DNA from: Methanobrevibacter sp.
Lineage (GTDB): Archaea > Methanobacteriota > Methanobacteria > Methanobacteriales > Methanobacteriaceae
Reading direction: 5' to 3'
NCBI RefSeq assembly: GCF_030539665.1
Contig: NZ_JAUNXR010000003.1
Coordinates: forward strand, 58,326 to 122,325
DNA length: 64,000 bases
The position numbers were made by a program, and so were the translations under genes. This document shows positions 1-64,000 of the stretch, in pieces; positions within the stretch are counted from its first letter, which is position 1; the number at the start of each line of letters is the position of its first letter. The notes under the pieces are model-generated. The model saw only the letters and a program-made list of their open reading frames with translations. It did no database searches and had not been told where the DNA came from.

Positions 1-97
1 TCAAGCACCACAAAATAAACCAAACCCTTATAATGTAAATCCAAACATTAATACTTATAATAATTATAATGCAACCAAGCAAAAAGAAGGAGATATA

Positions 98-1228
98 ATG
101 AAAAATAACAATGCACAAGAAGTTGAAAGAAAAGATGTTGCTGAAAAAATAGCTGAGGAAACCAGCAGCAAAACAGTAACAACAGATCAATCAACAAAAA
201 AAGAAACATACACAGAAATCGCAGAAGAACAACCAAAAGTAAAAGACAATGAATTAAAAGATTTATTTACAATTGATGAATTGATAAAAGAATCTAAAAG
301 AAAAACAAAATCAACAACAAAAACATCATCTGCTGATGACCAACCTAAATTTGAGAAAAAAGAAGTTGCTTCTTTCTTAACACCTGAAGAAAGAAAAGAA
401 ATGAAAGCAAAATTAAATGAAATGGAAGACGAATTGAAGGAAAAAGAAGCTAAAAAGGATTTGGAAGATTCTGTAAAAGAAGTGGAGACCGAAACCGTCA
501 GGGACGTTTTAAACAAAAGTGAAAGCCCAATCGGTTCACCTATTCTTAAAACCCCAACAAAAACAGAACCTCTCGATGAAGTGATAAAAGACACAGTAGC
601 TGAAAAAATCAGCGAATATCCTCCAGAAGTCGACCAATCTACCAAAAAATCAACCTACACAGATATTTTAGAACAAGAACCAAGTCCAGTAGATCAACCG
701 TTGAAAAACGATTTATTCTCACAAACCACAATTGATGATGAAGACTACTTTAGTGGTGAGGACGATAAGGAATTTGACGAACTTGATTACAGAAAAGACC
801 TAGCTAGAATAACCAACAAGGTTAAAGGATCAAAAATATTCAAGGACGTTAAAAACAAGTTGTCCAGTGAAGAAGTGGAAGACGATCCAAGTATCGATGA
901 AGAATTCATAAGAAATGTAAGATCATACGATTCCCCAGATGAAGAAGACGAATATGTTGTAGATGACTTCATTGCTCCGGAACCAGCTGCTCCTAAAATA
1001 GAAACAGCAAAAGATCTCCACATAAAAGAAATTCCTAAAGTTGACAAAATCCAAATTAAAATAAACAACAATAATTCCACCCTTAAAATAGGAGACGAAA
1101 TCATTTACAAATACAATGGAGACACATACTCAAGCAAAGTATTCGACATTGCTGGAGATGACATTTCCGTCAAATTCAGAGGTAAATACATTACAATAAA
1201 ACCTACTGATGTCAAAAAAATATTCTAG
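98..1228 (+). CDS. Lys/Glu/Asp-rich low-complexity protein with a small C-terminal beta-rich domain, function unknown
   Basis: 376-aa ORF with GGAG upstream of ATG 98. The same frame stays open back to nt 2 at the window edge, so the true start may lie upstream. Motif DQSTKK(E/S)TYT(E/D)I is duplicated near aa 30 and aa 179. Confidence 0.6.
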   Translation: MKNNNAQEVERKDVAEKIAEETSSKTVTTDQSTKKETYTEIAEEQPKVKDNELKDLFTIDELIKESKRKTKSTTKTSSADDQPKFEKKEVASFLTPEERKEMKAKLNEMEDELKEKEAKKDLEDSVKEVETETVRDVLNKSESPIGSPILKTPTKTEPLDEVIKDTVAEKISEYPPEVDQSTKKSTYTDILEQEPSPVDQPLKNDLFSQTTIDDEDYFSGEDDKEFDELDYRKDLARITNKVKGSKIFKDVKNKLSSEEVEDDPSIDEEFIRNVRSYDSPDEEDEYVVDDFIAPEPAAPKIETAKDLHIKEIPKVDKIQIKINNNNSTLKIGDEIIYKYNGDTYSSKVFDIAGDDISVKFRGKYITIKPTDVKKIF

Positions 1229-1325
1229 ATAGTTTAATACTATCTATAACTTTTTCTTTTTTTAAAACAGCTTATTTTTATAAATAAATAATTAAAATTT
1301 CTAAAAAAAAATAAATAAAATGAAA

Positions 1326-2993
1326 TTATTTATGAGCAAAGTAAAAGATTACTTCATCATCTGTAATTTCATCTAAACGTGCAAATCCAACTCTTTCAAA
1401 TTGAACCATATCATCAACTTTCAAATCTTCAATAGCTATTTCACCAAGCCCTGTCTTTACAGAGCCGTCAGGCATGACTATTTTTACATTGACATTCTCT
1501 TCAACAGGAACCCATTGAATGATTTTAGCCTTTTGCTCCCTTGCATCTTCAAATGAAGTGGAATTGTATGTTAGTTTATCTCCTTCAATGTCTGCATTGA
1601 CCGCATCCATCAATCGGACTACTCCATCACGGATATCTTCGCTTGCAAGATATGCGCTGCCATCAAACGCTAGCAATCTGTTTCCCCTGTCGGTGTGGTC
1701 AGCGTGTAATGGTCTTTCAATGATAACATCACCGTCTTCATATCCTTCAACAGTAACTTTTACAGGATTTTCAACGAAGAAATAACGATTAGCTATTGGT
1801 TCTACAAAGTTACGGTTAAGACCATGTATCTTTTTCCAACTGATGGCTGAATCTGACATCTTGACTCCGATTTCGGTGATTAATTGGTAAATTGTTCTTG
1901 GGTCAATTCCCCTTCTTGCAATTGCCTTTAATGTTCCAAGCCTTGGATCATCCCATCCTGAGTATTGGCCGCTTTCAATTCCTTCCGATGCTTTTGAAGT
2001 GCTTAAAGCAATGTCCTCCATTTTCAATCTTCCGTAATGTATGAATTCAGGCATGTCCCATCCCATATGTTCATATAGATATTTTTGCTTTTCTGTGTTA
2101 GCCAAATGATCCTTACCTCTTAAAACATGAGTTAAGCCCAATAAGTGGTCGTCTACAGCTACTGAAAAGTTCATCATAGGATATATTCTGTACTTGTCCC
2201 CTAAACGTGGATGAGGTTCTTCAACAATCCTCATAGCCACCCAATCACGGATAGCTGGATTTTTATGTTCAATATCTGTTTTTACTCTTAAAACAGCTTC
2301 TCCAACTTCCATTTCAGGGAACTTTTCCCACAATTCAAGATTTTCTTCTATAGTGTTGTCTCTGCATGGACATGGCTTGCAGTTATCCTTAAGCTCTTTG
2401 AAGGTAGCCCCATCACAGGTACACATGTAAGCTGCCCCTTTTTCTATCAATTGGCGAGCATAATCATAATATGTTTCAAACCTGTCACTTTGATATATTA
2501 CTTCATCGGCTTTTACCCCTAACCATTCCAAGTCTTCAGGAATCATTTCATAAGCAGGTTCATATACTCTTTTTGGATCTGTGTCTTCTATTCTTAAAAT
2601 CAGTTTTCCATCATGTCTTTTTACATATTCCGCATTTGGAACTGCCGCACGGGCATGACCAATATGTAACGGTCCGCTTGGATTCGGTGCAAAACGCATG
2701 ACGATGTTTTCATGAGAACCTGGAAGTTCCTGAAGTCCCACTTCTTTTTTAACCTTCTTTTCCTTGACTTCCAAATCATACTTTTCCATTTCAGAAGCTA
2801 ATTCCTCAGGAGATAAACCATTTACTTGACCTACAATCTTGCCTGCAATAGGACCTATTTCCTTAGCCCTACTCCTAAGTTCTGCTTCTTGACTCATGAT
2901 TGAACCAATAACAGCTCCAGGATTTGCACTTCCCTTATGTTTAGCTGCATTTAATAAAGCGTGTTTATAAACTATTTTTTCCAATTCATTCAT
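1326..2993 (-). CDS. gltX: glutamyl-tRNA synthetase (archaeal type)
   Basis: 555 aa. Class I HIGH motif (PSGPLHIGHA) and archaeal GluRS-like sequence throughout. Confidence 0.93.
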   Translation of the reverse strand: MNELEKIVYKHALLNAAKHKGSANPGAVIGSIMSQEAELRSRAKEIGPIAGKIVGQVNGLSPEELASEMEKYDLEVKEKKVKKEVGLQELPGSHENIVMRFAPNPSGPLHIGHARAAVPNAEYVKRHDGKLILRIEDTDPKRVYEPAYEMIPEDLEWLGVKADEVIYQSDRFETYYDYARQLIEKGAAYMCTCDGATFKELKDNCKPCPCRDNTIEENLELWEKFPEMEVGEAVLRVKTDIEHKNPAIRDWVAMRIVEEPHPRLGDKYRIYPMMNFSVAVDDHLLGLTHVLRGKDHLANTEKQKYLYEHMGWDMPEFIHYGRLKMEDIALSTSKASEGIESGQYSGWDDPRLGTLKAIARRGIDPRTIYQLITEIGVKMSDSAISWKKIHGLNRNFVEPIANRYFFVENPVKVTVEGYEDGDVIIERPLHADHTDRGNRLLAFDGSAYLASEDIRDGVVRLMDAVNADIEGDKLTYNSTSFEDAREQKAKIIQWVPVEENVNVKIVMPDGSVKTGLGEIAIEDLKVDDMVQFERVGFARLDEITDDEVIFYFAHK

Positions 2994-3101
2994 AAAATCA
3001 TCACATTATAACATTTTAATAAAAAATTAGTAATTTGATAAAGTTATTTATTAATAAACCATATAATATATTTTATTATTAAAAAACAGGAGTCTCAATA
3101 T

Positions 3102-4136
3102 ATGCAGAAATTACGTCTTGGAAAAACAGATTTAGAAGTTAATAAAATTGGATTTGGAGCCCTTCCAATTCAGAGAAGAAATTTTGATGATTCTCTTGAA
3201 ATCCTCAAAAAGGCCTATGACAACGGAATAGACTTCTACGATACTGCACGTGCTTACAGCGATAGTGAGGAAAAGTTAGGCCTGGCATTTTCAGATGTTC
3301 GCGATACAATCTATATAGCGTCCAAAACCATGGCTACTGACGTTGAAAACTTTTGGAAAGACCTTGAAACCAGCCTTAACTATCTTCAGACAGACTATAT
3401 AGACTTGTACCAATTTCACAATCCATCCACCTGTCCAAAACCAGGTGACGGCAGCGGCCTTTATGAAGCAATGCTGGAAGCTAAGGAAAATGGACAAATC
3501 AACCATATTGGAATAACCTCCCACAAATATACAATAGCTAAGGAAGCCATTGATTCCGGGCTTTATGAGACATTGCAATATCCCCTTTCCTATCTGACTG
3601 GAGATAATGAATTGGAACTTGTAAAGATGTGTGAGCTTAATGATGTTGGATTCATAGCTATGAAGGCCATGGGTGGAGGATTAATAAAAAATTCCAAAGC
3701 AGCATTCGGTTTTTTAAATGAATTTGAAAACGTGCTGCCAATCTGGGGAATTCAAAAGGAAAGTGAACTTGATGAATTTTTAGACTATGGGAAAAATAAT
3801 GTTACTTTAAACAACGACGAGAAGCTTGTTGAGGAAATTGAGCATGACAGGAAAGAATTAGGTGATGAATTCTGCAGAGGATGCGGATATTGCATGCCTT
3901 GTCCGGAAGATATTGAGATTAATGCAGCTGCCAGAATGTCTCTTTGGATTAGAAGATTCCCAACAGAGCCTTGTTTAGGTGAAGACTACCAGGAAAAAAT
4001 GAACAAAACCCTCGACTGCACCGAATGTAGGATGTGTGTTGAAAAATGTCCTTATGATTTGAATATACCAAAATTGCTTAAAGAAAACTATGACGACTAC
4101 ATGAAAGTTTTGAATGGAGAAACAAAAATTAGGTGA
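3102..4136 (+). CDS. aldo/keto reductase fused to a C-terminal 2x[4Fe-4S]-type Cys domain
   Basis: N-terminal AKR signature (GFGALPIQRR, DFYDTARAYSDSE). C-terminal CRGCGYCMPCP and CTECRMCVEKCP motifs. Confidence 0.8.
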   Translation: MQKLRLGKTDLEVNKIGFGALPIQRRNFDDSLEILKKAYDNGIDFYDTARAYSDSEEKLGLAFSDVRDTIYIASKTMATDVENFWKDLETSLNYLQTDYIDLYQFHNPSTCPKPGDGSGLYEAMLEAKENGQINHIGITSHKYTIAKEAIDSGLYETLQYPLSYLTGDNELELVKMCELNDVGFIAMKAMGGGLIKNSKAAFGFLNEFENVLPIWGIQKESELDEFLDYGKNNVTLNNDEKLVEEIEHDRKELGDEFCRGCGYCMPCPEDIEINAAARMSLWIRRFPTEPCLGEDYQEKMNKTLDCTECRMCVEKCPYDLNIPKLLKENYDDYMKVLNGETKIR

Positions 4137-4140
4137 AAAC

Positions 4141-4875
4141 ATGGATTTGAAAGATGTAATTTATAAAAGACGCTCCCACAGGGATTATTACCAAAACATA
4201 CCTGAAGATGAAACAATAAATGAGATCAAAGATTTCATATTAAATGCAAAACCATTATATCCGGATATTGAAACCTATTCTGTGATTATAGGTAATGAAG
4301 ATGTTTCCGGACCTTTCAGATGGAAAGCTCCCCAATACATAGCCATTTTCTCTGAGAAAAAACCAGGCTATTTGACCAATGTCGGTTTTATCTACCAACA
4401 GGTGGATCTCTTTTTGCAAAGCATTGGTTTGGGGTCTTGCTGGCTTGGAATGGGTAAATTCAAACCTAAAACGGAGGACATAAAAGACATTACTAAAAAT
4501 GGAGAGCAATTTGTAATTTTGATAGGTTTCGGTAAAGTGAAAGGGGAACTCTATAGGGATGAAAGCCAGTTCAAAAGAAAAAACCTTAATGACATTTCAG
4601 ATTCCATTGATAGAAAATTAGAGGTGGCTAGACTTGCGCCGTCCGCCATCAACAGCCAGCCATGGTATTTCATACATGAAGACGGCTATTATAGCGTTTA
4701 TTGCAAGGAATTGAATTTTATCAGAAGAAGAATTCTTGGAAATCTAAACAAGATAGACATAGGCATTGCACTGGCCCACTTATACATTGCAAATCCGGAG
4801 ACTTTTGAATTCTTTGAAGTTGACAGCCCCATACCAATAAAAGACTATTATTACATTGGAAGCTTCAAAATATAG
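4141..4875 (+). CDS. nitroreductase-family protein
   Basis: Nitroreductase-like motifs (RRSHRDY, APSAINSQPW). Start trimmed to ATG 4141, which follows AGGTGA and the upstream gene's stop. The ORF-track start 4114 overlaps the AKR gene. Confidence 0.75.
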   Translation: MDLKDVIYKRRSHRDYYQNIPEDETINEIKDFILNAKPLYPDIETYSVIIGNEDVSGPFRWKAPQYIAIFSEKKPGYLTNVGFIYQQVDLFLQSIGLGSCWLGMGKFKPKTEDIKDITKNGEQFVILIGFGKVKGELYRDESQFKRKNLNDISDSIDRKLEVARLAPSAINSQPWYFIHEDGYYSVYCKELNFIRRRILGNLNKIDIGIALAHLYIANPETFEFFEVDSPIPIKDYYYIGSFKI

Positions 4876-4884
4876 GTGGAAACA

Positions 4885-5709
4885 ATGAAAAAACAATGCA
4901 TAGACAATCCTGATGAACTAGATTGGGTTGCATACTGGCAGAAAGCCATTTCATCAAAGGAAGGAAAAGACTGGGATAAGGCAGCAGTTAACTTCAAAAA
5001 GAGAAACAGGAAAGACGATTATCAGAATTCCTTGTTTTCAAAACTCCCATTAACTGAAGATGATACAGTATTGGATGTTGGATGTGGTGAAGGATCCATT
5101 ACATTGCCAATAGCTAAAAAAGTGAAAAGGGTGACTAGTGTTGATTCATCTAGAAAAATGCTGGAACTGTTAAATGAAAGAGTGGAAGATGAAGGGGTTG
5201 ATAACGTTGACACCATACTGAAGCCCATTGAGGACATCAGATATGATGAAATTGGTGATCATGATATTGTCATAGCTTCAAGATCAATGAATGGAATAGT
5301 TCCAATTGAGGAAACCATTAGTGAACTCAATAAGATTGCAAATAAATATGTCTTCATCACAGTATTTGGACCTAATGACCGAAAGATGATAAAAGACTTC
5401 GAAGCATCTATAGGAAAGGATTCGAATCATTTCCCCGACTATAACTACCTATTCAATATTCTTTTTAATATGGGCATATATGCAAATGTTGAACGGTTAG
5501 ACATTAAAGAATACCCAAAATACGATTCCATAGAAGAAGCCATGAACAATGGAAAATTCCGCCTTGACCTATTGGATGACAGTGAAAAGGACGAACTAAA
5601 GACATATCTTGAAAAAGTCCTTAAAAAAGATCCGAAAACAGGAAAATTATATAATAAGAATGACAATGCCGACTGGATGTTATTCTGGTGGAAAAAAGAG
5701 GATGATTAA
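4885..5709 (+). CDS. class I SAM-dependent methyltransferase
   Basis: Motif I VLDVGCGEGS. ATG 4885 is preceded by AGGTGG; the ORF-track GTG 4876 lies inside that SD. Confidence 0.75.
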   Translation: MKKQCIDNPDELDWVAYWQKAISSKEGKDWDKAAVNFKKRNRKDDYQNSLFSKLPLTEDDTVLDVGCGEGSITLPIAKKVKRVTSVDSSRKMLELLNERVEDEGVDNVDTILKPIEDIRYDEIGDHDIVIASRSMNGIVPIEETISELNKIANKYVFITVFGPNDRKMIKDFEASIGKDSNHFPDYNYLFNILFNMGIYANVERLDIKEYPKYDSIEEAMNNGKFRLDLLDDSEKDELKTYLEKVLKKDPKTGKLYNKNDNADWMLFWWKKEDD

Positions 5710-5851
5710 TTTCATAATCTTTTTCTATTACCTTTTTAAATTTTGAAGAATTTTAAAATAAGAATCTATTTTATAAAACACTATTTTTCAAATAGCTGAA
5801 ATAAACTTTTTAAAAATAAAAAAAATAAAAAAAAAAATGAATAAAATAAAT

Positions 5852-6184
5852 TTATTCAGATTTAATCATGGTTAACATCATTTTGAATTTTTGGTCAGCT
5901 TTCAAAGCATGTGGAATGTCTGCTGGCATGATAATCATTTGATCTTTTCTTACAACATGATTTTCACCGCCAATAGTGACGATAGCTTCACCATCAATGA
6001 CTTGTACAAGTGCATCGAATGGTGCTGAATGTTCGCTGATACCTTGACCTTCGTCAACTGCGAAAAGAGTAATAGTACCGGTTGTCTTTTTCACAAGCTC
6101 TTTACTTACGATTGTGTTGTCTTGGTATTCAATAAGTCCTTGTAATTCCATTGCTTTTGCTATGTATTGTTCATCAATTGTCAT
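5852..6184 (-). CDS. cupin-domain protein
   Basis: 110 aa with a cupin-like H-containing beta-barrel (GISEHSAPFDALVQVIDGE, MPADIPHAL). Lies immediately downstream of hcp on the same strand. Confidence 0.7.
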   Translation of the reverse strand: MTIDEQYIAKAMELQGLIEYQDNTIVSKELVKKTTGTITLFAVDEGQGISEHSAPFDALVQVIDGEAIVTIGGENHVVRKDQMIIMPADIPHALKADQKFKMMLTMIKSE

Positions 6185-6242
6185 GATTTCATCTCCTTTT
6201 ATATTTTGTATTTTTTTATTAATGACAATAAACTATATAAAC

Positions 6243-7544
6243 TTAACCCATTATATCTTTGATGTCTTCTTTTGCATCTCCGCAGACATGCAAGTTGAAG
6301 TTGTCAACTAAGAATGTTAACATTTCATCGTTGATCCATGCAGGTACAATCGGTCCGATGTACATGTCTTGTTTGTTTAATGCAAGTAAACTCCAAAGGA
6401 TAGATACTGCTTTTTGTTCCATCCAACTTAATACGATGCTTAATGGCAAGTCGTTTAATTCAACGCCGAATAAGTCACATAAAGCAACAGCAATATCAAT
6501 AGCTACGATGGTATCGTTACATTGACCTAAATCTATAAGTCTTGGGATTCCTTCGATATCACCTAAATCCAAGTCGTTGAATCTGAATTTACCACATGCT
6601 AAAGTAAGAACAACAGTGTCTTCAGGTAAGTTTTCTACGAATTCTCTATAATATGATCTTTTTGGATTTGGTCCGTCACATCCACCGACAACAAAGAATC
6701 TTTTGATTTTTCCTGATTCAACTAATTCCTTGATTTTGTCAGCTAAGGATAAGATAGTTGCTAATCCGAATCCTGTGGAAATGGTTGTGGTTTCTTCTTC
6801 CGGCATGTCACCAAGTTCAAGAGCTTTGTCTATGATTGGTTGGAAATCGTAATCTTCAATTACAGGTACGCCTGGAAGTTTTGCAACATCCATAGTGAAC
6901 ATTCTGTCAGCATATTCGTCTTTAGGAATGAGTACACAGTTGGAAGTTCCTAAAATAGCTGCATTGTATTTTGAGAATGTTTCTTTTTGATCAGCCCAGG
7001 ATCCACCTAATTCACCAACTAAATGTTCATATTTGTTGAGGCCAGGGTAACCGTGTGCTGGCAACATTTCACTGTGAGTGTAAACTTTAATTCCAGTTCC
7101 TTCAGTTGCTTTTAATAATTCTTCCAAAGCTTTTAAGTCATGACCTGTTACGATGATAGCTGGACCGCCTTGGGAACCTACTTTAACTTCTACAGGTTCT
7201 GGTTCTCCGAATGCTGCAATATTTGCTTCCTTAAGCAATTTCATTACTTTGATATTAGCTTCACCAGCTTCAATACCTAAGTTAATCAAGTCTTCTGCAT
7301 CGAAATTAACATTGGTTAAAGTGGAATACAAACCTTTAGTTAAAAATTCGTCAACATCGGTGTCACGTGCTCCTAAAACATTTGCACAGTAGTTGTAAGC
7401 ACTAATACCTTTCATAGCATAGATTAAATTATCTTGTAATCTAGCAACAGTAGGTAACTTTCCACAAACTCCTCTTACTGTACAACCTTCGCCTCTAGCG
7501 GTTTGAGCACATTGATAACAAAACATATCTAATTTTTCTACCAT
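6243..7544 (-). CDS. hcp: hybrid-cluster protein / hydroxylamine reductase
   Basis: N-terminal [21 protein letters not shown] motif and Hcp-like sequence throughout. Start set at ATG 7544 ([12 protein letters not shown]), preceded by TAGGAGGAAC. The ORF-track start 7607 adds 21 implausible residues. Confidence 0.9.
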
Positions 7545-7671
7545 ATTTAAGTTCCTCCTATTAAAAAAAATTACAAATATTAAATAAAACAACAAACTAT
7601 TTAACATTATCGTAATATCCCATTAAAATGGAAGATAATAAAAGATATAGTTTAATATAATATAATAATTT

Positions 7672-7699
7672 TGTCACTATATTTGGGTGAAAAGTGACA
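7672..7699. promoter_or_regulatory. inverted repeat TGTCACT-N14-AGTGACA in the hcp/trmB divergent intergenic region (candidate operator)
   Basis: Perfect 7-bp arms at 7672-7678 and 7693-7699, about 36 nt upstream of the TrmB-like ATG. Confidence 0.3.
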
Positions 7700-7734
7700 T
7701 ATTATTTAAAAACCATGAGAATAAAATTAAAATT

Positions 7735-8517
7735 ATGAATAGTGAAGACATTGAAACACTAAGAAAGATAGGATTGACAACATATGAGGCAACGGCATAC
7801 ATAACCCTGGCGTCACTAATATCAGCCACTGCAGTTGAAGTAAGCAAATCCTCCCAAATCCCAAGATCAAAAATATATGAAGTTTTAAAGAGCCTGGCAG
7901 AAAAAGAATTTATAGAAATAGAAACCGGAAGACCGTTGAAATACAACATAAAACCTCCGATAACAACAATAAACAAGCAGAAGGAAAAGCTAAACACGGA
8001 ACTGGACAAGCTTGCAAGCAAGTTGAACTTCATATATGAAAATGAAATAAAGCAGGTGCCTGCTCCGGTATGGAAGATAAGTGGAGTGACAAACATCATT
8101 CAAAAAGAGATTGACATAATAAAGCGCTCAAAAGAAACAATCTCAATGAGGATAGGATTTCTGTTTGAAGATGAACTTGAAATAATCATTAAAGAACTGA
8201 AAAAGAAAAATGAAACCGTGAATATTAATGTGCTGATTTCTCCAGAATGTCCATATGAGCATTCAGATGCAAATATAATAGAATGCTTTAAAAAAGAAGG
8301 AATAAATGTCTACGAAGCAGATATTCCATCAGTTAAAATGATGATAATCGATGGAAAAGAGATGTTCCACACATATACAAAAATTAATGAAGACAAGAAT
8401 GAAATCATGCCTAATTCAACCATTGGAGTTTGGAATCAATATGAGGACGTTGCGAAAAATTACGAGTCAAACTTCAAAAAGCAGCTTAAAAAAATTAAAA
8501 TGAAAAAAGAAGAATAG
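7735..8517 (+). CDS. TrmB-family transcriptional regulator (wHTH plus TrmB C-terminal domain)
   Basis: N-terminus LRKIGLTTYEATAYITL..SKSSQIPRSKIYEVLKSLAEKEFIE is a typical TrmB wHTH. Start moved to ATG 7735; the ORF-track start is GTG 7687. Confidence 0.75.
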   Translation: MNSEDIETLRKIGLTTYEATAYITLASLISATAVEVSKSSQIPRSKIYEVLKSLAEKEFIEIETGRPLKYNIKPPITTINKQKEKLNTELDKLASKLNFIYENEIKQVPAPVWKISGVTNIIQKEIDIIKRSKETISMRIGFLFEDELEIIIKELKKKNETVNINVLISPECPYEHSDANIIECFKKEGINVYEADIPSVKMMIIDGKEMFHTYTKINEDKNEIMPNSTIGVWNQYEDVAKNYESNFKKQLKKIKMKKEE

Positions 8518-8535
8518 GTAAAATAATTACCTAAT

Positions 8536-9531
8536 TTAGGAATGTCTTTCAAGCACAAAATCAGCAATCAATTCTAATGCAGTTTTACTTGGACTATCAG
8601 GTAATATTTCTAATAGTTGTTTAGCTTCATCCACATTATCTTGAGCGATATTTCTAGCATATTCAATGGAGCCATATTTATTGAAAATTTCAATAGCTAT
8701 ATCTACATCTTCCTGAGTAGAATTAGGATTTTTCAAAATTTCCAATAATGTTTCGCCATCCTCTTCACTAGCATTCTCTAAAGCATTAACAACAATTAAA
8801 GTCATTTTACCTTTAACGATGTCACTACCAATAGGTTTGCCAAGAGATTCTTCATCACTTACTAAATCAAGGTAATCATCCTGAATTTGGAATGCAAGAC
8901 CAATCAATCTTCCATAGTCATACATTATTTCTACAATATCCTCACTTGCACCACCAGTAATAGCCCCTGCTTTTGTTGCAGCGCAAATCAATGCACCTGT
9001 TTTCTTGAATATCATGTCAAGATATTCATCTTCAGTTACATCATATCTGCCTTCAAAGCTAATGTCAGCAGCCTGACCTTCACAGATCTTTACACAAGCA
9101 TCAGAAACTGTAGCAATAGTTTGGGTAATCTGCAAAGGTGACACATTTTCCCTTTCTGAATTGCAAATCAATTCAAAGGCCTTTGAAAATAAAGTATCTC
9201 CAGCCAAAATAGCTACACCATTACCCCATACCTTATGAACAGAAGGCATACCTCTCCTCATATCATCTTCATCCATGATATCATCATGAATAAGTGAGAA
9301 AGTGTGTATTAATTCAATTGCAGCTGCAGCATAAACTGCACTTTCCTTTTTGCCTCCAATAGCTTCAGCAGAAATTAAAGCAAGGCAAGGCCTTAACATT
9401 TTACCTCCTGCTTTGGTTAAATAAATTGAAGCCTCCTGAAGACTTTCTGGAGTGATATCAGACAAACCTTCAACTATTACATTGATAATATCGTCTGAAT
9501 AAGACCCCAATATCTCTTTTACATCACTCAT
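8536..9531 (-). CDS. idsA: geranylgeranyl diphosphate (polyprenyl) synthase
   Basis: Two Asp-rich motifs: [11 protein letters not shown] and FQIQDDYLD. Confidence 0.9.
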
Positions 9532-9555
9532 AAAAACCTCTCCGATAATTGTATT

Positions 9556-10902
9556 CTAGTTAGCTGTATTAAAAACTTGAGCTTGAGCATTTCTCAAAAT
9601 ATGAACGTTCTTACCAATCCTATACCCTTCTTCTTCAGCCAATTCACCATATGCAGAAAGCATGGATAAATCTCCGTGAGCAGGAATAATATGTTGTGGT
9701 TTTAACATTCTAATGAAATCCCTATGGTCTTCACGACCTGCGTGTCCAGAAACATGAGCTTCTGAATAAATTCTAGCACCTGATGATTTTAACCTACGTT
9801 CCATAATATGCCTATTAGCAGCATTTGTTGGATTTGGAATAATAGGTGCTGAAATAATAACGTTATCACCTTTTTTAACAGTGAAAGGAGTTTTTCCACT
9901 AGCTATTCTTGGAAGTAAAGCATCAGGTTCCCCTTGATGGCCGGTAGTTACAAGCAAATATTTGTCACGGGCTTCATTAGCCTTCATCAAAGCCTTATTT
10001 ACTGCCTTAGGACTTCCATAAATACTAGCGTTTTTTGGTAATTTTAATATTCCCTGACTTTGAGCCATACCACAGAACCTTTCCATTGATCTTCCAAGGA
10101 ACAAGATTTCCCTATGGCTTTTTTTAGCAATATCTGCAATAGCTTGAATCCTTTCAACATGAGAAGAGAATGTTGTAACAATCATACCTGTCTTTTCATG
10201 AAGAGGACCTCTCATCAAGTCTTCCAAAATGTTTCTCGCAATCCTTTCTGAGTAAGTTTTAACTTCAGTTGTATTTTTAACGTTAGTACTTTCGACAATG
10301 AGAGTTAAAACTCCTTTTCTACCTAATTCTTTTAGTCTTTTGTAATCAGGTGGTGGAGACACTTTTTGATGATTGTCAAACTTAAAGTCAAGAGCATAAA
10401 CAATAATTCCTTCTGGTGTGTGTAAAACAGGAAATACCGCTTGTGGTATACTGTGAGTAGCTTGAACAAATTCTAAGGTAATGTCCTTAGACAAGTTCAT
10501 TTTTCCACCAGGATTTAAAGTTTTAATAGGATTATTAACTTTAAATTTACGTTCTCCATTAATTTGTTTTTGTACTAAAGCAGCAGTATATGGACTTCCA
10601 ATTAACGGTGCATCATATCTGTGTGCCAATTTTGCAACTGCCCCGATATGATCCAAATGACCGTGAGAGAAAACAATTCCTTTAACTTTACCGTCTACTT
10701 CCTTCATCAAAGTATCATCTGGAATTACTCCTCTTTCAATCAAATCCAAACTGTGCATCCTATCAATGTCAGTATCTTCATGAACATTGATTCTGTCAAG
10801 ATGTATCCCCATGTCAAAAATTATTACATCTTCGCCTACCTTAACAGCAGTCATGTTTCTTCCTACTTCTTCGTATCCGCCAATAGCAATTACTTCAACG
10901 GT
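9556..10902 (-). CDS. rnj: ribonuclease J (metallo-beta-lactamase / beta-CASP)
   Basis: HGHLDHIG motif and beta-CASP architecture. Start set to [10 protein letters not shown] (ATG 10902), which overlaps the fni stop by 8 nt. Confidence 0.85.
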
Positions 10903-11956
10903 CATTATTACATCTCCTTGAATAAATACTTGTTTCAAATCCTCTGTCATTTAACCATTGTCTAGTTTTCCCTTTAATGATTAAATTTGAGTTTTTAAGT
11001 TCTTCTATGTTCTTTGCACCTACTAAAAACATTGCAATTCTTAAAGACTCTTCAAATCTATCGATGAAATCAATCATATTGTCAATATCGGTTGAATATT
11101 TTAAAAACGGTAATGCCATACCAACAGCATCAGCACCTAACGCAATAGCTTTTGCTGCTTCAAGACCATTCCTGATGCCTCCAGATGATATAACAGGAAC
11201 ATCTACGCTAGAAACAATCTCAGCAGTGCTAACCGCTGTAGGAATTCCCCAATCCCAAAATAATTCTCCATAATATTTATCATCAGAACGATAAGTTTCA
11301 ACAGCAGCCCAGCTAGTTCCCCCAGCGCCTTCAACATCAATATAACTAACTCCTGCATCAACTAACTGTTTAGCGCATTCTGCAGAAATTCCACAACCTG
11401 TTTCCTTAACCATGACAGGAATGTCAATTGAATCAACAATCTTGGAAATTGAATCAATATAATTCCTAGCATCCAAATCCCCTTCGGGCTGTATGGATTC
11501 CTGCAATGGATTTAAATGAATTGCCAGAATATCAGCATCCAACATTTCAACTGCATCACTAGCCAAATCCAATTGTGGAGCTCCGATATTTCCTACAAGC
11601 AAACAATCGGGAGCGTTTTCACGAACAACAGTATACGTATCAGCAAGTTCGGGATGTTCAATAGCTGCCCTTTGACTTCCAACACCTAATGCAATGTTTT
11701 TTTCTTCAGCAACAATTGCCAATTTCTCATTAATAGTTTTGGAATATGGGTGTCCACCAGTAATTGCAGTTATGAATAAAGGAGAATCTAATTTCTTGCC
11801 AAATTTAGATGTTGATAAATCAATATTGTTCTTATTGACTTCAGGCAATGCTTTATGAATTAATTCAACATCCTCAAAACCTGTGGTCTTATCTTTAAAT
11901 TCAACATCGTAGTTTTCACAGATTAACAGATGTTCTAATTTTCTATCGGTAATCAT
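10895..11956 (-). CDS. fni: isopentenyl-diphosphate delta-isomerase, type 2 (FMN-dependent)
   Basis: TIM-barrel IDI-2 motifs ([23 protein letters not shown]) and mevalonate-cluster context. Confidence 0.9.
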
Positions 11957-11960
11957 AATA

Positions 11961-12761
11961 TCACTTTTTAGTTGAAATTACGGTTTTCTTAACTTTATTG
12001 TTTTCTAAAGCATCGAAAATATTGTTTTCCAAATCAGCATTGATTATTTGTGATTCTATTCCCAAATCGGCCAAATCCAATAGCTCTTTAATTTTTCCAA
12101 CCATTCCGCCAGTGACGTCAACGTTGGTGGTTTGTTCAAAAGCGTCCAAATCATCTAAGGATGAAACCAATTCAATGAATTCCGCATCATCATGAAGCTT
12201 TGGATTTTTATTGTAAACCCCGTCTACGTCAGTTCCTAAAATAACAGTGTCAGGTTTTAAATTAACGGCTAAATATTGTATGATCTGATCTCCTGAGATT
12301 ACAGCCATCTCAAGCTCCTCATCAATTACAACATCCCCATATATTACCGGGACATATCCCTTTTCGATATATTGTTTGAATTTATCTAGATTCCCATCTG
12401 TTATTCTTTTATTGGTGGATGTCATGAAAGCTGATGCCGGAACTGCAATCACAGGAATATTTTCACCAATAAGTGCATCACAAATAAGCATGTTTAGCTT
12501 TTTAACTGCATTTTGTGTTTTTGAAAACCCTATTCTCTTTTCTGGATATTCATCAATTTCAAAAGGCTCTCCAATTTTATACTGTTTGGCTGGAGGATGT
12601 CCAAATGAACCTGCACCATGAACAATAACTAATTTACTGTTTGATGATTCAAGAGACTCTTTAATTTCATGAGCAATTCTCTTTAAATTATCATCGTCAA
12701 TTTCGCTTTCATCAGAGTCTTTTTTGGTTAAAATACTTCCTCCAAGTTTTAAAATTATCAT
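11961..12761 (-). CDS. isopentenyl phosphate kinase
   Basis: Amino-acid-kinase fold motifs ILKLGGS and VHGAGSFGH. Start trimmed to ATG 12761, just after the mvk stop. Confidence 0.88.
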
Positions 12762-12765
12762 ATAA

Positions 12766-13728
12766 TCATTTCCTAACTCTTGAAGAAACACCTTTTTTTG
12801 TGAATCTAACTTTTAAAACATTATCATCCTTTGCAATACATTTAGCTACCTTATCAACCTTTCCAGGACACAATGCTATAATACTTCCTCCACCACCAGC
12901 ACCAGTAATCTTGGATCCTATAGCTCCACATTCACGAGCCCTATAAACCATTCTAGCTAGTTCATAAGTATTTACTCCCAACAAATCAAGGAACCCTTGA
13001 TTAAGATTCATCAATTCCCCCATCTTTTCATAGTCCTCATTTAAGATTGCCTGTTTTGCATAGTTTGTCAATTGACCCATTGAAGATAGGACTGTATTAA
13101 CTATTTTGGGATTTCTGTTTTTGAGAGCCCTTACATCCTTAACCATCTTGCCCGTATTTCCGTGCTTATTTGTATAACCTACAACCATTGGAGCTTTAAA
13201 ATTAACTTTAAATCTCTCAATCTTTTTATTTCTAGACAAATAAACAAGACCCCCATATGTTGAAACCATAGTGTCCAATGGACTTGCAATACCCTGAACT
13301 GCCTGCTCTACCATATGAGCATCATGTGCTAATGATTTTTTATTGAATCTGACATGGTGGTATCTGTATAGTGCTGCTAATGTAGCTACTGTAACAGCTG
13401 CAGAAGAACCTAAACCAGAACCTATTGGAATATCAGACGAAAGAATCATTTCAATAGGTGAGTGATCATGTACTCTGAACAATGATTCCAAAATATATCT
13501 AATTATTCCAGGTTTTCCTTTTTTTAATGTGTATTTTTTGTTTTCAGTATCTAACTCTGCTTCAAAATTTAAATCATAAGATTTTAAAACTGACTTATCA
13601 GTTTTAGAAGGCCTAATTTTCACTACTGCTCTTTTATTAACTGCACCTGCAATCGCCGGCTCATTATAAACCACCGAATGCTCACCAAATAATATTGTTT
13701 TAGCAGGAGCTGAAGCTATAGCTTGCAT
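12766..13728 (-). CDS. mvk: mevalonate kinase
   Basis: GHMP kinase motifs (APAKTILFGEH, PIGSGLGSSAA). Confidence 0.9.
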   Translation of the reverse strand: MQAIASAPAKTILFGEHSVVYNEPAIAGAVNKRAVVKIRPSKTDKSVLKSYDLNFEAELDTENKKYTLKKGKPGIIRYILESLFRVHDHSPIEMILSSDIPIGSGLGSSAAVTVATLAALYRYHHVRFNKKSLAHDAHMVEQAVQGIASPLDTMVSTYGGLVYLSRNKKIERFKVNFKAPMVVGYTNKHGNTGKMVKDVRALKNRNPKIVNTVLSSMGQLTNYAKQAILNEDYEKMGELMNLNQGFLDLLGVNTYELARMVYRARECGAIGSKITGAGGGGSIIALCPGKVDKVAKCIAKDDNVLKVRFTKKGVSSRVRK

Positions 13729-13738
13729 TTAAAACACC

Positions 13739-14590
13739 TTATTTAAATATAGCTGAAGCATAACCAACAACTTGGGAAAAATCCCCTGTAACATCCCCGC
13801 TTGTACCATAAGCAAGAATTTCACAATGTTCTTTCCCAGTTAACTTAGAAATAATGATATCACTCATAACAGGACCATAGCCGCACATTGTAATATTATA
13901 TTGAATTATTTCTTCCAATAACTTAAACTCATTCATTTCACCAATATCCTCTAAAACAAAACCATCAACCTTATTTGCTCTTTCTTGAGTATTAAAATGA
14001 GACAGATCAGTGCTTGCAATAACACAGTAGGACTTGCCCAGTTTTTCAGCTGCGCTGACAATGGCTGTTGCAAGATCTGAAGCTGTAACAAGAGTTTGAG
14101 TGCCCATGGTTATTGGGACTATCTTAAAATCATTAGAAAAAAATTGTAAAAATGGGAGCTGAACCTCTATGGAATGCTCCCTAACATGTGCTTCAAAGTC
14201 TGCAGATGCAATATCTGAAAAAGAGATAATAGTATCTGCAAATTCTTTGTCAACACTTACGTTTCCAAGAGGAGTATTCCATTCTCCTTCATTGAAAACA
14301 GAAATCTCCCTACCAAATCCAGTATGGTTTGGGGACAATATAATAAAAACATCAGGAATGCCATGCTTAGCTATTTCATAATAGCCATATGAAGCAATAG
14401 GGCCTGAATAAATGAATCCTGCATGTGGAACCATGACATTAATCGGATAGTTATCACCTTCAAATTTTTCAACATTCTCAGGCAACTTACCCACTCCAAA
14501 AGGAGATAAAAAACAATCCTCAATGGATTGCTTAAGCTCATCCTCATCATCGGAGTAAAATGTTCCACTAACAGCAGGTTTTCTTATCAT
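13739..14590 (-). CDS. Memo-like protein (AmmeMemoRadiSam system protein B family)
   Basis: N-terminal RKPAVSGTFY, HAGFIYSG and downstream His motifs typical of MEMO1/DUF52. Confidence 0.82.
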   Translation of the reverse strand: MIRKPAVSGTFYSDDEDELKQSIEDCFLSPFGVGKLPENVEKFEGDNYPINVMVPHAGFIYSGPIASYGYYEIAKHGIPDVFIILSPNHTGFGREISVFNEGEWNTPLGNVSVDKEFADTIISFSDIASADFEAHVREHSIEVQLPFLQFFSNDFKIVPITMGTQTLVTASDLATAIVSAAEKLGKSYCVIASTDLSHFNTQERANKVDGFVLEDIGEMNEFKLLEEIIQYNITMCGYGPVMSDIIISKLTGKEHCEILAYGTSGDVTGDFSQVVGYASAIFK

Positions 14591-14598
14591 AATATCAT

Positions 14599-15201
14599 TT
14601 AGAATTTTAATTCAAAGTCAGATGCTTCGACGTCTAAATCTCCATCTTCAGGAATAGTTCCTCTTTCTCTTAAAATTTGTCTTGCAAGTAACCAGTAAAC
14701 TAAAGCAATAGCTTTTCTACCTTTGTTGTTTACAGGAATAGCAATGTCAACAAAGCTTAATAAGTTTTCAGTATCACATAAAGCAATAACAGGAATTCCA
14801 TTTTGTTTAGATTCTAGAATAGCTTGTGCATCAGATCTTGGGTCAGTTACAACAATGATTTTTGGTTCGATGAACTTGTTGTAAGTTGGGTTGGTCAAAG
14901 TTCCAGGAATGAATCTACCAGGAATGGTTTTAGCACCGGTGATTTCTCCGAATTTTTTAACAGGAGCTTGACCGTATTGTCTGGTAGCAACTACTAAAAT
15001 GTCATCAGGATCATATTTTGCTAAAAGTTTTGCGATTTGTCTGATTCTTTCATCTGTTTTTTGAATGTCTAAAACATATAAACCGTCTGATCTTACTCTG
15101 AATATGTATTTTTCCATATCGCTTGTTTTTTGTTGGGTTCCGATATGTAAACCTGCTGCTAAATAATTATCTAAATCAATTAAAAGTTCGTTATTTGCCA
15201 T
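14599..15201 (-). CDS. rps2: 30S ribosomal protein S2 (uS2)
   Basis: [11 protein letters not shown] motif, length and context. Confidence 0.95.
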
Positions 15202-15231
15202 TTATATCACCATTATAATTTTATTTTAAAT

Positions 15232-15423
15232 TTAATCGTCTTCTACATTTACACACTCTTCAGGACAAACATCCATACAAACTTCACATAAGCTGCAGTC
15301 TTCAGGATTTTGAACAACAATTTTGTCCCCTTCAAGCACTAATACTTCCATAGGGCAAACGTCAGCACATTCAGCGCAGTCTGCTCCTTCACATTTACTT
15401 TGATCAACAGTAACTTTAGCCAT
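15232..15423 (-). CDS. small 2x[4Fe-4S]-type ferredoxin
   Basis: 63 aa with CEGADCAECADVCP and CSLCEVCMDVCP. Confidence 0.8.
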   Translation of the reverse strand: MAKVTVDQSKCEGADCAECADVCPMEVLVLEGDKIVVQNPEDCSLCEVCMDVCPEECVNVEDD

Positions 15424-15439
15424 TTTAATCTCTCCCTAA

Positions 15440-16684
15440 TTAAAATTTACCCATTTCAGGATTTGGAAGTTCTTCTTCAATACGTATAAGTTCATTTAAT
15501 TTAGCTATTCTTTCTCCACCAATAGCACCGGTTTTAATCATTGGTGAACCTAAACCTACTGCCAAGTGTGCAATGGTATCATCAGTGGTTTCACCAGATC
15601 TGTGAGATACAACAGGAACTACATTGTTTTCCTTAGCCAATTTAACTGTTGCATAAGTTTCAGATAAAGAACCGATTTGGTTAGGTTTAATGATGATTGC
15701 ATTAGCTGCATTCATTTCAATACCTTTAGCCAACAATTCTTTGTTGGTTACGAATAAATCATCACCACAAATTAAACATTTATCTCCAACTTTTGCGGTT
15801 AATTGTGCAAATCCATCGAAATCGGATTCATCGAAAGGATCTTCAACGTAAAACATGTTATAAGTTTCAATAATGTCTTTAACAAATTCTATCTGATCTC
15901 CAGTATCTCTTTCAACACCGTCTTGAGCATAGACATATTTGCCTTTCTCTGCATCCCATAATTCAGAGGAAGCCATGTCTAAAGCAGGCCTGATTTCAAT
16001 ACCTAATTCATCACCGACTTCTTCACATGCCTGAGCTTGAATTTCCAAAGCAGCATCATTGGTAATGTTAGGCACCCATCCACCTTCGTCTCCTTTTCCA
16101 CCGGTGAAGTTAGAGTCTTTGGTTTGGATTAATTCTTTTAGCTTTTTATGAATAGCTGCATTAGCAAATACAGCTTCAACCATATTTTTTGCTCCAATAG
16201 GAACAACCAAGAATTCTTGAATATCAGGAGCATTAATACCTGCATGTGCTCCACCATTCATCATGTTTCCAAGAGGGAATGGCAATTCGTTTACGAAGTT
16301 TCCGCCGACATACTTGTATAATGGTAAACCGTAAGAAGCAGCAGCAGCTTTTGCAGCAGCCATTGAAACAGCCACAGTAGTATTTCCACCAATAGCTGAA
16401 AGGTTTTCAGTACCGTCCACTTCTTTCAATAATTCGTCAATAGTTACAAGATCTTCTGCATCCATTCCAATAAGTTCTGATGCAATAACATCTTCAACTT
16501 CACTTATGATTAAATCTACTCCGCCTTCAGGGAAAGATACCACTTCTCTTGAACCAGTACTTGCCCCACTAGGTGCAGCAGCTCTACCGAAACCGCCCCA
16601 AGTAATTACGTCTACTTCGACGGTCGGATTTCCTCTACTGTCCAAAATCTTACGAACTTGAACGTCCTCTATTATACTATCCAA
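15440..16684 (-). CDS. eno: enolase
   Basis: [14 protein letters not shown] and SHRSGETTD motifs. Start proposed at TTG 16684 ([12 protein letters not shown]), preceded by GAGGTG. The ORF-track ATG 16738 adds an 18-aa non-conserved extension. Confidence 0.93.
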
Positions 16685-16829
16685 AAAAAACACCTCTGTG
16701 TTAGTTAATTTATTACCATCTAACCTATATTTAAACAAAAAATTAGTAATTCTCTTTATAGATTCAAAAATGGTATTTTTTATTTTTTTTAATTAATAAA
16801 TGAGAATAAATAAAATAGAAAAATTCTAT

Positions 16830-17015
16830 TTATTCCATTCTAATTACATCTAATGGTAACTTATCTTCTTTAAGTTCAGCATATGCAATATCAATAGGAT
16901 CTAAAGAATCTAATTTTTTAGTATCGACTAAAGGTTTAGCTCCCATAGAAATTTGTATTGCTCTTGCTCCAAGAAGTCTAGCTTTTTCAAATCTTGTTAA
17001 ATTTTTTGTTGTCAT
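16830..17015 (-). CDS. rpoK: DNA-directed RNA polymerase subunit K (Rpo6)
   Basis: [18 protein letters not shown] motif, 61 aa. Confidence 0.9.
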
Positions 17016-17096
17016 AAATTTTACTCCAATTCTTTAGGCATGCGTTACCAAGATTAATTTTACAAATAAAAAATTATCCCTACAACTTGCATAACA

Positions 17097-17267
17097 TTAT
17101 TCCCATGTTTCCACATGAGAAATTAACATTCTTCTACAACAGTATCTATTTAAACCTAAATCATCGAGAATATCTTTTGATTTTTCACCAGCCTCGATTC
17201 TACGATTGTATTCATCGAAGTAAGCTGATACAGGTTTTCCGCAACTTAAGCATCTTATAGGAATCAT
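17097..17267 (-). CDS. rpoN: DNA-directed RNA polymerase subunit N (Rpo10)
   Basis: Hand-translated 56-aa [59 protein letters not shown]. Below the ORF-track cutoff, but with the classic Rpo10 zinc motif and position between rps9 and rpoK. Confidence 0.9.
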
Positions 17268-17314
17268 TTATATCATCTTTTAATAAATTTAAACTAATTT
17301 TAAAAGGTACAGGT

Positions 17315-17716
17315 TTACCTGTAACTTTTTTGTTTACGTGCTCTTGCTCCAGGACCACCGTATTTTTTAGGTTCGGAACGTCTTGGATCTCCTACTAACA
17401 TGGTTCTGTCGTAGTGGATGAATTTATCTTTTAAATCCATATCTTGAGACCATTTGACAAGTCCTTTTGCAATAACCATACGTGCAGCTTCAGCTTGACC
17501 CATTACTCCACCACCAATAACATGAATGTCGAAATCGACTTCATTTGCAAGGTCTCCTGCAATGGTTAATGGTTCTTGGAGTTTCAAACGTGCAAGTTCA
17601 GGTGAGTAAAGTTCTAAAGGAACCCTGTTAATTCTAACTTTACCAGTTCCTTCTTTAACAGTACCTCTTGCAATAGCTGTTTTACGTTTTCCACTGGTAT
17701 GTTCTACTTTTACCAT
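17315..17716 (-). CDS. rps9: 30S ribosomal protein S9 (uS9)
   Basis: GKRKTAIAR motif and C-terminal KQKSYR. Confidence 0.95.
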
Positions 17717-17734
17717 AATTACACATCCGTTAAT

Positions 17735-18157
17735 CTAGAAATTAGCTCCTAAAAGTTTAGAAACTTCTCCTAATTCAATACCTTTTTTAAGGTCTCTTAA
17801 TTCTGCTTCAGGAACATTTACAATTTCAGCATCTGCATATTCAGCAGGTACACCAACAAAAGCTTTTAATCCTTTGTAAGCGGTACGGCCTTTTGACTTT
17901 TTGAATGGTAACATTCCTCTTACAGTTCTTCTGAATATATCATCTGGTCTTCTAGGATATTTAGGACCTAAGTCACGAGGGTTAGAGATACTTGCTCTAT
18001 CTACTCTTTGTTTGTATTTTGCATAAGCCCAATCTTTGTTACCAGTAATCATGATTTTTTCAGCATTGAGAACTACTACTTCTTCGCCGTTAAGAAGACT
18101 TTTACTAATTACACTAGCTAATCTTCCTAATACATGTCCTTCTCCATCTATAATCAT
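17735..18157 (-). CDS. rpl13: 50S ribosomal protein L13 (uL13)
   Basis: [14 protein letters not shown]-terminus. Second ATG chosen; the ORF-track start 18169 adds MCVL. Confidence 0.93.
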
Positions 18158-18177
18158 TAAAACACACATCCTTTAGA

Positions 18178-18543
18178 TTATCCCATAATTATAATGTTGC
18201 TTCCTTTAGGATTAGTTTCCATAATTTCTTCAATAGAGATACATTCTCCACCAGCATTTTCAATTTTTTCTTGAGCTTTAGCTGAAAATTTAAATGCAAC
18301 AACATTTACGTTTTTATCTAAATCCCCGTTAGACAATACTTTACCAGGAATTAAAACAGTATCATCAGCACTTGCAAATCTTGCAATATCTGAAAGGTTA
18401 ACTTCAGCTGTTTGTCTATTAGCTCTTGAAAGTCTTTTAGCAACATCTTTCCAAATAGCTGCATTTTCACTATTAGATTTTTCATAAAGTTTATTAATAA
18501 GTTCAATAAGGTTAGGATTTGTTTTTGTTAATTTCTTAACCAT
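18178..18543 (-). CDS. rpl18e: 50S ribosomal protein L18e (eL18)
   Basis: TNPNLIELI motif, size and position between rpoD and rpl13. Confidence 0.9.
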   Translation of the reverse strand: MVKKLTKTNPNLIELINKLYEKSNSENAAIWKDVAKRLSRANRQTAEVNLSDIARFASADDTVLIPGKVLSNGDLDKNVNVVAFKFSAKAQEKIENAGGECISIEEIMETNPKGSNIIIMG

Positions 18544-18546
18544 TAT

Positions 18547-19350
<804 letters not shown>

Positions 19351-19369
19351 TTGTTAAACCTCTTTAAAA

Positions 19370-19762
19370 TTATACTCTTCTTCCTCTTTTACCACCAGGT
19401 CTTCCGGTACCGTCGTGAGGAATAGGTGTGATATCTTCAATCTTACCTATTTTAATACCAGCTCTTGCTAAAGCACGAATAGTTGCTTGTGCACCAGGTC
19501 CAGGACTTCTAGGTCCGTTTCCACCAGGAGCTCTTACTTTAATATGTAATCCAACAAATCCTTTTTCTTTAGCATCATCAGCAATCCTATTAGCAGCAGC
19601 CATAGCAGCAAACGGTGAAGCTTGTTGTCTGTCTGCACGAACTACTTTTCCACCAGACCATTGTGAAATAGTTTCAGCACCAGTAATATCAGTTACGGTA
19701 ATAATAGTGTTGTTAAATGATGAGTAAATATTAGCTATACCCCATTTTTCGTTTTTTGCCAT
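19370..19762 (-). CDS. rps11: 30S ribosomal protein S11 (uS11)
   Basis: [18 protein letters not shown] motif. Confidence 0.95.
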
Positions 19763-19773
19763 AATTACACCCT

Positions 19774-20319
19774 CTATTCTGCATTTTCTTCAACGTTAGC
19801 TTTGTTTCTGTTGTTATTGTACTCTTCAATTTGTTTAGCAACAGGTGAAGATTTGTAAAAGCCAATGTCGTCTTCTTGACCTTTTAATACTACATAACTT
19901 GGAGAGTTGATTTTCTTACCATTTAAAGTTATGTGACCATGTACAACAAACATTCTTGCTTCTTTAGGAGTACGAGCTAAACCTTTTTTGTATACAACAG
20001 TTTGTAATCTTCTTCTTAAGATGTCTTCAACTGTTAAGTTTAAAATATCTTCAAGAGCAGCTCCTTCTGGCAAAACACCAGTTCTAGCCAAATGTCCTAA
20101 TAATTCTAATTTTTCTTCTTGCATTTGATCTTTTGAGAAACCAAGTAAGTATCTTGCTTCCCTACTGTATCTTCTAACTAAAGTATCAGCTTTCCAAATT
20201 TCTTTTTTATTTTTTAAGCCGTATTTAGTCATTAATTTGTTTTCTTCTTTGATTCTTTCTGCATTCCAAGGATGTGGTGGTGTATTATACTTTTTCCTTG
20301 CTTTTCTAGGTTGTCCCAT
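19774..20319 (-). CDS. rps4: 30S ribosomal protein S4 (uS4)
   Basis: [18 protein letters not shown]-terminus and an S4 RNA-binding domain. Confidence 0.95.
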
Positions 20320-20374
20320 TGAAACATCTCCTTCAATATAAATATAAAATATTAAAAATATTCAAAAAATAAGT

Positions 20375-20821
20375 TTATCTAGAACGACTTACACCAACGG
20401 TAGAACTGTGTCTGAAAGTTGATTTGGTTCTTTGACCTCTAACAGGTAAACCACGTTCATGTCTTCTACCTTTGTAACTTCTGGTCTTTTTCATTCTGTT
20501 TAAATCATCTCTTAAAGTCATGTCAAGATCAGATTCGATTAAGTGAATGTTGTCACCAGTTTCATAATCTTCTCTACGATTTAACATCCAATCAGGAATA
20601 TCAAATTTTTGAGGATCTTCTAAAATTTCTTCGATTTTTAATACATCTTCATCGGAAATATAACCCATTTGACTTTTTAAATCTAAATCTAAAGTAAGAC
20701 AAATAGTTTTGGATAAAGACATACCGACACCTTTAATCTCGGTTAAAGCTTGTTCAATGGTTTTATTTCCATCTACATCCTTTCTAGAAATACGCACTAA
20801 ATGCTTGAATTCGTCTTCCAT
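20375..20821 (-). CDS. rps13: 30S ribosomal protein S13 (uS13)
   Basis: FKHLVRI..DGNK N-terminus and basic C-terminus. Confidence 0.95.
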
Positions 20822-21006
20822 TAAATAACCTCCATTTATAGAGCGAACCTACGAGACGTAAAATATAGATTCGAATGTTTTATTTTATAAAACACAGTTT
20901 TTTCAACAATATAAACTTAGTAAAAAAAACTAAGAGTGCAAAATATCAGTTTAACAATTAGTTTATAATACAGAAATTATAAAAAAATACGTTAAAAACT
21001 AATAAA

Positions 21007-21091
<85 letters not shown>

Positions 21092-21205
21092 ATGAATTAC
21101 TTAAAGCCTAAGTAACGTCAAAAAGAAGATACTTTGCCTTCATATTAATCCATATTAATATGATAATATAATATTTTCTCGTTAAACTATTTAAATGTAT
21201 TGGTA

Positions 21206-22171
21206 TTATTTCCATAATCTTGGATAAATACCAGGTTTCATGAAAACCTTGGAAGTTTTGACAACAAAACCTGAGTCTGCTGACAATATTTCATCAGTGG
21301 TAAACAATGCGGTTCCTGCAGCTACAAGTTCACCTTTTAAAGTTTCGATAGCTACAAAATCATTGATTTGAATATTATCAGATAGCTTTGAAATTCCTCC
21401 GCTTGCCAAATCTGCACCGTGACAAATCGCATCCACAGCAGAATCTTTTATGATGACTTTCGGCAAATAGTCTGCAGCCCTCTCCATTGGCAAGAGAGCT
21501 TCTCTCAAAAAGCTTTCGTCACCATCCTCCTTCCAGAAGTGATATGCATCAGTCACATCCTGAAGAGTAACCAAATGATTTTTTTCATTGAAAGAACCTA
21601 CCTGAGTTCTTCTGAGTTCCGCCATATGGGCACCAACGCCTAAAGCTTCCCCAATATTGTGACAATATGTCCTGACATAAGTTCCAGCTTCACAACCTAT
21701 CCTAAAAAGAACATCCCTTCCATCAATTTCATAAATGGTAGCATAATAGATTGTACGGGTTCTCAATTCCCTTTTGACAGCTGATTTAACAGGAGGCAAT
21801 TGGTAAATCTTACCTGTAAACTCTTCGAAAACTTCCCTGATTCTATCTTCACTTACTTCACTATGCAATCTCATTAAGCAAACATACTCCTTTGGAGCAG
21901 TTAACAAAAGTTGAATGGCCCTAGTTGCATCATCAATACCTATTGGAAGTACACCAGTAACCTTAGGATCCAATGTTCCCCCATGTCCTGACTTCTGACA
22001 GTGCAAAATTCTTTTAACCCATGCATCTATTTCATGAGAAGTCGGACCTGATGGCTTATCCAGATTAATAACACTTTTTGAGATATAATCCTCGATAGGT
22101 CTTTCTTCAGGTTTGCATCCAAAATCAGGACTTGTAAAACTATTAGATTTAACAACTAAGTTAGATTTCAT
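21206..22171 (-). CDS. cbf5: tRNA/rRNA pseudouridine synthase Cbf5 (H/ACA RNP catalytic subunit)
   Basis: TruB catalytic motif GHGGTLDP and a C-terminal PUA domain. ATG 22171 is preceded by GTGAT; the ORF-track start GTG 22180 lies in the SD. Confidence 0.9.
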   Translation of the reverse strand: MKSNLVVKSNSFTSPDFGCKPEERPIEDYISKSVINLDKPSGPTSHEIDAWVKRILHCQKSGHGGTLDPKVTGVLPIGIDDATRAIQLLLTAPKEYVCLMRLHSEVSEDRIREVFEEFTGKIYQLPPVKSAVKRELRTRTIYYATIYEIDGRDVLFRIGCEAGTYVRTYCHNIGEALGVGAHMAELRRTQVGSFNEKNHLVTLQDVTDAYHFWKEDGDESFLREALLPMERAADYLPKVIIKDSAVDAICHGADLASGGISKLSDNIQINDFVAIETLKGELVAAGTALFTTDEILSADSGFVVKTSKVFMKPGIYPRLWK

Positions 22172-22231
22172 TAAAATCACAGAAAAATTAAATTAAAAAA
22201 TAGTAAAAGTTGAATAATAAAAATTATTCAA

Positions 22232-22453
22232 TTATAAGTCAGCTAAAGCAGCTTTGATTGCGTCAATATCGCCAGAAACATCAATGGTTTCAGCAGTTGG
22301 TTCTAAATGGTTGATATTGCATCTTCTGTTTTTTACAGCTTCACCAACAACTTCAACAAAATTTTCATCAATAATTTCTACAATTGCACATTTTTCTCCT
22401 GCTTCTCTTCCAGCAGTTTTAACACATACTCTTCCTACTTCGATTGATGCCAT
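22232..22453 (-). CDS. rpl14e: 50S ribosomal protein L14e (eL14)
   Basis: 73-aa KOW-like protein (IEVGRVCVKTAGREAG) in the conserved position. Confidence 0.88.
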   Translation of the reverse strand: MASIEVGRVCVKTAGREAGEKCAIVEIIDENFVEVVGEAVKNRRCNINHLEPTAETIDVSGDIDAIKAALADL

Positions 22454-22454
22454 T

Positions 22455-22973
22455 TTAAATCACCTTTAATGTATTTATAATTATATCAGCTATCTGTTCA
22501 GGCAAAAAGGTTCCTGAATTAATAACTAAATCATATATATCCATGCTTGATATATCAATATCATGAATTTCTTTATATCTTACAGCTTCGCTTTCTTCTC
22601 GTATTATGATTTCTTCTTTAGCTAAATCAACAGTTTTGTCTTCTCTTTCTGCAATTCTGGCAGCACGAACATCAAATGGTGTTATTAACCATAGTTTCAA
22701 GTCAGCCTCTACGAAATATGCGGAGAGCCTTCCTTCAATAATTAAGTTATCTGAAGATTCAGCAAGCTCAGCCTGTCTTTTGTCAATTTCAATATCGATG
22801 CTAGTATCATTTTCAGCAAGTTCACCGAATTCTAAAACAGACATTCCTCTTTCTTTAGCCATCTGACGGAAAATTGATCCTGTAGACAAATAAGGAATAT
22901 CCAATTTTTCTGATAATACTTTAGCCGCTGTAGTTGTTCCAGTTCCAGCAAGCCCACCGATAGTTATAATCAT
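22455..22973 (-). CDS. cmk: cytidylate kinase (archaeal type)
   Basis: P-loop [10 protein letters not shown]. Conserved position between rpl34e and rpl14e. Confidence 0.85.
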
Positions 22974-23239
22974 AATTGTCTAGCCTCGTTTTTGAATACT
23001 TTACGTGCGCATTTGGAACATAAGTATCCACCATAAGGACGGTTAGGTCTTTTTTGGGTTTTTGACAATTTTCTGATTTCATAAGGACGTCCACGAGGAA
23101 CTCCATGTAAAACTTGACCACATTCAGCACATACATGCTTAGATGGTTTTTTCTTTTTGTATCTTAAAACATTCCTTCCACCAGGAGTGTTTTTGTGAAC
23201 TCTTTTGTATGATCTTGATCTATATCTCATTGCAGGCAT
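22970..23239 (-). CDS. rpl34e: 50S ribosomal protein L34e (eL34)
   Basis: [12 protein letters not shown]-terminus and CxxC...CxxC zinc ribbon. 4-nt overlap with cmk. Confidence 0.92.
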
Positions 23240-23342
23240 TTAATCACCTATAATATAATTAATAATTTAAATGTGTAATAGCGAATTCAAAATAGAATAA
23301 TATACTATATTGAATTCATTATTAATAAATTTTATTAGGATT

Positions 23343-23912
23343 CTAGAATCCTTGTTTAAATCCTAAGTATTTTCTTAAAATTTGACTCATACCGAATGTA
23401 CAAATCATATACCATAATAACCAACCAATTACATAACTGCTTGAAGGATGTCCTCCATAGAATAATGGTCCTATAAAGTGCCAGATTGGAGTTAAAGTTA
23501 TATAATAAACTGATGGAGGCATTTGAACGACAAGGCCACTAATAACTGATGCTCTCATCCACCAAAATATCAAAAGAATTGGAACCATAGTAACAATCAT
23601 AGGTTTGAAGGAATTACTCATCATTTTGGTCTGGTTCTTCATCATTTCAGCTTGTTCAGCCTGAAGTTTAGCTAACTCCTTACCGTCCCCTCTTTTCTGA
23701 GCGTCCCTGAATTTTTTCTGGAATTCTTTTGATCTTTTTTGCATTTCATTCATTTCATCCTGATCGACCAATAATTTATTTGCAACTGTACTTATTAAAG
23801 AAATAATAAATGCAACTATCAATACAGTCAATACAGGATTTTGTGGTGTTGGATCCATTTGTATTAAAGGATCAAACACAGCATTTAGTGCTCCAAATAT
23901 AATGTCAAACAT
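23343..23912 (-). CDS. DUF106 / EMC3-Oxa1-like membrane insertase homologue
   Basis: Three TM segments with a coiled-coil basic loop (KRSKEFQKKFRDAQKRGD). Conserved position between adk and rpl34e. Confidence 0.72.
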   Translation of the reverse strand: MFDIIFGALNAVFDPLIQMDPTPQNPVLTVLIVAFIISLISTVANKLLVDQDEMNEMQKRSKEFQKKFRDAQKRGDGKELAKLQAEQAEMMKNQTKMMSNSFKPMIVTMVPILLIFWWMRASVISGLVVQMPPSVYYITLTPIWHFIGPLFYGGHPSSSYVIGWLLWYMICTFGMSQILRKYLGFKQGF

Positions 23913-23933
23913 TCTATCGCCTAATCATCAAAT

Positions 23934-24491
23934 TTATTTTAAAACATCAACCAGCCTTGCAACAGTTCCCGGCAAATGATTATCATGGTTTTCAATAATC
24001 TTAACTGTAGCTCCAGTTAAAGTAGCATAAGCCATAGCTGCAGCACGATTCATTTCTTGATGAAGTTTGATATTTTTAGCTTTTTCAACATCTCTTGAAC
24101 GTGTTTCATCAGATAATCTTCTGTAGATAATTTCATCAGGATTTGCTTCAACTAAAATAAAATTGCTTGGTTTTAATTTTTCAAGAACCCAAATCGGAAG
24201 ACCTGGTAAAAATCCATCAGGAGTGCTTATAGTACAATGAGTATCTACAATAACATTCTCTGATTCTGATCTTTCTTTAATTCTTTTAGCAGCTTTTTGT
24301 TGAATGATTTTTTGAGTTTCAGATGGTAATTTACGTAATTCATCCCTATTTTCAACAAGTTTTTCTTCAATAGCAATTTCAGTCATGATATCTCCATAAT
24401 TTAAGTGAAGATATTCAACTTCCTCAAGTGCTTTGTTAAGTAATGTTGTACTTCCAGATCCTGGAATACCAGTTAATACTACTAATTTCAT
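23934..24491 (-). CDS. adkA: adenylate kinase (archaeal type)
   Basis: MKLVVLTGIPGSGSTT P-loop. Start trimmed to ATG 24491, so it does not overlap secY. Confidence 0.87.
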   Translation of the reverse strand: MKLVVLTGIPGSGSTTLLNKALEEVEYLHLNYGDIMTEIAIEEKLVENRDELRKLPSETQKIIQQKAAKRIKERSESENVIVDTHCTISTPDGFLPGLPIWVLEKLKPSNFILVEANPDEIIYRRLSDETRSRDVEKAKNIKLHQEMNRAAAMAYATLTGATVKIIENHDNHLPGTVARLVDVLK

Positions 24492-24525
24492 AATATACCC
24501 TCTAAATTTTAAAGAAAGGTGGGAT

Positions 24526-25887
24526 TTAATCTCCACCTAAGAATTTTCTAAGTAATGGATTAGCTGACATAAGTTGTTCTTCAGCCATTTCTTCATAAAG
24601 TTTATGAATAATACCTACTGTAAGTAAAACACCAGTACCTCCACCTAAAGCACCAGTAAGGTCAGCAGCAAATGCAATTATACCTACATAAATACCACTT
24701 ACAAGAGTGAGTGCAGGAATATATTTTTTTAATATTTTATATAATTGGCGTTTACTACTTCTGAATCCTGGAATTTGTATACCGGAATCATATAATTGTT
24801 TTGAAATTTTCTTCGCATTCAATCCACTGATTTCCACCCATAAATATGAGAATAACATACAGCATAACAAGAAGAAAATTGCATACACTAGAACCCTTAA
24901 CGGATTAGTTACAAGTAAACTAATATCAGATGGAGTTGAAAGGAACAATGCAATACCACTTACAGCTTGACCGTTTTGAATTTCTCCTAAAATTGGAACA
25001 CCAATTTTTTGGAAAACACTTGCAAGAAGTGAAACGTTTACAAGCAATGCACTGGTAAGAATAACAGGCATGTTACTTGCATAAACAAATTTTAATGGGT
25101 ATTTACCCACAGATCCCCTAACTCTTCCATGTCCTCTAACTTGACCATGAGAAATTGGTATTTCAACTCTCATAGATTCACCATAAACAACAACAAGGAA
25201 TACACAAATGGTTGCGATTAATGGAATCAAGATAGATACATCAACACCAGTCCAGAAGGATTGGATAAATGAAGGAATGATACCTGGCAATGCACCATCA
25301 GATGCTGGTAAGAAATTGAATGAACCTACCATAATAGCTTCACATACACCTGCAGCAATGAATAAACCAATACCACTACCGAATCCCCATTTTGAAACAA
25401 CTTCATCAAGATAAATTACTAAAATTGCTCCAATAACAAGTTGAAGGAAAAGTACACCAATATAAGAATTATCAATTGGAATTAAACTACCAGTTAATAC
25501 TAAAACACCAGCCTCAAATATTGTAAATACAATAGATAAAACTTTTTGTGTAGCTTGGAAAAGAGATTTATCCTTATGAGAAGACAAATCTAAATTTAAA
25601 AGCTTTGAACCTACTAATAATTGTAAAACAATAGAAGCAGTTACAATTGGACCAATTCCTAAAGTAAGGATAGAACCAAAACTTCCAGCCATTACAGCTC
25701 TTAATTGTGCAAACTGGTCAACAGCATTCGGACTTAACCCAAATAATGGAATTTGTGTTAAAATATAATACAAAACCAAAATCAAAGCTGTCCATTTTAG
25801 TTTTTCTCTAAAATCTTCTCTATGAACTGGAGACTTAACTTCAGGAATAAACCTAAATAAAGGCTCCAACTTTTCCAATGATGACAT
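24526..25887 (-). CDS. secY: preprotein translocase subunit SecY
   Basis: 453 aa and 10-TM SecY-like sequence at the end of the spc operon. Confidence 0.95.
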   Translation of the reverse strand: MSSLEKLEPLFRFIPEVKSPVHREDFREKLKWTALILVLYYILTQIPLFGLSPNAVDQFAQLRAVMAGSFGSILTLGIGPIVTASIVLQLLVGSKLLNLDLSSHKDKSLFQATQKVLSIVFTIFEAGVLVLTGSLIPIDNSYIGVLFLQLVIGAILVIYLDEVVSKWGFGSGIGLFIAAGVCEAIMVGSFNFLPASDGALPGIIPSFIQSFWTGVDVSILIPLIATICVFLVVVYGESMRVEIPISHGQVRGHGRVRGSVGKYPLKFVYASNMPVILTSALLVNVSLLASVFQKIGVPILGEIQNGQAVSGIALFLSTPSDISLLVTNPLRVLVYAIFFLLCCMLFSYLWVEISGLNAKKISKQLYDSGIQIPGFRSSKRQLYKILKKYIPALTLVSGIYVGIIAFAADLTGALGGGTGVLLTVGIIHKLYEEMAEEQLMSANPLLRKFLGGD

Positions 25888-25916
25888 TTTATTTTCCTCA
25901 AAAAAATAAGGAAAAG

Positions 25917-26354
25917 CTATAATTCTATAGCTTCTCCACCTAACTCTTCGATTTTTTCTACAGCAGATGCTGAGAATTTAGGTGCTGAAATTTTGAATAC
26001 TTTAGTAATGTTTCCTTTTCCTAAAACTTTATCAAAACCTAAATCGGTTACGTCAATAACAATTGCATCTCCATCAACAGAAGCTTTTCCAGATTTGATT
26101 AATTCGTCAGCTTTTTCTTCTAAATAAACTAAGTTAACAGGATTTACTTTTTTAATCATTTTACTTGGTCTTTTGAATCCGTGTTTACCGTAATGGTTAG
26201 GATCGTGAATTACAGTCCAAGTCCAATGTTGTTTTGAAGCTCCAGCATTACCTTTTCCACCTTTGTTACCTGCACCTCTACGTTTTTTGGTACAACCTCC
26301 ACCGTTGGATCTAGAACCTCTTTGTTTGTTAATTTTACGTTTTGTTCTAATCAT
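25917..26354 (-). CDS. rpl15: 50S ribosomal protein L15 (uL15)
   Basis: MIRTKRKINKQRGSR N-terminus. ATG 26354 is preceded by AGGTGATTTTA; the ORF-track GTG lies inside the SD. Confidence 0.94.
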   Translation of the reverse strand: MIRTKRKINKQRGSRSNGGGCTKKRRGAGNKGGKGNAGASKQHWTWTVIHDPNHYGKHGFKRPSKMIKKVNPVNLVYLEEKADELIKSGKASVDGDAIVIDVTDLGFDKVLGKGNITKVFKISAPKFSASAVEKIEELGGEAIEL

Positions 26355-26368
26355 TAAAATCACCTAAT

Positions 26369-26827
26369 TTAAAGCATTTTAGCTGCAAGGTCTTCAATTT
26401 CTTCTCCTCTGTAACCTAAAGATCCTCCTTCATTAATTGAAAGACGGATGTCTTCATATCCTTTTCTAGGAGGGTGTAAACGGAATACAGGTTTGATATC
26501 TAAATCAGCTAATTTTACTTCGGAATTGATAACAGCATTAGCTAATTCTTCAATGTTAGCGTAGTCAGAGTTTTCAGCTACATATTCATCAGTAACTGCT
26601 TTTCCACCAACAATTTTACCTCTTTTAGCAATCATTTTTGCTAAAAATTCAGGAGTAATTTCACCCCAGGTAATGTAATCCTTACCTTTTTGAAGCATAC
26701 CTTTGTAACTAGGATTTTCTTCAACTAAAACTGCATGGTTAATTCTATTAAGTCTTAACATGTCTAAAGTATCAGCGATTTTTTGAATAACGCCAGTTGT
26801 TCCTCTAACTCTAATAACTAAAAACAT
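26369..26827 (-). CDS. rpl30: 50S ribosomal protein L30 (uL30)
   Basis: [10 protein letters not shown] motif and operon position. Confidence 0.94.
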
Positions 26828-26838
26828 TATATCACCAA

Positions 26839-27480
26839 TTAGTAGTTAACTCCCATTTTCTTGAGATCACTTTCACTAGCTTTAATTGCACTTAATTCTT
26901 TTAATGCTTCGAAAACAGCATTAGCAAAGTTTACAGTAGTTTGAGTTTGACCAAAGGTTTGAGACCATACATCTTGGATACCTGCAAGTCTTAAAATAGT
27001 TTTACCTACATCTCCAACTACTAAACCAACACCTGCTGGTGCAGGAATTAAAGTTACATTTACACTACTGGTTTTACCATTTACTTTGAAAGGCACGGTG
27101 TGTTCTCTTCCACATACACAACCCCAGTCTCCACAACCTCTTCTTACTTTGATAAGGTTGTATTTAGCATTGTCAACAGCTTTTCTGATTGCTGGACCTA
27201 CCTCTTTAGCTTTACCTTGGCCTAATCCAACATATCCATCCTTATTACCTACTGCAACGATTACTCTAAAGTTAACTTTTCTACCAGATTTGTGCATTCT
27301 TTGAACTAAGTTAACATCCATAACTTCTTCTTCTAAATCAGGAACTAAGGCATCAACTATTTCTAATTCCATAATTGGAAGACCTTTTTCAAAGATTTCA
27401 TCGATATCAGTGATAGTTCCATCTTTAACTAATTTACCTAATTTAGTTTTAGGTTCCCATTCATCCATATTAAAGCTCAT
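26839..27480 (-). CDS. rps5: 30S ribosomal protein S5 (uS5)
   Basis: S5 dsRBD and C-terminal domain motifs ([16 protein letters not shown]). Confidence 0.95.
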
Positions 27481-27482
27481 AG

Positions 27483-28070
27483 TTATACCTCTGCCTCATC
27501 AATGTTCTTTTTAGCTTCTTCAAAATTCTCAGGTAAATCTACAGGATTAAGACCTCTTTCAAGATATTTAGAGAATTTTTTGTTTAATTCATCTTCATCT
27601 AAAGATTCTGCATATGCAGCTACATGTTCTCCTCTAATACGTTCGTCTTCAGGGAAAATGAAATCACCGTGAGGAACTTCTAAGCCTGCATCAACAGCAC
27701 CTTTGAGAGCTGCGAATACTTTTGATCCTTTAATAGGGGATTTTAAACCAATGTCTAAGATTGCAGTGTCAATGTCTTTAGCTAATGCTCTTTTTGCTGC
27801 AAGGTAAGCTGTTAAATAAACACCAGAAATGTTGTTTGCTCCACCTAAGTAACCATATTTAGGTAATTCTTTACTTACAGCAGATGCTAAAGTAATATCT
27901 CCTTCAGGAGCGTAGTCAATAATTTGAACAGTTGCATTAGCGTTGGAAAGTCTTACAACTAAACGAGATTTATCGTAGTCGACTAATTTCATTCTAGCTG
28001 CATAATCAGTTTTTCCTTCTCTTCTCCTTCTGAATGGTATTTTGTAATTTGATCCGTTAGCCACTTTCAT
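27483..28070 (-). CDS. rpl18: 50S ribosomal protein L18 (uL18)
   Basis: [11 protein letters not shown] motif. Confidence 0.95.
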
Positions 28071-28075
28071 TCCCC

Positions 28076-28522
28076 CTATTTAATTAAATCATGGTCACGA
28101 GCGTAGTTTTTCATGTAAGATTTACTTCTGAAAGCTCCACCTTTAGCCATTTTATATAATTTACGGTATGTAGTAGCATCAATTTCTTCATTAGCACGCA
28201 TTTCTTTAAGATCTTTTCTTAAAGCTCTGATTGTAGTCATCCATGCTTGTTTTTTAGGAGTACGTGCTTTTTTAGCTCCTTTTCTACTACCATGCCCTTT
28301 TCTTTTTCCTTTTGCTTTTTGTTCAGCTATCTTTTTAGAACGATAGCTACTAATTCCTTTTTTAGGTTTTGCTTTAATAGCACCATTATCGATTAGCTGT
28401 TTTACCCCTTCTCTAGTAATTGCTCTAGAAACTTCATCTATTCTTTCAGGGTCAATCCATACACGGTTAAGACCTACTTTAAGAATACTTGCAGCTAATC
28501 TTTTTTGAGTTGTAAGATTCAT
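28076..28522 (-). CDS. rpl19e: 50S ribosomal protein L19e (eL19)
   Basis: LTTQKRLAASILKVG N-terminus. Confidence 0.95.
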   Translation of the reverse strand: MNLTTQKRLAASILKVGLNRVWIDPERIDEVSRAITREGVKQLIDNGAIKAKPKKGISSYRSKKIAEQKAKGKRKGHGSRKGAKKARTPKKQAWMTTIRALRKDLKEMRANEEIDATTYRKLYKMAKGGAFRSKSYMKNYARDHDLIK

Positions 28523-28659
28523 ATATATAATCCTCCGTCTTCAGCTCAAAGCTGATTATTTAGATTTTATCTAAAGTCCCTTAATTTTTAATAAATTTAT
28601 ATCAGTAGAATCAATAGTACCCTCATTGACTCAACTTTAATAAATATGAATTATTCAAA

Positions 28660-28989
28660 TTATTTATTTAAAACTTTAATTCCGAGTTCAGCTGCTTTTT
28701 CAAGCATTAACTCTTTTTTCCTTTTACCAATAGAAGCATTAATTCTTGCAGCTTCGGTTGCTGGATCGATTGCTTCTAATTCCTTCATGTTATTAACAAG
28801 AACATCTTTATATCCGGAAGGGTGTAAATACCTAGTTGATTTAGGAGTCCTGTAACCAATTGCAGGCATTGCTGGTTTTCCTGCTTCGTATCTTCTCATT
28901 TTACTGGTTTTTCCTCTAGGTCTTCTCCATTTGATTCCAAGTTTTTTATAACGAGCATATTCTTGTCTTTTAAATCTTTTATTAGCCAT
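28660..28989 (-). CDS. rpl32e: 50S ribosomal protein L32e (eL32)
   Basis: RPRGKTSKMR motif. ATG 28989 is preceded by AGGTGATTTTA. Confidence 0.93.
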   Translation of the reverse strand: MANKRFKRQEYARYKKLGIKWRRPRGKTSKMRRYEAGKPAMPAIGYRTPKSTRYLHPSGYKDVLVNNMKELEAIDPATEAARINASIGKRKKELMLEKAAELGIKVLNK

Positions 28990-28998
28990 TAAAATCAC

Positions 28999-29535
28999 CT
29001 ATTCTTTGCTAATTAAATATATTCCGTCTTGGAATACTCTAGGATCTCTTCCTTTAATTTTAGTTGCTTGTTCTAGGTTAGCCATGGTTTGACCAACATG
29101 TTCTTTGTTAATACCTGTAATTGTGACCTCATCACCTTTAACAGAAACTTTTGAATCTCCTACGATTTTTGCGTTTCTTGGGTGTCTTTCCCCGAGGAAA
29201 TTGTCAATTACAACGATGTCTTTATTAACTTTTACAGTCATTGGAAAGTGAGCAAATACAATTTTCATTGTGTATTTGAAACCGTCAGTCACACCAATAA
29301 TCATGTTTGAAATGTGTGCTTTTGTGGTTCCGATCATTGCTTTATCTTTCTTTTTTGGGAATGAAGTTTCTAAAACAATAACATCATCTTCTTCTTTGAT
29401 ACTTACGTTAGGGTAAGTAAATACTCTGGAGTCTTCTCCATTAGGCCCTTTAACAGAAACCTCATTTTTATTAATTATAACTTCAACGCCTTCAGGGATT
29501 TCAATTTCTTCCCTTATAGCTGCAGCTACTACCAT
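28999..29535 (-). CDS. rpl6: 50S ribosomal protein L6 (uL6)
   Basis: Two-domain L6 sequence and operon position. Confidence 0.95.
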
Positions 29536-29545
29536 ATATAATCAC

Positions 29546-29938
29546 CTAGTACATGTAAGCCAACAAACGTCCACCAATACCTCTTTCTTTTGCCTCATTG
29601 TGAGTCATAATACCTTGAGGAGTGGTAAGGATTAAAATACCAAAGTTCTTTGCTGGCAAATATCTTTTTTCAAATTTCTCAAATTCATCTTTCTTAACAG
29701 CGTGACGAGGTTTGATAACACCACATTTGTTTATGTTACCATCCAATTCAACATTGAATTTACCTGCTCTGTTGTCATCTACATATTCAAAATTACCAAT
29801 ATAATTTTCTTTTTGCATAACGCTTAAAACTTCTCCAATTAATTTTGAAGCTGGAGAAATAACACAAGAATCGTTTACTTGTAATTCGTTATTTCTAATG
29901 TTAGTTAAAGCATCAGCAAGAGGATCCATAAGACTCAT
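29546..29938 (-). CDS. rps8: 30S ribosomal protein S8 (uS8)
   Basis: [13 protein letters not shown]-terminus. Confidence 0.95.
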
Positions 29939-29949
29939 ATTAACTACCT

Positions 29950-30093
29950 TTAATTATATTTTTTAAAACCTATTTTAGGAGCAATTTCCCTAAAACATTG
30001 TCTGCATAAATTGAGCCCATATCTACTAATCATAGCAGAATGATCTCCACATCTAGTACATTTTTTTGCAGCTTTTCCATATTTTCTTGGCAA
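29950..30093 (-). CDS. rps14: 30S ribosomal protein S14 type Z (uS14, zinc-binding)
   Basis: Hand-translated 47-aa ORF (M)[49 protein letters not shown] start preceded by AGGTGA. Below the ORF-track cutoff, in the canonical slot between rpl5 and rps8. Confidence 0.9.
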
Positions 30094-30109
30094 ACTATCA
30101 CCTATTAAT

Positions 30110-30622
30110 CTATTCAGTTACGTAATTTACATTAAAATTATCTTCCATGAATTTCATGGTTTCTTCTTTTGAAATTCTATGTTTTTGTGGTATTTTCTTT
30201 TGTTGGATTTTTCTTTTAGCTATTCTATAACCTGGTTTTTCAAAGGTTATTGAAAGGTTCATACCAAAAATACCGATATCAGGATTATATTTCATACCTG
30301 GAATATCGATATGTTCTCTAATACCGAATGAAAGATTTCCTTGGTCATCGAATTGGGTAGGTCTAAGGTTTCTCATAATTCCTTCTAAAACCATATCCAC
30401 TGCTTTATCAGCTTTGTCTCCACGTAAAGTAACTTTACATGCAATAGGTTGACGTTTTCTGATACCCCATTCAGGGTTGGTTACTTTTGAATAAGTTTTA
30501 ACAGGAGTTTGATCAAACATTTCTTCTAAAAGTGTAATAGCACGGGATAATTTTTCACCTGCTTCACCTACACCAATGTTAACGGTAACTTTTTCAATTT
30601 GAACTTCGTTCATAGGATTCAT
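30110..30622 (-). CDS. rpl5: 50S ribosomal protein L5 (uL5)
   Basis: Conserved L5 sequence and operon position. Confidence 0.95.
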
Positions 30623-31347
30623 TGATTAACCTCCAATAAGTCAATTATTGGTGCATCAGTTCCAATAACAAAAGCATAATCTTTTAAAGTTAAGAAATTG
30701 TCTTTTGCATTGTTTTCAATAACGATAGTATTTGGATTAGAAGATTCGTTAATGATGATTTCAGTTACTTTACCTAATTCACCGGTGTGTTTACCACCAG
30801 TAACAAGTACAGTAGCTCCAACTTCTAATTTAAGTGATTCTTTGATATCTTGTTCAGGAACAGAGATAACAACAATATCTCCAACATTTAAGTCGGTTTC
30901 ATCAACAATTATGTTTTTACCATCGTGAAGGTTTAATTGGATTTTTCCGCCTTTGATAGTGGTTTTGTTGACGATTTTACATAATTTAGAATCATTATCG
31001 TCTATTGGTTTTAATTGTAATCTACCTTTAGTATCTAAAAGTATTCTATAAGATTCTTCAGTTTTTGGAATTTCAATAATATCCATAAATCCAACTGGGA
31101 ATTTATAATCTTTAACTACTCTACCATCTACAAGAACATTACCTGAGTTGATGATTCTTTTTGCTTCTCTGGAATTGTCAGCTAATCCGAGAATGTCTCT
31201 AATAACTAAAGTTAATGGTAATGCATCATCAATAGCATGTGAACCTGCTGAAGGTTTTACAGTCCAGGTATCTTCTTTAGGATGAATAGGCCAGGTTTTT
31301 GGTGCTTTATATCTTTTGAGATGTTTTCTTGAACCCATATTAGCCAT
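30619..31347 (-). CDS. rps4e: 30S ribosomal protein S4e (eS4)
   Basis: [14 protein letters not shown]-terminus. 4-nt overlap with rpl5. Confidence 0.95.
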
Positions 31348-31348
31348 G

Positions 31349-31702
31349 TTATTTATCTCCTTTTACGTTTTTTGCTCTTCTATCATCGTCCATATCAGCT
31401 TTAATAATCATTAAGTTGGATGGATCTACTGGAAGAAGTATTGCGCTTCCATCAGGTTTGGATAAAGTTACTTCCTCAATAGTTACTTTGTAGTTGTTAT
31501 AATCTACACCTAAAATTTTACCTTCGTGATCTTTGAAGTCTCCACGAAGAACTTTTACTTTATCTCCAACTCTTAAAGGTAAAGCTCTTGTACCGATTTT
31601 TTCTCTGAGATCTTTACTTAAAGTAGCACTTAAGTGTTTACCACGTTTGTGTGCAGGTGCTTTGTAAAGAGCTTTTCTTTGTTTTCTTGGTTGTTTTGAC
31701 AT
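31349..31702 (-). CDS. rpl24: 50S ribosomal protein L24 (uL24)
   Basis: KOW motif ([18 protein letters not shown]). Confidence 0.95.
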
Positions 31703-31711
31703 TATTTCACC

Positions 31712-32110
31712 TTATACTAAAATACTTGCTGCACTACCTACACTAGGCCATCTGTCAGCTGCTTCTTTAGCTACAGGACCTCTGATTTCTGATCCTTTCA
31801 ATACACCTTCAGGAGTAATAATAACAGCTGCATTATCTTCAAACTTAACACGAAGTCCGTCAGCACGTCTAAATTCCTTTTTTTGTCTTACAACTACTGC
31901 GTTAACGATTTCTCTTCTCATATCAGCAGTACCTTTTTTAACAGATGCTACAACTAAATCCCCAACACCAGCAACATCGAGTCTTCTGCGAACACCCTTA
32001 TATCCTTTTACTGAAATAATTTCAATTTCACGTGCACCAGTATTATCCACACATTGAAGAGTAGCTCCGATTGGTAATGCTTTAGATACACTTGATGTTA
32101 ATGCTTTCAT
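31712..32110 (-). CDS. rpl14: 50S ribosomal protein L14 (uL14)
   Basis: Conserved uL14 sequence ([10 protein letters not shown]). Confidence 0.95.
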
Positions 32111-32114
32111 AAAA

Positions 32115-32432
32115 TTACTCTCCTTTTACTTCTACTAAAACAAAGTGTTTAGTTTTACTTAAAGGTCTACATTCTGCAACTTTTACAGAATCTCCAATAT
32201 TTACATCTAAACAATCTGGTTTGTGAACATTAATTTTAGATTTTCTTTTTTCGTATCTTTCATATTTTTTAATGAATTTATAGTAACTACGTTCTACACT
32301 AATTGTCCTTTCAGCTTTGTTACTTACAACAACACCCTCAAGGATTTGACCTCTTACAGGTAAGGATCCGTGGAAAGGACAGTTAGGATCATCGCATGTA
32401 GTTTCTGGTACTTGAACATTAAGCCCAACCAT
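32115..32432 (-). CDS. rps17: 30S ribosomal protein S17 (uS17)
   Basis: [10 protein letters not shown] motif and OB fold. Confidence 0.95.
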
Positions 32433-32443
32433 ATTATCACCAT

Positions 32444-32734
32444 TTATATTTTTTTAAATCTTTTTTTTATTCTATCTTCAGGACGAATTGACAAAATATT
32501 ACCCTCAATTTCTATAATTTCATTGTTTGGTAATTTGAATTGAAAGATTGAATTGATTTTAGGAATTAATTTTTCCTCATATATCCCTTTATCATTCTTA
32601 ACTTCAATCTTAATCGTATTCTTTGTCTCATCAATAATAATTCCATTTAAATCAAGAGATTTATTAGTTGAACTAATAACCCTTACATTTAGTCCAATAA
32701 ATTCATGATGAACTAAATTTTTTGAAGTTATCAT
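32444..32734 (-). CDS. rnp1: ribonuclease P protein component 1 (Rpp29/Pop4)
   Basis: [26 protein letters not shown] motif. Conserved slot between sui1/rpl29 and rps17. Confidence 0.85.
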
Positions 32735-32798
32735 AATATCTCTCTATGAAACTAGTCAGCTGAATATATTTGAACTCCTATTATCGAATAAATGAAAT

Positions 32799-33140
32799 TT
32801 ATTTTCTTCTTTTTCTATTGTTCTTTTTAGATTCACGAATTTCAATAGTATCGGATGAGAATCCCATATCAGATAAAACTTCTTTAACTCTTACTTTATG
32901 ATCTCCTTGGAGTTCAATTTGACTGTTTTTAGCAGTTCCACCACAAGCACATTTTGCTTTAAGGGTTTTAGTTAATTCTCTGATATCAATATCGTGTTCA
33001 TCGATACCTTCAATAATAGTCATGAGTTTTCCGAATCTTCTTCTAACTGTAAATACTTTAACAGTTTGAACTTCACGTGCAATTTCTTCGCAAACACAAA
33101 GTTCTTCCGGAAGCCCACATACATCACAGATTTTTGACAT
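32799..33140 (-). CDS. translation initiation factor aSUI1 (eIF1 homologue)
   Basis: N-terminal CxxC..CxC knuckle plus a SUI1 domain ([13 protein letters not shown]). Confidence 0.88.
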
Positions 33141-33347
33141 TTAATTCTCCTTCTGTTTTTCATTCAAAATTGTAAGAACACGAGCAATGGTTCTTTTCAA
33201 TTCTCTAATTTTTCCAGGGTTTTCATTAACACCTGCAGCTGCACTTTTAGAAACATTTTTGGATAATTCTGCTTTGAGTTCAATTAATTTTTCTTGAATC
33301 TCATCAACTTCCATGTCCCAAATTTCTTTACTTCTTAAAATCGCCAT
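33141..33347 (-). CDS. rpl29: 50S ribosomal protein L29 (uL29)
   Basis: 68-aa helical protein (ELKAEL..RELKRTIARV). Confidence 0.93.
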   Translation of the reverse strand: MAILRSKEIWDMEVDEIQEKLIELKAELSKNVSKSAAAGVNENPGKIRELKRTIARVLTILNEKQKEN

Positions 33348-33365
33348 TGTAACAACTCACTATGA

Positions 33366-34136
33366 CTAATCATCGTCTGCTTCTACAGCATCTTCTTCAA
33401 TAACTTCTTCTAATTCATCGAGGTCTTCGATTTCTTCTACGATTTCTTCGTCTTCGATGATTTCTTCATCTTCAGGAGTAATTGATTCATCTATTACCAT
33501 TTCACCTTCAGCAACAACTTCACCATCTTCAACGATTTTTTCAGTTGGAGGAAGAATTTCAACGGTATCTGGTAATACAGTTTCAGGAGGCATGATTCTT
33601 ACATAAATACCTAAAACACCAGGTTTTAATTGAACTGTAGCAAATCCTTCTTCTACAAATCTGATTGATGGTTCACCACATTTTTTGATGTAACCTTCTA
33701 CAAATTTAGCTACAGCAGATCTTGAACCTCTGATTTTACCGGAAATAGTAACTTCTACACCTTGAGCTCCAGCACCCATAATTCTACGAATAGTTGAATA
33801 AGCTACTCTTCTGAAGTGCATACCTCTTTGTAACATGTTAGCTATTTTATAAGCCATGATTTTAGGATTAAGTTCAGGAGTTTCAACTTCTTTAACCTCA
33901 ATTTGAGGATTGTCTAATCCAAATTCGTTTTTAAGAGTATTGGTAATGCTTCTTACGTTTTTTCCGCCTCTACCAATTACCATACCTGGTCTTTCTGCAT
34001 AAACTACAACCATAGTTCCTAATGGTGTAACTTGTACGTCCATACCACCGTATCCAGCTCTTTCGAGTTCTTTTTCAAAATATTCGTCAATTCTTGTTCT
34101 TCTAAGGCCTTCAGTGACAAAATCTTTTTCTATCAT
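33366..34136 (-). CDS. rps3: 30S ribosomal protein S3 (uS3) with long acidic C-terminal tail
   Basis: KH domain GRGGKN. The last ~55 aa are almost entirely E/D/I/V. Confidence 0.95.
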   Translation of the reverse strand: MIEKDFVTEGLRRTRIDEYFEKELERAGYGGMDVQVTPLGTMVVVYAERPGMVIGRGGKNVRSITNTLKNEFGLDNPQIEVKEVETPELNPKIMAYKIANMLQRGMHFRRVAYSTIRRIMGAGAQGVEVTISGKIRGSRSAVAKFVEGYIKKCGEPSIRFVEEGFATVQLKPGVLGIYVRIMPPETVLPDTVEILPPTEKIVEDGEVVAEGEMVIDESITPEDEEIIEDEEIVEEIEDLDELEEVIEEDAVEADDD

Positions 34137-34600
34137 TAGTTAGCCTCCTTTAATACTATTTGAATGTGGGTTGTTGGTGTGTTAAATGGAGTTACTCTAC
34201 CAAATGCTCTTGGAATAGCTCCACGAATTACAACTCCTCTGTGACTTGAAATGTGTTCAATGAAAAGTTTTTCAGTATCCATACCTTTGTATTCAGCATT
34301 TGCTTCAGCGTTTTCTAAAACTTTTAAAATAGCAGCAGATGCTTTAACAGGGTATCTTCCTGATGGCCAACCTTGTTGTCCTTTTCTGTGACCTACTTTT
34401 TTATTGTGTCTTTTGAATGGAACTGATTGTTTCATGTCAATAACATTTTCTAAGTAAGCTTTTGCTTTTTCCACATCCATTCCTCTAATTGCTCTACAAA
34501 TCTCTACACAGTGTTTAGGGGAAATCTTAAGAGATTTAGCCATAGCACGTGCGGTTTTTGCTTCATTACCTTCTTTGTTATAAGCATATTTATTAGCCAT
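34136..34600 (-). CDS. rpl22: 50S ribosomal protein L22 (uL22)
   Basis: Conserved uL22 sequence. TAATG overlap with rps3. Confidence 0.95.
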
Positions 34601-34612
34601 GTTCTAATCTCC

Positions 34613-35023
34613 TTATTTAAGTGGTACAAACATAGATGATCTTGTAGCTCCCATACCAGGGTCCCCGTGTTGAACCATTTTTCTGGTTGGTGCGTATTCA
34701 CCAAAGTAATGACCAATCATTTCTGGTGCAATGGTTACTTCAACAAATTCATGTCCATCATAAATTCCGAAAGTGGTGCCTACCATTTCTGGAATAATAA
34801 CCATGTCTCTGCAGTGAGTTCTGATTACTACAGGTCTACCATCTTTTGTTCCTTCTTTGTTTAACTTTCTCATCTTATCCAAAACAATTTGTTGTCTTGG
34901 TAAAAAACCTCTTTTTAAAGATCTTCTTTGTCTTGCTGGGAATAATTCCATTACTTCCTCTAAAGACATGTCTTGTAATTCTTCAAGAGTATGACCTTTA
35001 TATTTAAATATTTTTCTTGCCAA
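34613..35023 (-). CDS. rps19: 30S ribosomal protein S19 (uS19)
   Basis: [11 protein letters not shown] motif. Confidence 0.95.
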
Positions 35024-35038
35024 TGAAACACCCTCTAT

Positions 35039-35764
35039 CTATCTTTTTAATCCTGTTCTTCTAGCTGCAATAGAACCAACTTTTCTTCCTGGTGGTGCAT
35101 TTCTTGAAATAGTAGTTGGACGACCAGGATGTTGTCTGTTACCTCCCCCGTGAGGGTGATCTACTGCGTTCATTGCTACTCCTCTAACTGTCATGAACTT
35201 CTTACCTTTAGCTTTGTAAGCATGCCATCTTGTACCTGCTTTGAGGAACGGTTTTTCTTTTCTTCCTCCACCAGCTACAACACCGATACTTGCACGACAT
35301 TTAGGATTTAAGTATTTTAATTCACCAGATGGTAATTCAACAACAGATTGATTTGCATCGTGAGTAATTAAAGAAGCATAAGTTCCAGATGATCTTACAA
35401 AACGACCACCGTCTCCTGGAGTATTTTCAATATTGTAAATAGGAGTACCTTCAGGAATTTCAGCAAGTGGTAATGTGTTACCGAATTTAATTGGTGCAGA
35501 AATACCGCATTCGATTTCATCATCAATTTGAATACTTTCTGGTGCTAATATGAATTTTTTCTCACCATTTTCAAATTTAACTTCTGCAATAGGAGCAGTT
35601 CTAGCTGGATCGTGTACGATATCAGTTACAATACCTTTAATACTTCCTTCTTTTTCTAATGCATCGTAAGATCTGTATCTAATTTTATCTTTAAAACGAT
35701 GAGAAGCAACACGGTGAGTAGGAGTTCCTCTTCCTCTTCTTTGGATTATTAATCGTTTTCCCAT
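35039..35764 (-). CDS. rpl2: 50S ribosomal protein L2 (uL2)
   Basis: MNAVDHPHGGG motif. Confidence 0.96.
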   Translation of the reverse strand: MGKRLIIQRRGRGTPTHRVASHRFKDKIRYRSYDALEKEGSIKGIVTDIVHDPARTAPIAEVKFENGEKKFILAPESIQIDDEIECGISAPIKFGNTLPLAEIPEGTPIYNIENTPGDGGRFVRSSGTYASLITHDANQSVVELPSGELKYLNPKCRASIGVVAGGGRKEKPFLKAGTRWHAYKAKGKKFMTVRGVAMNAVDHPHGGGNRQHPGRPTTISRNAPPGRKVGSIAARRTGLKR

Positions 35765-35776
35765 TCAAATTCCTCC

Positions 35777-36037
35777 TTAGAATACACCTATTTTAACAGC
35801 AATTTCTTCTGCCATTTCTGGTTCAACAAGCTTGATATATGCTACTTTTTCACCATAAGGAGTAATGTGAGTGTTAACTCTTTCTACTTTTTCTTCGTAT
35901 AATTGTTCAAATGCTAATTTAATTGTTCTTTTGTTAGCGCTACGTTTTACAACAAAAGTAATTTCATTATTTTGATCAATTAAATTCATGGTTTTTTCAG
36001 TAACATGAGGTTTAATAATAATTGAATATGCATCCAT
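35777..36037 (-). CDS. rpl23: 50S ribosomal protein L23 (uL23)
   Basis: Conserved uL23 sequence. ATG 36037 is preceded by AGGTGATTATC. Confidence 0.93.
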   Translation of the reverse strand: MDAYSIIIKPHVTEKTMNLIDQNNEITFVVKRSANKRTIKLAFEQLYEEKVERVNTHITPYGEKVAYIKLVEPEMAEEIAVKIGVF

Positions 36038-36058
36038 GATAATCACCTATTTTCCAAT

Positions 36059-36823
36059 TTATTGGAATAAACCTCCTAATTTTTCAACTGCTGATTTAGT
36101 AAATATTGTGAGTCTACCAGCATGAGTACCAGGTGCTAACAATTCAGCATTTAAGTTTTCAACACATACTACGTCTAATCCAGCATGGTTTCTTGCACCT
36201 AAACTAATACCTTTATCTTCACCAACAACTAAAAGAGGTCCTTTGGATTGTTTGTATTTACGTCCTCTGGTTTTTCCTCTACCAGCTCTAATTTTTTTAC
36301 TTTTTTTAGCACGTTCGATATCGTCATAAACACCTAAAGCTTTGAATACTTCACGAGTTTGTTTAGTTGTTTTTAAAGAACAAATATCATCGTCAACTAC
36401 TATAGGGAATTGTTCAATATCGCCAGTTACATGGCCTCTTCCTTCAATTAAGTCTTTGTCAGTAGTTGCTGCTACAGCAGATCTGATAGCGAATCTTCTT
36501 TCTTTAATATTGATTTTTTCGTGATGATTTTTTTCAGATCTTACAGGATGTGCTTGTCTACCACCAATTGCCATTGGGACGAATGCTGCTCTTGCACCGT
36601 TTTTTATTCTTGGTACTCTAGCAGTTCCTCTACCTGAACCCCAACCTTTAGCACTGGTTCTTTTACCTGCCATAGGGTCATTTCCCCAAGGTTGGATTCT
36701 TGCAGTTTGTGAAGAAATTACAGCTCTTTTTATTAAATCTGGCCTGTATTCTTCGTTAAAAATAGCTGGAAGTTCGATGTCTCCGTTAACTTCCCCTTCC
36801 AATGAATAAACGTTTACCTTCAT
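36059..36823 (-). CDS. rpl4: 50S ribosomal protein L4 (uL4)
   Basis: Conserved uL4 sequence and operon position. Confidence 0.95.
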   Translation of the reverse strand: MKVNVYSLEGEVNGDIELPAIFNEEYRPDLIKRAVISSQTARIQPWGNDPMAGKRTSAKGWGSGRGTARVPRIKNGARAAFVPMAIGGRQAHPVRSEKNHHEKINIKERRFAIRSAVAATTDKDLIEGRGHVTGDIEQFPIVVDDDICSLKTTKQTREVFKALGVYDDIERAKKSKKIRAGRGKTRGRKYKQSKGPLLVVGEDKGISLGARNHAGLDVVCVENLNAELLAPGTHAGRLTIFTKSAVEKLGGLFQ

Positions 36824-36825
36824 GA

Positions 36826-37836
36826 TTATACCCCTTGTTTAGATTTTGTACTTATGTAGTTTATTTGAGGTAAATCCTCAGACTTTCCATTAGGCCTAAT
36901 AGGTTCTCTAAGAATGACTAATCTTTTAGAAGGACCTGGAAGTGAGCCTTTTACTAAAACATAATCATTTTTAACAAGACCGTATTTTACAAATCCGCCA
37001 TCTGGGTTGATTTGATCAACTTCATCTTTTGATGCAATTTTTAAAATTCTCTTATTGAATTCAGTTCTTTTATGGTATCCCATTTGACCTGCTTGTGCTA
37101 CGGTCCACATAGTTCTTGATGGAGTCCAAGGTCCGATAGAACCTACGTGTCTTGCTTTACTACTTCTAGCAGCTTTACCATATTGAATTCTAATTCCCCA
37201 TCTTTTAACTACACCTTGGAATCCTTTTCCTTTTGTAGTTGCGATTGCATCAACAAATTGACCTTCTTTGAATATGTCACTTGCACTTACTTCGTTACCT
37301 AATAATTCTAATGCAGTGTTTAATTTCTCCTCAGGAGTTGCTCCTCCAATACCACATTCGAATATGTCTGGTTTTTTCTTAGGTACACTTGTAACTTTAG
37401 GATTGGTGTGTACTAATACTTTAATATCTTCTGTGTTTTCTAAAGCACCTTGTATTTTTGCAATAGCTTCAGATTTATTGTACTCTTTAGGAAGTGAAAT
37501 TTTCCTTGAGAGTTCTTCATCCAAATTGTCTGCAAGAACTTCGGTGATTACTTTCATTCCACGAGAAGTTTTTTCGTATGCTCTAATTCCCATTACTACG
37601 ACCGGCGGTACTTCCAATACGGTTACAGGAGTAAATACATCCATACCGTTTTTTGGAGAGTTTTTATCGGTTTCAGTGACTAAAGCGTGAGTCATACCGA
37701 CTTTATAACCCGCGAGGCCTAATAATTTTGGTTCATCATTTTTTGGCCAAGCTTTAATTCTTGGGGTTTCTTTTGCTACTCTTTTCCTTGGACTAAAAGC
37801 AACAGACCCTTTTCTTGGCTGGTGATGTCTTACCAT
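36826..37836 (-). CDS. rpl3: 50S ribosomal protein L3 (uL3)
   Basis: Conserved uL3 sequence (FQGVVKRWG). First gene of the operon. Confidence 0.96.
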   Translation of the reverse strand: MVRHHQPRKGSVAFSPRKRVAKETPRIKAWPKNDEPKLLGLAGYKVGMTHALVTETDKNSPKNGMDVFTPVTVLEVPPVVVMGIRAYEKTSRGMKVITEVLADNLDEELSRKISLPKEYNKSEAIAKIQGALENTEDIKVLVHTNPKVTSVPKKKPDIFECGIGGATPEEKLNTALELLGNEVSASDIFKEGQFVDAIATTKGKGFQGVVKRWGIRIQYGKAARSSKARHVGSIGPWTPSRTMWTVAQAGQMGYHKRTEFNKRILKIASKDEVDQINPDGGFVKYGLVKNDYVLVKGSLPGPSKRLVILREPIRPNGKSEDLPQINYISTKSKQGV

Positions 37837-37957
37837 TTGATTATACCTCCGTTTTATTTAAATTCCTTTTATTTTTTAAATTAATTAGTTTTAATTAATT
37901 TTTTAAATGAAAGGCTAATTAATAGCCAAATAAACTTTAATAAAATTATTAAAGCCA

Positions 37958-37965
37958 TATATAAA
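37958..37965 (-). promoter_or_regulatory. candidate archaeal TATA box (TTTATATA on minus strand) for the rpl3 operon
   Basis: Exact TTTATATA about 120 nt upstream of the rpl3 ATG. No transcription data, and many TA-rich words occur in this spacer. Confidence 0.3.
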
Positions 37966-38174
37966 TAGCTAAAACTGTTAACACAGCCATATAGCTAGAT
38001 AAATATTAAATTTAATATATTCTAGATTTAAATTTAATTTAAAACACTCAGAGAGCGTATTTTAATGTATAAATCATCTGCAATAATATAATCTATAAGA
38101 AAGTCTTAAAAACTTCAAATGTATAAAAAGTTGAGCGAAATATCTAATCTATTAAAAATAAATTAGATTTTGAA

Positions 38175-39002
38175 TTAAAATCTCATAAAGTTAATTAAAG
38201 AAAGTGTAGCGATAACTGCTTCTTCACTCCTAACAGTTTCAGTTCCTTGCTCTGGAATGGTATTTACTTTAAATAAATCCCAGTTTCCACTAGAAACATC
38301 CTCCTGGATTGAAGAATAAGGTCCACCAAATAAAATAGCAATATTTTTACATTCTTCTACTTTAAATTTTAATTCATTAAAAATAGAATTGATTGAATCG
38401 CCATATCTTGTAGTCTCAACAACAAGATCTGGACTGATTAATTTTAAGCTATTTTTAAGACTTTTATTAGAGGACATTACATTATATCCCCAGTAAACGT
38501 CATCTGGTTCATCAGGTGTGACAATTACTTCTTTTTTAGCAATTTTAGTAATCTTAAAGCTAAATATCTTCTTAACACTAAGTTGCTCTTTGCAGAACGC
38601 AAGTTTATCCATACCAATATCCACAAAAGTTCCTTTATTATTTCTTTTTACAGTGAAACCTTGCCTGTAATCTCCAACCTGTGGATTTTTATCTACAGGG
38701 TGGTGAGGAGTTCTAAGTGGTGGAAGAATACCAACATGCTTCAATTCTGGTCTAATTGGGAATGCTCTTTTTCTCAAATATTGAGGAGTATTCATATATC
38801 TCAAAATTTCAGCAATAAATTCTCCATCTTCTTGTCCCTCATCATCTTTCAATTGCGCATCATTGTAGATTACAACATTGTTTACTCTGTAAACAGCTAA
38901 AGCTCTTCCAAGAATTCCTACTTTATAAGTACGAATTTTAAGATCTTTAGATTCTGAAAGAAACGAATTCGGAATAAATACAGATAGCTCATCTTTATAC
39001 AT
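38175..39002 (-). CDS. SPOUT-superfamily (DUF171 / COG2106, MTH1-like) putative RNA methyltransferase
   Basis: Strong recalled similarity to M. thermautotrophicus MTH1 (LSVFIPNSFL, DLKI(R/K)TYKV, PQYLR(K/R), ELKHVGILPPLRTPHHP, FGGPY). Same position upstream of rpl3. Confidence 0.82.
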   Translation of the reverse strand: MYKDELSVFIPNSFLSESKDLKIRTYKVGILGRALAVYRVNNVVIYNDAQLKDDEGQEDGEFIAEILRYMNTPQYLRKRAFPIRPELKHVGILPPLRTPHHPVDKNPQVGDYRQGFTVKRNNKGTFVDIGMDKLAFCKEQLSVKKIFSFKITKIAKKEVIVTPDEPDDVYWGYNVMSSNKSLKNSLKLISPDLVVETTRYGDSINSIFNELKFKVEECKNIAILFGGPYSSIQEDVSSGNWDLFKVNTIPEQGTETVRSEEAVIATLSLINFMRF

Positions 39003-39196
39003 TAAACAATAGATTTGTTTAAAAACATATATAAAGATTGTGCTAAGTTTATATAGCTATCACTAATAAGACTCATACATTTGAAAATATTATATCAATT
39101 ATAATACCCGTAGTTTCATAACTACAATAATAAACTCATAGAATATATTAATATAAACTATGTCCATAGTAGTATATAAACTTAATTGAAAAATAG

Positions 39197-39835
39197 CTAT
39201 TTACAAGTATTTTCGGCCCTAATCACAATAACATTAACACCTTTTGACTCTTTTGAGTGAAATTCATAAATTTTGGGAATTTTAAATTCATATCTGAATA
39301 TATGGGTAATTTTAAGATTGTTTCTTGAAAAATAATCAATCAGGAATTCTTCAGTAGATGCCATGTGAAAAGAATAGATAACATCGGGACCAAAAGATAT
39401 TGCTTTCTCTATAAAATCCAAATCAATTCCCCTTGTTGCCCTCTTTTGAGATCCGAAAGGAGGGTTCTGAAAAATAGTGTCAACATTAAAATCATCAACA
39501 AGCTGAAAAACGTCGCCGGCTATGAACCTGCAGTTATCCAACTTGAATTTTTCAGAGAAGGATTCTGCAACATCAACGGATTCCCCATCAATATCAATGC
39601 CTATTGCCGAACCCGCACCAAGCATCAATGAACCTATTGTAAAAACACCGCACCCACATCCCAAGTCAAGAACGTTCTTATCTAGAATATCCCCCAAACT
39701 ATAGGCATTCCATAAAATGTCTGCCGCAATGTAGGCAGGTGTGGAATACTGCTCCAACTCAACTTTAGGGTTAGGATGGTTGGGAATCTGCTGTAATTTA
39801 ATTTCAAGTTGTTTCTTATTTTTTATAGGTTTCAT
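39197..39835 (-). CDS. METTL5-like N6-adenine RNA methyltransferase (COG2263)
   Basis: Motif I VLDLGCGCGVF and motif IV NPPFG. Confidence 0.72.
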   Translation of the reverse strand: MKPIKNKKQLEIKLQQIPNHPNPKVELEQYSTPAYIAADILWNAYSLGDILDKNVLDLGCGCGVFTIGSLMLGAGSAIGIDIDGESVDVAESFSEKFKLDNCRFIAGDVFQLVDDFNVDTIFQNPPFGSQKRATRGIDLDFIEKAISFGPDVIYSFHMASTEEFLIDYFSRNNLKITHIFRYEFKIPKIYEFHSKESKGVNVIVIRAENTCK

Positions 39836-39915
39836 AAAATCAAATTCATAAATTATAATAATTAATATAATTTAATATAATAATATATTAAAAAATTTTT
39901 TATTGAGGTTTTAAA

Positions 39916-41409
39916 TTGTTTAATAAAATATTGATAGCAAATAGAGGAGAAATAGCTATTAGAATTATGCGTGCCTGTCGCGAACTGGATATTGAAAGTG
40001 TAGCGATTTATTCTGATGCTGATGCAACTTCTCTATATACAAATTATGCTGATGAGAGTTATCCTCTAGGTAATCCTTCACCGGCAAAATCTTATTTAAA
40101 TATAGATAAAATCATTGATATAGCCCTGGAATCAGGAGCAGAAGCAATACACCCAGGTTACGGTTTTTTAGCTGAAAATCCTAAATTTGGTGAAGCATGT
40201 GAGAAAAACGGAATTAAGTTAATTGGACCAAGTGGAAAGATTATTCAGGAAATGGGAGACAAGATTACCTCTAAAAACCTTATGAAAAAAGCGGGAGTTC
40301 CTGTTATTGAAGGTACACCTGAAGGCGTAACCGATATTGAAGAAGCTAAAGAAATAGCTAGGCAAATCGGTTATCCTGTAATCGTAAAGGCGTCTGCAGG
40401 TGGTGGAGGTATTGGAATGCGTGCGGTTTATGAAGAAGATGAACTTGTGCGCGCTATTGAATCCACTCAGTCTGTAGCTTCCACTAACTTTGGAGACTCA
40501 ACAGTATTTATTGAAAAATACCTTGAAAAACCTCGCCATATTGAATTCCAAATATTAGCTGACGAACATGGAAATGTAATACATGCTGCAGACAGAGAAT
40601 GTTCTATACAAAGAAGACATCAGAAACTGTTAGAAGAGGCTCCTTCCCCAATCATGACCCCTGAGCTAAGGGCAGACATGGGTGAAAGCGCAGTTAAAGC
40701 TGCCGAATATATCGGATACAACAGTGCAGGAACTATTGAATTCCTATATGACTCTGGAAACTACTATTTCCTTGAAATGAATACACGTATCCAAGTAGAA
40801 CATCCAATCACAGAGATTGTTACAAACATCGACCTGATCAAGGAACAGATTAGAATAGCTAACGGAAACGAATTAAGCTTCCAGCAAAAGGACATAAAGG
40901 TTTCAGGACATGCAATCGAATGTCGTATCAATGCTGAAGATCCGTTTAACGACTTCGCTCCAAATCCAGGTAAGATTACAGGTTACAGGTCACCTGGAGG
41001 TCCTGGAGTACGTCTGGACAGTGGAGTCTATATGAACTATACAATCCCAACATTCTACGACTCAATGATTTCCAAACTAATTACCTGGGGAAGAACAAGA
41101 CCAGATTCAATTGCTAGAATGAAAAGAGCATTAAGTGAATACATTATTTTAGGTGTTAAAACTACAATCCCATTCCATAAGGCAATTCTTAGAAACCCTA
41201 ATTTCATAAATGGTGATTTAAATACTCATTTCATTGATACCTATAAAAAAGGAATCGATGAGGAAATGGAAAAAGTTATTGAAGAAGAAATGGAAAAGGT
41301 AAACAAACTTAAATCCACATTTATGCCTGCTAAAAAAATAGCTGCGATTTCTGCCGCTGTAGGTTCCTACTTAAACACTGCAAAAAATCAGCAACTGGCT
41401 AAAAAATAA
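39916..41409 (+). CDS. pycA: pyruvate carboxylase subunit A (biotin carboxylase)
   Basis: [21 protein letters not shown]-terminus, ATP-grasp and biotin carboxylase motifs, TTG start. Adjacent to birA, as in methanogens. Confidence 0.9.
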
Positions 41410-41421
41410 GGGGTTTTCAAA

Positions 41422-42342
41422 ATGAGAACTGAAATTATAGAACTTTTAAGAAAAGAAGGAAAATTATCTAAAAACACTCTTTCAGAATTGGCCAACTATG
41501 AACTTCACGACTTCATAGATACCGTAAAAGAGGTTGGAGACAATCAGACAAAATACATCAAAAAAGAAGAAATCCTAAAAAATCTCAATACTGAATTCAT
41601 TGGGAAAAACATTTACATTTTCAAGGAAGTAATGTCAACCAATACTGTTGCAAAGTTCTTTGCAGAGGAAGATGATTCAGATGGTTTGGTCATTGTTTCA
41701 GAAAAACAGACTAATGCTAAAGGAAGAACTGGAAAACCTTGGGAATCACCCTTAGGGGGCGTATGGCTATCAATAATATTAACTCCTCACATTACCCAAA
41801 ACAAGATTCCGATCATAACCTTGGCTACTGGAGTTGCAGTGGAAAAAGCGTTCGAAAGACTTGGAATCAAAAATGCAGAGATAAAATGGCCTAATGATGT
41901 TTTGATAAACGACAAGAAGGTATGCGGAATCCTAACAGAAGCAATAGCCAAATTCAACACAATCGAAAGAGTAATCGTAGGTGTTGGAATTGACGTGAAC
42001 CTGAATGTAGATGAATTGCCTCCTGAAATCCAGGAAGGAACCATTTCCCTCAAGTCTATTACCGGCAAGATAATTGATGAAAATGAGGTTATTGCAATAT
42101 TCCTTGAAGAGTTTGAGAAAATATACGAACTCATTAACGAAAGCAAATATGAAGAGATTCTTAAGGAATGGAGAAAAAAATCATACAGTATCGGAAAAAC
42201 CGTAGAAGTGAGACCTCCATTCAGCAAATCCTACGATGCCTATGTTGTCGGTGTTGACAGCGAAGGAATATTGATTGTGGAAAAAACTGACGGAACTTTA
42301 GAAAAAGTAATATCTGGAGAATGCATTATCAAAAAACAATAA
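41422..42342 (+). CDS. birA: biotin-[acetyl-CoA-carboxylase] ligase with N-terminal HTH
   Basis: GRTGKPWESPLGG (GRGRxW-type) motif and KWPNDV motif. Confidence 0.85.
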   Translation: MRTEIIELLRKEGKLSKNTLSELANYELHDFIDTVKEVGDNQTKYIKKEEILKNLNTEFIGKNIYIFKEVMSTNTVAKFFAEEDDSDGLVIVSEKQTNAKGRTGKPWESPLGGVWLSIILTPHITQNKIPIITLATGVAVEKAFERLGIKNAEIKWPNDVLINDKKVCGILTEAIAKFNTIERVIVGVGIDVNLNVDELPPEIQEGTISLKSITGKIIDENEVIAIFLEEFEKIYELINESKYEEILKEWRKKSYSIGKTVEVRPPFSKSYDAYVVGVDSEGILIVEKTDGTLEKVISGECIIKKQ

Positions 42343-42386
42343 TCATTCCCTCTTTTTTTTATTTTTAATTTTGAAAATTGAAGCAA

Positions 42387-43538
42387 TTATTCAAAAACAA
42401 TTTCATGACATTTTTCTTTATCTGAAACTACTTCTGATAGCTTGTTGAAAGAATCAATGATTTTCTGATTTAACTCGTCCAATTCCAATCTGAAGGCATC
42501 TGAAGTGGACAGATCAAATCTTATTGTTGCAGATGCGCCAGGCATTGAAACTGCAGGAATTGTAATAATGCCCTCATCTTTCAGCAAAATCATTGCAAAG
42601 ATAAATGCAATATCATCTGGAGATAAATCGTTTTCAGCATTTAATTCACTGGCTAACTTTTCAGGAGTTACCATAACACCGGTAGGAGTCAATTCAAACA
42701 TTTCAAAATTCTCGTTGAGCAAATTTAAAAGGTCTTCTTTTCTATCAAAACTTTTAAGGAGATTATCTTCTGTGAAATTTTTAAGACCGTTAACCATTGC
42801 TAGAATAGATGGAGGCTGTGCTTCAAGACCAAATTGATTTGCCTTTATTTTGATTTGATCCAGATATTTCTCCTTACCTGCCATCAAACCTCCTCTAGGT
42901 CCCGGCATAAGCTTGTCAGTACTTGTAATTACAATGTCTGCCCCCAAATCACATGCTTTTTCCTGATTGAAAATTACAGTTCTTAAACGTGCCCCCGAAG
43001 CATCATCAACAAGAACCGGAATATCCCTTTCATGTGCTGAACTGATTATTTCTTTAAACTCATCCTCATCAATAACTTGATGATCCATTGTGGAACCTGT
43101 TATTACAATCAGTGATGTGTTTTCAGGAATGTTGAACTCATTGAAATCATCATATTCCTCATAGTTCGCACCTACAATTTCACAGCTTCTAGGTATTGAA
43201 GGATGAGCTGGCAGTTTAGCAAGATAGTGAACAACAGTGCTGTCTTTTTCAACTAATGCTAAAATAGTTGCCAATATACCTGATGATGTTCTGTTAAGAG
43301 GCAAAATCTTTTCCCCGCCCATATGATTTATACCTTCAACCTGCAATAGCTCTTCAAATACCGCAGGCCCAATATAGGTTTCAAGAAGACTTAATTCTTC
43401 ATCTGAAGCTATAAATCCTCCAGACAAACCAGTTAAATCAAAAAGTTTTTCTCTGCCTTTATCAATTACGATATTCTTTATAACTTTCAAAGAGTTTTCT
43501 CTTTTCTTAACTTCATCGAGGGAATTGTTAACTATCAT
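42387..43538 (-). CDS. SelA-like PLP-dependent enzyme (MJ0158 / TIGR03576-type), function unknown
   Basis: Fold-type I PLP protein. ITSTDKLMPGPRGG resembles the SelA PLP-lysine segment (SGDKLLGGPQAG). Confidence 0.62.
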   Translation of the reverse strand: MIVNNSLDEVKKRENSLKVIKNIVIDKGREKLFDLTGLSGGFIASDEELSLLETYIGPAVFEELLQVEGINHMGGEKILPLNRTSSGILATILALVEKDSTVVHYLAKLPAHPSIPRSCEIVGANYEEYDDFNEFNIPENTSLIVITGSTMDHQVIDEDEFKEIISSAHERDIPVLVDDASGARLRTVIFNQEKACDLGADIVITSTDKLMPGPRGGLMAGKEKYLDQIKIKANQFGLEAQPPSILAMVNGLKNFTEDNLLKSFDRKEDLLNLLNENFEMFELTPTGVMVTPEKLASELNAENDLSPDDIAFIFAMILLKDEGIITIPAVSMPGASATIRFDLSTSDAFRLELDELNQKIIDSFNKLSEVVSDKEKCHEIVFE

Positions 43539-44138
43539 CTAATCATCTAGTTCTAATTTGAAATCTTTAAATGCTTCATAGAAATGTTTAATGTTTTTAA
43601 CAGGTACTTCAATAGGATCTGCTGCTTCAACATTTCCATCATTATCCTCTTCCATATAGGAATACTCTAAAACAGCGATTTTACCTTCCAAAGTAGTCCA
43701 AAAGATAACACTGTCATGAATCTTAAGGTTCTTTTTACCTCGGTTAGGCATGAAAACCTCTAAAGAGGATGCAACCTGACTGTCGGTTTCAGCCACTTCC
43801 TCCTCATTCTTATAATCAATCAATTCCAATTTGTAATCCTTAAACTCTTCATAATATTTAACTAAATCCTCATCAGAAACAGGAATGAATTCTTCAATAT
43901 CCTCATCCACATCATATTCCACATCAAGAATCTTGCCTTCAGGGCTTGTTCTAAAAATCAAACCCATAATTCTGTCATCAGGCACTTCATCAAGCATGAA
44001 TGATAAGGACATTCCCAATTGATTGAAGAATTTTTCCCTTTCTTCTTCGTTTTTATTCACTTTCTTGATTTTAGTAGTTTTAGATTTTAATTTTTTTTCT
44101 GCTACTTCATTAATGTCAGCCATAATCTCCACATCCAA
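43539..44138 (-). CDS. acidic protein with two tandem ~65-aa repeats, function unknown
   Basis: 199-aa ORF. Its stop directly abuts the start of the SelA-like gene. Each repeat ends (Y/F)YE(E/A)FKD(Y/F)KLEL. Alternative ATG start at 44123. Confidence 0.6.
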   Translation of the reverse strand: MDVEIMADINEVAEKKLKSKTTKIKKVNKNEEEREKFFNQLGMSLSFMLDEVPDDRIMGLIFRTSPEGKILDVEYDVDEDIEEFIPVSDEDLVKYYEEFKDYKLELIDYKNEEEVAETDSQVASSLEVFMPNRGKKNLKIHDSVIFWTTLEGKIAVLEYSYMEEDNDGNVEAADPIEVPVKNIKHFYEAFKDFKLELDD

Positions 44139-44370
44139 AATGATATAATAATAATGAATTTTTATATAAAGTATTTTTAATTAATATATATAAATATACT
44201 GTTTGTTAAAATCCATTAATAATATTTTAGAATATGGAAAATTTAATAAATAATAATTATATTCCAATTTATATAATAATGACAACTTGAAATATTATTT
44301 TTTTAAAATCTCTGACAAATTTATTAACAGTGAAAACTTGGATAGAAGTTTTTTTATTTTTGTTGTAGAG

Positions 44371-44471
44371 ACCTAAATATTTGCAGGAAGATAATCATTT
44401 AATCATGTTTATTTTTATAACATGAACAACTCTTCTAAATCATAACTTCCTTTAATATTTTTTATTTCTTC
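44371..44471. repeat. left copy of ~100-bp imperfect inverted repeat
   Basis: Its reverse complement aligns by eye to 47311-47411 with roughly 8-9 differences, including two 1-nt indels. Contains the palindrome CATGTT-N9-AACATG at 44404-44424. Confidence 0.85.
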
Positions 44472-44494
44472 CCTAATACCATTATTACTTTCTT

Positions 44495-44905
44495 TCATAA
44501 AATTATCACATGATTGGGTTCTATTTTTTCATAAAAAAGTTTTTTGAATTCATTTAAACTTTTATAGAAATAAATTAATTCTTTATCATCTACTAATTCA
44601 ATAGATTTAGCAACATCCATTGTAAACTGTATTAATCCTTTTTCAAGTTTTTCATATTCTTCATCATCTGCTAAAACTAATTTTTCACTTAATTTTATAA
44701 ATAAATAATCAAATTCACTCAACATTTTTATTATCCTATCTTTATCAAAACCACTTTCTATTGCTATATCTAAAATTGAAAGAAGAGTGACTTTTGTCTT
44801 TTCTAAAGCAACTTTTGCTCTAGTTGTACATAAAAGACAATATGATCTATCAACATTTATTTTTACTTTTTCTCTTATTGGTCTTTTAGATTCATATATT
44901 ATCAT
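44495..44905 (-). CDS. hypothetical helical protein (orphan)
   Basis: 136-aa ORF with GGAG about 9 nt upstream of the ATG. No family recognised. Confidence 0.5.
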   Translation of the reverse strand: MIIYESKRPIREKVKINVDRSYCLLCTTRAKVALEKTKVTLLSILDIAIESGFDKDRIIKMLSEFDYLFIKLSEKLVLADDEEYEKLEKGLIQFTMDVAKSIELVDDKELIYFYKSLNEFKKLFYEKIEPNHVIIL

Positions 44906-45418
44906 TATTACTTCTCCTAAAATCTTTTAACTGATTTCATAAAGATTATGATTTAAAGTTTAGCTTCATCAATAGAAATTGGATTATCAAGAGTACCAAA
45001 AAATATCCGGAAGTCTACCTCTCAATACACCAATGTTTCCAATGGGAATATTTTCTTTTATCTTTTAAATATAGGAATTTAAAATGATCTAGTTTTTCTT
45101 CCATAGTTCCCATGTTTTTAATTTTTTTAACAAATTAAACGGTAACTAATATTATCCCAACCAGATTCACTAGCTAAACTAAGCCCCATAATTCTCAATT
45201 TTACCACGTTTTATCTTTTTTGTTATATATATAACTTATGTTTATGTTGTACTTTTTTAAATGTTTATATATGTCCAAAACCAATTCCATATTTGAATTT
45301 GCAAATTCATTTAAATATTTATCACAAAGAGAATCATTGTCAACAATTGAATCCGAATTGCATGTTTTAAGAATAAATCTTACACTCCCAAAAAATATAA
45401 TCTTTTCACTCTATTTAA

Positions 45419-46702
45419 TCATAGTTTTAAAGTACCTATAGGAATCACTTTAATGCCATCTTTTCGAGTGTATGCCAATTTACCACCAGTAACAATTGCT
45501 AAAAAACTAGGGGCTTTTAAATTTAGATTCTTTTCTTTAATATTCTTTTTAATAAGATTATCTAATTTGATGAGATTTTTAGATCCATCTTCAATTTCCA
45601 TTCGACCTAATTTAAATTCTATTAATCCATATCTCCCATCTCTTAAATGAACCACACAATCTACCTCTAGACCATACCGGTCTCTAAAATAAGACACTCT
45701 TCCTCCATAAGGAGCCAAATAAACATTTAAATCCCTAATACATAATGTTTCAAAAATAGATCCAAATGTTCTTAAGTCAAATTCTAATGATTGAGGATTT
45801 AAATTTAATGCTGCAACTGCTATTGATGGATCAATAAATTCTTTTTTAAAAGAAGATTTTATCGCTGTTTTAGATCTAATGTTTGGAGTCCATGCCCTAA
45901 CATTATCAATAACAAATAATCTTTCTAATGCATTTACATATGAATAAAAAGTATTTTGAGACATGTCTCCATAATTAGTTTTGATGTCCTTTAATATTGT
46001 TGAATTACTTGCTTCTGTTGAAATATTTCTAGCATAAGATGATAATATACTTCTAACCCTTAAAGGATCTCTTTTAACTCCATCAACTGTAGATATATCA
46101 TCATTACAAATACTGTTTAAATAGATATATGGTAATTCTAACTGATCGGTTTTATTCTCAAATTTTAAACTTGCTGGCCATCCACCTCTACAAGCAGCAA
46201 ATATTAAATCTTCCATAGATAAATCAGATTCTATACCATCAATATCCAAATTAGAATTATTAAATAAGTCAATTATTGATATTTTTCCATTAGATTCTTT
46301 ACTTTCATATAAACTCATAGGTCTCATCAATAGTCTAACTATCCTGCCCGTTCCAGTATGTATTATTTTACTTTCATCAACAGATGTTGAACCAGTTAAA
46401 ATATATAAACCTGTTTCATTTAACTCATAAACACTTACTCTAACAGCATCCCATAAAACTGGAGCTATTTGCCATTCATCAATTAAACGAGGTTTTTCAC
46501 CACTTAAAAGTTTTGATGGCTTATAATAAGCCCACTCCAAATACGATTCTCTTTCATCAACATTTTATAAATTTAATACGCTATTAGCATGCCTCTTTCC
46601 TGTTGTAGTTTTACCACACCATTTAGGACCCATTATAAGAACAGCACCCATTATTCTTAAATATTTATCCAACATTTCATCAAGAACACGATCATAATAC
46701 AT
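45419..46702 (-). pseudogene. AAA ATPase (DUF4143-type) disrupted by an in-frame TAA
   Basis: ATG 46702 opens MYYDRVLDEMLDKYLRIMGAVLIMGPKWCGKTTTGKRHANSVLNL, which carries a Walker A motif. A TAA at 46565-46567 follows, and the same frame continues into the 373-aa ORF 45419-46540. Confidence 0.75.
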
Positions 46703-46773
46703 TATTTTTCACCCTACATAAACATCCTTTTTAGATAAAAATTGTGATAAATTGAACTATCTAGTAGAATATT

Positions 46774-47203
46774 TTAATAGATTATACTTTCTTGATTATT
46801 TAATGTATTTTGTAAATATTCAAAGAAATATCCAAATTCATGACCATTAACAAAAATATGACTTACAGTTATTGATACAGAAATTTCATTATCTTTATTC
46901 ATTTTTCCCCATGTTAGTAAAGGTTGTATGGCATTACCATCAACAACACAATTTGTAATAGCATTGAAATCCACCCAAGGAATGAATAAACAATTAATAA
47001 TATTTTCTAAATCTATTTTTTCCATTTCAACAGAAAATCCAGGATTTTTCAAGTGATAAAATATCGTTTTCTAATTGTTTATATTCATCACCCCATTGCT
47101 TAATATTTTCAAATCCTGTTGGTGATGTTACATTCATTTCACAAAATATTTGTTTTTCTTCATCCATAGATGGTTGGTCATATTAATTTTTTTCAATATT
47201 CAT
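46774..47203 (-). pseudogene. chloramphenicol-acetyltransferase-like (CAT family) remnant, truncated and frameshifted
   Basis: C-terminal part LFIPWVDFNA...LLTWGK...ISVSITVSHIFVNGHEFGYFFEYLQ parallels CAT FFVSANPWVSFTSF...FTMGKY...LAIQVHHAVCDGFH. Upstream CAT-like residues are in another frame. ATG 47203 is followed by a stop after 6 codons. Total length is far too short for a CAT. Confidence 0.5.
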
Positions 47204-47310
47204 ATTATTACAAAATGGTAATTGAATTACTTATAATGCTTTATTTTGAGATTTTTCCTTAAAAAGTATTACTTTTGAATAGATTTTATAATTTTGACCA
47301 AGCCCCTAGA

Positions 47311-47411
47311 GAAGAAATAAAAAATATTAAAGAAGTTATGATTTAGAAGAGTTGATTATGTTATAAAAATAAATATGAAATTAATGATTATCTTCTTGCA
47401 AATATTTAGGT
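47311..47411. repeat. right copy of ~100-bp imperfect inverted repeat
   Basis: See the left copy at 44371-44471. Weaker similarity (shared AAATAAAAAAAC) extends about 25 nt outward on both sides. Confidence 0.85.
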
Positions 47412-47592
47412 TTCCCTAATAGAAATAAAAAAACATATTATTTAACTTATAAAACCAAATAATCATCAATATAACTTCTTAAAAGAATAAAGTTATTTAT
47501 TGTTAAGATACTTGAAATTCATATAAACCGTAATGACTTACTTTCCCTACAACTATATTATCAATAAAATATTGGATTTTATAAACAAAAAA

Positions 47593-47694
47593 TTATAAAG
47601 GAGTCCCACAAAAAGGACAAATTACTTCACCAGATTCAATAAATTCCCCACAAATCGGACAAATAAAATCTTCTTCTGAATCATCATAACACAT
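47593..47694 (-). CDS. 33-aa zinc-ribbon microprotein (CPxCG...CPxCG)
   Basis: Hand-translated MCYDDSEEDFICPICGEFIESGEVICPFCGTPL, with GGTGA 5 nt upstream of the ATG. Below the ORF-track cutoff. Confidence 0.4.
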   Translation of the reverse strand: MCYDDSEEDFICPICGEFIESGEVICPFCGTPL

Positions 47695-47903
47695 ATTTTC
47701 ACCTAATTATATACTTAATATGTATATAATTATTAATAAAGTTATCTAAAAGTAATTTCACTAATATGTCTTATATGTTATTAATAAGTAAACATTAGAT
47801 GTTTATTCATTGATTTTAATTATTGAATTTTTCGCAAAAAATCGAACATTGATTACTTATCAATGATGGAAAACCTACTGGAAAATGAATTTTAACAGAC
47901 CCA

Positions 47904-48273
47904 TCAATAAGAAGAGTATATATTTATTAACAATTTATCCAGTGAAACAACGTAGTCCAAATCAAATTTATTATGAATAACTATGCTGGAGCAATCAATA
48001 AAACTGGCTTTATAACTTTTATTGTTGTACTTTTTAAATATTTCCACTTCATTTACAATATTGAAGTTATCATCCAGATAGCAATATGCCTTGGTTAACT
48101 CGATACCCTTTGTTTTACCACAACGACAGTTATAATTTCATTTAAAACACCGTTGCTAATATAACATTCATTTTCAAAGAAAATGTTTTTGTTTTTTTCA
48201 ATAATCTGTCTGGATGAATCTTTTCTTTTAAAGATAGGCATAAAAATAATGTATCGATAAACAGTTTACTCAT
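47904..48273 (-). pseudogene. PIN-domain (VapC-like) toxin remnant with at least two frameshifts
   Basis: PIN-like pieces lie in three frames: MSKLFIDT...; IFFENECYISNGVLNEII...; and KAYCYLDDNFNIVNEVEIFKKYNNKSYKASFIDCSSIVIHNKFDLDYVVSLDK. The ATG overlaps the stop of an upstream antitoxin-like fragment. Confidence 0.45.
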
Positions 48274-48622
48274 TGTAGATCAACTCATCAACATTCCAGT
48301 CTTCATCATCATCAAACATCCCAAACACATTATCAAATGTATCATATTGTTTCCCCAGATATCCCAATCAAAAATTGTGTTTTCATCAATTGGAAAATCT
48401 TCAAATTCTCTTTTATGATTTTAGGTAAATGTAGCTCGTCTTACCATGAAGTTTACTAAGATAGTTAAAACTACAAAAAATCAAATGGGTTCGGCGAAAT
48501 GTTTTAAAGAACAAATCAATCAAAAAACATATCAATAACAACACAATTACCAAAAAAAACCCATATAACCTCACGACAATTTTAGACCATGCTATTATGA
48601 TTTAAAAGGAAATAATATATGA

Positions 48623-49144
48623 TTAATGTTCATCATATAAACTATTTCCATGGCTGTCCATAGCCACTATAAGAGGTCCGAAGTCCTTGACCTTTAATTG
48701 CCACATAGCTTCAGGCATTCCCAAATCAAGCCAGTTAACATTTTCTATTTCTTCAATAGCATCAACATATAATGCTGCACAGCCACCAGTAGCAACCACA
48801 TAAACTGCACCGTGCTCTTTTAATGCTTCCCTTACTGTATCGTCCATTCCCCCTTTTCCAATGATTATTTTAGGACCCATGGCAATTACATCTGCCTGAT
48901 ATGGATTCATCCTCATTGAAGTGGTAGGACCAATGGCCACCATCTTATAATCCCCATCTTCCTCAGTTATTATTGGGCCTGCATGGAACAGTGCAGTATT
49001 CTCGATATCTGCAGGAGCACCCTCTTCAAGAAGTCTTTTATGTGCTTGATCACGTGCAGTAAAAATTGTACCGGTTAAACTGATTACATCCCCAGCCTTA
49101 AGTTTTGTTAAATCCTCCTTAACAGGAACATTAATTTCAATCAT
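48623..49144 (-). CDS. fumarate hydratase class I, beta (C-terminal) subunit
   Basis: GTIFTARDQAHKRL and GKGGM motifs of Fe-S hydro-lyase beta subunits. Confidence 0.85.
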   Translation of the reverse strand: MIEINVPVKEDLTKLKAGDVISLTGTIFTARDQAHKRLLEEGAPADIENTALFHAGPIITEEDGDYKMVAIGPTTSMRMNPYQADVIAMGPKIIIGKGGMDDTVREALKEHGAVYVVATGGCAALYVDAIEEIENVNWLDLGMPEAMWQLKVKDFGPLIVAMDSHGNSLYDEH

Positions 49145-49265
49145 ATACTCACCTAATATAATTTATTGATTAATCCAATAATAAATATTTTTAAAAAAGA
49201 TACATTTATTATATTTCATTTAAAAAAATTATACCATATTAAAATAATTATCAGATGGGTAAAAT

Positions 49266-51092
49266 ATGTCAAGTATGAGTAGTGTGGCAGGGTTGTCAAA
49301 ATATTTAACAACATTGCCGAAAACAAAAAACGCCATTTTAACTATGATTTTTATCAGTTTCATTACTGGAACAATATACTTCCTCATAAACCCGCTTTAC
49401 AAGATCGGTGTTGTGGAACAAGTAATTTATGGTGGAAGTTTCGGATTTTTTGTCCTGGGAATCAGTTCCATAATAAGCGGAGTCATAAGAGAACATGGAT
49501 TGAAAAAGTTACAAGGAATAAATTTCAAATTGAAGCATTCAATGTTTCTATCCCTTTTGTCAATGGTATTCATTTGCGTAATATTAATTCTAGGTGGAAT
49601 TTTTGAAATCCTGTTGGGTCAGAGATTCTTGTCAAACATTCTCCTATTCGGATGCGTTCTTATATTTGGAATAAACACATTGATCCTTTGGAGCGTAGCC
49701 AAGATAGGATTTTCCAAGTCTGCGGTTGTGGCAACTTTCCAACCATTATTGATACTGGCCACCTACATCATATTTTCATTCCTATCTGACATGCCAATAT
49801 TTGATGATACCAGCTTCACTACAATCGCATTAAAACTTGTTGGTGGAAGCATAATATTCATAATAGCCATCTACTCATTCATTACAGTGGTGGAATCCCC
49901 AATGAAAAAAAATTTAGGTATTGGGGTTCTTGATTTGTTGAGCCTGTTTTTAGCACACATGAACGAAGGATCAAATTCCCTTGAAAATCTCTTTGAACAC
50001 ATGGGAGAGTCAATCAGTACAATTGTTAGTTTTATAAGTTTTAAAAAGAAAGACTCCAATGATTTGAAATGTCTTTTCATAAGTCCTTGTGTTCACCCTG
50101 GACCATTGGGGGACATTGGAGGATCAAATATGCCAACAATATTGGCTAGCGACTATGACAATTTCACAATGGTTGCTCATGGCCCATCAACCCACGATTT
50201 TAACCCTGTTGCAGTAAAGGAAATAGACAAGATAAAAGAATCCATTAACAGAGGGCTTGAAAAAGCAGAATACTCATCAAAAGCAAGTGTCTTTAAAAGA
50301 TATGAACATAAAAATGTGAAGATTGGAGTTCAATTCTTCAACAAGGGAATGGTGCTTTTGAGCACATTTGCACCTAATGGAAGTGACGATATTGAATTCG
50401 GAGTCGGCCTTACCATGATGGCTCAAAGTAAAAGCAAATGCGAAGTAAAGGATTCCATTATTGTAGATTGCCATAATTCATTCACTCCCGAAAGTGGTGA
50501 AGTATTGCCTGGAAATGATGAGGTATTCGAGATAATTGAAGTTATTGACAAAATAGAATGTGCAAAAGAATATTCCGGACTGAAAGTCGGTTGTTCATAC
50601 GTCAATATGGAAGGTTTGGACAAAACCAATGGAATTGGACAGAGCGGATTGAAAACCATGGTTGTGGAAGTCAACAATCAGAGAACAGCATATCTCCTGT
50701 TTGATTCAAACAATATGGAAATAGGGTTCAGGCAGGAAATAATTGAAGCTGCAAACGATTTGGATATTGACGAGATTGAAGTGATGACCACTGATACCCA
50801 TTATGTGAATACTTTATCCAGAGGATACAACCCTATTGGAATAAATGAAAGAGAGAAAATTATTGAATTTGCTAAAAAAAGTATAAACGAGGCAATATCT
50901 AACCTTGAAGAAGTAGAAGTTGCCACAGGTACTGAAAAAATAGAAAATCTTAAAACATTCGGTCCAAACAATTCAACAGAACTTATTTCAACCATTAGTT
51001 CAATAGTGGCAGTAAGTAAAATTACAGCTCCTGTGTTGTTTATATCAGCATTGCTAATATTATTCGTGTGGATTTTCTACACAGGAATTTAA
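49266..51092 (+). CDS. DUF2070-like polytopic membrane protein with large soluble domain
   Basis: 608 aa: about 6-7 N-terminal TM helices, a central soluble domain and a C-terminal TM helix. The family call is from recalled architecture only. Confidence 0.55.
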   Translation: MSSMSSVAGLSKYLTTLPKTKNAILTMIFISFITGTIYFLINPLYKIGVVEQVIYGGSFGFFVLGISSIISGVIREHGLKKLQGINFKLKHSMFLSLLSMVFICVILILGGIFEILLGQRFLSNILLFGCVLIFGINTLILWSVAKIGFSKSAVVATFQPLLILATYIIFSFLSDMPIFDDTSFTTIALKLVGGSIIFIIAIYSFITVVESPMKKNLGIGVLDLLSLFLAHMNEGSNSLENLFEHMGESISTIVSFISFKKKDSNDLKCLFISPCVHPGPLGDIGGSNMPTILASDYDNFTMVAHGPSTHDFNPVAVKEIDKIKESINRGLEKAEYSSKASVFKRYEHKNVKIGVQFFNKGMVLLSTFAPNGSDDIEFGVGLTMMAQSKSKCEVKDSIIVDCHNSFTPESGEVLPGNDEVFEIIEVIDKIECAKEYSGLKVGCSYVNMEGLDKTNGIGQSGLKTMVVEVNNQRTAYLLFDSNNMEIGFRQEIIEAANDLDIDEIEVMTTDTHYVNTLSRGYNPIGINEREKIIEFAKKSINEAISNLEEVEVATGTEKIENLKTFGPNNSTELISTISSIVAVSKITAPVLFISALLILFVWIFYTGI

Positions 51093-51106
51093 AAAAAAAG
51101 GATTTT

Positions 51107-51388
51107 TTATAAAAATCCCATATAATTATATAATACAACGAATGAAATTATCCAAGTGAATAAGAATGGTGAAATTCCATCCCATAGCCATTGGCTAAAT
51201 CCACTAATTTCATCATTATAACGTTTTTGACAAGCTTGTCCAATGAAATAAAGAATAATGAATGGTAAAATACCTGCAAATACATCATTTTTAAAGCCGA
51301 ACCAACCAACAGATATTCCCAATGAAATAAATGCTGAAATAAGACCACCAATTACATGAATTGTTGTTACTTTAATTGTAGTATCCAT
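51107..51388 (-). CDS. small membrane protein (3 predicted TM helices)
   Basis: 93-aa hydrophobic ORF in a convergent gap. Confidence 0.5.
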   Translation of the reverse strand: MDTTIKVTTIHVIGGLISAFISLGISVGWFGFKNDVFAGILPFIILYFIGQACQKRYNDEISGFSQWLWDGISPFLFTWIISFVVLYNYMGFL

Positions 51389-51490
51389 TAGAGTCCTCCA
51401 AAATTAATTAAATAAAAAGTAAAATTTATACTAGTAATTATTATCTAAATTATTATATATAAAACATCGTATTAACAAAAAGTGATTATT

Positions 51491-53497
51491 ATGAAAACAA
51501 TGTCAAATGTTGATATTTACACAATAACAGACGAATTGAATAATTTGCTTGAAAATGCAAGAGTGGACAAATCATTCCAACCAATGAAAGATACTGTCGT
51601 TATCAGATTTCATGTTCCAGGAACAGGACGTGTAGACCTGGTTATGCAATGTGGAGTGCGTATGCATACAAGCCAGTATCCGTTGGAAAATCCTACACAA
51701 CCTCCATCATTCCCTATGCTTTTAAGAAAAAGAATTAAAGGAGCAAATGTCGTTAGTGTAAAGCAACACAACTTTGACAGGGTTGTTGAAATCAAGGTTA
51801 AAAAAGACAAGTATTACACAATCATCGTGGAATTGTTTGACAAAGGAAACATAATTCTTTTGGATGATGAGAACAACATTATATTGCCCCTTAAAAGAAA
51901 GCAGTGGAGCAGCAGGGACATCAGCTCCAAAAAAGAATATAAGTTTCCTGCAGAGCGCGGAATCAATCCCGTCACTGTTACTTTTGATGAACTGAAGGAG
52001 CTTTTCAAAAATTCCGATAGTGATGTTGTCCGTACACTGGCCAGGAACGGTCTTGGAAGCCTTTATGCTGAAGAGATAATCTTAAGGGCTGAAACCATTG
52101 ACAAGAATGATGATGCAGACAAATTATCCGATGAGGACATTGAAAAGCTTTACAACAGCATATTAAGCATATTTACCGATTTGAAGAATGACAACTTTAA
52201 ACCGCAAATCGTAAAATGTGAAAATAAGGAAGATGTTGTTCCTCTTGACTTGGATCAGTACAAGAATTGTGAAAAACAGTATTTCAAGAATTTCAATGAG
52301 GCCTGTGACGAATTTTATTCCAAAAAAATAAATGTTGGAATAAAAGATGTCAAGGAAGCCACATGGAACAAAAAGGTTGGCAAGTACGAGAAAAGATTGA
52401 AGCTACAAGAAGAAACAGTTCAAAATTTTAGAGATACAATCGAAACATGCCAGAATAAAGGAGAGCTTATCTATTCTAATTACACATCTGTTGAAAACCT
52501 GATTAATGTTGTTAATAATGCTAGAAGTAAGGACTATTCCTATAAGGAAATAGGCAAGACTCTTAAAAAGGCAAAGAATGACGGAATGGCAGAAGCCCAA
52601 TCATATGAAAGCATCGACAAGCTCGGAAACCTCACACTGAAATTCAATGACACATCCATAAACATTGATCCCCATATGAATGTTCCAGAAAATGCACAGA
52701 TTTATTATGAAAAGGCAAAAAAAGCTAAAAGAAAAATAAAAGGTGCATTGATAGCTATTGAAAACACCAAAAAGCAATTGGAAAAAATCAGAGCCAAAAA
52801 GGACATTGAAATGGAGAAAGTTCTATACCCTAAAAAAAGAGTTAAGAAAAACCTCAAATGGTATGAGAAACTTCGCTGGTTTATTACCTCAGACAATGTG
52901 TTGGTAATCGGAGGGCGTGACGCCAACACCAATGAAAGTGTTGTTAAGAAATATTTAGACAATAATGATATTTATTTGCATGCTGATATACATGGTGCAA
53001 GTTCAATTGTGGTAAAACTTGAAGGTGATGAAATAAATGACAATACCCTTCAACAATCTGCAAGCTTTGCTGCTTCATTTTCATCTGCTTGGTCAAAAGG
53101 TTTCTCTACACAAGACGTATACTGGGTCCATCCAGACCAAGTTTCAAAAACCCCTCAGGCTGGGGAATTTGTAGCGAAGGGTTCGTTTATAATAAGAGGA
53201 AATCGTAATTATGTCCGTGGAGCAAAAGTTCAGATAGCTATTGGAATTGTAGACTATGAAGGAAAAAGAATAATGGCAGGACCTGTCGAAGCCCTTGAAG
53301 CACACAGTGAAAATTTTGTTGTTCTGAAACCCGGCTATACCAAAAAGGAAGCAATAGCCAAAAAGGTACTTCACAAAATCAATGAAGATGACCTGTTGAC
53401 TTTAGATGATATCGTAAGAGTGTTGCCAGCCGGAAAATGTGACATTGACGAGGAATATCACCAAAGAAAAAAATATTTGGACAGAATGAAAAACTAG
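51491..53497 (+). CDS. NFACT-family protein (FbpA/RqcH/Rqc2 homologue, ribosome quality control)
   Basis: NFACT-N, coiled-coil and NFACT-R (DUF814: IYLHADIHGASS) regions. ATG 51491 is preceded by GTGAT. Confidence 0.8.
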   Translation: MKTMSNVDIYTITDELNNLLENARVDKSFQPMKDTVVIRFHVPGTGRVDLVMQCGVRMHTSQYPLENPTQPPSFPMLLRKRIKGANVVSVKQHNFDRVVEIKVKKDKYYTIIVELFDKGNIILLDDENNIILPLKRKQWSSRDISSKKEYKFPAERGINPVTVTFDELKELFKNSDSDVVRTLARNGLGSLYAEEIILRAETIDKNDDADKLSDEDIEKLYNSILSIFTDLKNDNFKPQIVKCENKEDVVPLDLDQYKNCEKQYFKNFNEACDEFYSKKINVGIKDVKEATWNKKVGKYEKRLKLQEETVQNFRDTIETCQNKGELIYSNYTSVENLINVVNNARSKDYSYKEIGKTLKKAKNDGMAEAQSYESIDKLGNLTLKFNDTSINIDPHMNVPENAQIYYEKAKKAKRKIKGALIAIENTKKQLEKIRAKKDIEMEKVLYPKKRVKKNLKWYEKLRWFITSDNVLVIGGRDANTNESVVKKYLDNNDIYLHADIHGASSIVVKLEGDEINDNTLQQSASFAASFSSAWSKGFSTQDVYWVHPDQVSKTPQAGEFVAKGSFIIRGNRNYVRGAKVQIAIGIVDYEGKRIMAGPVEALEAHSENFVVLKPGYTKKEAIAKKVLHKINEDDLLTLDDIVRVLPAGKCDIDEEYHQRKKYLDRMKN

Positions 53498-53527
53498 TTT
53501 TTAAAAAAAAAGGATTGTTGAAGAGAT

Positions 53528-54247
53528 CTACTCTTCATATTCTTTTGGATCATACTCAAAGTATTCTCCAGGATTCAATATTACCACATCAATATTTGGA
53601 TTAAGCTGATTTACGAAATTAGCATAAATGGCAGGATCCTGTTCTATTGGTGGGAATGTATTGTAATGCATTGGAATGGCAACTTTCGGATCAATCCATC
53701 TTGTTGCAAGAGCCGCTTCAAATGGACCCATTGTGAATTTATCTCCAATTGGTACCATTATTATGTCTGGCTTGTATATTTCTCCAATAATTGTTTTCAT
53801 GTCTCCAAACAAACCAGTGTCTCCTGCATGGAATATTTTGGTTCCATCCTCAAGAGTTATTAGGAAACTGGCAGCTACACCTCCAGGTGTGGTTTCCTCA
53901 ACAATATCCAAATCACCGGAATGTCTTGCATCCAACATTGTAAACTTAATGTCCCTAAATATAAATGAGCCACCAATGTTTACTCCAATATTTCTAATTC
54001 CCTGTTTTGACAAGAACAATGCGATTTCATGAATTGCTGCAATTGGAGCGTGGGTTGTATTTGAAATTTCTAAAGCATCACCAAAATGATCTGAATGACC
54101 ATGGGTAACTAAAATAATGTCCGGATTCAAATCCTCTACTGGAGTAGAGCATGCCGGATTATTGCTTATGAAAGGATCAATTAATATTTTAACATTTTCA
54201 TCAGTTATTATTTCAAAGGCTGAATGGCCTAACCATCTAATTTCCAT
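53528..54247 (-). CDS. UPF0173-type metal-dependent hydrolase (metallo-beta-lactamase fold)
   Basis: MEIRWLGHSAFEI and THGHSDHFGD motifs. Confidence 0.85.
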   Translation of the reverse strand: MEIRWLGHSAFEIITDENVKILIDPFISNNPACSTPVEDLNPDIILVTHGHSDHFGDALEISNTTHAPIAAIHEIALFLSKQGIRNIGVNIGGSFIFRDIKFTMLDARHSGDLDIVEETTPGGVAASFLITLEDGTKIFHAGDTGLFGDMKTIIGEIYKPDIIMVPIGDKFTMGPFEAALATRWIDPKVAIPMHYNTFPPIEQDPAIYANFVNQLNPNIDVVILNPGEYFEYDPKEYEE

Positions 54248-54248
54248 T

Positions 54249-55367
54249 TTAAGCTACCTCCTGACCCATATATCTTAAAAGAATATTTTCATCCAAATCC
54301 TTTGCCATTTCCCAAGTTTTTTCAAATGAAGATCTGATGTCTGACAATGCATTTCTGTCTTCATATATAGCACCATATTCAACATCACCATCCCTTCTTC
54401 CTTTTGAAAGAATCATTGCCTGGGAATCGTCAGTGATTAGGTTAATGGTGTTTACTTTAGGCATGGTTTTAATGTGGACTCCTTGTTTTAAAAGAGAAGC
54501 AACAAGAATCATATAGGATATATTGGAAACGTCAAAGTCCTCAATGATTACTCTTGAATATATAGAAGGAATATGGGATAAGAATCTATCAGACAAGTCA
54601 TTTAAAGATGGGATTTCCAACATTACCTCTTTTTTAATGTTAGTGCCCAATTGTTCGAATGCATCTTTTGAATTAATAATTTCGTCATTAGAGATAATAT
54701 AACTGTTTAAAAGTTTAGGAATAGGGAGTGAATCAGGATTATTTACATCAATTTTAATATCTCTAACCTGTTCGTTTTTAGGCCTTAAGTCAACTGCATT
54801 GACTGGAGTTTCTTCACTTAAAGCCCTTTTGATTGATTCTGATTTGTCAATATTGCCTTCATTTCCATAAATGTCATCGGAAAAGATACTTCTCTCACGT
54901 CTTTTAGGAGCTCTAGTGATTTTCAATGGCTTATCGTAATTTGGAGTAAAGTTGAGACTATTGCCAAACTCTGAAGTTTCATCAATAACTTCACTTACTT
55001 CAAATACACTGTTGAAATCATCAGCAGAATACTCCTGAGAATCTAAATCGTCACTATAAAAGTCATTGTCATAGTTATCGAATTCTCTTCTAATTTTTAA
55101 AGGCATTTGATTAGATTCCTCTTTAGAGTTATTGGAAAAGTTAGATCTCTTTTCAATACCCTTAAGATATTCTTTAAACATAGCATTTGTTTTATTTGCT
55201 GATGAATCAACAAGATAGGAAATTATGATGATAATTCCAATCAAAGCTATGATTAAACCAACAACTAAAATAATATCCTTTAATCCGTAGATATATGATT
55301 CATATGATATGAAAATACCAATAATAAAAAGAATTATACCTGATACCAATTTACTTATACTTCCCAC
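54249..55367 (-). CDS. membrane-anchored protein with low-complexity linker and C-terminal TrmB-C/PLD-like domain (tentative)
   Basis: Two N-terminal TM helices and a D/E/N/S-rich linker. The C-terminal ~150 aa resemble, by eye, the C-terminal domain of the TrmB-like protein at 7735-8517. The stop lies 1 nt from the hydrolase start. Confidence 0.5.
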   Translation of the reverse strand: MGSISKLVSGIILFIIGIFISYESYIYGLKDIILVVGLIIALIGIIIIISYLVDSSANKTNAMFKEYLKGIEKRSNFSNNSKEESNQMPLKIRREFDNYDNDFYSDDLDSQEYSADDFNSVFEVSEVIDETSEFGNSLNFTPNYDKPLKITRAPKRRERSIFSDDIYGNEGNIDKSESIKRALSEETPVNAVDLRPKNEQVRDIKIDVNNPDSLPIPKLLNSYIISNDEIINSKDAFEQLGTNIKKEVMLEIPSLNDLSDRFLSHIPSIYSRVIIEDFDVSNISYMILVASLLKQGVHIKTMPKVNTINLITDDSQAMILSKGRRDGDVEYGAIYEDRNALSDIRSSFEKTWEMAKDLDENILLRYMGQEVA

Positions 55368-55551
55368 ATTCTCACCATCTAATAAACAAAATTAAGTTAT
55401 TTTAAATTATCTATGACCATATTAATAAATATAATGGTTATTTACATGTTTATATTAATTTTAAAAAATGATTTCAATAGAAAATAATACTTTTTATTAA
55501 AATAGTAATATTAATATAATATGTCGACTAAGTATTACTACTGGTGAAATC

Positions 55552-55764
55552 ATGACTATTTTAAAACAAACAAAATTAGATGACTCAGGACAAGGTGCTG
55601 CAGAATACATATTGTTATTTGGCGGAGTGATTGTTATTGCAATATTTGCCCTACTGATATATAGGCATTACATGACAAGAAGCGAAACAACAATAACCGC
55701 AGGAGATGATATTCAGGACGTTAGAACTTCTGTAGACAACAACCGTACAAAATGGGGAGAATGA
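55552..55764 (+). CDS. class III signal peptide (type IV pilin-like) protein
   Basis: N-terminus ...[26 protein letters not shown] fits the archaeal QxSxExxxL prepilin motif followed by a hydrophobic helix. Confidence 0.7.
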
Positions 55765-55934
55765 TGTTGGATAACAAAGGTCAGGGAAGTGCAGAATTAA
55801 TATTAATAATTGGAGGGTTAATAATCATTATTTTAGTAGTTGCCAATTACATTTCAGCCATTACGCAAGAAACACAAAATAATTTAAAAAATACGTTAAA
55901 ACAAGAAAGAGATTTTGAGATAAATAAAATTTAG
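55761..55934 (+). CDS. class III signal peptide (type IV pilin-like) protein
   Basis: [27 protein letters not shown] fits QxSxExxx(L/I). ATG 55761 gives an ATGA overlap with the upstream stop; the ORF-track start is 55752. Confidence 0.7.
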
Positions 55935-55958
55935 AGGAGAGCTATCTCCTCTTCAAAC

Positions 55959-56972
55959 CTAATCAAGAAGTTTGTTTAGTATTTCGTTCCATGATTCGGA
56001 ATTGATATTGATTAATTTCATGGATGTTCTATCAATGTGCCTTATGTGCTGTGGACAGGCAGGAACACAAGCCCCACATAAATTGCAGAATGTAGGATCA
56101 GTAACAGAAATATTATCAATAATCTCTATTGCATTACATGGACATACATCCCTACAAGCGTGACAGGACTCGCCTTTACATTTAGCATCTTCGGTTTCAA
56201 TAAGCTCTATTAAACCTGTAAACGGTTTAATAATTGTAATGGTGTCCTGCGGACAGATTTCTGCACACCATGAACAGTAAACACAATCATTTTCAATAAT
56301 ACTGGTCTCACCTGTAATTTTAGGAGTAATCAACTCGTCAGAATACATACAAGTAGAACATACAGTTTTGATTGCTGTTTCAGGACAAGCACGTTTACAA
56401 ACACCGCAATAAACACATTTGGACTCATCAACAGTAATAACATTATTCAATACGTCATTACCATATTCAGGATTACATTCAAGGGAAATCGCTCCAGCAG
56501 GACATAATTCTGCACATATTTTACAATAGATACATTTTTCATCATCTATTTCAATAATACCCTTTACCAAGTCCTCCCTGGAAGGCAATTGTCTTTCAAA
56601 AAGAATGGAATCTTGTGGACAAACGTCAAAGCATCTTCCACAATAAATACAATTTTCCTGATTAACAATAGAAGCCAATTCCCAATTAGGATAATTAACC
56701 AAATCCTTAATGTTTTCATCATCAATAGTTAAAAACATCGCATCAAATGGACATGAAACAGAACATAAACCGCATAAAACACAAGAATTGCTATTTACAG
56801 ATACTTTTTCCATATCAATAAGCCCTCTTGCAATCGGTACAATCGGACCTAATCTTAAAGATTCTGTTGGACAGACCTTAACACAGATTCCGCAACCGAC
56901 ACAATTATCGTTTTCATGAGTAAGAACTCTTAGTTCCTCTCCCTCTCTTTTAACTGTGAACATTTCAACCAT
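55959..56972 (-). CDS. polyferredoxin (eight [4Fe-4S]-type CxxCxxCxxxCP motifs)
   Basis: Eight Cys motifs counted in 337 aa (CVGCGICVKVCP ... CNLCGACVPACP). Confidence 0.85.
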   Translation of the reverse strand: MVEMFTVKREGEELRVLTHENDNCVGCGICVKVCPTESLRLGPIVPIARGLIDMEKVSVNSNSCVLCGLCSVSCPFDAMFLTIDDENIKDLVNYPNWELASIVNQENCIYCGRCFDVCPQDSILFERQLPSREDLVKGIIEIDDEKCIYCKICAELCPAGAISLECNPEYGNDVLNNVITVDESKCVYCGVCKRACPETAIKTVCSTCMYSDELITPKITGETSIIENDCVYCSWCAEICPQDTITIIKPFTGLIELIETEDAKCKGESCHACRDVCPCNAIEIIDNISVTDPTFCNLCGACVPACPQHIRHIDRTSMKLININSESWNEILNKLLD

Positions 56973-56973
56973 C

Positions 56974-57165
56974 TCATGCTTTGCTTATAGCCTGATTTGG
57001 GCAATTTTGAATACATAAATCGCAATCATCACAATTTTCAGGCACGATTTTTACATCGCCGTCTTCTTCAATTATTGCATCTTGTTCACAAAGTTTAATA
57101 CATAAACCATCTACTGGACAATTTTGAATATGTCCGCATAAATCACCATCTATTTTTACTGCCAT
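56974..57165 (-). CDS. small ferredoxin-like protein
   Basis: 63 aa with CDDCDLCIQNCP plus an atypical first Cys motif. The stop lies 1 nt from the polyferredoxin start. Confidence 0.75.
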   Translation of the reverse strand: MAVKIDGDLCGHIQNCPVDGLCIKLCEQDAIIEEDGDVKIVPENCDDCDLCIQNCPNQAISKA

Positions 57166-57220
57166 TATAACTACCTCTGAATATATTATTTATCGAAATG
57201 TAATAATAAACATATCGGTT

Positions 57221-57679
57221 TTATTTTAATATTTTACCAATTTTATTAATTTCCCCTCTTCTAATCCTCGTAGAAGAAATAGGATTTCCGTCCTCAGCTA
57301 AAACAAAACTAACAATAATTATATCTAATGGTTGCATCCCCTTAGTAATTCTAATGTCATTGATTTCCACAGCAGTAGGTTCTGTTTCTTCACTAACAAC
57401 AATAGCATCAAATTCTGGATCAAAAATGGTTGGTCCATAAGCATCATCTAAAGCAGTTATGTGAAAATTAGACTTATCTGAAAAAAAAGACCTAAGATTT
57501 GCCATCCTTTCCTTACAAGAATCAATATCTCCCTTCAAACCACCAAAAGCATTAGAAGTAACTCCAATTTCAACTTCAATACCAATTTCAAAAGCGGTTG
57601 TTAAAAGCTTTTTATGACCCTCATGAAATTTATCAAAAGTTCCTCCAACGGCAACTTTCCTATATACCTTTTTATTCAT
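57221..57679 (-). CDS. phosphopantetheine adenylyltransferase (archaeal PPAT, cytidylyltransferase fold)
   Basis: VAVGGTFDKFHEGHKKLL (HxGH) and ISSTRIR motifs. Confidence 0.8.
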   Translation of the reverse strand: MNKKVYRKVAVGGTFDKFHEGHKKLLTTAFEIGIEVEIGVTSNAFGGLKGDIDSCKERMANLRSFFSDKSNFHITALDDAYGPTIFDPEFDAIVVSEETEPTAVEINDIRITKGMQPLDIIIVSFVLAEDGNPISSTRIRRGEINKIGKILK

Positions 57680-57768
57680 AATATTATCCTAAAATTAGCT
57701 AGTCCATTTATTAATTTTATAAAAAGTATTATAAAACAATTACTAAAAAAGAAAAAAAGAAAGAATAA

Positions 57769-60700
57769 TTAGAATGGCAATTCAATATATCTAGCCTTGA
57801 ATTGATAGTTATAATTATTCCAATTATTTACAACACCGAAACTGTTTCTAGCACTTGTTGTATCAGCTACAACCCAAGTATCACCAATCAATACTTGTGC
57901 CCAAACATGCCCGTAAGTTCCTGAACTAAATTTACAAGTTCCATGGACATATCTTGCAGGCAATCCTGCAGCTCTAAACAATGCAATTACTGCACTTGCC
58001 TTATCACAACAGTTACCAGTCTTGTATTTGAACAATGTATTGTAAGCTCCATATCTAGTATTGTAATAGAATGAATATGAAACAGTATCCCTTACATAAT
58101 TAAATATAGCAGTAGCTTTTGCAACATCACTTTCCAAGCCTGCTGTTAATTTAGCAGCCAAAGCCTGAATTTCAGCATTGTCCACTTGACAATTCTTAGT
58201 TGGCTGTAAGTATGGAGTAAGGTTCTCTATATCATTAACATTATCCAAAGGACTTGATGGAATAGGTGCTGAGAAAGCTTTAAGAGTCACATAATTCGGC
58301 ATCATTCCGTTGTTTTCATAATATGCAACCACTCTTGCGAATGCATAAACTAAAGGATCATAACCAGATTTTCCTAAAGCGGTGTTCATTGAATCAGGAG
58401 CAATACCCTTCTCATCAATGTAACTTATAATATTATAAGCTGTTTCAATGTAACCGCTGAGCATGAGATTACCTGAAACGGTTGTTTTTACTGGATTTGC
58501 GGGATTTTGAACACTTGAAACATAAATGTTTCCGGTTTTACCTTCATTTAACATTACAGTAGCTTGTGCAAGCATGTATAAAAATTGAGGAGTAGTATAA
58601 GTTTCTCCATCGACAGTTACAGTGCTTGGCAATACATTGTTACTTTCAATGTATTTTTTCAATGTAGTAGCTGCAGTCAAAACTGATTTGAGTGGCACTC
58701 CACCTTTTACAGTTACAGTGCTTTTTCCTGAAACAGGAGCTTTTCCTTCAGGAGTATATGCATATGTAATGTTATAGCTACCTGGTTCCAATTTAGGCAA
58801 TGCGATTCTAGCAATACCATTATCATCAGTTACAGCAGAAATTTCATCATTTTCGATGGTAAAGATAATTTCCTTGCCTGCAATAGGCTTGCCATAAGCA
58901 TCAGTTAATGAAGCTTCATAAGAAGCATCTGAACCATATTCAACATCAATATTATTACCTTTAATTATAGTTCCGTTTACTATAATCTTATTTGAACCTA
59001 AATCAGAGGAATATTTGTCATTATCACAAACACGATAAGTTATATCGTAAACTCCAACAACTTTAAGCTCTATTTTCAAGGATGCAATACCTTGATCATT
59101 GGTAGTGGCAATATAAGACTTTCCAGCTACGGTTATGTTAACATTAACATTACTTACTGGAATAGTATTTTTATTGGTCACTAACACTTCAAAGTATTTT
59201 ACATCTCCAGGTTCCTTTACCATATCATTAGCTTCAACATTAAGTACTGCCTTGTTAACAGTCACATAATTGCTTCCATAACTGTAATCTTTTTCACCGA
59301 GTTTGGAATATGAATAATTGACCTCATATTTACCAGGAGCCAAATCATTAGGAATATCCAATTTAGCAATACCCTGATCATTTGTGACTACCTCTTTTGA
59401 TTCGCCGTTGAAGTTGACGTTAATGGTCTTGTCAGCTAATGGTTCCCCACTAATATTTTTTAAGGTTATTTCAAATTCAGCAGAATCACCATAAGGAACA
59501 CTAATGTCGCTACCACTTATTGCAGTAGTGGAATTGATAATAGTAATCTTACTTGAATCCTTAGAAGATTTATAATTCTTATCTCCAGCATATTCATAAT
59601 TAATGGTATTTTCACCTACAGGCAAACCTGTAAGATCTACCTTTGCAACACCTTTAGCATCAGTAGTTGCAGATATCTTTTTACCATTTACATTGAAATT
59701 GATTACTGCCTTATCTATAGGTTGTCCACTTTTAGAAGTTAAAGTGACATTATATGATACAGTAACATCTTTGATAGAAGATATATCATTACCTTTTATT
59801 ACGGAAGATGTTTGCAATACAGTTACCTTTTTACTTACTTGAGCATCATCAATAGCAGCAGTAACAGTATAAGTACCTACATTCAACCCAATAGGCAAAC
59901 TTGCAACACCATCAGCATTAGTCACTCTTTCATAAACAGGATTAGTACCAGTTTTTACAGTGAACTTAACAGTAACACCTTTCAAAGGAGCACCAGTAGC
60001 ATTGGTTACTTTAGCAGTAAATGCACTACCGTTCTTATACTCAAGTGTTAAGTCTGATGCTGTAATAACATCCTTAGGTTTAGGAAGTTCGTTACCTACA
60101 ACCAATGTATTATATACTGTACCATCAGGTATTGAAGAAGCAATAGAATAAGTACCTACAGCTAAATTAATAGGCAAACTTGCAATACCATCTGCATTGG
60201 TTACTTTATTATAACTATTAACAAGTTTGCCCTTGAGATAAATAGTAAATTTAACAGTAGCACCTTTTACAGGATTACCATTATTAGTTACCTTAGCAGT
60301 GAATGCACTACCATCCTTATAATGCATGTTTAAATTACTTGCAGTAATTACGTCCTTACCTTTTGAAACTACAGTAATCTTATTGGTTATTACTTTACTA
60401 TTACCTACTGAAGAAGTAATAGAATAAGTACCTACAGCTAAATTAATAGGCAAACTTGCAACACCATCAGCATTGGTTACTATATTATAAACAGGATTAG
60501 TACCAACTTTTACAGTGAACTTAACAGTAGCACCTGCAACTGGTTTACCTCCACCAGTAACAGTAGCTTTAAAACTACCATCCTTATAAGTTATAGTAAC
60601 ATCATTAGCAGATACTTCCACAGGAAGTACTTTAATAGTGTTTGTAACATTAAAATCTTCAAAAGTAGATTTGACAGTGTAGTCACCAGGGTTTAAACCA

Positions 60701-61119
60701 ATGACCAATGTTGCAATACCATCTGCATTGGTAATTTTATTATATTGTGCTGGATTTTTCCAGCTTGAACTTGAAAGAGTAATTGTAATAGTTTTGTTAG
60801 CTACAGGAGCACCGGTACTATCTTTAAGAGAAACATCATATTGAGTACCGTTTTGACAATATTTCACAACATCTTCAGCGTTTAACTTATAATCTCCTGA
60901 AGATGAAGGGCTCTGAGCATAAACTCTTCCATTATTTACATTGTTTTGATTATTCCCATCAATAGAATCATGATTTTCCACAATTATATTATCGTTAGAA
61001 CAATTAACTAAATTAGTTTCTGAGATAGAGTTACTAGAAACTTTTGAATTATCATTATCAACATCAGCTGCAGCCACTGATCCTAAAAATACGAGGAATA
61101 TGCAGACTACAGAAATCAA
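57769..61119 (-). CDS. adhesin-like surface protein: signal peptide, ~8 Ig-like repeats, pseudomurein-binding repeats, C-terminal transglutaminase-like cysteine protease domain
   Basis: N-terminal hydrophobic signal peptide. About eight ~90-aa repeats with the core TNADG(V/I)ASLPI.L.VGTY. Two PMBR-like segments (LKKYIESNNVLPSTVTVDGETYTTPQFLYMLAQA; VVAYYENNGMMPNYVTL). C-terminus carries GNCCDKAS...GHVWAQV...VADTT, a Cys-His-Asp arrangement. Confidence 0.85.
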   Translation of the reverse strand: MISVVCIFLVFLGSVAAADVDNDNSKVSSNSISETNLVNCSNDNIIVENHDSIDGNNQNNVNNGRVYAQSPSSSGDYKLNAEDVVKYCQNGTQYDVSLKDSTGAPVANKTITITLSSSSWKNPAQYNKITNADGIATLVIGLNPGDYTVKSTFEDFNVTNTIKVLPVEVSANDVTITYKDGSFKATVTGGGKPVAGATVKFTVKVGTNPVYNIVTNADGVASLPINLAVGTYSITSSVGNSKVITNKITVVSKGKDVITASNLNMHYKDGSAFTAKVTNNGNPVKGATVKFTIYLKGKLVNSYNKVTNADGIASLPINLAVGTYSIASSIPDGTVYNTLVVGNELPKPKDVITASDLTLEYKNGSAFTAKVTNATGAPLKGVTVKFTVKTGTNPVYERVTNADGVASLPIGLNVGTYTVTAAIDDAQVSKKVTVLQTSSVIKGNDISSIKDVTVSYNVTLTSKSGQPIDKAVINFNVNGKKISATTDAKGVAKVDLTGLPVGENTINYEYAGDKNYKSSKDSSKITIINSTTAISGSDISVPYGDSAEFEITLKNISGEPLADKTINVNFNGESKEVVTNDQGIAKLDIPNDLAPGKYEVNYSYSKLGEKDYSYGSNYVTVNKAVLNVEANDMVKEPGDVKYFEVLVTNKNTIPVSNVNVNITVAGKSYIATTNDQGIASLKIELKVVGVYDITYRVCDNDKYSSDLGSNKIIVNGTIIKGNNIDVEYGSDASYEASLTDAYGKPIAGKEIIFTIENDEISAVTDDNGIARIALPKLEPGSYNITYAYTPEGKAPVSGKSTVTVKGGVPLKSVLTAATTLKKYIESNNVLPSTVTVDGETYTTPQFLYMLAQATVMLNEGKTGNIYVSSVQNPANPVKTTVSGNLMLSGYIETAYNIISYIDEKGIAPDSMNTALGKSGYDPLVYAFARVVAYYENNGMMPNYVTLKAFSAPIPSSPLDNVNDIENLTPYLQPTKNCQVDNAEIQALAAKLTAGLESDVAKATAIFNYVRDTVSYSFYYNTRYGAYNTLFKYKTGNCCDKASAVIALFRAAGLPARYVHGTCKFSSGTYGHVWAQVLIGDTWVVADTTSARNSFGVVNNWNNYNYQFKARYIELPF
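58700..60891 (-). repeat. intragenic tandem ~276-nt (92-codon) repeats encoding Ig-like modules
   Basis: For example, 60134-60203 and 60410-60479 differ at only about 4 of 70 nt and are offset by exactly 276 nt. A third related copy lies near 59870-59990. Confidence 0.85.
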
Positions 61120-61491
61120 TAATGTTTTATTTTTTATCGAAATTTTTCCACCTCTTTCTCATTACAAAATATATATAAAAAAATATGAACCAAACTTAAA
61201 TTAATAAGAATTCATAATGAGTATATAGAATTATGTTTATAATAACATATAAAGGTTTTTAAAAATAGTTTGATGAAAAATAAGCATATAAACGTTTAAA
61301 ATTGGCAAAAAGAGATAAGAATTAGCGAAAATAATTGAAAATAAAACTATATGAAAAAAATTAAAAATAAAGAACTTACAATATTAAAATAAAACAAATA
61401 TAAAAACAAAATCTGTAAAATATAATAAAAAGATGAAAAATAAATTTATATTGAATTTAATGAGTTGAATAATCTTTATTGATTAATAATA

Positions 61492-63057
61492 ATGAATAGG
61501 TTGATTAAATTGATATATGAAGAAAATATAATTCAGAAAAACCTAAAAGCTGTAGATTTAAGGGTTGGTTTATGTTACCCAAATATCTATAGAACAGCAA
61601 TGTCTTCATTAGGTTACAATATACTATACGACTTCATAAATCAAAACCAAAAAACATTTGCTGAAAGAATAATATATCCTTCTGTTCGTTCCATTGAAAC
61701 CAATAGTCCGCTGAAAGATTTTGATATCATTAGTTTTTCACTGCAATATGAAGAAGACTATTTCAATGTGGTTAGAATGCTGAATGAAGCAGGAATTCCT
61801 ATTAAAAGAGAAGATAGAACAGCAGATGATCCATTAATAATAGCTGGAGGTCCTTGTGCCACTTCAAATCCCGCTCCAATGTCAGAGTTTATAGATCTTT
61901 TCATTATTGGCGAAGGAGAGGTCAATTTAAACAACGTATTTGAAACATATGGTAAATTTGGCAAGGATTTGGAGAAATATCTTAAAATCCCGGGAGTATA
62001 TATTCCTGAATTCAACAACAAGGCCAAAATAGCCATTGTGGAAGATATGGCCGATGCCCACCACATAACAACACCTGTCATAACAACAAGTGAAAATGAA
62101 GATTATCAGACCATTTTTAAAGATTCCATAATGCTAAACGTGTCAAGGGGATGTACAAGAGGCTGCAGGTTCTGCATGTCAAGCTATCTATACCGCCCAA
62201 TGCGTGAAACATCATTAGAAAAACTGGTTAATATAGCTGAGCAGATGAGGAACAATACCGGCCTCAACAAGGTAACCTTGATTGGAGCTGCAGTTTCAGA
62301 TTATTCAAATATTGTGGAACTCATTGATGAACTTGAAAAAAGAAATTTTGAAATATCCACCCCTTCCCTTAGATTGGAATCAATTACAAGAAAACAGCTG
62401 GAGCTTTTACGTCAAGCAAATCTTAAAACCATTACAATAGCTCCGGAGTCAATCGGGAAACTTAGGAAAGGCATAAATAAGGAAATTCCTGATGAAAAAA
62501 TATTTGAAGTTGTTAAAAATGCTTTTGATTTGAATTTCAACATGAAACTATATTTCATAATCGGACTTCCGAATGAAACTATGGATGACATTAGGGAACT
62601 TGTTGAATTTATGAAAAAAATAGCTAGCTTTAGAAAAAACAATTCAATAAGATTTAGTGTCAATCCTTTAATACCAAAACCACACACTCCTCTACAATGG
62701 GAAACCTACGATTTGAAAGACATTAAGAGGAAAATGAGATTTATAAAAAAAGAAATGAAGAATTATAAAATTAAGTTCGAAAGTCCTAAAAAAGGTATGA
62801 TTCAGTATATACTGTCCTGTGGAAATAGGGCAGTTTCTCAAATTATTGAAAAGTCACTTACTGAAAACATAACCATGAAAGAATGGAAAAAATACCTGCC
62901 CGACTATTCTTTGGAAGATCCGCTCCCTTGGGACAATATTGATGTTGGAGTCAAAAAGAAATTTTTGGAAAGGGAATACAGAAGAATCGAAACAGGCAAA
63001 CAAACACCATGGTGTGATGTTGATGTATGCTATAACTGTGGTGCATGCAATAAATAA
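61492..63057 (+). CDS. radical SAM protein (TIGR03960-like, B12-binding-like N-terminal domain)
   Basis: N-terminus VGLCYPNIYRTAMSSLGYNILY. Radical SAM CxxxCxxC appears as SRGCTRGCRFC. C-terminal Cys pair. Confidence 0.78.
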   Translation: MNRLIKLIYEENIIQKNLKAVDLRVGLCYPNIYRTAMSSLGYNILYDFINQNQKTFAERIIYPSVRSIETNSPLKDFDIISFSLQYEEDYFNVVRMLNEAGIPIKREDRTADDPLIIAGGPCATSNPAPMSEFIDLFIIGEGEVNLNNVFETYGKFGKDLEKYLKIPGVYIPEFNNKAKIAIVEDMADAHHITTPVITTSENEDYQTIFKDSIMLNVSRGCTRGCRFCMSSYLYRPMRETSLEKLVNIAEQMRNNTGLNKVTLIGAAVSDYSNIVELIDELEKRNFEISTPSLRLESITRKQLELLRQANLKTITIAPESIGKLRKGINKEIPDEKIFEVVKNAFDLNFNMKLYFIIGLPNETMDDIRELVEFMKKIASFRKNNSIRFSVNPLIPKPHTPLQWETYDLKDIKRKMRFIKKEMKNYKIKFESPKKGMIQYILSCGNRAVSQIIEKSLTENITMKEWKKYLPDYSLEDPLPWDNIDVGVKKKFLEREYRRIETGKQTPWCDVDVCYNCGACNK

Positions 63058-63086
63058 TTTAAATAAAATTCTACAAACATAATAAT

Positions 63087-64000
63087 ATGATTAATCCCGC
63101 TAACAGAACAAAAATGGTAGAGTTATCTCAAATAAGAAAAATGTTTGAAGTGACAAATCCAGATGCAATAAATCTTGGAATTGGAGAGCCTGATTTTGAT
63201 GTTCCTGAAAATATTAAAGCAGCCATGAGTAAAGCGATTGAAGACAACGATACTCATTACACTCCAAATAAAGGTTATGTTGAACTTAGAGAAGAGATCG
63301 TTAAAAAATTTGACAATGACAATAACATTGAAACAGATATAGAAAACGTTATTGTGACAAATGGTGCTAGTGAAGCACTTTATATGTGTGCACAGGCATT
63401 TTTTGAAAAAGGAGATGAAATTCTTCTCCCGGACCCTAGCTTTCTATCTTATGAGGCCTGCATAAACATGAGTGAAGCCACTCCAGTCCCAGTGGAATGT
63501 TCAATGGAAAATAGTTTAAAACTTAAAATTGAAGATGTCAAGGAAAAAATATCCTCAAAAACAAAAGCAATAATGCTAAATTCCCCATGCAATCCATCTG
63601 GAGCTGTTATGGACAAGGAAGACGTAAAAGCAATAGCTGAACTGTCTGAAGACCATGATTTCATCATAATCTCCGATGAAATATATGAAAAAATCATTTA
63701 CGATAAAAAGCATTATTCCCCTGGCGCCTACTGCGATAATGTAATTACAATCAACGGTTTTTCAAAAACATATGCAATGACCGGAATCAGGATTGGATAC
63801 TTGAATGCAGGGGAAAACCTTAATGAAGAACTTTTAAAGATACATCAATATTGTACTGCCTGTGCTAATTCAATAGGTCAAATTGGAGCTATTGAAGCAT
63901 TGAGCGGCCCTCAAGATTCAGTTGAAAAAATGGTTGCTGAATTCAAGAGAAGAAGAGATTTGATTACAAGCCGTTTAATTGATATGGGCTACAACACCCC
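63087..64000 (+). CDS. class I/II pyridoxal-phosphate-dependent aminotransferase (3' partial, runs off window)
   Basis: Hand-translated from ATG 63087: MINPANRTKMVELSQIRKMFE..LGIGEPDFD..NSPCNPSGAV..NGFSKTYAMTGIRIGY. No stop before nt 64000, so it is absent from the ORF track. Confidence 0.9.
   Translation, partial: MINPANRTKMVELSQIRKMFEVTNPDAINLGIGEPDFDVPENIKAAMSKAIEDNDTHYTPNKGYVELREEIVKKFDNDNNIETDIENVIVTNGASEALYMCAQAFFEKGDEILLPDPSFLSYEACINMSEATPVPVECSMENSLKLKIEDVKEKISSKTKAIMLNSPCNPSGAVMDKEDVKAIAELSEDHDFIIISDEIYEKIIYDKKHYSPGAYCDNVITINGFSKTYAMTGIRIGYLNAGENLNEELLKIHQYCTACANSIGQIGAIEALSGPQDSVEKMVAEFKRRRDLITSRLIDMGYNT

Follow-up and report, generated by a model that had tools for sequence, protein, structure and literature searches.

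Gene content and limits of the islet

The window, which is the whole 64-kb stretch of DNA analysed, shows an accessory islet of ~4.4 kb (~44198..48622) with 17-29% GC, which fills the spacer between fumB and the p199 gene. The islet contains an inverted repeat (IR) with a left arm (44348..44475) and a right arm (47307..47434) of 128 nt each, the genes and gene remnants enclosed by these arms, and 1.19 kb of right-hand DNA outside the right arm (47435..48622), which shows no long ORF and includes a 33-aa zinc-ribbon ORF (47593-47694, minus strand). The genes of the islet all share one orientation, and its non-coding DNA amounts to more than 1.7 kb. The gene next to the left arm, p136, is an orphan ORF of 136 aa (44495..44905, minus strand) which ends 19 nt from the arm. 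Its only match among 5.8 billion clustered and 1.84 billion representative proteins is itself (NCBI Q4P18_04630), no match was found in Pfam, NCBIfam, PHROG or PDB, and AF2 models it as a bundle of helices with low confidence (pLDDT 57). Two identities were considered for p136, and neither was retained: a hidden recombinase or DNA-binding factor, since no family, structure or homolog was matched, and a decayed CAT fragment, since a pairwise BLASTP similarity to CAT of 11/27 residues (E 5e-4) failed in the profile comparison (hhalign probability 7%). Between p136 and the following gene there is a spacer of 507 nt (44906..45412) with stops in all six frames.

The following gene (45413..46723, minus strand) belongs to the AAA_14/DUF4143 ATPases, PDC-S01 in PADLOC, and was identified with Pfam (DUF4143, E 4e-31) and PADLOC (PDC-S01, E 7e-44). 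The DUF4143/COG1373 ATPases include a PD-(D/E)XK-superfamily domain (PMC3424549). Together with 21 nt before and 6 nt after it, the ORF makes up a discrete unit of 1.31 kb. Its ~425 aa are no longer encoded intact and the gene is a pseudogene: codon 46 (46565-46567) shows a CAA→TAA change, which is the sole in-frame stop, and an intact homolog with 92% identity has CAA. The unit recurs in another metagenome (L078) with 91.6% nucleotide identity, at an unrelated locus and with unrelated flanks; the ATPase gene is a unit of its own. Between this unit and the right arm there is a remnant of a CatA-like O-acetyltransferase gene (46774..47173, minus strand), corresponding to residues 81-211 of ~214, with the 80 N-terminal codons missing and a frameshift near 47048-47052. 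The nearest intact CAT homologs occupy a different, conserved neighbourhood. The initial annotation had described the enclosed DNA as a cassette with a 136-aa orphan, a DUF4143 ATPase killed by a nonsense codon and a CAT-like fragment, and had seen no transposase or integrase inside or beside it. The three genes were recovered as described, and no recombinase or transposase domain was found in the called genes between 32387 and 59144 of the window. Their grouping in one cassette did not hold, since the contents are a mosaic in which the ATPase unit recurs alone and the CAT homologs sit elsewhere.

In ~60 Methanobrevibacter relatives, fumB and the p199 gene are 60-320 nt apart. Homology to the relatives ends at ~44197-44224 and at ~48601-48629, and the empty sites of L004, L084, L049, L072 and L005, none of which belongs to the same species, place the break-points at ~44198/48622 and not at 44348/47434. 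The islet reaches 150 nt beyond the left arm and 1.19 kb beyond the right arm. Since the ends of the arms are not the insertion boundaries, the IR does not mark the extent of what was inserted, and the 3.1 kb bracketed by it cannot be taken as the insertion unit. The islet is lineage-specific and absent from the sampled relatives; a search for nearer relatives in the JGI metagenomes gave only one locus, which corresponds to L004 and lacks the islet. The fumB-p199 spacer is a recurrent insertion site, or hotspot, in Methanobrevibacter: in L022 it holds a 5.2-kb glycogen operon, and in L025 two convergent ATPase paralogs adjoin fumB. The latter indicate that inverted duplicates do arise at this spot in the genus. 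Except for this pair of gene-length inverted paralogs, no IR-bracketed insertion was found at the hotspot in other species. The islet junctions show no target-site duplication. Att-like repeats at the junctions were rejected, as only AT-rich 8-mers are in common, and a phage or plasmid source of the islet was rejected because blastn against phages and plasmids gave no match. The islet resembles the variable accessory or defence islets of chromosomal insertion hotspots, whose cargo decays and which carry rearrangement scars. These are also low-GC lineage-specific DNA between conserved core genes, with other cargo at the same spot in other species and a cargo of the kind found here: a PDC-S01-type ATPase, pseudogenes and an orphan ORF. 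It differs from them in having only 4.4 kb, in the absence of an integrase, a tRNA target and att repeats, and in the 128-nt IR, which has no counterpart in the islets of the relatives.

The inverted repeat and its arms

The arms were delimited by a repeat search of the window, MAFFT and blastn. The right arm is the reverse complement of the left arm, which is the better-preserved copy, and their alignment of 129 columns shows 13 mismatches and two one-base gaps (88.4% identity). The mismatches, nine transitions and four transversions (Ts:Tv 9:4), are scattered along the arms, and the longest unbroken identity between them is 22 nt. Within the window, the comparison of arm against arm gives a blastn E value of 2e-41. 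The IR reaches 159 bits, versus a maximum of 46 bits for the best inverted self-match of each of 60 dinucleotide shuffles of 43000-49000, and is far above chance expectation. It is the sole long IR in the 64-kb window. Each arm starts and stops abruptly, and the DNA on either side is unrelated.

The left arm contains the palindrome CATGTT-N9-AACATG (44404..44424), with a 6-bp stem, which is the centre of the partial dyad symmetry of this arm. Its counterpart in the right arm retains 4/6 pairs. The dyad symmetry within the arm is partial, internal and asymmetric, and the arm termini, GTTTTTTTATTT… and …TTTCTTCCCTA, are non-complementary, so that the single arm lacks terminal inverted repeats. 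The 10-mer TTTTTTATTT occurs at 44350 and 44458 as the bounds of the left arm, and AAATAAAAAA at 47315 and 47423 as those of the right arm; in each arm the two copies are in direct orientation with a spacing of 108 nt. The arms hold four of the 10 occurrences of this 10-mer in 64 kb (rough p 0.01-0.02 for one ancestral unit). A small ORF of 27 codons (MKESNNGIREEIKNIKGSYDLEELFML; 44415..44498, minus strand), whose start codon ATG shares bases with the p136 stop TGA, has its last ~19-20 codons inside the left arm. The arm homology begins mid-way in this ORF, its copy in the right arm is frameshifted, and it is probably not a gene. Only its tail reaches the inner end of the left arm, and no ORF is open through either arm. 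The initial annotation, made by eye, had given the IR arms of 101 nt, with ~8-9 differences in 44371-44471 and a weaker similarity running ~25 nt further outward, had placed the palindrome at 44404-44424 with a degraded right copy, and had read no plausible ORF through the repeat. The existence of a long imperfect IR, the palindrome and the lack of an ORF are borne out, and the count was accurate (8 differences in 102 columns, both indels included). The outward similarity is real, but it is a part of the arms and not a separate, weaker flank, and the arm length is corrected from 101 to 128 nt. Two signs of kinship between the arm and fumB were rejected: an 18/20-nt match to the fumB 3' end at 48735-48754, which is no better than chance, 7-10 of the 756 window tiles scoring as high, and a peptide echo ('EEIKNIK' and 'EEIENVN'), which is at chance level.

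A present function of the IR, in RNA or DNA, is highly improbable. It could be a terminator or regulatory module that was duplicated, or the arms could pair into a 128-bp panhandle in a minus-strand read-through transcript and affect its stability. The left arm begins 19 nt past the p136 stop, one strand has T-runs where the arms end, and the co-orientation of the islet genes means that one transcript could span both arms. However, read on the sense strand of these genes, the left arm is rich in A and not in T and is therefore not an oligo-T terminator for p136, the genes to be regulated are broken, and nothing comparable is kept in the relatives. The fold z-scores of the arms range from -2.5 (left arm RNA) to +0.5, the right arm folds no better than its shuffles, and no Rfam match with E <= 1 was found across 43500-49000 on both strands. 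With one copy folding like shuffles and no Rfam match, the arm was rejected as a structured RNA or terminator; folding the RNA of both copies, which the initial annotation had suggested, leaves the hairpin without statistical or comparative support.

Search for further copies of the arms and for marks of mobility

The same-sample DNA searched comprises ~79 kb, the 64-kb window and 15 kb more, and contains no third copy of the arm. The window itself was extended by 3.9 kb, at its right edge. No arm was found by nhmmer in 1.3 Mb of related loci, and the exact k-mers of the arm gave 0 matches in the GTDB representatives, the JGI metagenomes and IMG/VR. This species is absent from the GTDB representatives searched. 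As ~79 kb of a ~2-Mb genome (size estimated) were searched, there is still room for a low-copy repeat family. A link of the arm to either of the two gene families enclosed was rejected: the arm is absent beside the L078 copy of the ATPase unit, the same-sample ATPase paralog (L086) and the L025 pair, and none of five loci that hold intact CAT homologs contains it. No target-site duplication was found around the arm pair, whose outer flanks (…TTGGATAGAA before the left arm and ATATTATTTA… after the right arm) share no direct repeat. The arms taken singly show no duplication either, the left arm lying between …GGATAGAA and ATACCATT…, and the right arm between …AAGCCCC and ATATTATT….

It is unlikely that a defunct non-autonomous transposable element left the arms as its terminal inverted repeats (TIRs); such an element would have entered an older islet, brought in some of the cargo and lost its flanking duplication. 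Inverted repeats at both ends (128 nt, 88.4%) are also shown by TIR transposons, and the sharp outer edges of the IR, the enclosed genes, which look foreign and have low GC, and the insertion hotspot are in agreement with such an element. Against it stand the missing target-site duplication, the lack of a transposase in the islet and in ~10 kb on either side, the break-points of the empty sites, which lie away from the arms, the mosaic cargo with its independently mobile ATPase unit, and the fact that no second element with the same ends was found in the DNA searched. In addition, typical IS termini are far shorter than 128 nt. Casposons are self-synthesising transposons with long TIRs that have been reported in methanogens, and their target duplication is 14-15 bp. 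The islet shares with them the presence of long inverted repeats in an archaeal genome, but it is far too small, it shows no 14-15-bp duplication, and a Pfam scan of its ORFs found neither Cas1 nor a family-B polymerase.

The alternative in which each arm is a separate MITE-like or palindromic insertion of ~108-128 nt, with two copies 2.8 kb apart in opposite orientation, is quite improbable. Like MITEs and other non-autonomous IS derivatives, the arm is short, non-coding, AT-rich, gene-adjacent and sharp at both ends, with some internal dyad symmetry, and copies of the 10-nt direct repeat TTTTTTATTT bound both arms. However, this direct repeat does not differ between the arms and forms part of the homologous region, so that it does not represent an independent target duplication, and neither arm is flanked by a duplication or carries terminal inverted repeats of its own. 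Furthermore, the dyad is non-terminal and not retained in the right copy, and neither the ~79 kb of same-sample DNA, the 1.3 Mb of relatives nor the public k-mer scans show a third copy or a multi-copy family. The left arm after p136 also resembles the imperfect ~60-140-nt palindrome (attC) located 3' of the ORF in integron cassettes. Unlike attC sites, the two copies are inverted and not direct, only the left one lies 3' of an ORF, there is no IntI, and a regex search found no RYYYAAC / GTTRRRY core pair at the arms, with the only match inside the ATPase ORF.

The Logan contigs of SRR24915810, which are one short-read assembly, cross both arms unbroken, unbranched and in the same orientation. 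An IR around 2.8 kb has the geometry of a segment that is flipped by site-specific or homologous recombination, and an IR also brackets the DNA segment in invertons and invertible-promoter switches. Such a segment is the least probable of the explanations considered: no invertase or recombinase was found nearby, every enclosed gene is either dead or an orphan, the identity between the arms is only 88% with no unbroken stretch above 22 nt, and the single independent assembly shows one orientation and no branch across both arms. Inverton repeats typically have tens of nt, not 128 nt. The sole other assembly (SRR24915810, short reads) shows no sign of the inversion of the cassette considered in the initial annotation.

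Origin and meaning of the inverted repeat

The explanation we prefer, to which we give about an even chance, is that the IR is a neutrally drifting inverted duplication, the scar of illegitimate recombination in a decaying accessory islet. The islet would have been built as a patchwork of pieces acquired separately and would now be in decay. In it, one 128-nt AT-rich non-coding segment would have been copied in inverted orientation, the two copies would then have been driven apart by, at the least, the 1.3-kb ATPase unit, and both arms may since have drifted neutrally to 88% identity. We infer the inverted-duplication origin, the order of the events and the neutrality. The IR would have no present role; with no more than 22 nt of unbroken identity between the arms, rare homologous inversion is the most that it could support, and poorly.

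Several observations run against a scar. Both arms show sharp ends on both sides, as expected of a discrete element, the 10-mer TTTTTTATTT bounds each arm, and the left arm shows partial dyad symmetry (z = -2.5); these three features would fit a small mobile element too. Moreover, simple template-switch duplications are mostly closer than 1.5-2.8 kb. A more speculative and very unlikely origin is that the arms are the ends of an undescribed archaeal non-autonomous cassette carrier, of which this would be an old decayed copy. Such a carrier would have terminal repeats of ~130 nt, make no target duplication, be mobilised in trans and shuttle small defence or resistance genes, such as those of the PDC-S01 ATPase and the CatA-like acetyltransferase, to Methanobrevibacter hotspots.

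The initial annotation had offered four mechanisms for the IR: the termini of a non-autonomous mobile element, a pair of MITE-like insertions, a substrate for homologous inversion of the cassette, and a duplicated terminator or regulatory module. None of them gained support. It had also proposed to count copies of the repeat and look for target-site duplications, and had held that a repeat unique to this locus and without polymorphism would speak against mobility. Only two copies were found in the DNA searched, with no duplication, and by this criterion the mobile-element readings are close to refuted.

With an inverted duplication as the preferred origin, the locus is a further example of a small variable islet that carries a rearrangement scar, here in an uncultured methanogen of the gut or rumen. 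A long IR around genes, however solid statistically, counts as evidence of a mobile element only if its ends match the insertion break-points, and there is no such match here. Recurrent insertion into the fumB-p199 spacer is now documented for Methanobrevibacter, and the DUF4143/PDC-S01 ATPase gene moves to new places as a bare unit the size of its ORF, with neither repeats nor a recombinase. This ATPase unit is the more intriguing lead on the spread of abundant candidate defence genes in archaea.

Setting and boundaries of the islet

The islet lies between core Methanobrevibacter genes: pyruvate carboxylase subunit A, BirA, a UPF0425/SelA-like PLP protein and the 199-aa protein p199 on the left side, and the fumarate hydratase beta subunit (fumB) and a DUF2070 membrane protein on the right side. 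The UPF0425 protein, used as a query against the GTDB representative genomes, gave 74 loci, and about 60 Methanobrevibacter genomes show the order DUF2070 (minus strand), fumB, p199, UPF0425 and BirA (minus strand), with a fumB-p199 spacer of 60-320 nt versus 4.5 kb in the window. The window spacer has a GC content of 17-29%, compared to 33-40% in the adjoining genes. Nucleotide homology to the nearest relatives (L049, whose p199 shows 95% amino acid identity, L004 and L084, with 91%, L072 and L005) ends on the p199 side at about 44197-44224, just upstream of a conserved TATA-like ATATTTATATAT, and on the fumB side directly past the fumB stop codon, at about 48601-48629. The insertion is therefore an islet that runs from about 44198 to about 48622, some 4.4 kb, and the 3.09 kb bounded by the inverted repeat are only its middle; the islet continues for about 150 nt past the left arm and for 1.19 kb past the right arm.

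The fumB-p199 spacer is a recurrent insertion site. In locus L022 this spacer is occupied by a glycogen-synthesis operon of 5.2 kb (L022 4456-9653), and in L025 fumB adjoins two intact DUF4143 ATPase paralogs in convergent orientation (L025 75-2809), of 424 and 429 aa and with about 73% mutual nucleotide identity. One gene further on, the DUF2070-fumB interval has multi-kb insertions in L020, L021, L024 and L031. Apart from the gene-length inverted paralogs of L025, none of the hotspot insertions in other genomes is bracketed by an inverted repeat. The p199 gene (43539-44138, minus strand) resembles a tandem internal duplication, with residues ~6-108 and 110-199 aligning to one domain of about 110 aa; most Methanobrevibacter homologs have about 115 aa and a single domain, and the double-length form was found only in the nearest relatives, L049, L004, L072, L005 and L045. 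Elsewhere in the window, the 1116-aa ORF at 57769-61119 (minus strand) contains tandem coding repeats of about 276-285 nt at 59835-60744, in three to four copies with 62-94% identity.

Extent, sequence and folding of the inverted repeat

The repeat search gave three abutting inverted segments (I1, I2 and I4), which jointly cover 44348-44475 (left arm) and 47307-47434 (right arm). Aligned with MAFFT and blastn, the arms show 129 columns with 13 mismatches, two 1-nt gaps and 88.4% identity. The repeat is real: it scores 159 bits by blastn (E 2e-41 in the 64-kb window), and the best inverted self-match in 60 dinucleotide-preserving shuffles of 43000-49000 reaches 46 bits. It is also the only long inverted repeat in the window. 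The initial annotation described a repeat of about 101 nt with roughly 8-9 differences, in agreement with the 8 differences over 102 columns found for 44371-44471; the weaker similarity reported further outward is present, but it is not separate and belongs to the repeat, which extends each arm to 128 nt. The palindrome CATGTT-N9-AACATG indeed occupies 44404-44424 of the left arm, and its right-arm counterpart is degraded.

The arms differ at scattered positions (nine transitions and four transversions, plus two indels), and their longest unbroken identity is 22 nt, a pattern that fits neutral drift. Given the minimal lengths of homology for homologous recombination, it is also expected to make a poor substrate. 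Two contigs of the Logan sample SRR24915810, 100% and 99.99% identical to the window, cross the left and the right arm, respectively, without a break, and stop within the ATPase gene (46300-46328) and not at the arms; they show no sign of two orientations, which in one short-read assembly is weak evidence. An invertible switch, for which the arms have the appropriate orientation, is extremely improbable.

In the left arm, the better preserved one, a long imperfect hairpin is possible around the palindrome (RNA z -2.5, DNA z -1.8). The right arm does not fold better than its shuffles (z -0.7 to +0.5), RNAalifold on the arms keeps just 18 pairs with one two-sided change, and Rfam gave nothing at E <= 1 on either strand of 43500-49000; we regard a regulatory or RNA role as highly improbable. 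The left arm was also considered as an archaeal oligo-T terminator of p136, the 136-aa orphan ORF, and rejected: it is A-rich, not T-rich, on the p136 sense strand.

Coding remnants of the islet

Every coding remnant of the islet is on the minus strand, the same as fumB and p199. As initially noted, the DUF4143-type ATPase gene is killed by a nonsense codon, a single CAA to TAA change at codon 46 (46565-46567); otherwise, 393 of its 427 residues are identical to the intact protein P0002. The product has AAA_14 and DUF4143 domains (Pfam), and its PADLOC match is the candidate defence family PDC-S01 (E 7e-44); DUF4143/COG1373 has been placed in the PD-(D/E)XK nuclease superfamily (PMC3424549). 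The P0002 gene is on L078, an ENA contig of another Methanobrevibacter metagenome, with a TOBE regulator on one side and a polysaccharide-synthesis gene on the other. Window 45413-46723 and L078 9979-11290 show 91.6% nucleotide identity, which comprises exactly the ORF with 21 nt before its ATG and 6 nt past its stop. Beyond these limits the two loci are unrelated, and the unit has neither terminal repeats nor duplications and no recombinase. Since the homology is limited to 45413-46723 and the flanks are unrelated, the ATPase gene is an independent unit inside the "cassette", and the comparison suggests that it relocates, or undergoes conversion, as a bare ORF-sized unit. In SRR24915810, contig ends fall within DUF4143 ATPase genes or directly next to them, at window 46300-46328 and at a paralog on contig 1371 (L086 position 1), which suggests fragmentation of the assembly by several near-identical paralogs or strain variants of this family in the sample.

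The CAT-like fragment (46774-47173) spans residues 81-211 of its homologs, which are about 214 aa long, and shows a frameshift near 47050. The nearest intact CatA-like homologs (65-68% amino acid identity) are in another, conserved neighbourhood, adjoining a pyridine-nucleotide disulfide oxidoreductase gene.

The p136 ORF (44495-44905, minus strand) is an orphan, as was proposed: both among 5.8 billion clustered proteins and in an exhaustive HMMER search of 1.84 billion representatives, it matched only its own record, the NCBI MAG protein Q4P18_04630. Pfam, NCBIfam, PHROG and PDB gave no match and PADLOC only an insignificant one, and AlphaFold, run on the single sequence, predicts a helical bundle with low confidence (pLDDT 57). 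Its C-terminus (44549-44629, minus strand) weakly resembles the catalytic-His C-terminal region of CatA-like proteins (KELIYFYKSLNE versus RELGYFYQYLQE), with a pairwise E of 5e-4 and an hhalign probability of just 7%; p136 might hold a scrap of a second CAT copy. A 27-codon ORF that enters the left arm, with its ATG overlapping the p136 stop, was discarded as a gene: the repeat begins in the middle of the ORF and the right copy is frameshifted. Regions 44906-45412 and 47435-48622 show stops in all frames, except for a 33-aa CxxC…CxxC zinc-ribbon ORF (47593-47694, minus strand). The Logan assembly has this ORF as a called gene; it matches zinc-ribbon and rubredoxin-like models only weakly, and the 1.19 kb outside the right arm contain no other plausible coding remnant.

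Origin of the arms

Two explanations regard the arms as mobile-element DNA. In one, they would be the defunct termini of a non-autonomous element that had entered an older islet; in the other, a pair of MITE-like elements of low copy number. The arms have sharp boundaries at all four ends, and the 10-mer TTTTTTATTT bounds each arm in direct orientation, 108 nt apart (44350 and 44458, with the complement at 47315 and 47423). The 10-mer occurs only ten times on both strands of the window, these four included, and by our own estimate the pairing has a p of roughly 0.01-0.02 for one ancestral unit; in DNA with 80% A+T this is suggestive of a discrete element, not compelling. The TTTTTTATTT copies are not independent target duplications, since they are inside the homologous region and identical in both arms. 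No target-site duplication was found around the pair, around either arm or at the islet junctions, the arms lack integron attC core sites, and, in line with the first description, recombinase domains are absent from the islet and from all called genes of window 32387-59144. No third arm copy was found in the window (blastn with word size 7, and nhmmer), in 3.9 kb past its right end (L085), in 11.3 kb of a same-sample contig adjoining the second ATPase paralog (L086) or in about 1.3 Mb of related Methanobrevibacter and Methanobacterium loci (nhmmer, E <= 10). The exact 22-mer common to both arms gave no matches in the GTDB representative genomes, which do not include the window species (best UPF0425 identity, 87%), a species seen elsewhere only in SRR24915810. 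Neither a 23-mer with one degenerate position in the JGI metagenomes nor both patterns in IMG/VR gave an arm copy, and the entire islet has no blastn match in phage and plasmid collections. Defunct termini seem unlikely and a MITE-like pair quite unlikely, and that the arms define a long-TIR carrier of small defence genes in methanogens, devoid of target-site duplications, is very unlikely.

The most economical reading, to which we give an even chance, is an inverted duplication of a short non-coding segment during the assembly of the islet. The segment would have been copied while illegitimate recombination built a junk-rich islet, later insertions, at minimum the 1.31-kb ATPase unit, would have pushed the copies apart, and both would have drifted afterwards. 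A small share of the probability is assigned to none of the readings. L025, where inverted duplicates occur at the same hotspot, counts in favour of inverted duplication. The repeat is a further instance of something familiar, the scar of a rearrangement within a small variable islet, and does not represent a novel type of system. A better lead at this locus is the DUF4143/PDC-S01 ATPase gene, with its relocation as an ORF-sized unit and without repeats.
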